NCBI GenBank assembly: GCA_044372955.1
Contig: JBILQY010000001.1
Coordinates: 1 to 32,172, forward strand
Direction: 5' to 3'
From: Crocinitomicaceae bacterium
GTDB lineage: Bacteria; Bacteroidota; Bacteroidia; Flavobacteriales_D; Crocinitomicaceae
Length of the DNA stretch: 32,172 nucleotides
The position numbers were made by a program, and so were the translations under genes. Under the pieces are notes generated by a model that had not been told where the DNA came from, did no database searches, and saw only the letters and a list, made by a program, of their open reading frames with translations. Below, one piece after another: positions 1 through 32,172 of this stretch. Position 1 is the stretch's first letter, and every line of letters begins with the position of its first letter.

Positions 1-20
1 TTCAATTGACTAATTAAAAA

Positions 21-63
21 ATTAGCACATTAGATAATTAGCACATTTAACCATTAGCACATT
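21..63. repeat. Array A of the 11-nt word ATTAGCACATT: 3 units at strict 16-nt spacing. It may continue upstream of the window.
   Basis: Read directly: attagcacatt at 21-31, 37-47 and 53-63, separated by 5-nt variable spacers (agata, taacc). It is preceded by ctaattaaaaa, as in array B. Confidence 0.9.
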
Positions 64-92
64 ATCCCTAACTTTACACAAAATCATTCAAC

Positions 93-692
93 ATGTCACA
101 AATAACCGACTTTTCGCAATTGGACTTAAAGAAGCAGTATACTTACGCCGATTATTTAACGTGGACTTTCGACGATCGTATTGAACTAATTAAAGGATGG
201 ATTTACAAAATGAGTCCTGCTCCAAAAAGAAAACATCAAGAGGTATCGTTGAATATGACTTTATTATTAGCAACATATTTCAAAAAATGTGGCTGTAAAA
301 TTTATGAAGCGCCCTTCGATGTGCGACTTAAGAAAAATAAAGGAAGTGATAGCGAAGTAAACACAGTGGTACAACCCGACATTTCTGTTTTTTGTGACTT
401 AAGCAAATTGGATGATCGCGGGGCAATTGATGCACCAGATTTAGTGGTTGAAATAACTTCTGACAGCACAATGAAAAAGGATTACAACGAAAAGTTTAAT
501 CTGTACGAAGAAAACGGTGTGCAAGAATATTGGATTGCTAATCCTGACTCGAGAAGCATAGAAATTTTCACTAAAGTGGAAGATAAACTCGAATCAATAG
601 GTGTATTCAATGTCAATGATGGAGCAATGGAGGTTAGTTCAGTACTTTTTCCTGATTTGCAAGTTGATCTTTTGAGTGTTTTTAAGGATTAA
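93..692 (+). CDS. Uma2 family (DUF820) putative PD-(D/E)XK endonuclease
   Basis: 199-aa ORF. The N-terminus (YTYADYLTW...RIELIKGWIYKMSPAPKRKHQ) and the core (QPDISVF...APDLVVEITSDSTMKKDYNEKFNLYEENGVQEYWI) match the typical Uma2/DUF820 layout, with D...E.T(S)...K catalytic-type residues. Confidence 0.8.
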   Translation: MSQITDFSQLDLKKQYTYADYLTWTFDDRIELIKGWIYKMSPAPKRKHQEVSLNMTLLLATYFKKCGCKIYEAPFDVRLKKNKGSDSEVNTVVQPDISVFCDLSKLDDRGAIDAPDLVVEITSDSTMKKDYNEKFNLYEENGVQEYWIANPDSRSIEIFTKVEDKLESIGVFNVNDGAMEVSSVLFPDLQVDLLSVFKD

Positions 693-696
693 TTTT

Positions 697-787
697 AATG
701 TGCTAATGTGCTAATGTGCTAATATGCTAATTAACTAATTAAAAATTAGCACATTGAATAATTAGCACATTGATTCATTAGCACATT
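697..787. repeat. Array B of the same word. An inverted part (aatgtgctaat plus gtgctaat, gtgctaat, atgctaat; 697-731) is followed by a direct part (ATTAGCACATT at 745, 761, 777).
   Basis: Read directly. aatgtgctaat is the reverse complement of attagcacatt, so 697-731 can pair with 745-787. This lies between the convergent Uma2 and four-helix-bundle genes. The stop codon of the minus-strand gene (786-788) sits inside the last unit. Confidence 0.9.
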
Positions 788-1139
788 ACCTCCCCTTTCT
801 AGCACTACTAATTATCTTCGTCAGAATCATACCCAATTCATCACAGAAATTTATTAATTCTAGGCAATTTGGATAATTTTCCGAAGCATTGCATAACATT
901 AGCCAGTATTTCGTTTCCTCACATTCTTTCGCTGAAATTTTTAGCTTATGAATAAAATCGGCTCTACTTTCTGCGCTTTGTGCTTCTCGAACATTTGCAC
1001 CAATTGAAGTTCCTGATTTTAAAAGTTGCCGTGAAACCACATACTTTCTCATCTGCTCTAATGTCTCACAAAATTTTACTATTTCAACCGCAAATAAAAA
1101 CGATTTATCTACGATTACATTACCCGTTGTCGCCTGCAT
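786..1139 (-). CDS. Four-helix-bundle protein (23S rRNA intervening-sequence protein family)
   Basis: 117-aa ORF with the family hallmark SIGANVREAQSAESRADFIHKLKISAKECEETKYWL. Confidence 0.85.
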   Translation of the reverse strand: MQATTGNVIVDKSFLFAVEIVKFCETLEQMRKYVVSRQLLKSGTSIGANVREAQSAESRADFIHKLKISAKECEETKYWLMLCNASENYPNCLELINFCDELGMILTKIISSARKGR

Positions 1140-1203
1140 AACCTGTGTCTTTTTACCCTAATTTAGCGAAAAAATACATTTCAACAACCAAAACCAAAAA
1201 AAA

Positions 1204-1366
1204 CATTAGCAAATTATCACATTGATCCATTAGCACATTAAATAATTAGCACATTACCTCATTAGCACATTAGTCAATTAGCACATTAATCCATTAACAC
1301 CTTAGATAATTAGCACATTAGTCAATTAGCACATTGAATCATTAGCACATTAAACCATTAGCACAT
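1204..1366. repeat. Array C of ATTAGCACATT: 9 units in strict 16-nt phase (1228-1366) plus 2 degenerate leading units
   Basis: Units start at 1228, 1244, 1260, 1276, 1292 (attaacacctt, 2 mismatches), 1308, 1324, 1340 and 1356. The 5-nt spacers vary (aaata, acctc, agtca, aatcc, agata, agtca, gaatc, aaacc). Degenerate units: attagcaaatt at 1204 and atcacatt at 1215. Confidence 0.9.
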
Positions 1367-1373
1367 TAGTAAA

Positions 1374-3098
1374 TCAAGGCGTAAACATACTTCCACCCTC
1401 TTTTTTGCGCATTTCGCGACCTTTACTGAACATTTTCTGAACTGCTATTTGTCCGTTGGGCGTGTAAATCGTGAACAAACCGTCCTTCAATCCGTCTTTG
1501 TATTGTATTTCGTGCATCACTTCTCCTCTGCGACCAAGCTGTTTAAAAGTGCCGTGCAATTTTCCGTTTTTGTATTCTGAAATTATTGTTGGAACAACTC
1601 CTCCAGGATAATAATCATACCAAGTTCCATGTTTAACTCCGTTTTTATACTGCCCTTTCGCCTTGATTTGAAAGTCAATTTGTGAGTAAGCTTCATATTT
1701 ACCGTGTGGTTCGCTCACCGTTTCTTTCATTCCCATCACTGCAACGCCGTTTGAATAATTTTTACGCGTAAGAATTTTATAGTGATTTACTTCCTTCAAA
1801 CGTCCGTTGTTATAGTAGTCGCGCCATTCTTTAACCTGCAAATTCTTTTTGTAGTGACCTTCTAAAACCAACGTTCCATCTGGTGTGTATGAAAACCATT
1901 CTCCATTTAACATTCCTTTTTTGAAGGTCGATTTATTCTTTAGTTTTCCATTGTCCCAATAGTTTTGCCATTCACCTGTTTCTTTTCCCTCGTGGTAACT
2001 ACCCGACATTAAAAGTGTTCCTGTTTCATACCATGTCTGCCACAATCCTTCTTTTTGGTCGTTTACAAAATCGCCTTTTTTATACTCTTTTCCATTTTCA
2101 TACAAATAACGCCAAGTTCCAGTCTTTTTTCCTTTGTCAAAATAAGCTGTGTAGGAAAGGCCTCCATCAGGATAATAATATTCCCATTTCCCATCTTGTT
2201 TATCATCTGCAAAAGAACCAATCATTTCAACGTTTCCGTTCTCGGTATTCCAAGTCCATTTACCAGTTTTCTTTCCTAAATTATAAGTTCCTTCCGTATC
2301 GATTTTTCCGTCTGAATAATAAACTGCATAACTTCCGTGTAACGAATCATTGATGAAATTTTCCTTTTTTTCTAAGGTGCCGTCGAAGAAATAATATTCC
2401 CAAGGACCATTTTTCTTTCCATTCACAAACTCACCTGCAACAGACAGTACTCCATTTGCAGTTCGTTCTTCAAAAATCCCCGTTTTTAAACCATCTTTAA
2501 ACGTGTAAAGTTCTTTAGCAACTCCATTGGTGTAAAACGATTTTATGAAGCCATTTCCATCTTTAACAGTTTGTCTTTGTAAGGAGTCTTCCTCCCAAAA
2601 TGCACGTAGGTAAACCGTGTCATTGATAACTTCTTCTGTTTTCCATGGGCGACCATCGCTGTAGAAATATTCCCATTTTCCATCAGGACTTCCTAAAATG
2701 TAATTTCCAGAAACGATTAATTTTCCGTCTTCATTGTATTCTTTGAAAGAAGAATCGGGAACGTTATAGGTGAAAAAACTGACTGTTTTAATTTTCTTTG
2801 AAGGGTAATAGACAATTTGTTTTCCGTGAATTCGATTGCGGTAATACATTCGATCTTCTTCTAGAATTCCGTCGTAAGAATAAAATTGCCAAAGTCCATG
2901 TTTTTCTGTTTTATTCAAAACAACTTTTTCTTCGTTGACATAATAAGAACCAATTGCTTGTAAATGTTTTTTCTGATTATCCCAATAAATTCTTGCTTTT
3001 GGAGAAAGGTTTTCTTTCAGTATTTTTTCATATTGACCGAAAGTGATATTTAAGAAGGAAACGAAAAACAGAAAAGTGAGAAAATGTTTGAATTTCAT
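1374..3098 (-). CDS. Secreted MORN-variant repeat protein (YwqK-like repeat family)
   Basis: 574 aa. Signal peptide MKFKHFLTFLFFVSFLNITFGQ. Many tandem G(K/P)WxxYYxxG-type repeats, for example GKWEYFYSDGRPW, GPWEYYFFDGTL, GKWEYYYPDGGL. Confidence 0.8.
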   Translation of the reverse strand: MKFKHFLTFLFFVSFLNITFGQYEKILKENLSPKARIYWDNQKKHLQAIGSYYVNEEKVVLNKTEKHGLWQFYSYDGILEEDRMYYRNRIHGKQIVYYPSKKIKTVSFFTYNVPDSSFKEYNEDGKLIVSGNYILGSPDGKWEYFYSDGRPWKTEEVINDTVYLRAFWEEDSLQRQTVKDGNGFIKSFYTNGVAKELYTFKDGLKTGIFEERTANGVLSVAGEFVNGKKNGPWEYYFFDGTLEKKENFINDSLHGSYAVYYSDGKIDTEGTYNLGKKTGKWTWNTENGNVEMIGSFADDKQDGKWEYYYPDGGLSYTAYFDKGKKTGTWRYLYENGKEYKKGDFVNDQKEGLWQTWYETGTLLMSGSYHEGKETGEWQNYWDNGKLKNKSTFKKGMLNGEWFSYTPDGTLVLEGHYKKNLQVKEWRDYYNNGRLKEVNHYKILTRKNYSNGVAVMGMKETVSEPHGKYEAYSQIDFQIKAKGQYKNGVKHGTWYDYYPGGVVPTIISEYKNGKLHGTFKQLGRRGEVMHEIQYKDGLKDGLFTIYTPNGQIAVQKMFSKGREMRKKEGGSMFTP

Positions 3099-3139
3099 AA
3101 GTGTATTTGACTTTTATTAACCTGCAATGCACAGGAGTG

Positions 3140-3814
3140 TTACAAGTTTTTGATGAAATTTTGAAGAATAAGAAAAATTCCGAATAAACTAAAAATGATT
3201 CCTATTAAGCGATTGAGTGCGTTTAGAAGATTGGGCGTAACAAGCGGTCGTAATTTTTTAGCAGCTAGTATTTTCAATACATCAATCCCAAAAAAGGTAA
3301 TCAAAACAATACTTACAAATAAAAACTCCCAAGGAAAACTGGATTTTGGTGGAGAAAATTGGGTTGCTAAGGACATCACACTCATCCAATAGAAAATAAC
3401 AAGTGGATTGGCTAGATTCAACAAAAATCCCTTTAATCCCAATAAGAAATAATCTTTGGTTTGGGCAGGTGTGGCAGCTATCGAAGCAGTTAATTCTAGT
3501 ACCTCCGGATTCTCAAGATCTTTAAAATTATTTTTCTTCTTGAGTAAATTATATATACCATAGCCTATGAAAATACTACCACCTACAAATCCAAAAATAA
3601 TTTTGTTGTCACCCGAATCCAAACTTTTCAATTGATCTACAAAAATCGCAGCAAAAAGAACATACATTACATCGCTCAATAAAACGCCGAAATCAAGCAC
3701 CAATGCTGACTTAATTCCTTTAGTTATACTAGTTTCCAGCAATACAAAAAAAACAGGGCCAATCATGACGCTCAATAAAAATCCAATACCGAAAGCTTGT
3801 AAAAAGAACTGCAT
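3140..3814 (-). CDS. LysE/RhtB family amino-acid exporter
   Basis: 224-aa polytopic membrane protein. The N-terminus FGIGFLLSVMIGPVFFVLLETSITKG and its size fit LysE-type translocators. Confidence 0.7.
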   Translation of the reverse strand: MQFFLQAFGIGFLLSVMIGPVFFVLLETSITKGIKSALVLDFGVLLSDVMYVLFAAIFVDQLKSLDSGDNKIIFGFVGGSIFIGYGIYNLLKKKNNFKDLENPEVLELTASIAATPAQTKDYFLLGLKGFLLNLANPLVIFYWMSVMSLATQFSPPKSSFPWEFLFVSIVLITFFGIDVLKILAAKKLRPLVTPNLLNALNRLIGIIFSLFGIFLILQNFIKNL

Positions 3815-3903
3815 ACCACAAAATTACGCTTATTCTAAAGTGAATTACCAAACAAATTATTGATTGTTCCCCAATCAATTGTGAATAATTCAAGTAATCT
3901 CAT

Positions 3904-3911
3904 TAACTTTG
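3904..3911 (+). promoter_or_regulatory. Bacteroidota -7 promoter box TAnnTTTG (TAACTTTG)
   Basis: Exact match to the consensus, 21 nt upstream of the ATG at 3932. Confidence 0.5.
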
Positions 3912-3931
3912 CGCCCATAATTAATATTTTT

Positions 3932-4291
3932 ATGAGAACTGGTCTTGCGAATCAAAAATTGGATGCTATAATTTCTAAGGTTGAACAACACGGTGTTTCC
4001 GCGCCAAACTTGGTTGACGATTTAAAAGATTTACGCGAATCTGCATTGTTAGAACAAGATCCTTTGGTTGTAAAAGTATTGCGTTTAACGTATGAGTTTT
4101 TAGCTGAAAATGAGGCTTTTGATGTTGAAGCTCAGTATGAAGAAGATGAAGAAGGAAATGAATATCCTATCGAAATCGACGACAAAGACAACCTTTTGTA
4201 TTTGTTGAATCTTCTTAAAAATGCGGAACACAAAATCAACCGCGAAGAAATTAAAGATTACAGAACTTCTCTAAAAATGGAGTTGTATTAA
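3932..4291 (+). CDS. Hypothetical acidic protein (119 aa from the ATG at 3932)
   Basis: The ORF track starts at a TTG at 3860, but a TAACTTTG promoter box lies inside that extension. I take the ATG at 3932 (MRTGLANQKLD...) as the start. No recognisable family. Confidence 0.6.
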   Translation: MRTGLANQKLDAIISKVEQHGVSAPNLVDDLKDLRESALLEQDPLVVKVLRLTYEFLAENEAFDVEAQYEEDEEGNEYPIEIDDKDNLLYLLNLLKNAEHKINREEIKDYRTSLKMELY

Positions 4292-4483
4292 TTTCAGAAT
4301 TTTATCTAATTTATTTTTATTTCCCATTTAAATAGAGGCTAAATGAGTTAGCCACTAAATTTCTCTATGAGCTATACGGTCAATACTAGTATAGTTTTAT
4401 GAAATTTTCAATGTTTAAAAGTAAAAAGAGCCCTTGCTTTTAATGACTTAAACTTTTTCAAATTTGTAGTAAATACAGAAACT

Positions 4484-5458
4484 ATGAAAATTTTAAACGT
4501 AACTATTCAAGCAATTGTTTTAACAGCAATCGTGAGTGCCTGCGTTCCTTCTAAAAAATATAAAGAACTTGTTGCTAGAGAAAAAACGTGTGCTGAAGAA
4601 TTAGAGAAATACAGAAAAAGTAGCGATGAATTTGAAGCGGCTTCCAAAGATTTAGGCACAAAATATGACATCGCAAGTAAAGATGTTTCCAAACTTAAAC
4701 AAGACACAACAAGTTTAGGCAACACGTTGCGATTTTTAAAACGTGATTATAGCCAACTATTAGAACAACACGAATCGCTTGAAAAATCATTTGATAAGTT
4801 GAAAAACTTAAGTGCCAAAGAAACCGCAACCTTACAATCAGAATTGGAAGCGAAAAATAAAGAATTACAATCGAAAGAGAATGCACTTTTAAAATTAGAT
4901 CAAGAATTAAAAGCCAAAGAAGTTTTATTAAAAGAGCGTGAGAAACGTGTAAATGAATTGGAAGAAGCAATTCGTAAAAAAGACGCAATCGTCCAATTGT
5001 TGAAGGCGAAAGTGGCAAATGCACTTGTTGGTTTTGAAAACAAAGGTTTAACTGTAATTCAGAAAAACGGAAAAATTTACGTGAGTTTAGAAGCTAAATT
5101 GTTGTTTAAATCTGGAAGTACATTCGTTGAACCAGAAGGAAAAGTTGCTTTAATTGAACTTGGAAAAGCATTAGAAACAGAAAAAGACTTAGAAATTGTC
5201 GTGGAAGGTCACACGGATGCTGACAAATTAATAAGTCCGACTTCACCAAAAAACAACTGGGAACTTTCTGTTTTGCGTGCTACATCAGTTGTTGAAATTT
5301 TATTGGCAAATTCAAAAATGAATCCAAGTCAAATTATGGCAGCAGGTCGCGGAGAGTTTTTTCCTGTAAGCACAACAGACAAAGCAAAGAATCGTCGCAT
5401 TGAAGTAATTATTTCTCCAAACCTAAACGAATTATTTGAAATTATTTCCAATGATTAA
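4484..5458 (+). CDS. OmpA/MotB-domain lipoprotein with an N-terminal coiled coil
   Basis: Lipoprotein signal ...LTAIVSAC. Long K/E/L-rich coiled-coil segment. C-terminal OmpA-like motif VVEGHTDADK...NWELSVLRATSVVEIL...GRGEFFPV...NRRIEVIISP. Confidence 0.85.
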   Translation: MKILNVTIQAIVLTAIVSACVPSKKYKELVAREKTCAEELEKYRKSSDEFEAASKDLGTKYDIASKDVSKLKQDTTSLGNTLRFLKRDYSQLLEQHESLEKSFDKLKNLSAKETATLQSELEAKNKELQSKENALLKLDQELKAKEVLLKEREKRVNELEEAIRKKDAIVQLLKAKVANALVGFENKGLTVIQKNGKIYVSLEAKLLFKSGSTFVEPEGKVALIELGKALETEKDLEIVVEGHTDADKLISPTSPKNNWELSVLRATSVVEILLANSKMNPSQIMAAGRGEFFPVSTTDKAKNRRIEVIISPNLNELFEIISND

Positions 5459-5460
5459 AA

Positions 5461-7470
5461 ATGGCAACTAAGTCAATAAAAGGAAAAGAAAAACAAAAAG
5501 CTAGCGCAGTAGAAACGAAAGAAGTGCTACCAAAAGAAACTTCTTCTCGCTCGAAATGGCTTATCATTATAGGAATCTTAGCCTTAACTTTTATTGCTTA
5601 TTTACCCGGTTTTTCACCCGAAAAGGAATTTACGAATTGGGACGACTTGGGTTATGTGGTTGAACAACCTTTGGTAAAAACAAGTAATCCCGATAGTTTA
5701 AAACTACTTTTTGAGCCAACGACACAGGTGATGTTGAATTATCATCCGCTGACAATGTTAACATTGGCTTATAATTATTCAAATGCGGAATTAGACATTC
5801 AACCTTATTTCAAAACAAATCTATTTCTTCATCTTTTAAACACTTTTTTAGTTTTCTTGGTGCTTTTTAAATGGAGTAAAAGTTCGCTTTACATTGCTGG
5901 TTTTGGCGCATTAATTTTTGGAATTCACCCGATGCACGTTGAAAGTGTTGCGTGGATTTCTGAACGAAAAGATGTCCTTTATACCTTTTTCTTTTTGCTT
6001 TCCTTACTTAGTTATTTAAGGTACCTCGACCGTCAAAAAATCGCCTGGTTACTTGTTGCTTTTGTATTGTTTATAGCTTCTTGTTTAAGTAAAGCAATGG
6101 CGGTTCCGCTTCCGCTTGTTTTTCTTTTGGTCGATTTCTTGTACAAAAGAAAGTTTTCAGTAGCTGTTATCTTGGAGAAAATTCCGTTTTTGGCACTCTC
6201 CGTTTGGTTTGGTTTAAATGCTGTTAAAATTCAGTCCGCTGGTGCTATTGCAGAATTTGAAGTCTTCACCTTGTTTGAGCGTGTAATGTTTGCCTCTTAC
6301 GGCTTTTTGATGTATTGGGTTAAGTTTTTCGTGCCAACAAATCTTTCTGCTTTTTATCCTTACCCAACTTTTGGTGAAGACAAAGCTTTACCAATAATTT
6401 ACACACTTGCGCCATTTATTGTGCTTTCGTTAGTCTTGACTCCGCTCATCTATTTTTACAAAAAGCAAAAGTCGAATTTTAGAATTTACCTCTTCGGAAT
6501 GGGGTTTTTCGTTTTAATGATTGCCTTAGTTCTACAATTTATTTCTGTTGGTTCGGCAATTATGGCGGATAGATATGCTTACATTCCTTACATCGGTGGA
6601 AGTTTTATGCTCTTGGTATTTGCTTTTAATTTCCAAGAAAAACTAAAAAATAAGCGTGTCATTCCAGTGATTCTTTCGATTTATTGTTTGTTCCTTTTCG
6701 TTCAGAATTATAAACAAGTTGCAATTTGGACCAACTCTGAAACTTTGTGGTCAAATGTAATTGAGCAATATCCATTTGTTATTGAACAAGAAGGAAACAA
6801 AGTATTTGTTAGGCAAACAGGTGTTGAAGTGGCACATAAAAATCGTGGAAACTACTACCGAGAGCACGGAAGAATGGATTTAGCATTTAAGGACTACGAC
6901 ATTTTAGTGAGTGCACGCGTGAAAGATCCATTGGTTTACAGCAATATGGCGAATATGTATGCTTTGGAAGGTAAGTTCCAGGAGTCGATTGATATGTACA
7001 AAATGGCTTTGGAGCGCGATTCTAGCTCCTTTGATGTATATGTAAACCGTGGAATTACTTATACTAAAATGGCACAACGAGAAAATGCAATTAAAGATTT
7101 TAAGAAAGCACTTGCTATACAACCGAAAAATCAAATGGCTTTATCGAATCTCTGTTCAGAATTAGTGAATAGCAGCAATTTTAAAGAAGCAATCATTTAT
7201 TCAAATTCGCTAATAAAATTATATCCAACAAGTTACGACGGCTATTTCTACCGCGGAACAGCAAATGTCAATTTAGGAAATCATACAAGTGCATTAGAAG
7301 ATTTGAATCAATCCATAAAATTAAATCCAAACTATATGTATAATTGGTTCAATGCTTCTGTTTCCTACAAAGCAATTGGAGATTTAAAAAAGGCGTTGGA
7401 ATATGCCTTGAAAGCTAAAGAATTGGGTATGGAAGTTAATCCTGCTTATTTGGAGAGTTTGAAAAACTAA
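5461..7470 (+). CDS. Polytopic membrane protein with a C-terminal TPR domain (PMT/GT39-like, TMTC-type architecture)
   Basis: 669 aa. About 10 hydrophobic segments in the N-terminal 430 aa, then TPR-like repeats (NRGNYYREHGRMDLAFKDY..., NRGITYTKMAQRENAIKDFKKALAIQP..., FYRGTANVNLGNHTSALEDLNQSIKLNP). It starts 2 nt after the OmpA gene. Confidence 0.65.
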   Translation: MATKSIKGKEKQKASAVETKEVLPKETSSRSKWLIIIGILALTFIAYLPGFSPEKEFTNWDDLGYVVEQPLVKTSNPDSLKLLFEPTTQVMLNYHPLTMLTLAYNYSNAELDIQPYFKTNLFLHLLNTFLVFLVLFKWSKSSLYIAGFGALIFGIHPMHVESVAWISERKDVLYTFFFLLSLLSYLRYLDRQKIAWLLVAFVLFIASCLSKAMAVPLPLVFLLVDFLYKRKFSVAVILEKIPFLALSVWFGLNAVKIQSAGAIAEFEVFTLFERVMFASYGFLMYWVKFFVPTNLSAFYPYPTFGEDKALPIIYTLAPFIVLSLVLTPLIYFYKKQKSNFRIYLFGMGFFVLMIALVLQFISVGSAIMADRYAYIPYIGGSFMLLVFAFNFQEKLKNKRVIPVILSIYCLFLFVQNYKQVAIWTNSETLWSNVIEQYPFVIEQEGNKVFVRQTGVEVAHKNRGNYYREHGRMDLAFKDYDILVSARVKDPLVYSNMANMYALEGKFQESIDMYKMALERDSSSFDVYVNRGITYTKMAQRENAIKDFKKALAIQPKNQMALSNLCSELVNSSNFKEAIIYSNSLIKLYPTSYDGYFYRGTANVNLGNHTSALEDLNQSIKLNPNYMYNWFNASVSYKAIGDLKKALEYALKAKELGMEVNPAYLESLKN

Positions 7471-9857
7471 CGCAACACATTCACATGCCCTGTCATCAAC
7501 TGCTCTATTTCACGATTGGGCTTATAGATTAATTTCCAAATGTAGGTGCCGTCTTGTACTTTTTTACCTTTGTATCTTCCGTCCCATCTGAAATTCATGT
7601 CTTCTGTGTAATAAACAGATTGTCCCCAACGGTTAAACACTTCTAGTTTTATCCAAGCCACACCAACAAAACTACCTAAGAAGAAATTATTGAATCGATC
7701 ATCGTCTGGAATGAATGAGTTTGGAATGTAAATGTAAAGTTCTTCCTTTATAATGATTTGCTTTGTTATCGTGTCTTTACAGCCTTTAGCATCTTCAGCT
7801 ATTAAAGTTATGTAATACACTCCAGCGGTATCAAAAACATGACTTGCATGCATTTGAGCTGAAGAACCTCCATCACTAAATAACCATTGAAAATCGACAG
7901 CATTAAGCGAAGTATTTTGAAATGAAATGGGTAAATCCTCTGTTAAAGTTTGGCTCAAAATATTAAAGTCAGCAATCGGTCTAACTACAGTAATCGGTGC
8001 AAAACCAGAAACTGTAAATGTATTACAACCATCCGTTACTTGAACTTCATAAAACCCAGTATAGTAAGCTCTTACCCAAGTTGAGGTGGTGGTTGCTCCA
8101 TTGTGTGTCCATAAATAAGTGTAGTCTCCAACTCCTCCAGAGGCAGATACATAAACATTAGCACTATCACCTGGACAGATTTCGATGGGTGGATTAACAG
8201 TTACAACCAATGGTGGTGCAGTAATGGTATAAATTATAGTATCTGAAATCGATGAACCACAATTATCGTTAACTGTAACAACATAACTAGTTGTTGCAGG
8301 AGGATTTACTGTAATTGAATTTGTTGAACCTTGAGCTAATCCATTTAAAATTCGCCAATTGTATGTATAGACGCCTGTTCCACCTGTGACATTCGCGGTA
8401 AAAGTATGCGTTATAAAAGGACAAACCTCTGTAATATCTGGAATTGGAGCTAATACAAGAGGAGTATAAACAGGAACTTGGACAAAAACGGTATCATAAG
8501 CTGCTGCTCCTAAACAATTATCGTTCACAATAATAGAATAATTTCCTGAAGCATTTGGAGAAATACTAATGTTAGAAGTGGTTTCGCCGGTACTCCACAA
8601 ATAAGTATAAGGGCTTATTCCACCTGTAACAGTGGTGTTTAATTGAATGTTGTCACCTGGGCAAGCAACGGTAGGATTTGAAATATTCGCCTGTAAGGTA
8701 GCAACATCCTGAAGGAATAAGTTAACTCCTATTGGTGTAATATTTCCACAAGGATCTGAAATTTGAAAAGAGATATTAATTGTTTCTGAACCTTCTACAA
8801 GGTCATCGAACAGAGCGTCAACAGTAAAGCTTACGCTTGCTTGCCCAGGACCAAATGTTATTGAAGAAGGAATTGTTGTATAATCAACTCCATTGGTTGC
8901 CGTTCCAGTTATGACAATGGGAATTGTTAAAGGGGTTTGAAAGTTATTTTCCCTCGTTAAAGTTACTGTTGCAGAAACACAACCCTCAGCCATCCAATCT
9001 GGGTTTGCATAAAACTGTTGTGAAACTGTATGTGTCACAGCAATTGGTGTTTCTGAGGTTAAACTGTTTGCTTCTAAAAAAATTCCAGAATCCCATTGGC
9101 CGTCACCTACATCGGCAACTGCAATAACTAAATGGTAAGTTTGACCACATTGCACGCGCGAAACGGCTTCAAGTACATCCGTAAAACCATCGTATTGAAT
9201 ATAAAACGGGTTGTTGTTGTATGGTGCTGCGTTTCCGTCACCGTTGAAATTATAAAACTGAGAGTTGGTAATTGAATTTACGTTGTTGATTGAAACGATA
9301 CTGCCATTTGATGGAAGTCGGGCAATATTTTGAAGACCTGTGATTCCTGGTCCAGAGATAAAGAAACCAAAAACGTCGTTATAACTTGTATTATTCGGAG
9401 GTGCAAATTCTGGATATTCATCTGAGCCAAAAACATATTTGAAACGAACCGTATCAGAAAAAGGAATGAAATCAAATTCTAAAATTGCTGCGTTAAAAGT
9501 TTGAGTTGTTCCTCCAATCAGATTTGAAAGTATGGTAGAACCACCAGTATTGTTATCCATTCCACAACCAGCTTGATTATTTGGGCCTTGTGGACCGCTT
9601 CCATTGTTAATTACAGTTCCTGTGGTAAGCACAATTCCTTGGTCGATTCCTAGGTTGGTTCCCGTACCAGTAAATGAACCGATTGCTGAAGGACTTCCGT
9701 TGTACATGATGTTTGAAACCAATACTCCAGGGCCAATTAAAACGTTCTCTACCAATGCTTGAGGACTTTGACCTGTGTTCGTTGTAAGCTGTGACAAAGC
9801 AGGGAAGGCTAAAACCAGTCCCAAAACAGTAGTGATATGTCTTAATAAATTCCTCAC
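7467..9857 (-). CDS. Choice-of-anchor L / Calx-beta / PKD surface protein with a T9SS type B (gliding motility-associated C-terminal, CHU_C) sorting domain
   Basis: Signal peptide. N-terminal LVENVLIGPGVLVSNIMYNGSPSAIGSFTG...SDEYPEF...NDVFGFFISGPG (choice-of-anchor L). TGTATNGVDYT (Calx-beta-like). SprB/PKD-type repeats. C-terminal IPNSFIPDDDRFNNFF...VFNRWGQSVY...WDGRYKGKKVQDGTYIW. Confidence 0.85.
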   Translation of the reverse strand: MRNLLRHITTVLGLVLAFPALSQLTTNTGQSPQALVENVLIGPGVLVSNIMYNGSPSAIGSFTGTGTNLGIDQGIVLTTGTVINNGSGPQGPNNQAGCGMDNNTGGSTILSNLIGGTTQTFNAAILEFDFIPFSDTVRFKYVFGSDEYPEFAPPNNTSYNDVFGFFISGPGITGLQNIARLPSNGSIVSINNVNSITNSQFYNFNGDGNAAPYNNNPFYIQYDGFTDVLEAVSRVQCGQTYHLVIAVADVGDGQWDSGIFLEANSLTSETPIAVTHTVSQQFYANPDWMAEGCVSATVTLTRENNFQTPLTIPIVITGTATNGVDYTTIPSSITFGPGQASVSFTVDALFDDLVEGSETINISFQISDPCGNITPIGVNLFLQDVATLQANISNPTVACPGDNIQLNTTVTGGISPYTYLWSTGETTSNISISPNASGNYSIIVNDNCLGAAAYDTVFVQVPVYTPLVLAPIPDITEVCPFITHTFTANVTGGTGVYTYNWRILNGLAQGSTNSITVNPPATTSYVVTVNDNCGSSISDTIIYTITAPPLVVTVNPPIEICPGDSANVYVSASGGVGDYTYLWTHNGATTTSTWVRAYYTGFYEVQVTDGCNTFTVSGFAPITVVRPIADFNILSQTLTEDLPISFQNTSLNAVDFQWLFSDGGSSAQMHASHVFDTAGVYYITLIAEDAKGCKDTITKQIIIKEELYIYIPNSFIPDDDRFNNFFLGSFVGVAWIKLEVFNRWGQSVYYTEDMNFRWDGRYKGKKVQDGTYIWKLIYKPNREIEQLMTGHVNVLR

Positions 9858-9931
9858 AATTCCTTGTACTTTAACGGATAAAATCAGAAAACGTTGTGAT
9901 TTTTACTAAAATTAAGGATTTTTTGTGAAAT

Positions 9932-9961
9932 AAAAAAAGACTGCCCTTTTGAGACAGTCTT
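9932..9961 (-). terminator. Rho-independent terminator downstream of the 9982-10401 gene
   Basis: The minus strand reads aagactgtctcaaaagggcagtct followed by a T run. The stem is about 10 bp including two G-U pairs. Confidence 0.7.
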
Positions 9962-9981
9962 CATATTATTAAGTAAGCTTA

Positions 9982-10401
9982 TTATTTTCTGATGAAAATT
10001 GGTTTGAATGTAAACCAAGACAAAGCAGAAAAGAAAGGAATAGGAGCTAAAATAAAAAAGTAAAAGTCTTTGTAAAGCTCGGCATTTTCATTTTTAAATG
10101 TTAATTCAGCATCAACTTTAAACATAATTGAAAGCGCAAGTGCAATAATTGCAGCACTTAAAATAAAACCATTTACAAATGAAGCAATATTTTCATTTTT
10201 TATCAATTTCGCAAGAATGAAATAAACCAAACAATTAGACATTCCTATTATCATGTTCACTCCAAGAAGGTATGTTATAGAGGCATGTTCAGAGAAATCA
10301 GCCTCTAAAGGAGAGTACTTGAAAACAAAGAAATAAGCAACGCTGATAATTGTCCCGAAAATACTTGCTGTTAGTCCAGCAAAAATGACATTTTTTATCA
10401 T
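9982..10401 (-). CDS. Small integral membrane protein, unknown function
   Basis: 139 aa with four hydrophobic segments. It lies 3 nt downstream of the YceI gene on the same strand. Confidence 0.6.
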   Translation of the reverse strand: MIKNVIFAGLTASIFGTIISVAYFFVFKYSPLEADFSEHASITYLLGVNMIIGMSNCLVYFILAKLIKNENIASFVNGFILSAAIIALALSIMFKVDAELTFKNENAELYKDFYFFILAPIPFFSALSWFTFKPIFIRK

Positions 10402-10404
10402 ATT

Positions 10405-10908
10405 TTAATTTTTGATTGCATTAATAGTCGCTGTAATTTTGATGTTATCAGCAACTTCATTCCCCTTTACACCTACACCAAAATCTGTTCTATCTACATT
10501 GAACTTCGCAACAAAAGTGCCTTTATTTCCTTTCTTAGAAAATGTAAAAGGAATACTAACCGTTTTAACGATACCTTTTATTTCTAATTTTCCAGTCGCT
10601 TTATAACCAGTATCTGTTTTTTCGATTTTATCAGAAACAAAAGTTATATCTGGAAATTTACTTGCATTAAACCATTCACTCGAAATAGCGTGTTTATTTT
10701 GAATACCATTTCCTGTGCTAATTGATTCAACACGAATAATTAGATTAAACTTAGAATTTGAAAGGTTAGCACCATCAAAAACTATCGAACCACTTATGTC
10801 TTTAAACACTCCACTCACATCTTTATTTGCAAAGGAAATGGAGTAATTATCTGACATTCCTACGTTTAAAAGGAACAAGAACAGACCGATAATTTTTATT
10901 TTTTTCAT
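10405..10908 (-). CDS. YceI family periplasmic protein
   Basis: 167 aa with a signal peptide. YceI-type motifs: ISTGNGIQNKHAISSEWFNASKFPDITF, GKLEIKGIVKTVSIPF, FNVDRTDFGVG. Confidence 0.8.
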   Translation of the reverse strand: MKKIKIIGLFLFLLNVGMSDNYSISFANKDVSGVFKDISGSIVFDGANLSNSKFNLIIRVESISTGNGIQNKHAISSEWFNASKFPDITFVSDKIEKTDTGYKATGKLEIKGIVKTVSIPFTFSKKGNKGTFVAKFNVDRTDFGVGVKGNEVADNIKITATINAIKN

Positions 10909-10931
10909 TTTCTTGTTTTTATGCCTAACAA

Positions 10932-11507
10932 TTAATTTTTAGAAACTTCTAAATCAGCATTTAAGTAAACTTCGTCAGCAACAACTGTGTTTGGCATAGT
11001 TGCTCCAACTCCATATTCTGATCTTTTAACCATTCCTGTAATTTTCAAACCTGCTAAATCATTACCAGCTTTGTTTTTTGTAGTTCCCGTATGTACACCC
11101 GCTAAAACAACTGTTTTTGTAACACCGTGCATTGTGAAATTTCCAGTAATAACGTATTTGTTACCTTTTGCTTTTTTCATTGAAGTACTTTTGAAAGTAA
11201 TTGATGGGTATTTTTCAACATCAAAGAAATCAGCAGAACGTAAATGATCATCGCGCATTGAAAGGTAAGTGTTGATTGTTTTTGCTTCAGCTGTTAATTC
11301 AATTGTTGCTCCAGAGAAATCTGCGTTTGGAGTAGTGATTTTAACATCAAATTTGTCGAATTGACCAACAGTTTCAGAAATCCCCATGTGTTTTACAGTA
11401 AAGCCTAAACGAGAGTGACCTGCATCCAATGACCAAGTTGATGCTTCTAATACAACAAATGAAACCAAAGCAAATGCTGCTGATAAAGTGATAAGTAATT
11501 TTTTCAT
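10932..11507 (-). CDS. YceI family periplasmic protein (paralogue)
   Basis: 191 aa. WSLDAGHSRLGFTVKHMGISETVGQF...MRDDHLRSADFFDVEKYPSITFKS...GNFTMHGVTKTV...VKRSEYGVG is a classical YceI pattern. Confidence 0.9.
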   Translation of the reverse strand: MKKLLITLSAAFALVSFVVLEASTWSLDAGHSRLGFTVKHMGISETVGQFDKFDVKITTPNADFSGATIELTAEAKTINTYLSMRDDHLRSADFFDVEKYPSITFKSTSMKKAKGNKYVITGNFTMHGVTKTVVLAGVHTGTTKNKAGNDLAGLKITGMVKRSEYGVGATMPNTVVADEVYLNADLEVSKN

Positions 11508-11740
11508 GTTTTTATTTTTTTAGTTAAACAATTATTTGACTGCAAAGTTGTAAACTCTTTCTAAATTGAATAGTTGACATAGGTTAAGATGTTCAAAAAG
11601 CACTTTTTCATGCTTCAAAATCTAACAAATGTTAAATGATAAAAGAGAAATGTAATGAAAAAAACAATGTTACGTTTATAGATTTAAAGACATCCAATTT
11701 TGGAATCTTTGTTCATAATTAAGTAGTTTAGGTTGGTTGA

Positions 11741-11767
11741 AAGAGGAGTGAAAGCTCCTCTTTTTTT
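11741..11767 (+). terminator. Orphan terminator-like hairpin plus T run in the YceI/ispG divergent intergenic region
   Basis: aagaggag-tgaaag-ctcctctt (8-bp stem, 6-nt loop) followed by ttttttt. There is no annotated plus-strand gene upstream of it. Confidence 0.45.
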
Positions 11768-11860
11768 GTGAACAAAAAATGCCTTTACAAAATCTTTAGC
11801 TAAGTGAATTTCCCTTGATTTGCAATTAGCGTTTTATTTAATTTCAAACAAACTTATATT

Positions 11861-11868
11861 TACTTTTG
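11861..11868 (+). promoter_or_regulatory. Bacteroidota -7 promoter box (TACTTTTG) for ispG
   Basis: Exact TAnnTTTG match. It overlaps the TTG at 11866 that the ORF track uses as the start, which argues for the ATG at 11893. Confidence 0.5.
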
Positions 11869-11892
11869 TTATCACAACTTACACATCCATTT

Positions 11893-13818
11893 ATGTCAAG
11901 CGAAAAATCTAAAGCCTACTGCGTCGATTTATTAAATAGAAAACGATTTCCAACTCATGAAGTGTCCATTGGTAAAGTAAAAATGGGGGGTTCAAATCCT
12001 ATTCGTTTACAATCGATGACCACTACTGATACAATGGATACTGAAAAATCAGTTGCGCAATCTATTCGGATGATTGAAGCGGGTTGTGAAATTGTAAGGT
12101 TGACCGCACCGAGTAAAAACGAAGCAGAAAATTTAGGTGTAATTCGCCTCGAGCTAAACAAATTGGGGTATCATGCTCCACTTGTTGCCGATATTCATTT
12201 TACGCCAAATGCTGCAGAAATTGCTGCTAAGTTGGTTGAAAAAGTACGTGTAAACCCTGGAAATTATGCTGACAAAAAGAAATTTGAAGAAATAGATTAC
12301 ACTGACGAAAGCTACCAAGCTGAATTACATCGTATTGAAGAAAAATTCACACCTCTTGTTCTGCTTTGCAAAGAGCATGGTACCGCAATGCGAATAGGTA
12401 CAAATCACGGTTCACTTTCTGACAGAATTTTAAGCCGCTACGGGGACACACCTGAGGGAATGGTAGAATCTGCAATGGAATTCATCCGCATTTGCGAAAA
12501 AAACAACTACCACGAATTAGTTATTTCCATGAAAGCAAGTAATACCTTGGTAATGGTTCAGGCCTACCGATTATTAGCTGCGGAAATGTTAAAAAATGGT
12601 CGTTCTTATCCCCTACATTTGGGAGTTACCGAAGCTGGAGACGGAGAAGATGGACGAATTAAATCTGCGGTTGGAATAGGTGCCTTACTCGAAGATGGTT
12701 TAGGTGACACTATCCGTGTTTCATTAACAGAAGAACCTGAATATGAAATTCCAGTTGCTCGAAAATTAGCTGAAAAATATACTAATTCAGCAATTTATGA
12801 ACTCCCTAAATTTACAGGTGAATTACCTTATAATCCGTTCAGCTACGAACGAAGACACACAAACGAAATTCACAACATTGGTGGAAAGCACGTTCCAGTC
12901 GTGATTGCAGATTGTGCTAAAAAAGAAAAAATAAGTCCAGCAAATTTCTTTGGATTTGGCTATAATTATTCGGTTCAATTAGATAAATGGAACTTGCAAG
13001 ATTTAGCTGCAGATTATGTTTATATTGGACAAAATCAACTTGAATTTGAAGTACCTGGAACTTTAGGTGTAATATGCGATTATAAAAATTGGATAACTAA
13101 TTACAGTACAAAATCAGGGTTCTATCCTTTGATTTCGAAAGAGGAACTTACAGAAATAAGCAGTGACCAAAGTGCTTTTCTCGTTCTTCAAGCAGAAGAA
13201 AATCTTCCTGAAAATTTAAATCAATACAAGAATTTGGTTCTTGTTGTTGGAACAAAATACGCCAATAAAACACAGTTAATTCGCTCATTCTTGTTAAAAA
13301 TTGCGGATTTAAAATTAAATCATCCTGTAATTCTACAAATTGAATCTAGCGAAAAAGATGCTGAATCCTTTCAATTAAATGTTTCAAGCGATGCCGGTTC
13401 AATTTTAATTGATGGTTTTGGTGATGGATTATGGATTCAAGGTGAACAAGCACCAACCTTCATCAATTCAACCGCTTTTGGAATACTTCAAGCCACTCGA
13501 ACACGTATTTCTAAAACTGAATATATTTCATGTCCTTCTTGCGGTCGAACCCTATTTGATTTGCAAGAAACAACCGCCAAAATCCGTGAACGTACTTCGC
13601 ATTTAAAAGGTATTAAAATCGGAATTATGGGTTGCATTGTAAATGGTCCAGGAGAGATGGCTGACGCTGATTATGGTTATGTTGGAACTGGTCCTGGAAA
13701 AATAAACTTGTACAAAGAGAAGACGGTTGTTAAGAAAAACGTAGCAGAAACCGAAGCCGTTCAAGCACTTATCGATTTGATTAAAGAAAACGGCGATTGG
13801 GTAGAAGTTCAAGCATAG
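11893..13818 (+). CDS. ispG: 4-hydroxy-3-methylbut-2-en-1-yl diphosphate synthase (long, insertion-containing form)
   Basis: IGKVKMGGSNPIRLQSMTTTDT, RVNPGNY, MRIGTNHGSLS, PLHLGVTEAG, and C-terminal ISCPSCGRT...GIMGCIVNGPGEMADADYGYVG. A large central insertion as in Bacteroidota-type and plant-type GcpE. Confidence 0.95.
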   Translation: MSSEKSKAYCVDLLNRKRFPTHEVSIGKVKMGGSNPIRLQSMTTTDTMDTEKSVAQSIRMIEAGCEIVRLTAPSKNEAENLGVIRLELNKLGYHAPLVADIHFTPNAAEIAAKLVEKVRVNPGNYADKKKFEEIDYTDESYQAELHRIEEKFTPLVLLCKEHGTAMRIGTNHGSLSDRILSRYGDTPEGMVESAMEFIRICEKNNYHELVISMKASNTLVMVQAYRLLAAEMLKNGRSYPLHLGVTEAGDGEDGRIKSAVGIGALLEDGLGDTIRVSLTEEPEYEIPVARKLAEKYTNSAIYELPKFTGELPYNPFSYERRHTNEIHNIGGKHVPVVIADCAKKEKISPANFFGFGYNYSVQLDKWNLQDLAADYVYIGQNQLEFEVPGTLGVICDYKNWITNYSTKSGFYPLISKEELTEISSDQSAFLVLQAEENLPENLNQYKNLVLVVGTKYANKTQLIRSFLLKIADLKLNHPVILQIESSEKDAESFQLNVSSDAGSILIDGFGDGLWIQGEQAPTFINSTAFGILQATRTRISKTEYISCPSCGRTLFDLQETTAKIRERTSHLKGIKIGIMGCIVNGPGEMADADYGYVGTGPGKINLYKEKTVVKKNVAETEAVQALIDLIKENGDWVEVQA

Positions 13819-13854
13819 GATACTTTCTAAACTTCTTCCGCTTCATAATTCCTT

Positions 13855-14087
13855 CTCCGCCGTGGCGGACGCAATTCGCAACTCCTAGCAGTTTGTACTT
13901 CCATTCGCGATTCTATCGCTAGCAATTCGCAATTCCTAAGCGGTCTGTACTTCCTCCGTCGCGGCGGACGCAATTCGCAATTCCAAAGCAGTCTGTACTA
14001 CCGTTCGCAATTCTACCGTTCGCAATTCCTAAGCAGTTTGTACTACCGTTTGCAATTCGCAATTCTGTCGTTCGTAATTCGCAATTA
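13855..14087. repeat. Higher-order tandem repeat built from AATTCGCAATT-type words, a ~33-nt core (gcaattcgcaaYtccNaagcRgtYtgtactNcc, 4 copies) and two GC-rich palindromes
   Basis: Cores start at about 13871, 13922, 13970 and 14019, spaced about 48-51 nt. ctccgccgtggcggacgcaattcgcaa (13855) and ctccgtcgcggcggacgcaattcgcaa (13954) define a duplicated unit of about 97-99 bp. A tail of ttcgcaatt variants runs to 14087. Confidence 0.85.
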
Positions 14088-14125
14088 AAATAAGTACTCT
14101 AGCTATCCTTTAGCAATTAGTTTCT

Positions 14126-14133
14126 TACTTTTG
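14126..14133 (+). promoter_or_regulatory. Bacteroidota -7 promoter box (TACTTTTG) for aspS
   Basis: Exact TAnnTTTG match, 20 nt upstream of the ATG at 14153. Confidence 0.5.
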
Positions 14134-14152
14134 CAACCTAAAATTTAAGCTT

Positions 14153-15898
14153 ATGTATCGCTCGCACACTTGTGGAGAATTAAGAATGGAACACGTTGGT
14201 ACTACTGTATCTTTAGCAGGTTGGGTACAACGTTCAAGAGATTTAGGTGGAATGACGTTTACCGATTTACGTGATCGTTACGGTCTTACACAGTTAGCTT
14301 TCAACATGGAAGTGAATGCCGATTTGTGCGAACAAGCAAGAAAATTAGGACGTGAATTTGTGATTCAAGCAACTGGAATCGTTATCGAGCGCAGTAGCAA
14401 GAACAAAAATATGCCAACGGGTGAAATCGAAATCAATGTGACGGAATTGAAAATCCTGAACGCTGCGAAATTACCTCCATTTACGATTGAAGACGAAACG
14501 GACGGTGGCGACGAAATCAGAATGCAATACCGTTATTTAGATTTAAGAAGAAATCCAGTGTTGCAAAAATTGCGCTTGCGTAATCAAGTGGCATTGGAAA
14601 CAAGAAAATACTTGGATTCGAAAGAATTTTTAGATGTTGAAACTCCTGTTTTAATTAAATCTACACCTGAAGGAGCGCGCGATTTCGTGGTGCCAAGTCG
14701 CATGAACGAAGGACAATTTTACGCTTTACCGCAATCACCGCAAACGTTCAAGCAATTATTGATGGTTTCGGGTTTCGACCGTTACTACCAAATTGTGAAA
14801 TGTTTCCGCGATGAAGATTTACGTGCAGATAGACAACCAGAGTTTACACAAATCGACTGTGAAATGGCATTTGTGGAGCAAAACGACATCTTAGAAATGT
14901 TCGAAGGTTTGATCAAGCATTTATTCAAAACAGTTCGTGGCGTTGAATTTGAAGGCGCGTTCCCGAGAATGACCTACGCTGAAGCAATGGAAAAATACGG
15001 TTCAGACAAACCAGACATTCGTTTTGGAATGGAGTTCGCGGATATGACCGATTTAGCGCACGGAAAAAATTTCGTGGTTTTTGATAGCGCAGAAGCTGTT
15101 ATTGGAATCAGTGCACCAGGTTGTTCTGAATACACACGCAAGCAATTAGACGAATTAACGGAGTGGGTGAAACGTCCACAAATTGGTGCCAAAGGATTGG
15201 TTTACATCAAATACAATACAGACGGTACGTTCAAATCATCAGTAGATAAATTCTACTCTGAAGAAGATTTGAAAGCGATGGCTACACGTGCAAATGCACA
15301 ACCGGGTGATTTAATTTTATTGTTGTGTGGCGATTTAGAAAAAACGCGCAAACAATTGAACGAATTGCGATTGAATTTAGGAACGACATTGGGATTGAGA
15401 AATCCAGACGTATTCAAACCATTGTGGGTGTTGGATTTTCCATTGTTAGAATGGGACGAAGAAAACGAACGTTACCACGCGATGCACCATCCATTTACTT
15501 CTCCGAAACCAGAAGATTTCCATCTGATAAACACAGAACCTGGAAAAGTACGTGCGAATGCTTACGATTTAGCGATGAATGGAGTAGAATTGGGCGGTGG
15601 TTCAATTCGAATTCACGACAGAGCGTTGCAATCGCAAATGTTTGACTTATTAGGTTTCACGAAAGAAGAAGCGCAAGCACAATTTGGTTTCTTGATGAAT
15701 GCTTTTGAATACGGCGCGCCACCACACGGAGGTTTGGCTTTCGGTTTAGATCGTTTAGTTGCCACAATGGGCGGTTCAGAATCAATCCGTGATTACATCG
15801 CTTTCCCAAAAAACAACAGCGGTCGTGACACAATGATTGATGCACCTTCTCCATTAGATGATAAACAATTGAAAGAGTTAGGGATTAGGTTGAGATAA
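14153..15898 (+). CDS. aspS: Aspartate--tRNA ligase
   Basis: [11 protein letters not shown]...[94 protein letters not shown]. Confidence 0.97.
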
Positions 15899-15943
15899 AA
15901 AGTATGCAAATTGAAAGTTAGTGTTTCAATTTGCATACTTTTT
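15897..15943 (+). terminator. Strong rho-independent terminator of aspS
   Basis: agtatgcaaattgaaa-gttagtg-tttcaatttgcatact gives a perfect 16-bp stem, extendable by the flanking AAAA/TTTT. A T run follows. Confidence 0.85.
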
Positions 15944-15950
15944 GGATAAC

Positions 15951-16058
15951 GAAGTTTATTTTCGACGAAATCTTAAGGTAGAAGTCCAAAAAAACTTAAA
16001 ATTATTTCCAGTTGTGGCTATTTTGGGACCGTGCCGATGTGGAAAATTGACAATTTAG
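15951..16058 (+). pseudogene. Relic of the N-terminus of a DUF4143/AAA_14-type ATP-binding protein, truncated just after a degraded Walker A
   Basis: In-frame translation EVYFRRNLKVEVQKNLKLFPVVAILGPCRCGKLTI* resembles the usual N-terminus of this family (...FPAVAILGPRQCGKTT...). Here GKT is corrupted and a stop follows. No downstream continuation. Confidence 0.45.
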
Positions 16059-16107
16059 AAAAAGTTCAATTCTGACAATGGGATTAATAAAAAAAACTTT
16101 TTCGGCT

Positions 16108-16611
16108 TCATTTTTTGTACCCAACTTGTTTGCGTTCCCCTTGTTGAATTTGTTTTTTATCCTTTTGAATGAGGTATTTCAAAACTTGTTCAATGTCGTA
16201 GAATTTATGGTTATAACGGTTTTCAAGATCTTTTAATTGTTCCGAAAGTTCTTGGTAAGTAAGTGCAAATTGACGCATCAAAACAAAAGCGCGCATAATA
16301 CTGATATTTACATCAATTGCAATTTCTGAATTTAATACACTTGATAACATTGCCACACCTTGCTCTGTAAATGCAAAAGGTAAGTATCGTTGCCCTCCCC
16401 AACTTGAGGTCGCAAATTGCGACCTCAAGTTTTCCCATTCCTCTGGCGTTAATTCAAACATAAAATCATCAGGAAATCTCTTGATATTTCTTCTTACTGA
16501 CTCTTTTAATCTCTTAGTTTCTGTTTGATACATTTTCGCCAATTCTAAATCGAGAATGACCTTTTTTCCTCTGATTTCGAGGATGCTACGTTTGATTAAT
16601 TCTAGTTCCAT
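16108..16611 (-). CDS. ORF6N (KilA-N-like DNA-binding) domain protein, copy 1
   Basis: 167 aa. IxEIRGKKVILDxxLAKMYQxETKxLKxxVRRNxxRFPxDFMFELT...PFAFTEQGVAMLSSVLNS...IMRAFV.MRQ is the canonical ORF6N pattern. Confidence 0.85.
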   Translation of the reverse strand: MELELIKRSILEIRGKKVILDLELAKMYQTETKRLKESVRRNIKRFPDDFMFELTPEEWENLRSQFATSSWGGQRYLPFAFTEQGVAMLSSVLNSEIAIDVNISIMRAFVLMRQFALTYQELSEQLKDLENRYNHKFYDIEQVLKYLIQKDKKQIQQGERKQVGYKK

Positions 16612-16691
16612 TTGTTGTTTTTCAATTTAAGTTAGTGAAATAGCTGATTTCAAGAAACAAGTTTGAGCAAAAAAAACAGTCTTTTTCAGCT

Positions 16692-17204
16692 TCATTTTTT
16701 GTACCCAACTTGTTTGCGTTCCCCTTGTTGAATTTGTTTTTTATCCTTTTGAATAAGGTATTTTAAGACTTGTTCAATGTCGTCAAATTTTTGGTTGTAA
16801 CGGTTTTCAAGGTCTTTTAATTGTTCCGAAAGTTCTTGGTAAGTAAGTGCAAATTGACGCATCAAAACAAAGGCGCGCATAATTTGAATACTTGCATTAA
16901 TTGCACATTTAGAATTTAAAACAGCACTTAACATTGCAACACCTTGTTCTGTGAATGCAAAAGGTAAGTATTTTGGAAAATTCCCTTTACCATTTTTAAA
17001 CATCACAAATTGTGATCTTTGAATTTCCCATTCTTCTTTGGTTAATTCAAACATAAAATCATTTGGAAAACGATCCATATTTCTACGAACTGCTTGTTTC
17101 AAAACTCTAGTTTCTACCTTATAAATTGTTGCTAAATCCATATCAAGCATAACTTTCTTTCCTCTGATTTCGAGAATACTACGTTTAATTGATTCTAGTT
17201 CCAT
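16692..17204 (-). CDS. ORF6N domain protein, copy 2
   Basis: 170 aa with the same motifs. Its last 63 residues differ from copy 1 at 2 positions. Confidence 0.85.
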   Translation of the reverse strand: MELESIKRSILEIRGKKVMLDMDLATIYKVETRVLKQAVRRNMDRFPNDFMFELTKEEWEIQRSQFVMFKNGKGNFPKYLPFAFTEQGVAMLSAVLNSKCAINASIQIMRAFVLMRQFALTYQELSEQLKDLENRYNQKFDDIEQVLKYLIQKDKKQIQQGERKQVGYKK

Positions 17205-17284
17205 TTGTTGTTTTTCACTTTAAGTTAGCGAAATAGTTCATTTCAAGCAATAAGATTGAGTAAAAAAAACAGTCTTTTTCAGCT

Positions 17285-17791
17285 TCATTTTTTGTACCCA
17301 ACTTGTTTGCGTTCCCCTTGTTGAATTTGTTTTTTATCCTTTTGAATTAAGTATTTTAAGACTTGTTCAATGTCTTCGAATTTTTGGTTGTGTTTGTTTT
17401 CGAGGTCTTTTAATTGTTCCGAAAGATCTTGATAAGTAAGTGCAAATTGTCGCATCAAAACAAAAGCGCGCATAATATTTATATTTACCTCTATTGCCAC
17501 ATCAGAATTCAAAAGCCCACTAAGCATTGCAACTCCTTGTTCTGTAAATGCAAAAGGTACGTACCTTATTCCGCCTTGTTTTTTTGAGGTGCTAAAATTG
17601 CACCTCAAACTACTCCACTCATCATTAGTTATTTCAAACATAAAATCAGGAGGAAATCTTTTTAGATTGTTTCTTACCGTACGTTTTAGATATTTAGTTT
17701 CAACTTGATACATTTTCGCTAACTCAAAATCGAGAATGATCTTTTTTCCTCTGATTTCGAGGATGCTACGTTTGATTAATTCTAGTTCCAT
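17285..17791 (-). CDS. ORF6N domain protein, copy 3
   Basis: 168 aa with the same motifs. Its last 63 residues differ from copy 1 at 5 positions. Confidence 0.85.
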   Translation of the reverse strand: MELELIKRSILEIRGKKIILDFELAKMYQVETKYLKRTVRNNLKRFPPDFMFEITNDEWSSLRCNFSTSKKQGGIRYVPFAFTEQGVAMLSGLLNSDVAIEVNINIMRAFVLMRQFALTYQDLSEQLKDLENKHNQKFEDIEQVLKYLIQKDKKQIQQGERKQVGYKK

Positions 17792-17887
17792 TTGTTGTTT
17801 TTCACTTTAAGTTAGTGAAATAGTTCATTTCAAGCAATAGGGTAAAGCAAAAATTAAACGTTTTTTAAGGAACCAATTTCTTTCTTG

Positions 17888-17918
17888 AACTTGGTATCAC
17901 ATTTTGTGATACCAAGTT
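17888..17918. promoter_or_regulatory. Perfect 31-nt palindrome (14-bp arms, 3-nt centre) in the divergent promoter region; candidate operator
   Basis: aacttggtatcaca-ttt-tgtgataccaagtt. It lies 97 nt upstream of the ORF6N copy 3 ATG and 61 nt upstream of the ATG at 17979. No flanking T run, so it is not a canonical terminator. Confidence 0.5.
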
Positions 17919-17978
17919 GAATTTCTAATACTTACAAACTTTTTACTATCAAGTTTGTTTCTTCAAAAAAAATGTAAA

Positions 17979-19322
17979 ATGAATAAATTTTTCTATCTCA
18001 CTTTTGCTTTCTTTATTTCATCAGCCGTTTTGGGCCAACATATAGGAATTGTAAGGAAAAACTATTTTAGTACTGTTTTTGACCCAATTATAAATGCCAA
18101 CATCGAACAGTTTGATTCTTCAACAATTCGTTTAGGTACTGTTGATCCTTTATCTGGTGTTGTTTCCAATCTTAGTGAGATTGAGTATCCTTTAGCCATT
18201 AATTTAACAGGAGCAACAATAAATCCTTATTCCAATCACTATTACATTGGAAGTGGTTTAAATTTATTGACTTTCGATATTTCTTCTGGAAATTTAATTA
18301 ACTCGGCACCAATCTCTGGAGAAATCCCTTCGGCCTATTTTCAAAATTATCGTTTCAATCCAAGTGATACTACAATATATGGTATGATACCTCAAAATTT
18401 CTACTCGGTCTATTTTGATAGTCTAGTAATGTCAAACATAGAAGTGCTAGATTCAACGCAAATTCGCTTTGGTTCAATAAATCCTTCGTCAGGTGTTTTT
18501 ACTTTAATCGGGAATACTTCTTACAATAATATTTACACATTAGCGGGTAATTCAATTGACCCTTTTCAGATGGTTTATTACTATTCCGCGGTCAACAAAT
18601 TAATAGGAATCGACCTATACAATGGTGCTCCATTTAGCGTTGTGAATATTCAACTTCCAGTAGGGGGAATTTTTGAAAATATTGCTTACAGTTGTGCTGA
18701 TACAAGCATTTATGGTTTAACACGTCAAAGTTACGTATCAACAGTTTACGATGAAATCTTAATGGAATACGTCCAGATTTATGATTCTACAACGTTTAGG
18801 CTATCTAAAATTGATCCGAATACGGGTGTTGTGACATTTATTTCTCCTTACAATATTCAAGCAGGTGGAAATTTAACAGGTGGAGCTTTCATAGATCCTG
18901 CAACAATGACTTATTTTTTTAATCACGGAAATAAAATCGTTGGTGTATCGATGATTACGGGACTTATTACTTCTTCTGTGATAAAAAGTTATCCCTCAGG
19001 TGAAATTGCATTCGATATGATGCGAAGCACACAAAATTGCTATGGCGTAAGCCGAATGAGAAACAATAGTGCACTCGAAATCGACGAACTTTCAACGATG
19101 AATAGTGAAGTTATCTTGTATCCTAATCCAGTGCAAAGTGAATTAAACATTAAAAGTAAAAAAGCAATTCAATCTACTTCAATCATCGATTTAAGAGGAA
19201 GTGTTTTAATTGAAAGTTACACAAATACAATAACAGTAAATCAACTTCCAAATGGAGTATATTTTGCTAAAGTTAAAACTACTGATGGTGGAATTATTGT
19301 TTGTAAATTCATTAAAAACTAA
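17979..19322 (+). CDS. Secreted protein with three internal ~110-aa repeats and a T9SS type A (Por secretion C-terminal) sorting domain
   Basis: Signal peptide MNKFFYLTFAFFISSAVLGQ from the ATG at 17979. Repeats: YFSTVFDPIINANIEQFDSSTIRLGTVDPLSGVV / FYSVYFDSLVMSNIEVLDSTQIRFGSINPSSGVF / YVSTVYDEILMEYVQIYDSTTFRLSKIDPNTGVV. C-terminal VILYPNPVQSELNIK...LPNGVYFAKVKT. Confidence 0.8.
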   Translation: MNKFFYLTFAFFISSAVLGQHIGIVRKNYFSTVFDPIINANIEQFDSSTIRLGTVDPLSGVVSNLSEIEYPLAINLTGATINPYSNHYYIGSGLNLLTFDISSGNLINSAPISGEIPSAYFQNYRFNPSDTTIYGMIPQNFYSVYFDSLVMSNIEVLDSTQIRFGSINPSSGVFTLIGNTSYNNIYTLAGNSIDPFQMVYYYSAVNKLIGIDLYNGAPFSVVNIQLPVGGIFENIAYSCADTSIYGLTRQSYVSTVYDEILMEYVQIYDSTTFRLSKIDPNTGVVTFISPYNIQAGGNLTGGAFIDPATMTYFFNHGNKIVGVSMITGLITSSVIKSYPSGEIAFDMMRSTQNCYGVSRMRNNSALEIDELSTMNSEVILYPNPVQSELNIKSKKAIQSTSIIDLRGSVLIESYTNTITVNQLPNGVYFAKVKTTDGGIIVCKFIKN

Positions 19323-19382
19323 GTTTTATAAGCTGCTTCAAATTGCTTTTTAACAAATTTCCTCCTAAACAAGTCTAATCAC

Positions 19383-19390
19383 TACCTTTG
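19383..19390 (+). promoter_or_regulatory. Bacteroidota -7 promoter box (TACCTTTG) for ribF
   Basis: Exact TAnnTTTG match. It overlaps the TTG start at 19388 in the ORF track, and the ATG at 19406 lies 16 nt downstream. Confidence 0.5.
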
Positions 19391-19405
19391 CGCTCGAAAA
19401 GTGCG

Positions 19406-20356
19406 ATGAAAGTTTTTGAAGGTTTAGCAAATGTGGGTCAAATAAAAAATCCGGTCGTAACGATTGGAACTTTTGATGGTGTGCATTTGGGTCATCAAAA
19501 AATACTTCAACAAGTACGTTTAGAAGCTAAGAAAATCGGAGGAGAAAGTGTTCTATTGACTTTCTACCCGCATCCTAGAATGGTGCTTTTTCCTGATAAT
19601 CACGGACTTCAATTGCTTCAAACCCAACAAGAAAAATTGGAGACTTTGGCTGAAAATGGCTTGGAAAATATGGTGATTTTACCTTTTTCAAAAGAGTTTT
19701 CGCAAATGACAGCCTTGGAATTTATACGCGAAGTACTTATTAATGCGATTGGAGCAAAAAAAATTATTATTGGCTACGACCATCAATTTGGAAATGACCG
19801 AAAAGGAAATATCGATTTTTTGAGAGCCTACGCAAAGGAATTTAATTACGAAGTGATTGAAATTCCAGCAGAAGAAATTAATGCCGTTAATGTAAGTTCC
19901 ACCAAAATTCGCACTGCATTATTAGAAGGTGCTGTTGATGTTGCAAATACCTTTTTAAATAAGCCTTTTGAACTTTCAGGAACAGTGGTAAAAGGCGAAC
20001 AGTTAGGGCGCACGATAGGTTTTCCAACTGCAAATTTAGATTTGAAAGACAGCACAAAATTGATTCCTGCAAATGGTGTTTATGCTGTCACTGTCCAACT
20101 CGAAAATGACACAAAAATAATATTTGGAATGATGAATATTGGTTATCGTCCAACGGTTTCAACACTCCAAAAACAATCCATTGAAATTTATCTTTTTGAT
20201 TTTGAAGCAGATTTATACAATTCGCATTTAAAAGTTAGACTGCATAAACGTATTCGAGCTGAGGAAAATTTTCTTAACTTAGCTAATCTCAAATCTCAGT
20301 TAAACAAAGATGAAGCTGCTATTCGCTCTTATTTCACTTCTTTTTCTAAACGTTAG
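19406..20356 (+). CDS. ribF: Bifunctional riboflavin kinase / FMN adenylyltransferase
   Basis: TIGTFDGVHLGHQKIL, FYPHPR, GYDHQFG..RKG, SSTKIR, GRTIGFPTANL, GVYAV, GMMNIGYRPT, IEIYLFDF..DLY. Confidence 0.93.
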   Translation: MKVFEGLANVGQIKNPVVTIGTFDGVHLGHQKILQQVRLEAKKIGGESVLLTFYPHPRMVLFPDNHGLQLLQTQQEKLETLAENGLENMVILPFSKEFSQMTALEFIREVLINAIGAKKIIIGYDHQFGNDRKGNIDFLRAYAKEFNYEVIEIPAEEINAVNVSSTKIRTALLEGAVDVANTFLNKPFELSGTVVKGEQLGRTIGFPTANLDLKDSTKLIPANGVYAVTVQLENDTKIIFGMMNIGYRPTVSTLQKQSIEIYLFDFEADLYNSHLKVRLHKRIRAEENFLNLANLKSQLNKDEAAIRSYFTSFSKR

Positions 20357-20885
20357 TTTTAGTCAAAAAACGACGGAAAAGGTTTATAAATGGGACGAGG
20401 TTCAGCAAGCAAACCCAGATACTGTTTACAATCTTTCTTTATCAAAAATGAAATTGACCGAACTGCCCGCTGAATTATGGCGCTTCAAAAATATTAAAAA
20501 ACTCTACCTCGATAAAAATAAATTAAGTGCACTTCCAGATAGTTTTGATGTTTTCAAAACCATTGAATTTCTAAGTTTAGACCACAATCAATTCGAGTTA
20601 TTTCCTATGCCAGTAACACGTTTGTCGGGTCTTAAAACCTTGATTGCATCTAATAACCGATTGACCTATATTCCTGATAATATCAGTAATGCGAAAAACC
20701 TTCAGAAAATGGATTTTTACAATAACGAAATTGCCGACTTTGGGAAAGGAATTTATGATTTAGAAGGGCTAAATTACCTAGATATTAGTGGAACGATGTA
20801 TGGAACGATTTTTCAAAAACAATTAGAAGATAAATTGGCTGGCGTAAAAATCATCATGGATCCACCTTGTAAATGTTTGGACTGA
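20310..20885 (+). CDS. Secreted leucine-rich repeat protein
   Basis: Signal peptide MKLLFALISLLFLNVSFSQ. LRR units (LTELPAELWRFKNIKKLYLDKNKLSALPDSF..., LKTLIASNNRLTYIPDNISNAKNLQKMDFYNNEI). The start overlaps the ribF 3' end by 47 nt. Confidence 0.8.
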   Translation: MKLLFALISLLFLNVSFSQKTTEKVYKWDEVQQANPDTVYNLSLSKMKLTELPAELWRFKNIKKLYLDKNKLSALPDSFDVFKTIEFLSLDHNQFELFPMPVTRLSGLKTLIASNNRLTYIPDNISNAKNLQKMDFYNNEIADFGKGIYDLEGLNYLDISGTMYGTIFQKQLEDKLAGVKIIMDPPCKCLD

Positions 20886-20953
20886 GTGGAGTTTTAAACG
20901 AATCTTTGCTGAAAACATATTTGGATAAAAAAATCTCGCTGATGCTAGAATGT

Positions 20954-20961
20954 TAATTTTG
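20954..20961 (+). promoter_or_regulatory. Bacteroidota -7 promoter box (TAATTTTG)
   Basis: Exact TAnnTTTG match, 16 nt upstream of the ATG at 20977. It lies inside the ORF-track extension that starts at 20950. Confidence 0.5.
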
Positions 20962-20976
20962 AACGATTATAAAACT

Positions 20977-23634
20977 ATGAGAATACTACTATCTTTTTGG
21001 GTTCTTGTCCTATTAATTCCTGCAAATTACTTTGCGCAAAATCTCATCAATAACGGAACGTTTGAATACGGAGGTTCAGGTGTTGGTTTTGTAGTGGAAG
21101 GACAAGGCTACAATTTACTATCACCTCCTTATTCTGGAAGTACATCAGCAGGAAATTATGCTTTTGTAACCAATCCACAAACTATTAACACACAGTTTTT
21201 TGTAAATTCAGGCGACCACACTACTGGAACTGGAAAAATGCTTGTTGTTGATGGTAACTCAACTGGAGGACAACAACGTTTATGGAAAGCGGGCAATAAT
21301 GGCGGAGGAATTTGTGATTTAAACGTTGGTCAAACGTATGTTTTTAGCTATTGGATTCGAACCGTTTCAAATGCAATTGCCAACAACAATGAACTAGCAA
21401 ACATTGGCGTTTCTTTCAATAATGCAAGTAATGTTTCGCTCGTTTTTGGTCAAGCTTTAGCACCACTTCCAAACTTCGGATGGTTACAAGTACGCTACAC
21501 ATTTACACCAACAAATCCCTGTGTAAACATTGAAATTTACAATAATAATACAGGATTTATAGGGAATGATTTTGCATTAGATGATATTGCGTTAACACCG
21601 CCACCATCACCTTTGTCTTTTACTTATTCAGTTACTAATCCCAATTGTAGTGACCCAAATTCTGGATTTATCGCAATATATCCAACAGGTGGTGTTGCGC
21701 CTTATACCTTTAGAGTAGAAGGAACAGATTCAGTAACCAATTCAACTGGAATTTTTACAGATTTAACAGCAGGGACTTATTTAATTGGTTTGGAAGATGC
21801 AACTGGCGACAGAGATTCTATCTTTAATGTGATTTTAAGTACTAATTCAGTTCTTTCAATTAACCCCGGAGACACAGCAATTTGTCCAAACTCAGCGCTT
21901 ACTTTTACCGCTAGTGGAAGTAATTCGGGATATTCGTGGAGTTCAAGTCCAAACGACCCAGAATTAACCGTAACCAACACAGCAAGTATTTCAGTTTCTC
22001 CTTCAACTGCTATAACTTACACCGTTTCATCCAATGTTACAGATGTAAACTTGGTTTTCAATGGCGATTTTGAAATGGGAAATATAGGCTTTCAAACAGA
22101 GTATATAAACTATAGTCCTACTAATCCAACTGGCGCTCAACGAGCTTATGGAATTGTTACTAACTCAAGAGATTGGTATCCAGATTTTGGAAATTGTATT
22201 GATTTCACAATTGGTGATGGGACAGGTAAATTCATGGTAATTGATGGTTCGACCTATAACCTTGGGAACGATAAATTTTGGTGTCAAAAAATAGCTGTTG
22301 AGCCAAATAAAGACTACACTTTTTCTTACCGCCTTCAAACAACTTCACCAACTAATGAGGCAGTTGTTCTGACAAAAATAAATGATGTTTCCATTGGTGC
22401 ATATACCGCTTTACCACAAGTGTGTACTTGGAGTGAGGTTTCATACAATTGGAATTCAGGAATCAACACAATCGCTGAGTTTTGTTTAATTGACCAACAA
22501 TATTTAAAGATTGGAAATGATTTTTCTATTGACGACATTAAATTGATTGCTGACCAATCGTGTACCCAATCGGTAAATGTAACGATGGCAACTGTAAATC
22601 CTGATTTAGGTCAAACTTACCCTGAGAATATTTGCTTGAATGAAGGAATTGTTTTACCAACCTTAAATCCAAATTTTGTGAGTGGTGGAATTTATAATAC
22701 GATTGGACAAGGTTTAAATATCAATAATTTAACGGGCGCTGTTAATCCTGTTGGCTCAACGCCAGGAACTTACAACATCACCTACACAGCGCAAGTTTGT
22801 GGGGTAAACGTAACGGATACAACAACTATCACAATTCGCCCTTTACCAGGTTTATTAGAATTAACAGGTGGTGATTTTTACTGTGAGAATTTCCAATTTA
22901 ATCCTTTGACTTTGTTTGTGGAAGGAACACCAAACTATACGATTTACTACAATTTAGATGGAGTTCCACAAGTTGTTAGTGATCAAAGTACTGTCCCCAT
23001 TTCTATCGGAAATGCTTTTGGTGTATATGATTTAGATTCAATCACTGATTTATACTGTACAAATGTTATGGTTGGAGCACAAACGATTTCTATGACGGAT
23101 GGACCTCAACTTCCAATCATTGCAGGCGATAGCGTTTACTGTAAAAACTCAAATGTTAATGAGATTTACGTAACCAACGCACAAGGAACAATCAATTGGT
23201 ATGCCGATTCAGCACTTACTGTTTCTCTAGGTTCAAGTATTTCGTTTTTGCCTTCGAATCAAGAAACAATGACGTATTACGCCACCGAAAACTTCAATGG
23301 TTGTGAAGGTTTGGCTGCCGCAGTAACTGTATTTATTGAAGATTGTCCGTTGATTATCCCAACCGCGTTCACACCTAATGGCGACGGCACAAATGATGTT
23401 TGGGAAATCATTGGTTTAGATGAGCAATTTCCAGAAAGTAAAGTAACCGTTTTCAACCGATGGGGAGAAACTATTTACGAATCAACGCAAGGAAACTATA
23501 CCAACAAACCTTGGGATGGAAAATACAAAGAAGGAGTACTTCCAGTTTCTAGTTATTATTTCGTGATTCAACGTTCGAGCGATGGTTCTGTTGAGCCTTT
23601 AAGTGGAACTGTTTCTATAATTCTGAAAAAATGA
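20977..23634 (+). CDS. Large surface protein with two CBM-like modules, Ig-like repeats and a T9SS type B (CHU_C / gliding motility-associated C-terminal) sorting domain
   Basis: Signal peptide MRILLSFWVLVLLIPANYFAQ. NLINNGTFEYGG...GNDFALDDIAL and NLVFNGDFEMGN...GNDFSIDDIKL (CBM4/9-like). C-terminal IIPTAFTPNGDGTNDVWEI...VFNRWGETIYES...WDGKYKEGVLPVSSYYFVI. Confidence 0.85.
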   Translation: MRILLSFWVLVLLIPANYFAQNLINNGTFEYGGSGVGFVVEGQGYNLLSPPYSGSTSAGNYAFVTNPQTINTQFFVNSGDHTTGTGKMLVVDGNSTGGQQRLWKAGNNGGGICDLNVGQTYVFSYWIRTVSNAIANNNELANIGVSFNNASNVSLVFGQALAPLPNFGWLQVRYTFTPTNPCVNIEIYNNNTGFIGNDFALDDIALTPPPSPLSFTYSVTNPNCSDPNSGFIAIYPTGGVAPYTFRVEGTDSVTNSTGIFTDLTAGTYLIGLEDATGDRDSIFNVILSTNSVLSINPGDTAICPNSALTFTASGSNSGYSWSSSPNDPELTVTNTASISVSPSTAITYTVSSNVTDVNLVFNGDFEMGNIGFQTEYINYSPTNPTGAQRAYGIVTNSRDWYPDFGNCIDFTIGDGTGKFMVIDGSTYNLGNDKFWCQKIAVEPNKDYTFSYRLQTTSPTNEAVVLTKINDVSIGAYTALPQVCTWSEVSYNWNSGINTIAEFCLIDQQYLKIGNDFSIDDIKLIADQSCTQSVNVTMATVNPDLGQTYPENICLNEGIVLPTLNPNFVSGGIYNTIGQGLNINNLTGAVNPVGSTPGTYNITYTAQVCGVNVTDTTTITIRPLPGLLELTGGDFYCENFQFNPLTLFVEGTPNYTIYYNLDGVPQVVSDQSTVPISIGNAFGVYDLDSITDLYCTNVMVGAQTISMTDGPQLPIIAGDSVYCKNSNVNEIYVTNAQGTINWYADSALTVSLGSSISFLPSNQETMTYYATENFNGCEGLAAAVTVFIEDCPLIIPTAFTPNGDGTNDVWEIIGLDEQFPESKVTVFNRWGETIYESTQGNYTNKPWDGKYKEGVLPVSSYYFVIQRSSDGSVEPLSGTVSIILKK

Positions 23635-24617
23635 GAATAGCACTTTTTATAATTACGTTTCTTGCAATCGGAAGTTTGCAAGCACAACAAATGCCTCAAT
23701 TCTCGCAGGTAGCAATGAATAGAAGTTTGTACAATCCAGCTTATGTTGGATACGAACCAAAAACAATGATAACCTTGGGAGGAAGATGGCAAATGATCGG
23801 TTTTGGAAACGAACCTCAATCAACGTTTTTAAACTTTGAACGCAACATTAAAATCAAAGCTAAGCCAATTTACAATCCTGCAATACGCGTTAGTATGCCA
23901 ATTCCAGACGATAACAGAACGCAAAAAAGTAAATTTTCACAAGCTTTTGGTGGGCAATTAAGTTCAGATAAATACGGCGCATTCAAATCCTTTCAGTTGG
24001 CTGGACTTTACGCTGCACATTATCAATTCACGAGTTTACTAAAAGTCTCAGGGGGATTAAAACTTGGGATAAGTAACAATGGTTTTGATGCGGACAAAGC
24101 ACAAGTTTTAAATGTTACAAATCCTGAACTTAACTATCAAGGTGGCGACACAGAATACGATGAGTTTACAGCCGAAAAATGGAATTCCAATATTATCAAT
24201 TTAGGAGTAGGAGTCAATGTTCAATATGGTAATTTCTTTGTTGGGGCTGCTGTCAATCAATTGACAAAAGATGCTATCCAATTCGGTCGTTCAAATGTAA
24301 ATTTCAATCTTACTTCTCACTTGTTTTTAATGACAGGATACAATTTTCAAATCACCGAAGAATTTAAAGTTCTGACCACGGCAGTTATCAAAAAAATGTC
24401 ACCTGCTCCAACGTCTTTAGAAGTTTCAGCAATTGGAAATTTTGGTGATGTCATCTTCGCTGGAGTTAATTATCACCACAAAGCAACTGTTGGTGTAATC
24501 GTCGGATTTCAAGTAAGTTCAGCATTCAGAATTGGCTATTCATTTGACGCTTCCACGAACAAGATTGTTCAATCTAGTTTTGGTGGACACGAATTAGTTC
24601 TTAACTATAGATTTTAA
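23631..24617 (+). CDS. PorP/SprF family type IX secretion system membrane protein
   Basis: Signal peptide then QQMPQFSQVAMNRSLYNPAYVG, the family signature. About 330 aa with a beta-barrel-like composition. 4-nt overlap with the upstream type B cargo gene. Confidence 0.88.
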   Translation: MRIALFIITFLAIGSLQAQQMPQFSQVAMNRSLYNPAYVGYEPKTMITLGGRWQMIGFGNEPQSTFLNFERNIKIKAKPIYNPAIRVSMPIPDDNRTQKSKFSQAFGGQLSSDKYGAFKSFQLAGLYAAHYQFTSLLKVSGGLKLGISNNGFDADKAQVLNVTNPELNYQGGDTEYDEFTAEKWNSNIINLGVGVNVQYGNFFVGAAVNQLTKDAIQFGRSNVNFNLTSHLFLMTGYNFQITEEFKVLTTAVIKKMSPAPTSLEVSAIGNFGDVIFAGVNYHHKATVGVIVGFQVSSAFRIGYSFDASTNKIVQSSFGGHELVLNYRF

Positions 24618-24621
24618 TCCA

Positions 24622-26226
24622 ATGAGAAATTATTTCATACTCTTTTTACTTTCCTTATTGGGCTTAAATTCTTTAGCACAACAAGGATACAATGAATTGG
24701 CAACTCCGAAACGATTGGGTGCTTTTATCAATACTTCTGCTGAAGAAAGTTTTCCCTTATTGTCAGCTGATGGAAAAGATTTATACTTTTTTAGAACTTT
24801 TGAAGAATACAATTATGGCGGTGCGAACGACCAAGATATTTGGGTTTGCTCCAAAAATGAAAAAGGAAATTGGGAAGAAGCATACAATGTGCAAGAATTG
24901 AATAACCGAGATCACAATGCAGTAGTTGCTTTAGGTCAAGATGGAAATAGTATGTATGTGCTTTTTTCAAATGGAATTAAAAACGAAAATAAAGGTCTTG
25001 GGAAATCTACAAAATCAGCATCAGGATTGTGGTCGAAACCTGTGAAAATTGAAATTCCAGAGTTATTGATAACAGGTGCAAATTTTGGCTTTACCGTTTC
25101 AAAAGACGAAAAAGTAGTTATCATTTCTTACGCTGGTCCAAGTTCTAAAGGACAAGAAGATTTATATTATTCTCTCAATACAGCTGGTGTTTGGTCGAGT
25201 CCGAAAAGTTTAGGCGATAATATCAACACCAATGGATACGAGATTTCACCGTTTTTAAGTCCAAATAGCGACACACTTTATTTTGCAAGTAATGGTTTGG
25301 GAGGCGAAGGAGATTGCGATATTTTCTATTCCGTTAAAAAATCAGGTTGGGGCGATTGGTCAACACCTGTAAATATGGGTAACAAAATCAACTCGCCAAA
25401 TTTCGATGCCTATCTTGTGAAATACGGGAAAACCTATTATTGGTCAAGTAATCGCAATGCGAAAGAAGCGGATATTTATTTCACGGAACAATTAACTCCT
25501 CCAGCTTTAGAAATTTCAGAAACGCACGCAAATATTACTGCTTTTGGCGGAAGCGACGGAACAATTGATGTGGTTGTAAAAAGTGGAGTTGCACCCTATA
25601 AATTCTCTTGGTCGAATGGAAAAAATGAGGAAGACTTAGCCCAATTGAAGCGTGGAATTTATGAGATTATGGTAACTGATGCAATTGGTCAACAAAAAAC
25701 CTTAACCATCGAGTTAACCGAACCAGCACCAGTTGTACAAAAAGTTATTCGTTTACCTGAAGTTCGCTACACACTCGGTTCTTGGGAGTTTGTGAATGAT
25801 GCAACAATCAAATCGACCGATTCTTTGGATAAAGTGGCACAATTACTTACAGAATATCCAGGAATGCAGTTGGAATTGATTTCGCACACAGATGCACGTG
25901 GTGATGATATAAAAAACACAATGCTTTCTGAAAATAGAGCAAAAGCAGTTTACAAGTATTTAGTTGAAACGAAAGGAATCGATCCAAGAAGATTAGTGCC
26001 TAAGGGAAAAGGAGAATTGGATCCTGCAAAATGGATGGATGAAGCTGGCGTTGAAATCATTTTAACTGAAGCTTACATCAATCAGTTTAAAACGACCGAT
26101 AAAGATAAATTTGAGCGTTTACACCAAGTAAATAGAAGAACGGAAGGAAAAGTAATCGGTTTGGACTTTAATCCAGAAACTGCACCACAAGCACCGAAAG
26201 AATACCTTATCTTTAACAAAAAATAG
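24622..26226 (+). CDS. OmpA family protein with TolB-like (PD40) repeats and a SprB-type repeat
   Basis: PD40-like SFPLLSADGKDLYFF, EISPFLSPNSDTLYFASN and YWSSNR. SprB-like ITAFGGSDGTIDVVVKSGVAPYKFSWSNG. OmpA C-terminus LELISHTDARGDD..N..LSENRAKAVYKYL...GKGE. Confidence 0.85.
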   Translation: MRNYFILFLLSLLGLNSLAQQGYNELATPKRLGAFINTSAEESFPLLSADGKDLYFFRTFEEYNYGGANDQDIWVCSKNEKGNWEEAYNVQELNNRDHNAVVALGQDGNSMYVLFSNGIKNENKGLGKSTKSASGLWSKPVKIEIPELLITGANFGFTVSKDEKVVIISYAGPSSKGQEDLYYSLNTAGVWSSPKSLGDNINTNGYEISPFLSPNSDTLYFASNGLGGEGDCDIFYSVKKSGWGDWSTPVNMGNKINSPNFDAYLVKYGKTYYWSSNRNAKEADIYFTEQLTPPALEISETHANITAFGGSDGTIDVVVKSGVAPYKFSWSNGKNEEDLAQLKRGIYEIMVTDAIGQQKTLTIELTEPAPVVQKVIRLPEVRYTLGSWEFVNDATIKSTDSLDKVAQLLTEYPGMQLELISHTDARGDDIKNTMLSENRAKAVYKYLVETKGIDPRRLVPKGKGELDPAKWMDEAGVEIILTEAYINQFKTTDKDKFERLHQVNRRTEGKVIGLDFNPETAPQAPKEYLIFNKK

Positions 26227-26229
26227 AAA

Positions 26230-26880
26230 ATGGATTTATTGAATCTCATTTTTCGCTTAGGCGTACTGTTTGCTATCTACGGATTTCTTTGGTTTTTCAT
26301 CGAATTAGGACTAACCTTTTTACGTGGTGGAAGACAAAAAACGATAGGTGAAAATTACTTAATTAAATCAGTGAAATACTTGTTTTTGGTGAATGTGACT
26401 TTCTTATTCTGCTTGGATTTGAATCAAAACAATGTCTCTTTCTACAATGCGATGCCAAGTGCAATCGTTTTGGTGACTTATTTTATTGGTAAACTCCAAC
26501 AACAGCAACAGCGAGTACAACTTTTCGGTCAGATAAATGCACAAATTCCTCAAACGAACGATTTTAATTTAAAAACCGAAATCATTTTAATTGTTGCGTC
26601 GATTGCTTTATTCATCGGGTTTTTATTCTTCCCACAATATGCAAGTAACAACATTGCCAATTGGTTTAAATCAAGCATTTTAGACATCGAATCAACAGTA
26701 ATAATTGGCTTTATCTTTAAAATTATTGGCTTCTTCTTCTTAGTTGGAATGATAATGAAAATGATAAATGCAATCAACTACATCATTTCTGGTAAGCCAG
26801 TTGTTGACATTAAAACAAACTTTAATTCAAACTCAAAGAAAGACGAAGACAAATTTGATGACTTTGAAGAAATTAACTAA
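26230..26880 (+). CDS. Hypothetical polytopic membrane protein with an acidic C-terminal tail
   Basis: 216 aa with about 5 hydrophobic segments, an internal QQQQQ and a C-terminal KKDEDKFDDFEEIN. 3 nt downstream of the OmpA gene. No recognisable family. Confidence 0.6.
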   Translation: MDLLNLIFRLGVLFAIYGFLWFFIELGLTFLRGGRQKTIGENYLIKSVKYLFLVNVTFLFCLDLNQNNVSFYNAMPSAIVLVTYFIGKLQQQQQRVQLFGQINAQIPQTNDFNLKTEIILIVASIALFIGFLFFPQYASNNIANWFKSSILDIESTVIIGFIFKIIGFFFLVGMIMKMINAINYIISGKPVVDIKTNFNSNSKKDEDKFDDFEEIN

Positions 26881-26891
26881 AACTAAAACCA

Positions 26892-27143
26892 ATGGATGAA
26901 AAAGAATTAATTGAATTATCAGACGAACTCGTTCAAGGTTTAACGAAATTATCTTTGGGTGAAAAACCAGGATTTTTAGCGGGTTCTGTTTATAAAAAAC
27001 TAAGCAATCACACCAATTTTCACGCGATTAAACAATGCTATATTGAGCATTTAACAGATTTTAAAGGGTCGTATGAAAACGCAACGGAACTTAAAAAATT
27101 GACTGATTTCAGGTACAAAATCGTTGAATTGTTCAACGCATAA
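26892..27143 (+). CDS. Hypothetical small soluble protein (83 aa)
   Basis: Intact ORF 11 nt downstream of the previous gene. No recognisable motif. Confidence 0.5.
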   Translation: MDEKELIELSDELVQGLTKLSLGEKPGFLAGSVYKKLSNHTNFHAIKQCYIEHLTDFKGSYENATELKKLTDFRYKIVELFNA

Positions 27144-27218
27144 ATTTTGAATGTAATACTTAGATTTATACCTTTAATTACAAAATAATCATTGTTGAGG
27201 AAACTAAATTAAATTAAA

Positions 27219-28700
27219 ATGAAACTTAAAAACATTGCAATTAAAAATTTTAGATGTTTTGAAGAAATAGAATTAGATTTTGGATCTAAAACAACTGTAT
27301 TTATTGGAAAAAACGGCACAGGAAAATCAAATATTTTAAGTGCAATAAGAAGGGGTATGAGTTTTATGTTTGCTGAGGATTCAAAAATTAAAAATGATAT
27401 TAATTCTTTGAAGGCAAATAATAACAGTGCTGTTAGAAGATTTGAACCCAATGACACACGTATTGATTCATATAAAGAAGGTGGATTTTGTTGGCCAACC
27501 TCTATTCAGTATAAAACAACTTTTAACAAAGAACTGATTGAGTGGGAGTTTTACAAGAAAGGGATTTCCAGCAGATTAGACCAATCGTTTTATAAAGACG
27601 CAAAGAACAAAGTATTAAACGAATTAAATAATGAAAAAACATTTCCATTATTAGCCTTTTTTGCTGATTCATACCCACACAAAGAAATGAATGTTGGGAA
27701 AAATGCAAAAGAATTAGTAAAACTTAAAAAAATGCCGAAAGACTTTGGCTACTACGGATGGGACGAGCATGTTAATTGCAACAATATTTGGTTTTCAAGA
27801 TTTTTGTTCGCTGAAAATCTTTATAAAGAAAATATTGATCGAATCAACAACTTGAAAAAAACCATCGAAAACCATCAAAACTCATACAATTCTTCAACTG
27901 ATTTAGAGGAGTTTAAAGATAGATTAGATGAATTAAAAATTAGAGAATCTAACATAATAAATTCCAATCAAGCACTTAATCAAACCTTAGCGATTGAAAA
28001 AAATTATATTGCCGAAAAAATTATAAAATTTACTCAACCACTTTCGGAAAATAGAAGTTTTATTAATGATGAATTTGAAATAATAGAAGTCTATTCTAGT
28101 CATACTGTTTTGGACAAAAAGCCTAAAATTGTTTTTCAATTCAAAAATGGTAAGTCCATGAATATCGAGACAATGCCGATGGGATATAAAAGACTACTGT
28201 CAATTGTATTTGATTTATCTTATCGGTCATTTATATTGAATGGAAATGATCTTGAACCAGAAGGAATTGTAATGATTGACGAAATTGAATTGCACTTGCA
28301 TCCAACCTTACAGCAAGATGTATTGGAGCGGTTTACACGAACTTTTCCTAAAATTCAATTCATAATTACAACCCATTCTCCTTTGGTTATTAGTAATTTC
28401 AGAGTAGATAATGATAAAAACAAACTAATTAAACTAGAAAACAATAATAATATTTACACCAAAGAATATGTTGAAAATATATATGGCTTAGATTATTCAA
28501 CTAATCTTTCAGAAGTGATGGAGATTGCGCCACGTTCTTCAACTATTGATAAATACATCAATGCCTATTTGTTCCTATTTAGAAAAGAAAAAGTACAAGA
28601 AGCGAATAAAATGCTCGATAAACTAAAGGATTATTTGGGTGGTGATATACCGAAACTTCTTCAGAAGGAAATAGAAACTCAAAAAGCAAAAATTCAATAG
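27219..28700 (+). CDS. ptuA: ABC/OLD-type AAA ATPase (AAA_15/AAA_21-like), Septu PtuA-like
   Basis: N-terminal MKLKNIAIKNFRCFEEIELDF....VFIGKNGTGKSNILSAI (Walker A). Helical middle region. C-terminal MGYKRLLSIVFDL (signature-like), VMIDEIELHLHP (Walker B / D-loop) and FIITTHSPLV (H-loop). Confidence 0.6.
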   Translation: MKLKNIAIKNFRCFEEIELDFGSKTTVFIGKNGTGKSNILSAIRRGMSFMFAEDSKIKNDINSLKANNNSAVRRFEPNDTRIDSYKEGGFCWPTSIQYKTTFNKELIEWEFYKKGISSRLDQSFYKDAKNKVLNELNNEKTFPLLAFFADSYPHKEMNVGKNAKELVKLKKMPKDFGYYGWDEHVNCNNIWFSRFLFAENLYKENIDRINNLKKTIENHQNSYNSSTDLEEFKDRLDELKIRESNIINSNQALNQTLAIEKNYIAEKIIKFTQPLSENRSFINDEFEIIEVYSSHTVLDKKPKIVFQFKNGKSMNIETMPMGYKRLLSIVFDLSYRSFILNGNDLEPEGIVMIDEIELHLHPTLQQDVLERFTRTFPKIQFIITTHSPLVISNFRVDNDKNKLIKLENNNNIYTKEYVENIYGLDYSTNLSEVMEIAPRSSTIDKYINAYLFLFRKEKVQEANKMLDKLKDYLGGDIPKLLQKEIETQKAKIQ

Positions 28701-28703
28701 TTC

Positions 28704-29486
28704 ATGCACTATATTGATAAGTCTTTAAATTCAAAAATTGGAACTGCAATAGTTGATGATTTTCTTGACAAATGTTGGAATGGAAAAGAATATCACGCTG
28801 CAAACTACGCTACTTTTTCTAAACCAGAATTTAGAAATTCCTTTGTTGATGTCTTATTGGATGAACAAAAGAATTTATGTTGTTATTGTATGAAGGAACT
28901 TCAAAATGACCATAAGACAACCTTAGAACATATAATTCCACAAAATATCAAAAACACAAGCCAATTCAATGAATATTTAACATTTAAAGAGCTTGGAGAT
29001 AATGTTATAAATAAAATAGACTTTGATCAAAAAAATAAGATTATTCCTCCTTTAAAATACCCTCACGACCTATCATTTCACAATTTGATAGCATCTTGCG
29101 ATAGTAAAGCTAATTGCAATAATAAAAGAAAGGATGAATATATAAAACCATTAATATACGATACCGATATTCAATTCAAAGTCGAATATGACCGAAAAGG
29201 ACAAGCTTTTAGTTTAGACTATTTTGATGAACTTGAAACATTAGGGGTTTCAACCAACAAAAATTTGATTCTATTTAGATGGATTTGGGCAGAAATATCA
29301 AAAATGAAAGATATTGATGTGAATTCAATAAATGAGGAAACAATTGAAGAAATTTTGTTGACTTTGGAATACCCTCAAAATTTTGAAAGTATAATTGAAA
29401 ACTTTTTTGATAACCCTTCAAAAAAAACCGATTTATTAAAATATAAGTGGTTTTATAATTATTTTAAAAACGAAACCAACTCATGA
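28704..29486 (+). CDS. ptuB: HNH (His-Me finger) nuclease of the TIGR02646 / Septu PtuB-like type
   Basis: CCYCMKEL......TLEHIIPQN followed by FHNLIASCDSKANCNNKRKD (HNH core: CxxC...EH...N...CxxCNxxK). 3 nt downstream of the ATPase gene. Confidence 0.55.
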   Translation: MHYIDKSLNSKIGTAIVDDFLDKCWNGKEYHAANYATFSKPEFRNSFVDVLLDEQKNLCCYCMKELQNDHKTTLEHIIPQNIKNTSQFNEYLTFKELGDNVINKIDFDQKNKIIPPLKYPHDLSFHNLIASCDSKANCNNKRKDEYIKPLIYDTDIQFKVEYDRKGQAFSLDYFDELETLGVSTNKNLILFRWIWAEISKMKDIDVNSINEETIEEILLTLEYPQNFESIIENFFDNPSKKTDLLKYKWFYNYFKNETNS

Positions 29487-29878
29487 ATTTTTCCTTCGGA
29501 AAAGAATACAAATTGTGCAGTCACAAACAGATTGATTATCTTTTTAAAGAAGGCAAAAAAATCAAAGAATATCCGATTACAATCATTTATTCACCTACCG
29601 AATTGCTTGCTACTACGCAATTTCAACTACTTATTTCGGTTCCGAAGCGACTTTTTAAAAAAGCGCACGACCGCAACTATATCAAACGTTGTATCCGCGA
29701 GGTGGTGCGAAAAAATAAACACGAATTGGAAACACAACTCGAAACAAACGATAAGAAACTTATTTTTGCAGTCGTTTATACTTCCAAAGAACATCTGGCG
29801 TTTTCAGTATTGGAACAGAAATTGGTCAAGGCGATTGGCAAATTAACTTTACAAATAAATCAAAATGATAAAAATTAA
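29483..29878 (+). CDS. rnpA: Ribonuclease P protein component
   Basis: 131 aa and basic. N-terminal FGKEYKLCSHKQIDYLFKEGKKIKEYPITIIY...SVPKRLFKKAHDRNYIKRCIRE matches the RnpA pattern (K..rL....ef..vf..gk; vsKK..k.AV.RN..KR..RE). Confidence 0.85.
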   Translation: MNFSFGKEYKLCSHKQIDYLFKEGKKIKEYPITIIYSPTELLATTQFQLLISVPKRLFKKAHDRNYIKRCIREVVRKNKHELETQLETNDKKLIFAVVYTSKEHLAFSVLEQKLVKAIGKLTLQINQNDKN

Positions 29879-31508
29879 ATCTTTCATTTTAGTACTCCTT
29901 TTTGCTTTCAATTTTGGAGCAATTTCCGTTTTTGGTCAATCCAACGGATTTGAGGTATTGAAGAACCTTGAAATTATGAACCAAATCTATGAGCATTTGG
30001 ATTTGTATTTCGTGGACGAACCTCAGAATGGTAAACTTTCCAAAACGGGTATTGACGCAATGCTGAAGGAATTGGATCCGTACACTGTTTATTACCACGA
30101 ATCAAACATTGAAGATTACCGTTTGATGACGACAGGTCAGTATGGTGGTGTGGGTGCATTGGTAAGAAGAATGGGCGATGATACCTATTTCGCGGAACCT
30201 TATGAAGGAAATCCAGCACAAAAAGCAGGAATTAAAGCTGGAGATAAAATCGTATCCATTGACGGGAAAAATATGCACAAAAAATCAACGGATGATGTTT
30301 CAAGTGCACTGAAAGGCCCGAAAGGAACAACGATTAAAGTGGAAATCGAACGCAAAGGTGAAGGGATTAAAATGATTGACATCACACGCGACGAAATCAA
30401 AATTCCAGATGTGCCGTATTCAGGGATTTTGGAGAATAAAATTGGTTATGTGAAATTAAATAGCTTCACACAAACAGCTGCATCGGATGTAAAGTCGGCA
30501 ATTGAAAAAATGAAAGCCGATGGTATGGAAAAATTGATTCTCGACCTGCGAGGAAATGGCGGTGGATTACTGATTGAAGCGGTGAAAATCGTAAATTTCT
30601 TCGTGCCTCGCAACACAGTCGTTGTAACCACCAAAGGTCGTGTGAAGGAAGAAAATCGCGTTTATAAAACCTTGGAAGAACCGATTGCTGAGAATATGAA
30701 ATTGGTTGTTTTAATCGATGATGGTTCAGCTTCAGCAAGTGAGATTGTGGCTGGAAGTTTACAAGATTTGGATCGCGCTGTGGTTATCGGTCAAACGAGC
30801 TATGGAAAAGGATTGGTACAAAGAACGTATGATTTGAAATACGGTTCGAAAGTGAAAATTACCATTGCAAAATACTACACGCCTTCAGGACGTTGTGTGC
30901 AGCGATTGGAATATTACGACAAAGAAAATGGAAGTAAACCAAAAGAAGTTCCAGATTCCTTATTGAAAACGTTCCAAACGAAAGGTGGACGAAAAGTAAT
31001 TGATGGCCGTGGAATTGAACCAGACATCGCAACAGAATTGGAAGATTTAAGTCGTCTTTCTGGAATGTTGTTGACTGGAAATCACATTTTTAATTTCGCA
31101 ACAGACTATGCAGCCAAAAACCCAACAATTGCCGAAGCGGGAACTTTCAAACTTTCAGATGCTGAATACGGTGAATTTAAAAAATACGTACTAGCACAAG
31201 ATTTCAAGTACAACACAGCCTCAGAAGAAATGCTCAAAAAAGTGAAGGAAACAGCCGAAAAAGAAGGTTATTTCGAAGATGTGAAATCAGAATACGATCA
31301 GATGCTGACGAAATTAACTCCATCCAAAGAAAGAGATTTAGATAAATTCAAAACTGAAATTTCAGAAATGCTAGAAAACGAAATCGTGTCACGCTATTAC
31401 TTCCAAAAAGGTCGAACGTTGGATTCTTTCCGCTACGACCGAGCACTAAACAAAGCGAAAAGTGTGTTAATGAGCGATACGGAGTATAGTGGGGTTTTGA
31501 AGAAGTAG
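29865..31508 (+). CDS. S41 family C-terminal processing peptidase with a PDZ domain
   Basis: PDZ: PAQKAGIKAGDKIVSIDG. Catalytic region: LILDLRGNGGGLL, DDGSASASEIVAGSLQDLDRAVVIGQTSYGKGLVQ. Overlaps rnpA by 14 nt. Confidence 0.9.
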   Translation: MIKIKSFILVLLFAFNFGAISVFGQSNGFEVLKNLEIMNQIYEHLDLYFVDEPQNGKLSKTGIDAMLKELDPYTVYYHESNIEDYRLMTTGQYGGVGALVRRMGDDTYFAEPYEGNPAQKAGIKAGDKIVSIDGKNMHKKSTDDVSSALKGPKGTTIKVEIERKGEGIKMIDITRDEIKIPDVPYSGILENKIGYVKLNSFTQTAASDVKSAIEKMKADGMEKLILDLRGNGGGLLIEAVKIVNFFVPRNTVVVTTKGRVKEENRVYKTLEEPIAENMKLVVLIDDGSASASEIVAGSLQDLDRAVVIGQTSYGKGLVQRTYDLKYGSKVKITIAKYYTPSGRCVQRLEYYDKENGSKPKEVPDSLLKTFQTKGGRKVIDGRGIEPDIATELEDLSRLSGMLLTGNHIFNFATDYAAKNPTIAEAGTFKLSDAEYGEFKKYVLAQDFKYNTASEEMLKKVKETAEKEGYFEDVKSEYDQMLTKLTPSKERDLDKFKTEISEMLENEIVSRYYFQKGRTLDSFRYDRALNKAKSVLMSDTEYSGVLKK

Positions 31509-31514
31509 GAATTC

Positions 31515-31970
31515 TCATCCAAGCTTTTCAATCGTCGCTAGGATGCGTTTTGCTTTAGTTTCTTCTGTTTTTGCGGAATAAATCCTATCAATACTCGCTT
31601 TTTGTTCGCCATTCGAAAGCTGTTGGAATTTTTCAAATGTACCTGGAACGTCTAAAAAACATGCTTTCAATTCTTCGGGAATTTCAGTGGGAAGATTGTC
31701 TGCAAAAAGAATCACGTGGACAGTGTCTCCCACTTGTTTTTTGATTTTTTTTCTGATTTTAGCTTTCACAGGCAAAAACAATTTTCCATTTCCCATCGGC
31801 ATCAAGTGATATCCTTTGATTTCAAAACCGTCAATTGTACCACGTACGCGCACCCAACCAAAAGGCGCATTTTTGTCTTGTAAAATCTCAGGAATTTGAG
31901 CGAAAGTCCAACCGCCTTTGCCTTGAAGTTTTTCTAATAAATAGGTTTTATTGACGAGTTCTTCAGCCAT
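31515..31970 (-). CDS. DUF1905 / YdeI (OmpD-associated) family protein
   Basis: GKGGWTFAQIPE...PFGWVRVRGTIDGFEIKGYHLMPMGNGKLFLPVKAKIRKKI (DUF1905). C-terminal FEKFQQLSNGEQKASIDRIYSAKTEETKAKRI (YdeI-type). Confidence 0.8.
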   Translation of the reverse strand: MAEELVNKTYLLEKLQGKGGWTFAQIPEILQDKNAPFGWVRVRGTIDGFEIKGYHLMPMGNGKLFLPVKAKIRKKIKKQVGDTVHVILFADNLPTEIPEELKACFLDVPGTFEKFQQLSNGEQKASIDRIYSAKTEETKAKRILATIEKLG

Positions 31971-32058
31971 TTTGATTGCGTATTTTTTCTACTCCAAAAA
32001 TAAAGCTTCAAACTATTACCAACATTGGGAATTTGCGATTTCACTAAATTTATTGTAA

Positions 32059-32172
32059 CTAATCAGTAACTTCCAACTCAGCAACCACGAACAATGCATT
32101 AAGCACGTTTTGTCCGTTTTTTATTGCTGTGTCTGTAATAGAACGTAGGATAGCAAAGTTCATTGCTCCTTC
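32059..32172 (-). CDS. 3' end of a gene that runs off the window. The C-terminus tentatively resembles IS66-family (ISBst12-group-like) transposases.
   Basis: My own minus-strand translation: EGAMNFAILRSITDTAIKNGQNVLNALFVVAELEVTD*. The G(A)..FAxxRSxxxTxxKxGxNV pattern recalls transposase C-termini. It is not in the ORF track because it is short and partial. Confidence 0.3.
   Translation of the reverse strand, partial: EGAMNFAILRSITDTAIKNGQNVLNALFVVAELEVTD

Follow-up and report, generated by a model that had tools for sequence, protein, structure and literature searches.

A tandem ORF6N array with homogenised junctions, three distinct cores and an in-gene palindrome that covaries with a predicted recognition helix

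Phages, mobile elements and candidate defence genes abound in ORF6N and other KilA-N-type domains, and in the literature searched no DNA target or mode of action is reported for the ORF6N family. Intragenic and auxiliary operators are exemplified by lac O2 in lacZ and gal OI in galE, and the C proteins of restriction-modification systems have palindromic C-boxes. It is a general population-genetic phenomenon that tandem paralogues evolve in concert around islands of divergence kept by selection. Among described defence candidates the closest is the PADLOC family PDC-S05, one representative of which protected E. coli against T7, T5 and T4, with plating of T7 and T5 on E. coli B down about 1000-fold. 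The defence papers searched give neither a mechanism nor a DNA site for PDC-S05, the PDC-S05 literature searched contains no description of arrays, and the embedded-defences preprint mentions neither PDC-S05 nor ORF6N by name.

The DNA analysed here, called the window, is a stretch of 32,172 nucleotides from a Crocinitomicaceae bacterium. It carries an array of three intact ORF6N genes, all on the minus strand in units of about 590 bp, as an earlier note made from the letters alone had described (167, 170 and 168 aa):

17285-17791, minus strand: c3, ORF6N gene of 168 aa, transcribed first, helix class Y34/R37
16692-17204, minus strand: c2, ORF6N gene of 170 aa, helix class V34/Q37, missing in the sister contig L081
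16108-16611, minus strand: c1, ORF6N gene of 167 aa, helix class R34/E37

The units are spaced 593 and 587 bp from start to start and are separated by 80-nt spacers. Compared with c1, the whole proteins are 79% (c2) and 81% (c3) identical. Residues 1-17 are the same in all copies save position 5, and the final 63 residues carry only two changes in c2 and five in c3, both much as first noticed. Pfam ORF6N (PF10543) matches residues 9-92/95 of all three proteins at E values of 1e-32 to 8e-37, and the scores of 125.8, 117.1 and 112.2 bits, against a gathering score of 27.8 bits, place them in the ORF6N family. The PDC-S05 model PDLC04856 of PADLOC aligns residues 3-166 to profile positions 9-176 of 177 (E 1e-53 to 1e-56), and the 306-position model PDLC04869 is matched in its N-terminal half only (positions 15-170). 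The view that this was not a described system is qualified by two points: the family already figures in PADLOC as the candidate PDC-S05, and tandem arrays are common, occurring at 16 of 81 related loci. The tested PDC-S05 protein has a Virulence_RhuM domain, for which c1-c3 give no Pfam match at E ≤ 0.01, and because of this difference the protection against T7, T5 and T4 is not directly transferable to the array. NCBIfam has no family for the array proteins.

The phage antirepressors (KilA-N, Bro-N, ORF6N and Rha) are the other natural comparison. The array proteins resemble them in PHROG family, the best match being to an anti-repressor family (E 5e-33), and in predicted fold; Pfam adds a weak Rha match. 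They differ in being short (167-170 aa), in having a helical tail of their own and in lacking a prophage setting, no phage genes being found among the window ORFs scanned. Only five records of the deposited-phage collection match, all at less than 60% identity. The neighbours of the array in the window are ispG, aspS, a Por_Secre_tail protein, ribF, an LRR protein, a CHU_C protein and PorP/SprF, that is, housekeeping and type IX secretion genes; no defence island was found around the array, and the claim that phage and restriction-modification genes do not adjoin it holds for the flanking genes. This setting contrasts with that of some relatives, which lie inside or near defence systems: a Treponema relative (L171) sits inside a type I restriction-modification operon (hsdM...hsdS), and another relative (L002) adjoins AbiEii.

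An AF2 model built on a diverse alignment (pLDDT 81.9) is predicted to have a KilA-N-like DNA-binding fold: Foldseek against BFVD returned nine matches at E ≤ 1e-3 (best 7e-7), including viral KilA-N DNA-binding and antirepressor models. The C-terminus is modelled as helices at 96-133 and 140-158, a helical character that fits the coiled-coil-like module proposed earlier. A first model from a shallow alignment, all members of which were at least 77% identical to c1, reached a pLDDT of 58.6 with an implausible N-terminal helix and was discarded. Sequence search of the PDB gave nothing significant, and the best Foldseek matches there, the DHD domains of Dachshund and SKI, were too weak to use (E 0.08). 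Searching with the tail alone among 1.8 billion representatives recovered 221 proteins at E ≤ 1e-3; joined to other domains the tail was not found, nearly all of the 150 matches listed being short fragments or ORF6N-sized.

Identity between the three copies is not uniform along the units. Around each ATG (about -50 to +50) it is 88-100% in 40-nt windows, through the cores it falls to 43-82%, and over the final ~200 nt it returns to 82-100%; from the last ~50 nt of the coding sequence into the first nucleotides past the stop, every 40-nt window is 100% identical in 3/3 copies. Identical runs reach at most 66-75 nt, and permuting the differences gives p = 2e-4 per pair. The mosaic described in the earlier note, high at the flanks and low in the cores, is thus real, and it resolves into the following tracts:

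17154-17479, minus strand: junction block 1, homogenised tract of c3 codons ~105-168, the 80-nt spacer and c2 codons 1-17
16561-16883, minus strand: junction block 2, homogenised tract of c2 codons ~108-170, the 80-nt spacer and c1 codons 1-17
17480-17740, minus strand: c3 core, residues 18-104, type B
16884-17153, minus strand: c2 core, residues 18-107, type C
16300-16560, minus strand: c1 core, residues 18-104, type A

The two junction blocks, each of ~325 nt, are 90.8% identical and include the spacers, which had been called near-identical. What had been seen as separately homogenised ends is one continuous block per junction. The cores are 65-69% identical at the nucleotide level, which is what "strongly diverged" amounts to, and many residues are invariant in the protein alignment.

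Several lines of evidence point to gene conversion at the flanks. Synonymous divergence (dS) amounts to 0.98-1.18 between cores, as against 0.23-0.32 between tails (Fisher p 6e-4 to 1e-2). Among 22 genes of related arrays, core identity is 0.69 both for pairs within one array and for pairs from different arrays, and tail identity is 0.93 within an array and 0.77 between arrays. For the distant arrays L006 and L086, the closest tail is always that of an array-mate, and the closest core lies in another genome. The sister contig L081 lacks exactly one unit (c2) and has a cluster of ~9 SNPs restricted to the c3 tail. The array thus very probably evolves in concert: gene conversion keeps its junctions alike, and unequal crossing-over removes whole units. 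Ancient triplication without gene conversion, the N-terminus and tail being under tighter purifying selection, had been foreseen as the competing account, and the core types are indeed old and common to several genera. It is nevertheless contradicted by synonymous divergence 4-5 times lower in the tail than in the core, by non-coding spacers that are near-identical too, and by tails that are array-specific and the least conserved part between genomes. Across the ORF6N family the tail is the least conserved part, and among 53 c1-type proteins on different contigs the core is more conserved (0.91) than the tail (0.77), which excludes purifying selection on the termini alone and leaves triplication without conversion scarcely credible.

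The tandem triplet is not easily ascribed to the assembly of a metagenome contig. Many homologues lie on 1-2-kb contigs, a sign of repeats breaking assemblies, and a two-copy form of the same locus exists. However, the order 168 + 170 + 167 is repeated on an independent metagenome contig from another sample, the identical runs (66-75 nt at most) were judged to be below typical read length, and the cores are unique sequence. Because the three-gene arrangement recurs independently, we regard an assembly artefact as extremely unlikely.

The cores themselves are old, conserved types that stay distinct: their dN/dS is 0.24-0.32, and each type is 94-100% identical between genomes at the nucleotide level. 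Of the "diversifying retention" suggested for them, retention is therefore borne out and diversification is not, each type being an old conserved lineage. That the cores remain distinct despite conversion on both sides argues for selection. Arrays adjacent to ribF in related Crocinitomicaceae hold two or three cassettes drawn from at least six core types. Shared termini with diverged cores are also found in the distant arrays L006, L034, L071 and L075, each with its own, quite different tail; the design arose repeatedly in Bacteroidota, which suggests that several specificities on one common tail are useful. The array shares with the concerted evolution of tandem paralogues in general its homogenised flanks, its separate central segments and its change of copy number by unequal exchange, but here the divergence island is the DNA-recognition domain, with a site embedded in it.

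We also considered that the genes descend from regulators of phages or integrative elements that have since decayed, persisting as selfish or neutral DNA, and that the array with its homogenised ends is a by-product of tandem duplication without function as an array. The anti-repressor PHROG match speaks for this origin, as do 14 marine Flavobacteriaceae loci in which the gene directly follows the integrase of a conjugative element, a 279-aa tyrosine recombinase after the array in L003 and L006, and interrupted copies in L002 and L003. All three window genes are intact and under the constraint given above, however, the core types are conserved across genomes, the cores stay distinct in the face of two-sided conversion, and arrays recur at one housekeeping-gene site with no further element genes. 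On this evidence the leftover account is improbable.

Within each core lies a palindrome, found at codons ~60-70 in nearly all of the 89 family genes examined. Its copies in the window, together with a solo copy upstream of the array and outside any ORF6N reading frame, are (none assigned to a strand):

16401-16431: c1 palindrome AACTTGAGGTCGCAA|T|TTGCGACCTCAAGTT, perfect 15-nt arms, centre TCGCAA
16998-17020: c2 palindrome AAAGATCACAA|T|TTGTGATGTTT (written on the coding strand), one mismatch, centre TCACAA
17583-17609: c3 palindrome TTTGAGGTGC|AATTTTA|GCACCTCAAA, perfect 10-nt arms, centre GTGCAAT
17885-17921: solo palindrome, 17-nt arms 94% complementary, core GGTATCACAAAATGTGATACC, TCACAA type

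Over 79 distinct sequences, pairing covers 93.1% of cells, compared with 71.5% in shuffles and 30-42% in slid controls, and double-sided changes number 183 against 42.9 in shuffles, with none of 500 shuffles reaching 183. Codon choice within the palindrome departs from that in the rest of the same genes for arginine (AGG 86% versus 12%), threonine (ACC 94% versus 26%) and serine (TCA 98% versus 19%), and of the synonymous serine codons, TCA goes with valine in 31 of 32 genes and TCG with alanine in 16 of 16. The palindrome is selected at the nucleotide level. It is present at 65 of 80 viral loci and also in four other phyla. The literature searched for the palindrome sequences, or for KilA-N together with "palindrome", yielded nothing relevant. 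An exact 17-mer recurs in viral contigs, most matches having no ORF6N gene nearby and many being terminator-like, with related contigs counted redundantly. Between solo palindromes and the class of the neighbouring ORF6N gene, agreement was at chance (13 of 23, compared with 12.5 in shuffles), which leaves simple autoregulation through solo sites unsupported.

Such constraint could instead act on the transcript, as an mRNA hairpin that stabilises the message, pauses ribosomes or lets the protein autoregulate its translation, and not on a double-stranded DNA site. Predicted folding is strong (mostly -12 to -32 kcal/mol), the pairing covaries, terminator-like versions exist in viral contigs, and some solo copies lie where transcription would cover them, one 13 nt upstream of an ATG (L170) and others just after stop codons (L172, L060 and L061). 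Against a hairpin, only ~1% of cells are G.U pairs, which show no enrichment among the mismatches; conservation of the central bases extends to their sequence as well as their pairing; no Rfam family matches the palindrome (the search gave hairpin noise only); and, as detailed below, the central bases covary with residues lying on a single face of a helix, the fold being akin to that of the DNA-binding KilA-N and Bro-N proteins. We consider the hairpin doubtful, and a DNA site the better reading.

The repeats might also be cassettes of an integron- or shufflon-like array, with the junctions or palindromes as sites for a site-specific recombinase. In L003 and L006, at two different chromosomal sites, the array is directly followed by a tyrosine recombinase, and variation in copy number involves whole units. 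Yet no recombinase is found among the window ORFs scanned against Pfam, the 4-nt spacers of L006 are too short for attC-like sites, and homologous unequal exchange accounts for the deletion in L081. Tyrosine recombinases use a 6-8-bp overlap region, and the centre of the palindrome is 1-3 nt. Neither an integrase nor attC hairpins between cassettes, the features of an integron, were found at the array: spacer 17205-17284 holds no inverted repeat of 10 nt or more, and the sole inverted-repeat pair touching the c2-c1 spacer is 76% complementary. Likewise, a shufflon or phase-variable locus is not indicated, as the copies all lie on one strand and the window ORFs scanned include no invertase. A cassette array is thus highly unlikely, and we return to the palindrome as a site that the proteins themselves may read.

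The segment of the protein that tracks the palindrome is a short helix, predicted to be the recognition helix:

16489-16518, minus strand: c1 codons 32-41, TKRLKESVRR
17082-17111, minus strand: c2 codons 32-41, TRVLKQAVRR
17669-17698, minus strand: c3 codons 32-41, TKYLKRTVRN

Residues 33, 34 and 37 of this helix track the central bases of the palindrome almost one-to-one. Gln37 occurs with TCACAA in 64 of 64 genes, Glu37 with xCGCAA in 33 of 34, and Arg37 with GTGCAA or xGCCAA in 29 of 29; base 7 is G in 87 of the 88 genes with Lys33 and A in 37 of the 39 with Arg33. As a share of the entropy, mutual information reaches 0.90 at residue 34 and 0.87 at residue 37, compared with at most 0.31 for all other columns outside those encoded by the palindrome. 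Gln-A, Arg-G and Glu-C are established amino-acid-base preferences, and the observed pairs fit them. With only ~70-110 nt between helix and palindrome in the same gene, recombination could have carried linked pairs along and so account for part of the covariation, and not all of the 34 helix-palindrome "changes" counted on a masked tree are independent mutations. One divergent pair (L071_6716 and L071_7317) shows the same switch with the palindrome in the other reading frame, this being a single switch. From the covariation, it is likely that the proteins recognise DNA directly. The window copies fall into three different covariation classes, in agreement with the alternative DNA-recognition modules first suggested, and c1, c2 and c3 are accordingly read as three predicted DNA specificities. 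The family itself is known as PDC-S05; the covarying in-gene palindrome that tracks helix residues is a new finding.

Taken as a whole, the locus is probably, though less surely than its concerted evolution or the direct recognition of DNA, a concerted array of three paralogues of the PDC-S05 family, each combining an ORF6N domain and a helical tail with a palindrome-reading core. Helix 32-41 would be the recognition helix of a helix-turn-helix-like unit, and dimers formed through the tail would bind their own palindrome, c1 reading TCGCAA, c2 TCACAA and c3 GTGCAAT. Binding within the own gene could give negative autoregulation. By analogy, lac O2, gal OI and the C-boxes are also palindromes read by a dimeric helix-turn-helix-type protein, and lac O2 and gal OI demonstrate that an in-gene site can serve repression, as proposed here. 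Unlike them, the array-type palindrome lies inside the coding sequence of the regulator's own DNA-binding domain, is kept across phyla and constrains the choice of codons and amino acids.

Because phage and mobile-element ORF6N genes share the site classes, the chromosomal copies might silence or sense incoming elements of matching class and so form a three-specificity immunity array. An immunity or defence role is possible, with the odds somewhat against it. The fuller proposal, that ORF6N proteins have their cognate palindrome within their own coding sequence and a code at residues 33, 34 and 37, and that arrays are multi-specificity immunity modules blocking incoming ORF6N genes, is more tentative still. 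Each paralogue would then bind the matching palindrome in an antirepressor-type ORF6N gene of a phage or conjugative element and block that element; conversion would preserve the common dimerisation tail and promoter, and selection would keep the recognition cores apart. If the covariation reflects direct read-out, three residues would predict the target of any family member, a coding sequence would be seen to be under constraint from the site that its own protein binds, and the defence candidate PDC-S05 would gain a testable mechanism. The array is also a clear natural example of selection setting the limits of gene conversion, with both flanks homogenised and three recognition cores persisting.

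We note, finally, two kinds of element outside the coding sequences:

17804-17833, minus strand: promoter-like TTGAAA-18-TAAAGT, a consensus match only, with copies at 17217-17246 and 16624-16653
15900-15940, no strand assigned: perfect hairpin with 17-nt arms, between the aspS stop codon and the end of c1

Each spacer has one equivalent of the promoter-like site, and the number of such sites does not exceed the shuffled expectation in a sigma-70 scan, Bacteroidota promoters differing from that consensus. The same scan for sigma-70 promoters and terminators called no terminator. The hairpin at 15900-15940 is likely a bidirectional terminator at the array boundary.

The three tandem ORF6N genes of the window, c1, c2 and c3, are numbered against their reading order (c3 to c2 to c1) and adjoin housekeeping or type IX secretion genes, in a neighbourhood that is not a defence island.

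14153-15898, plus strand: aspS, one flank of the array
16108-16611, minus strand: c1, ORF6N gene, intact ORF of 167 aa
16692-17204, minus strand: c2, ORF6N gene, intact ORF of 170 aa
17285-17791, minus strand: c3, ORF6N gene, intact ORF of 168 aa
17955-19322, plus strand: Por_Secre_tail protein gene, other flank of the array, followed by ribF

Each protein matches Pfam ORF6N over residues 9-92 (E 1e-32 to 8e-37). The mosaic described in the earlier note is confirmed, and its interpretation is supported in the main points. Positions 1-17 vary at position 5 alone, and the last 63 residues differ from those of c1 at two (c2) and five (c3) positions, as had been counted. In nucleotide windows along the three aligned copies the mosaic is sharp: identity is 88-100% near each start codon, 43-82% within the core (the predicted DNA-binding part, residues 18 to ~104-107), 82-100% over the final ~200 nt of the CDS, and 100% wherever a window falls between ~50 nt before the end of the CDS and the first nt past the stop. 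Each junction block runs without a break from the 3' third of one gene across the 80-nt spacer and into the following gene as far as codon 17. The two blocks are about 325 nt each and 90.8% identical to each other; the cores are 65-69% identical. Identical runs reach 66-75 nt, and none as long appears when the differences are permuted (p = 2e-4).

Four agreeing lines support the proposed gene conversion at the flanks. First, core dS between the copies is 0.98-1.18, against 0.23-0.32 for the tails, the C-terminal ~63 residues (Fisher p 6e-4 to 1e-2), and the non-coding spacers are also near-identical. Second, among 22 genes of related arrays, core identity is 0.69 both between array-mates and between genes of different arrays, and tail identity is 0.93 between array-mates and 0.77 across arrays; for L006 and L086, which are more distant, the closest tail is always that of an array-mate (0.92-0.96 versus at most 0.84 for any other genome) and the closest core always comes from another genome. 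Third, among 53 proteins with c1-type cores from different contigs, ranked by overall similarity to c1, the core is 0.91 conserved and the tail 0.77, and the tail is the least conserved part of the family-wide alignment (31-62% identity to c1). The pattern within arrays is thus the reverse of that between genomes, so that stronger purifying selection on the termini cannot be the sole cause. Fourth, the sister contig L081 is virtually identical to the window over ~1.6 kb except that one whole unit (c2) has been lost, with the junction in the spacer and ~9 SNPs, all within the c3 tail; another contig keeps all three genes. We are highly confident that the junction blocks evolve in concert.

The cores are old and conserved types. 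Of the "diversifying retention" suggested earlier, the retention of distinct old types stands; diversifying selection is unsupported, since dN/dS between paralogous cores is 0.24-0.32 and orthologous cores, 94-100% identical between genomes, are not fast-evolving. Through conversion of the tails and promoters, the copies would remain equally expressed and might be able to pair with one another, and selection for separate specificities would bar conversion from crossing the cores.

Each gene of the array carries a palindrome, which in c1 and c3 occupies the equivalent codon position.

16401-16431: palindrome of c1, perfect, 15-nt arms (inverted-repeat scan)
16998-17020: palindrome of c2
17583-17609: palindrome of c3, perfect, 10-nt arms (inverted-repeat scan)
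17885-17921: solo palindrome (outside any ORF6N reading frame), ~95-130 nt upstream of c3

In nearly all of the 89 distinct family genes analysed, codons ~60-70, which encode the peptide N-L-R-S-Q-[F/I]-x-T-S, are predicted to fold into a hairpin, with energies mostly of -12 to -32 kcal/mol. Palindromes whose arms are 10 nt or longer occur at 1.74 per kb inside ORF6N genes versus 0.166 outside (902 kb), a tenfold difference. In 79 distinct sequences, 93.1% of the cells of the 12-bp palindrome helix are paired versus 71.5% after shuffling, and double-sided changes number 183 versus 42.9, neither value being reached in 500 shuffles; slid controls pair at just 30-42%. Codon choice at the site departs from that elsewhere in the same genes for Arg AGG (86% of genes versus 12%), Thr ACC (94% versus 26%) and Ser TCA (98% versus 19%), and the synonymous Ser codons predict the residue three codons on, TCA going with Val (31/32) and TCG with Ala (16/16). 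The palindrome is under selection at the nucleotide level, not under peptide selection alone. Such selection could act on the hairpin in RNA; G.U pairs make up ~1% of palindrome cells and are not enriched among mismatches, and we regard action at the RNA level as unlikely.

The palindrome covaries almost one-to-one with three residues of one predicted helix. The AF2 model from a diverse alignment (pLDDT 81.9) has strands at residues 10-13, 16-20, 51-53 and 79-82, domain helices at 21-27, 32-41, 56-63 and 83-93, a low-confidence loop at 64-78, and long tail helices at 96-133 and 140-158; helices 21-27 and 32-41 form an HTH-like pair, and residues 33, 34 and 37 share one face of the second. Across 145 distinct genes of cellular, viral and plasmid origin, Q37 occurs with the palindrome centre TCACAA (64/64 genes), E37 with xCGCAA (33/34) and R37 with GTGCAA or xGCCAA (29/29). 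Relative to its entropy, palindrome type shares mutual information of 0.90 with residue 34 and 0.87 with residue 37. By position, palindrome base 4 tracks residues 37 (0.95) and 34 (0.84), base 5 tracks residue 37 (0.92) and base 7 tracks residue 33 (0.85), with K33 paired with G in 87/88 genes and R33 with A in 37/39. Gln with A, Arg with G, and Glu with C on the other strand agree with known contact preferences.

Simple linkage would raise the mutual information of all nearby variable columns; apart from residues 34 and 37 and the palindrome-encoded columns, every column, including the variable 26, 29, 43, 44, 48, 56 and 57, stays at or below 0.31 with palindrome type, which argues against it. 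Co-evolution at the protein level is opposed by a single case, the genes L071_6716 and L071_7317, which show the same switch (R/E with CG, V/Q with CA) with the palindrome in another frame (peptide VVxNCDH), so that the base change hits a different amino acid. On a tree built with helix and palindrome masked, both characters change ~34 times with one violation of the mapping; some of these changes are recombination, and 34 overstates the number of independent events. The copies of the window belong to three different classes, c1 with R34/E37 and site TCGCAA, c2 with V34/Q37 and TCACAA, and c3 with Y34/R37 and GTGCAAT, in line with the earlier view of them as alternative recognition modules.

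From these sequence patterns, the array proteins would bind their own palindromes as dimers, c1, c2 and c3 would represent three DNA specificities, and binding within the protein's own gene would give negative feedback. Residues 112-136 of the tail show heptad-like hydrophobic spacing (M112, F115, Y119, L122, L126, L129, Y133); among the matches listed in a tail search, the tail was not found joined to other domains. The model resembles models of viral KilA-N proteins and antirepressors (E down to 7e-7), with no significant match found among solved structures, and the top PHROG match is an anti-repressor family.

The same site classes are found in ORF6N genes of phages and mobile elements, so incoming elements might be targets on which the chromosomal copies act in trans. 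Such action would agree with the PADLOC listing: all three proteins match candidate PDC-S05 at full length (E 1e-53 to 1e-56), one representative of which protected E. coli B ~1000-fold from T7 and T5, although that representative has a RhuM domain and c1, c2 and c3 do not. RhuM-like genes were reported within restriction-modification loci in 2013, and a Treponema plasmid homologue sits between hsdM and hsdS. The earlier note had called the array not a described system; we found no description of the array design with homogenised junctions, but the family already has a Pfam domain and a PADLOC candidate entry. Likewise, no Rfam family corresponds to the palindrome, and a literature search found no published description of it or of its residue code. 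The finding gives experiments a direct way in to the DNA targets of this domain, which is very common in phages and defence systems, and to its mechanism.

The palindrome is present in 65/80 viral ORF6N loci and in plasmid-borne ORF6N genes of Sulfuricurvum, Haliovirga, Treponema and Legionella. A homologue from Butyrivibrio has no intragenic copy and carries a family-type palindrome with 13-nt arms 13 nt upstream of its start codon. Solo palindromes lie beside genes in more than 10 loci; that of the window is of the c2 class, and its resemblance to ORF6N coding sequence is limited to the palindrome itself. Agreement between solo palindromes and the class of the neighbouring ORF6N gene is not above chance. 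The 220 nt upstream of one L080 ORF6N gene with a degenerate palindrome of its own contain three palindromes of the family type (4724-4939); their arms reach 25 nt and are symmetrically longer than in coding copies. Two adjoining palindromes within one gene (L016 around 4209-4751 and L075 6001-6591; peptides LRTQFATSNPLRSQIASS and LRLQIVSSSSNWSQIVTSS) suggest local duplication. The 17-mer GGTCACAAWTTGTGACC is present, as an exact match, in 118 viral stretches (IMG/VR; L173-L251 fetched); 53/80 fetched stretches have no ORF6N homologue, and many of those 53 look like terminators (A-run, hairpin, T-run).

The window has low GC (about 0.29-0.41), and its nearest relatives are metagenome-assembled genomes of Crocinitomicaceae/Lishizhenia (Bacteroidota). 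In related genomes ribF always adjoins the array, with or without the Por_Secre_tail gene, and the opposite flank is aspS, a Peptidase_S46 gene or an AbiEi/AbiEii pair; these arrays hold two or three cassettes of at least six core types, some being sub-module mosaics. At least two tandem copies occur in 16/81 related loci across Bacteroidota, and the distant arrays L034 (Dysgonomonas), L071, L075 (Saprospiraceae) and L006 have the same design, termini shared within the array and cores diverged, with tails very unlike those of the window. A 279-aa tyrosine recombinase directly follows two three-gene arrays at different chromosomal sites, and the combination may be a mobile module.

L003 5494-7956: three-gene ORF6N array and tyrosine recombinase, two of three copies interrupted
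L006 6001-8368: three-gene ORF6N array and tyrosine recombinase

The family has more than 8000 matches, many on 1-2-kb contigs, as expected of assembly-breaking repeats. A single copy lies after a conjugative element's integrase in 14 loci of marine Flavobacteriaceae. At L037-L042, L045, L047, L048, L051, L057 and L067 (~4714-6520) the gene lies directly 3' of a 421-aa integrase, at the edge of what looks like one and the same conjugative element, common to several genera; the palindrome of these integrase-linked genes is in another frame (peptide EVITNCDNLPE). At L013 6542-12474, in a defence-type neighbourhood, genes for a KilA-N domain protein, a PLD/SNF2 helicase of 1108 aa and an N6_Mtase-like protein follow an ORF6N pair, and at L019 6871-8789 two tandem YhcG/DUF1016 PDDEXK-nuclease genes lie directly 3' of an ORF6N gene. 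The homologues P0121 (282 aa) and P0122 (312 aa), with the top profile scores and two domain matches (ORF6N and Phage_pRha), are probably fused tandem copies.

Elsewhere in the window, a 16-nt repeat, ATTAGCACATTAATCC, forms arrays (13-64, 696-787 and, with ~10 copies, 1212-1374) flanking the first two genes below. Just upstream of aspS, 13855-14028 contains three tandem copies of a 48-nt repeat (70% matches) and two copies of a 15-nt repeat.

93-692: Uma2 putative restriction endonuclease gene
786-1139: 23S rRNA intervening-sequence protein gene
27219-28700: AAA_15/AAA_21/SMC_N ATPase, 493 aa
28704-29486: 260-aa protein without Pfam match, after the ATPase

A 131-aa ORF after the 260-aa protein completes a set at 27219-29878 that lies in a low-GC patch (0.285-0.30 versus 0.35-0.40 around it) and is probably an acquired module of defence type.

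What the first reader, a model, noticed from the sequence alone, without database searches (positions are those of the whole stretch)
16401..17609. Each ORF6N paralogue carries a different palindrome at the same codon position (apparent compensatory covariation inside the coding sequence)
Copy 1 has a perfect 31-nt palindrome, aacttgaggtcgcaa-a-ttgcgacctcaagtt (16401-16431), encoding NLRSQFATSS. Copy 2 has atcacaa-a-ttgtgat (17002-17016), extendable to 16998-17020 with one C/C mismatch, encoding RSQFVMF. Copy 3 has tttgaggtgc-taaaatt-gcacctcaaa (17583-17609), encoding LRCNFSTS. All three centre on or next to the same Phe codon. The arm sequences differ, yet complementarity is kept. For example, tcgcaa/ttgcga in copy 1 corresponds to gtgc/gcac in copy 3, with matching amino-acid changes S-Q..A-T to C-N..S-T. 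A 15-bp-arm perfect palindrome inside an ORF is very unlikely by chance. Preservation of structure but not sequence across paralogues indicates selection on a nucleic-acid hairpin or cruciform, or on a dyad-symmetric protein-binding site, embedded in the region that encodes the DNA-binding domain. One speculative reading is that each paralogue carries its own cognate operator or recombination site.
Basis: seen in the sequence. Interest (0 to 1): 0.72.

Follow-up and report, generated by a model that had tools for sequence, protein, structure and literature searches.

The report
Operator hidden inside ORF6N genes
Almost every ORF6N gene in many bacterial phyla and viral contigs carries, inside its own coding sequence, a conserved 27-31 bp DNA palindrome whose bases co-vary with the protein's predicted DNA-reading helix, so each protein most likely binds its own gene.

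Summary
The three palindromes are real, and each is centred on the first base of codon 66 of its ORF6N gene. They are not peculiar to these paralogues. About 95% of 203 unique homologous sites carry the same element (consensus AACTTGAGGTCRCAA-W-TTGYGACCTCAAGTT).

Selection acts on the DNA:
- Synonymous codons are fixed, for example Phe TTT 93/93 and Val GTG 94/94.
- 14 of 15 pairs covary.
- G·T wobble is not tolerated.
- A diverged clade keeps the palindrome in a different reading frame.

The same box also stands free in intergenic DNA, mostly 12-150 nt upstream of ORF6N starts.

The decisive result is that box positions 4, 5 and 7 track residues 33, 34 and 37 of a predicted helix-turn-helix recognition helix encoded about 90 nt away:
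- Q37 goes with TCACAA.
- R34/E37 goes with TCGCAA.
- R37 goes with GC at positions 5-4.
- K33 goes with G at position 7.

All three window paralogues obey this code, each with a different box.

Best reading: the box is the duplex operator of the dimeric ORF6N protein, probably for self-regulation. Binding itself has not been tested. I found no prior description.

The parts
17285..17791 (-). ORF6N paralogue 'copy 3', the first gene of the array. Class K33/Y34/R37.
   Evidence: ORF list. Pfam PF10543, E 1.4e-32. Helix residues.
16692..17204 (-). ORF6N paralogue 'copy 2'. Class R33/V34/Q37.
   Evidence: ORF list. Pfam E 4.4e-34. Helix residues.
16108..16611 (-). ORF6N paralogue 'copy 1', the last gene of the array. 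Class K33/R34/E37. Full-length match to PADLOC candidate defence family PDC-S05.
16401..16431 (.). Intragenic box of copy 1: AACTTGAGGTCGCAA-T-TTGCGACCTCAAGTT on the coding strand. Perfect 15+1+15, covering codons 61-71.
   Evidence: Codon-shuffle P<0.001. PWM score 43 against at most 5.5 in shuffles.
16995..17023 (.). Intragenic box of copy 2. The core ATCACAA-T-TTGTGAT lies at 17002-17016; 12 of 15 positions are complementary. This is a weakened box of the RSQxVMF subfamily.
   Evidence: Site-level codon-shuffle P=0.002.
17583..17609 (.). Intragenic box of copy 3: TTTGAGGTGC-AATTTTA-GCACCTCAAA on the coding strand, the GC class of the LRCNFSTS subfamily.
   Evidence: P<0.001. The same variant occurs in L004, L017, L072, L265 and other loci.
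17888..17918 (.). Free-standing box AACTTGGTATCACAA-A-ATGTGATACCAAGTT (14 of 15 pairs). It lies 112 nt upstream of the copy 3 start and about 55 nt upstream of the divergent gene. Its inner 7 bp match copy 2's box.
   Evidence: It is identical over 27 nt to the internal box of another ORF6N subfamily, and no further ORF6N homology surrounds it.
16489..16518 (-). Codons 32-41 of copy 1 (TKRLKESVRR), the predicted recognition helix. R34/E37 pair with the CG box class and K33 with G at position 7.
   Evidence: AlphaFold2 helix 32-41 with pLDDT about 90..
17082..17111 (-). Codons 32-41 of copy 2 (TRVLKQAVRR). V34/Q37 pair with the CA box class and R33 with A at position 7.
17669..17698 (-). Codons 32-41 of copy 3 (TKYLKRTVRN). 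Y34/R37 pair with the GC box class and K33 with G at position 7.
17804..17833 (-). Promoter-like TTGAAA-18-TAAAGT element in the roughly 80-nt spacer repeated before each copy (also at 17217-17246 and 16624-16653). This is a consensus match only.
   Evidence: Spacer conservation.

Best explanation
The palindromes are copies of a family-wide DNA element that I call the ORF6N box. It is a dyad-symmetric site of 27-31 bp, with consensus AACTTGAGGTCRCAA-W-TTGYGACCTCAAGTT. It overlaps codons 61-70 of nearly every ORF6N gene. Those codons encode the end of a helix and a flexible loop of the DNA-binding domain.

I propose that the box is read as duplex DNA by a dimer of the ORF6N protein itself. The protein is predicted to have an N-terminal helix-turn-helix-like domain followed by a long helix that could mediate dimerisation. 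Residues 33, 34 and 37 of the recognition helix would contact box positions 7, 5 and 4 of each half-site. Each gene therefore carries the operator of its own product.

The three window paralogues belong to three different specificity classes:

- Copy 1: K33/R34/E37 with GGTCGCAA.
- Copy 2: R33/V34/Q37 with AGATCACAA.
- Copy 3: K33/Y34/R37 with GGTGCAAT.

Free-standing boxes near the promoters of many family members would let the same proteins control initiation. One such box lies at 17888-17918, upstream of this array, and its inner core is of copy 2's class.

The most likely purpose is self-limiting autoregulation that travels with the gene whatever promoter it lands behind. This could work as a roadblock at about +195, or by looping between promoter and intragenic sites.

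Status of each step:

- Shown: selection on the DNA, the distribution of the box, and the covariation between helix residues and box bases.
- Inferred: binding, dimerisation and the regulatory outcome.
For: 1. **The box is family-wide.** 203 unique sites come from 240 loci spanning Bacteroidota, Planctomycetota, Nitrospirota, Desulfobacterota, candidate phyla and viral contigs.
   - On average 12.5 of 15 positions are complementary. Synonymous-codon resampling gives 6.9, and 78% of sites beat all 500 resamples.
   - Realigning the outliers leaves only about four genes without a box.
2. **Codon choice at the box differs sharply from the rest of the same genes**.

   | Codon | At the box | Elsewhere in the same genes |
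   |---|---|---|
   | Phe TTT | 93/93 | 67% |
   | Ile ATT | 62/62 | 41% |
   | Gln CAA | 152/160 | 60% |
   | Leu TTG | 84% | 19% |
   | Val GTG | 94/94 | 23% |
   | Ala GCG | 38/38 | 18% |

3. **The arms covary**.
   - 84.4% of cells are paired, against 66.2% when shuffled (0 of 500 shuffles reach it).
   - 279 cells have changes on both sides, against 93.
   - The covariation score is 0.465, against 0.06-0.12 for slid controls.
   - 14 of 15 pairs have two-sided changes.
4. **The selection is on DNA, not RNA.**
   - TCG(Ser)+GTG(Val), which would give a G·U pair, occurs 0 times among about 95-100 Val sites.
   - Wobble pairs are not enriched in coding boxes or in free-standing boxes, where G·T is 10, A·C is 16 and other mismatches are 25.
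   - Complementarity is selected at positions 1-2, which could not pair in a hairpin.
5. **Six unique genes keep the palindrome in another reading frame**, encoding V[IV]TNCD or VVAKCD.
6. **Free-standing boxes cluster next to ORF6N genes.** The strict core YCRCAANTTGYGR is expected about twice by chance in 1.9 Mb but has 134 unique hits.
   - 100 lie inside ORF6N at the canonical codon.
   - 23 lie within 200 nt upstream of an ORF6N start.
   - 6 lie just after a stop codon.
   - About 5 lie elsewhere.
   - Intergenic copies also occur in viral contigs.
7. **Protein and DNA co-vary.**
   - Normalised mutual information with box positions 4-5 is 0.91 for residue 37 and 0.82 for residue 34. Every other column not encoded by the box scores 0.26 or less.
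   - Q37 goes with CA (98-101 of 101), R34/E37 with CG (39-40 of 40), and R37 with GC (35-42 of about 50).
   - K33 goes with G:C at position 7 (119 of 123).
   - The code holds in the frame-shifted clade.
   - It also holds across about 60 apparent class switches on a tree built from the rest of the protein.
   - From general knowledge, not tested here: Arg-G and Gln-A pairings match classical direct readout, and the spacing 33/34/37 lies on one face of a helix.
8. **Predicted structure.** The AlphaFold2 model (pLDDT 81) has helices at 21-28 and 32-41 with flanking strands, and a long helix at 96-133. The box-encoded residues 64-78 form a low-confidence loop.
9. **Neighbouring boxes and paralogues.**
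   - Upstream boxes match the class of the adjacent gene 18 of 32 times, against 12.0±2.3 expected (P=0.007).
   - Co-resident paralogues diverge specifically at columns 61-78.
Against: - No binding, dimerisation or regulatory data exist for this family.
- The structural assignment of a helix-turn-helix rests on a predicted model. Its best PDB matches are weak (Dachshund/Ski domain, E about 0.3).
- Helix residues and the box lie within about 100 nt of each other. Part of their association could therefore reflect linkage inside a central cassette that recombines as a unit. The tree-based count of switches is confounded by gene conversion.
- Nearly half of the upstream boxes are not of the adjacent gene's class.
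- The window's own free-standing box is degraded in the closest relatives, L262 and L263. It shows 5 changes in 31 nt there, while its flanks are nearly identical. It may therefore be a relic of a lost paralogue rather than a working operator.
- Copy 2's box is weak.
- Repression by a roadblock inside a gene is usually modest.
Confidence: 0.62

Rival explanations
1. The box works in extruded or single-stranded form, as a DNA hairpin or cruciform. In that form it would act as a recombination, priming or transfer signal. Examples are box-to-box recombination that shuffles or deletes ORF6N cassettes, or a signal used when mobile elements enter a cell as single strands. ORF6N might still be the protein that binds it.
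For: - Perfect palindromes fold very stably as single-stranded DNA: -16.4 and -13.4 kcal/mol, with z-scores near -8.
- In L197 a truncated ORF6N fragment starts exactly at a box that is fused to upstream regulatory-type sequence.
- Arrays vary in copy number between close relatives and look mosaic.
- One Bacteroides ovatus copy sits between integrase genes and ArdA, in a region that resembles a conjugative element.
Against: - The half-site sequence is conserved across phyla, and complementarity is selected at positions 1-2, which would lie in a hairpin loop. Both fit duplex recognition better.
- Most genes sit in ordinary chromosomal contexts with no recombinase nearby.
- The breakpoint evidence is a single case.
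- ORF6N has no recognisable catalytic domain.
Confidence: 0.14
2. The palindrome is selected as an mRNA hairpin. Possible roles are an RNase III or other processing site, a translational pause or autoregulatory RNA operator, or a terminator-like element. Free-standing copies would then act in 5' UTRs and after stop codons.
For: - Many upstream boxes lie 12-60 nt before the start codon and could be transcribed.
- In L205 a box directly follows the stop codon and is followed by TTTTT.
- The stems are long and perfect.
Against: - G·U pairs are not tolerated. TCG+GTG occurs 0 times among about 100 sites. At position 13, T·G occurs 2 times and C·A 9 times.
- In free-standing boxes, wobble pairs make up only 10 of 51 mismatches.
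- On the sense strand, A·C mismatches (120) outnumber G·T (42).
- Synonymous sites at positions 1-2 are fixed, although those bases cannot pair in RNA.
- No Rfam family matches.
- The consensus scan found no terminator in the window array.
- The helix-to-base code follows DNA readout rules.
Confidence: 0.07
3. The palindrome has no function. It is an ancestral quasi-palindrome that maintains itself through template-switch 'correction' mutations, and the protein loop tolerates the resulting amino-acid changes.
For: - The box-encoded peptide lies in a low-confidence, presumably tolerant loop.
- From general knowledge: arms of quasi-palindromes can be homogenised by intramolecular template switching.
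Against: - It does not explain sequence conservation of the half-site across phyla.
- It does not explain fixed codons at the centre of the palindrome.
- It does not explain free-standing copies concentrated just upstream of ORF6N starts.
- It does not explain the near-deterministic coupling to residues 33, 34 and 37, encoded 90 nt away.
Confidence: 0.03
4. The box is bound by ORF6N, but its main role is not self-regulation. Instead it would mediate recognition between elements: a resident ORF6N protein silences or targets incoming phages or mobile elements that carry a same-type ORF6N gene or box. Arrays of different types would then be panels of immunity specificities.
For: - The family matches PADLOC candidate defence system PDC-S05. 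One PDC-S05 representative reduced plating of T7 and T5 about 1000-fold (bioRxiv 10.1101/2024.09.26.614923).
- Boxes and ORF6N genes occur in viral contigs.
- In the arrays examined, co-resident paralogues always carry different box types, and they diverge specifically in the box and loop.
Against: - From my own knowledge, not checked here: T7, T5 and T4 are not known to carry ORF6N genes, so the reported protection would need another mechanism.
- The tested representative was described as carrying a RhuM domain and may differ from these proteins.
- There is no direct evidence for action in trans on foreign DNA.
Confidence: 0.12

Closest known systems
Auxiliary operators inside coding sequences and transcriptional roadblocks (lac O2 in lacZ, gal OI in galE, PurR in purB, CcpA/CodY sites). 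From general knowledge.
   Same: A dyad-symmetric repressor site lies inside an ORF, a few hundred bp from a promoter-proximal site. It acts by looping or by blocking elongation.
   Different: In those cases the operator lies in a regulated target gene, not in the regulator's own DNA-binding-domain codons. Those sites are not conserved across a whole protein family, and they do not dictate the protein sequence.
Heteroimmune phage repressor/operator sets (lambda, 434, P22 cI/Cro). From general knowledge.
   Same: Helix-turn-helix dimers bind odd-length palindromic operators. A few recognition-helix residues on one face set the specificity. Related proteins form orthogonal classes.
   Different: Those operators are intergenic. 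ORF6N is not a sequence relative of cI or Cro (no PDB sequence match; weak fold matches). Here each operator copy is embedded in its regulator's own ORF.
pT181-family rolling-circle plasmids, where the origin lies inside the repC/repD coding sequence. From general knowledge.
   Same: The cognate cis site of a DNA-binding protein lies inside that protein's own gene. It contains a palindrome, and related family members have their own protein/site specificities.
   Different: Rep proteins are nicking initiators, and their site is a replication origin on a plasmid. ORF6N has no catalytic motifs, and its genes are mostly chromosomal or prophage-borne.
REP elements and their RAYT transposases. From general knowledge; PMC3479197 appeared.
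   Same: Short palindromes flank the gene of the protein that recognises them.
   Different: REPs are imperfect, extragenic and present in hundreds of copies per genome. They are recognised as single-stranded hairpins by an HUH nuclease. ORF6N boxes are rare, tightly linked to the gene, mostly intragenic, and show no wobble tolerance.
PADLOC PDC-S05 candidate defence gene, PHROG 'anti-repressor' and Pfam ORF6N.
   Same: The window proteins match PDC-S05 over their full length with E 1.5e-56. They also match phrog_4792 (E 5e-33) and PF10543.
   Different: These are protein-family labels. None of the sources I could search mentions a DNA site, a palindrome or a recognition code.

Membership tests
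Pfam ORF6N (PF10543) | Match to the family HMM above the gathering threshold (27.8 bits) | tested here: met
   Scores of 125.8, 117.1 and 112.2 bits for the three genes.
PADLOC PDC-S05 (candidate single-gene defence system) | Full-length match to a PDC-S05 model | tested here: met
   PDLC04856, E 1.5e-56, residues 3-166 of 167.
PADLOC PDC-S05 (candidate single-gene defence system) | Confers protection against phage | not testable with these tools
   One representative from another organism is reported to reduce plating of T7 and T5 about 1000-fold. Nothing is known for these genes.
Autoregulatory helix-turn-helix repressor with a palindromic operator | Dyad-symmetric DNA site with a conserved half-site sequence | tested here: met
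   Consensus and pair tables.
Autoregulatory helix-turn-helix repressor with a palindromic operator | Specificity residues of the recognition helix co-vary with operator bases | tested here: met
   Residues 33, 34 and 37 against box positions 7, 5 and 4. The caveat of linkage and recombination is noted.
Autoregulatory helix-turn-helix repressor with a palindromic operator | Site located at or near the regulator's own promoter | tested here: inconclusive
   - 23 strict-core boxes lie within 200 nt upstream of ORF6N starts.
- 52 of 229 genes have an upstream palindrome.
- The universal copy, however, is intragenic at about +195.
- Promoters were not mapped.
Autoregulatory helix-turn-helix repressor with a palindromic operator | Protein dimerises and binds the site; expression responds | not testable with these tools
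   The only indication is a predicted long helix at residues 96-133.
Structured RNA element (any Rfam family) | Match to a covariance model, and covariation that tolerates G·U | tested here: not met
   No relevant Rfam match even at E up to 10. Wobble pairs are not enriched.
Intrinsic terminator | GC-rich stem followed by a run of T | tested here: not met
   The scan found none in 15850-18050. The intragenic boxes have no T tract on the sense strand. One free-standing box in L205 does have one.
REP/RAYT-type mobile palindromes | Many dispersed extragenic copies, with an associated HUH transposase | tested here: not met
   Only about 5 of 134 core hits lie away from an ORF6N gene. The window has no extra copies. 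The proteins have no nuclease domain.

The most novel reading that the evidence does not exclude
ORF6N genes may be 'self-addressed'. In this reading, the operator read by the protein's recognition helix is written into the codons of a loop of the same DNA-binding domain. Protein specificity and target then switch together as one unit and create orthogonal types.

Tandem arrays such as this one would be panels of mutually orthogonal repressors. Each would throttle itself, and each would also silence any incoming phage or mobile element that carries a gene or box of the same type. That would amount to a gene-level immunity or incompatibility system. It could explain why the family is listed as a candidate defence system (PADLOC PDC-S05).
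Probability: 0.2. Interest if true: 0.92.

Novelty: new variant of a known kind. Interest (0 to 1): 0.85.

Why it matters
- **A predicted target and recognition code.** A very large, widespread and essentially uncharacterised protein family gains a predicted DNA target from sequence alone. The family has more than 8000 close relatives in the protein search. It is annotated only as 'ORF6N', 'anti-repressor' or candidate defence gene PDC-S05. The analysis also gives a simple residue-to-base code: Q37 with A, R34/E37 with CG, R37 with GC, and K33 with G.
- **Overlapping information.** A protein-binding site appears to fix synonymous codons and to drive amino-acid replacements over ten codons across bacterial phyla. 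Part of the 'conserved motif' in the Pfam model (LRSQFATS) would then be a DNA signal rather than a protein signal.
- **Portable regulation.** The arrangement suggests a design for mobile genes in which the operator travels inside the ORF, so control does not depend on the promoter the gene lands behind.
- **Orthogonal pairs.** It offers natural sets of orthogonal repressor/operator pairs.
- **Testability.** All of this can be tested directly with gel shifts and two or three point mutants.

Tried and rejected
- **Rfam.** A search of 15800-18000 at E up to 10 gave only noise at the sites.
- **PDB sequence search.** A search with a family profile found nothing.
- **First AlphaFold2 run.** The shallow alignment gave an unusable model (pLDDT 65.6). 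A second run with 75 diverse sequences gave pLDDT 80.9.
- **Foldseek against PDB.** Only weak matches appeared, to the Dachshund/Ski domain (E about 0.3). MerR-like matches were not convincing. I therefore make no claim of fold membership.
- **Literature.** 'ORF6N' returned 11 papers, none about a DNA site. The six exact box strings returned 0 papers, and KilA-N + palindrome + operator returned 0. The 'RhuM' hits concerned only its neighbourhood to restriction-modification genes.
- **Second copies of each paralogue's own palindrome.** I found none elsewhere in the window. My pattern for copy 3 had the wrong spacer length, so it was uninformative.
- **Genes downstream of free-standing boxes.** I found no consistent partner gene.
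- **Other collections.**
  - Cultured-phage records hold only 5 homologues, all unannotated.
  - E. coli genomes hold essentially no box.
- **Is the window's free-standing box a decayed ORF6N pseudogene?** Homology stops at 27-28 nt and the HMM finds nothing in the flanks. The question stays open, because a relative has a type D gene at that array position.
- **Sense-strand A·C excess as evidence for an antisense RNA.** I considered and rejected this. At position 7 the two transition types are equally frequent relative to their parent pairs (AC/GC and GT/AT both 0.24), so the excess reflects base composition.
Full report
**Observation**

The window holds three tandem minus-strand genes at 17285-17791, 16692-17204 and 16108-16611. 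Each is a 167-170 aa protein with a full-length Pfam ORF6N domain.

- 16401-16431: perfect 15+1+15.
- 17002-17016: perfect 7+1+7, with 12 of 15 positions complementary when extended.
- 17583-17609: 10-bp arms with a 7-nt spacer.

Each is centred on the first nucleotide of codon 66. I tested each gene against 1000 synonymous-codon resamplings. Complementarity at the site gives P<0.001 for copy 1, P=0.002 for copy 2 and P<0.001 for copy 3. Copy 2's 7-bp stem alone is not remarkable (P=0.33).

**The element is family-wide**

I collected 240 loci that encode relatives with 45-75% identity. They came from species-representative genomes of many phyla, from viral contigs and from metagenomes. I located the homologous codon in 254 genes, which gave 203 unique sites.

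- Nearly all sites carry an odd palindrome at the same nucleotide, with perfect arms of up to 21 bp.
- The mean number of complementary positions among the 15 on each side is 12.5.
- Codon resampling that keeps each peptide, and even takes the best of nine centres, gives 6.9. In 78% of sequences the observed value beats all 500 resamples.
- Most apparent exceptions were alignment shifts caused by insertions. Only about four genes truly lack the element.

**Selection is on the DNA**

Codon usage at the site is extreme compared with the rest of the same genes:

| Codon | At the box | Elsewhere in the same genes |
|---|---|---|
| Phe TTT | 93/93 | 67% |
| Ile ATT | 62/62 | 41% |
| Gln CAA | 152/160 | 60% |
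| Leu TTG | 149/178 | 19% |
| Arg AGR | only these codons used | 34% |
| Val GTG | 94/94 | 23% |
| Ala GCG | 38/38 | 18% |
| Ser TCA | 139/140 | not tallied at this position |

Because of the reading frame, every third codon position in one arm pairs with a second codon position in the other arm. A synonymous change in one arm is therefore matched by an amino-acid change in the other:

- Ser TCG with Ala GCG.
- Ser TCA with Val GTG.
- Ser AGC with Gly GGC.
- Leu TTG with Ser-Ser, and Leu CTA with Leu-Glu.

On 102 unique sites the named 15-pair structure gives these counts:

- 84.4% of cells are paired, against 66.2% in shuffles (0 of 500 shuffles reach it).
- 279 cells have changes on both sides, against 93.
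- The covariation score is 0.465, against 0.164 for shuffles and 0.06-0.12 for slid controls.
- 14 of 15 pairs have two-sided changes.

Positions 2-13 are paired in 82-100% of sequences, and positions 14-15 in about 57%. Beyond position 15 pairing is random.

Six unique genes of a diverged clade keep the same palindrome with its centre at codon position 2. It then encodes V-I-T-N-C-D or V-V-A-K-C-D instead of R-S-Q-F-V-T. What is conserved is the DNA, not the peptide.

**Duplex DNA rather than an RNA hairpin**

- G·U-type pairs are not tolerated. TCG+GTG, which would give a G·U pair, never occurs among about 100 Val-type sites, although TCG is a normal Ser codon in these genes.
- At position 13, T·G occurs 2 times and C·A 9 times.
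- Overall, sense-strand G·T occurs 42 times, A·C 120 times and other mismatches 276 times.
- In boxes free of coding constraint, wobble pairs are 10 of 51 mismatches, about the chance level.
- Complementarity is selected at positions 1 and 2 next to the single central base, and these could not pair in a hairpin.
- No Rfam family matches, and no terminator-like tail follows the intragenic sites.

**Free-standing copies**

The strict core YCRCAANTTGYGR is expected about twice by chance in the 1.9 Mb collected. It has 134 unique occurrences:

- 100 lie inside ORF6N at the canonical codon.
- 23 lie within 200 nt upstream of an ORF6N start, between -12 and -150.
- 6 lie within 150 nt after the stop codon.
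- About 5 lie elsewhere.

Further observations on free-standing copies:

- 52 of 229 unique genes have an upstream odd palindrome, sometimes two or three in tandem. In L205 and L197 two of them are 37 bp apart.
- An exact 25-nt version occurs 21 times in viral contigs, 12 times inside ORF6N and 9 times in intergenic DNA.
- In plasmid records the box falls in genes annotated 'ORF6N domain-containing protein' in Treponema, Bacteroides, Sulfuricurvum and Segatella.

It lies at 17888-17918 and reads AACTTGGTATCACAA-A-ATGTGATACCAAGTT, with 14 of 15 positions paired. It is 112 nt upstream of the first gene of the array and about 55 nt from the divergent gene.

- Over 27 nt it is identical to the internal box of another ORF6N subfamily, and it has no ORF6N homology around it.
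- In the nearest relatives, L262 and L263, it is partly degraded while its flanks are conserved.
- One relative, L266, has a gene of that box type at that array position.

It may therefore be a working operator or the surviving core of a lost paralogue.

**The protein appears to read the box**

With a 75-sequence alignment, AlphaFold2 gives a confident N-terminal domain:

- Strands at 11-13 and 16-20.
- Helices at 21-28 and 32-41 in a helix-turn-helix-like arrangement.
- A strand at 51-53 and a helix at 56-63.
- A low-confidence loop at 64-78.
- A strand at 79-82, followed by long helices at 96-133 and 140-158.

The box encodes the end of helix 56-63 and the flexible loop.

I computed mutual information between every protein column and each box base pair over 196 unique genes.

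- Positions 4-5 are tracked by residue 37 (0.91 of the maximum) and residue 34 (0.82). Every other column not encoded by the box scores 0.26 or less.
- Position 7 is tracked by residue 33 (0.60).
- Position 10 is tracked by residue 75 (0.90).
- Position 8 is tracked by residue 76 (0.68).

The resulting tables are almost deterministic:

| Residues | Box feature | Count |
|---|---|---|
| x34-Q37 | TCACAA | 98-101 of 101 |
| R34-E37 | TCGCAA | 39-40 of 40 |
| x34-R37 | GC at positions 5-4 | 35-42 of about 50 |
| K33 | G:C at position 7 | 119 of 123 |
| R, S or G at 33 | A at position 7 | majority of cases |
| R75 | G:C at position 10 | 151 of 151 |
| K75 | A:T at position 10 | 29 of 31 |

- Residues 33, 34 and 37 are encoded about 90 nt from the box and lie on one face of the second helix.
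- From general knowledge: Arg-with-G and Gln-with-A are the classical direct-readout pairs.
- The code also holds in the frame-shifted clade, where the box-encoded amino acids are different. This argues against simple intramolecular co-evolution between protein residues.
- On a tree built from the rest of the protein, the class changes about 60 times while concordance stays essentially perfect. Gene conversion confounds that count.
- A proxy test on 191 further proteins agrees: RE with Ala 141 times, VQ with Val 21 times, YR with Ser 15 times.

**This window**

The three paralogues fall into three classes:

| Copy | Residues 33/34/37 | Box |
|---|---|---|
| Copy 1 | K/R/E | GGTCGCAA |
| Copy 2 | R/V/Q | AGATCACAA |
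| Copy 3 | K/Y/R | GGTGCAAT |

The inner seven base pairs of the free-standing box (ATCACAA) are of copy 2's class.

In syntenic relatives the array has two or three copies, and the co-resident copies always have different box types. Across 20 co-resident pairs, divergence is concentrated at columns 61-78. Identity there is 0.37 and 0.31, against 0.60 and 0.63 in identity-matched controls. The gene ends, in contrast, are homogenised (0.88 against 0.55).

Upstream boxes match the class of the adjacent gene more often than chance: 18 of 32, against 12.0±2.3 expected (P=0.007). Many do not match, which suggests cross-regulation among paralogues.

**Interpretation**

The best-supported reading is that the ORF6N box is a duplex operator for dimers of the ORF6N protein, and that nearly every family member carries one copy inside its own coding sequence.

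The outcome of binding is inferred. I favour autoregulation, either by a roadblock at about +195 or by looping to promoter-proximal boxes. Such control would move with the gene whatever its promoter.

The alternatives I kept open are:

- A role for the extruded palindrome in recombination. The evidence is a single truncated gene fused at a box in L197.
- An mRNA hairpin, which the wobble data disfavour.
- A function in trans against incoming elements.

The last alternative is of interest because the proteins match the PADLOC candidate defence family PDC-S05. One representative of that family has been reported to protect E. coli against T7 and T5.

**Novelty**

I found no description of this element. 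The searches that returned nothing relevant were Rfam, the PDB sequence search, and full-text searches for ORF6N, for the exact box strings, and for KilA-N with palindrome and operator.

Repressor-operator recognition is a known kind of system. What appears to be new is an operator embedded family-wide in the codons of the regulator's own DNA-binding domain, co-evolving with its recognition helix.

Noticed in passing
window 13855-14086: The intergenic region upstream of aspS holds about three copies of a 48-nt tandem repeat, plus runs of the heptad GCAATTC/CGCAATT. It scored weakly in the box PWM scan, but it is not an ORF6N box.
   Followed up: partly
window 15900-15940: A perfect 17-bp inverted repeat with a 7-nt loop, flanked by A and T runs, lies between the end of aspS and the end of the ORF6N array. 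It looks like a bidirectional terminator, although the simple scan did not call it.
   Followed up: no
window 16020-17880 (alignment A1): The 3' halves of the three ORF6N genes and the roughly 80-nt spacers before each start codon are nearly identical, while the central part of each gene differs. This suggests gene conversion at the ends with the specificity region kept distinct. Each spacer contains TTTCACT-N7-AGTGAAA just before the start codon.
   Followed up: partly
L197 7456-7855 and 8630-8900: A truncated ORF6N (C-terminal 105 aa) begins exactly at a box that is fused to sequence resembling the multi-box upstream region of its neighbours. Nearby are arrays of three different free-standing box types, spaced 37-100 bp apart.
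   Followed up: partly
L205 700-760: A perfect box sits 12 nt after the ORF6N stop codon and is followed by TTTTT, so some free-standing boxes may double as terminators.
   Followed up: no
L267 (Bacteroides ovatus NZ_CP081918.1) 3270-3821: This ORF6N gene has two boxes 51 nt apart. It sits between two integrase genes and JAB/ArdA/DUF3873 genes, a neighbourhood typical of a conjugative-transposon leading region. Several other genes (L236, L106, L068) also carry a duplicated box motif.
   Followed up: no
L037 about 5883 and L182 about 1297: These upstream boxes have hybrid half-sites, TCGCAA on one arm and TCACAA on the other. That might fit heterodimers of two ORF6N classes.
   Followed up: no
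P0121 (297 aa) and P0122 (310 aa): These were the top hits of the profile search. They are about twice the usual length and score as if they carry two ORF6N domains.
   Followed up: no
window 14153-20356 compared with L262-L266: The ORF6N array sits at a conserved spot next to ribF, with or without a T9SS-tail protein gene. Its other flank differs: aspS in the window, a peptidase S46 gene in relatives. Copy number varies from 2 to 3. It behaves as a small variable island.
   Followed up: partly
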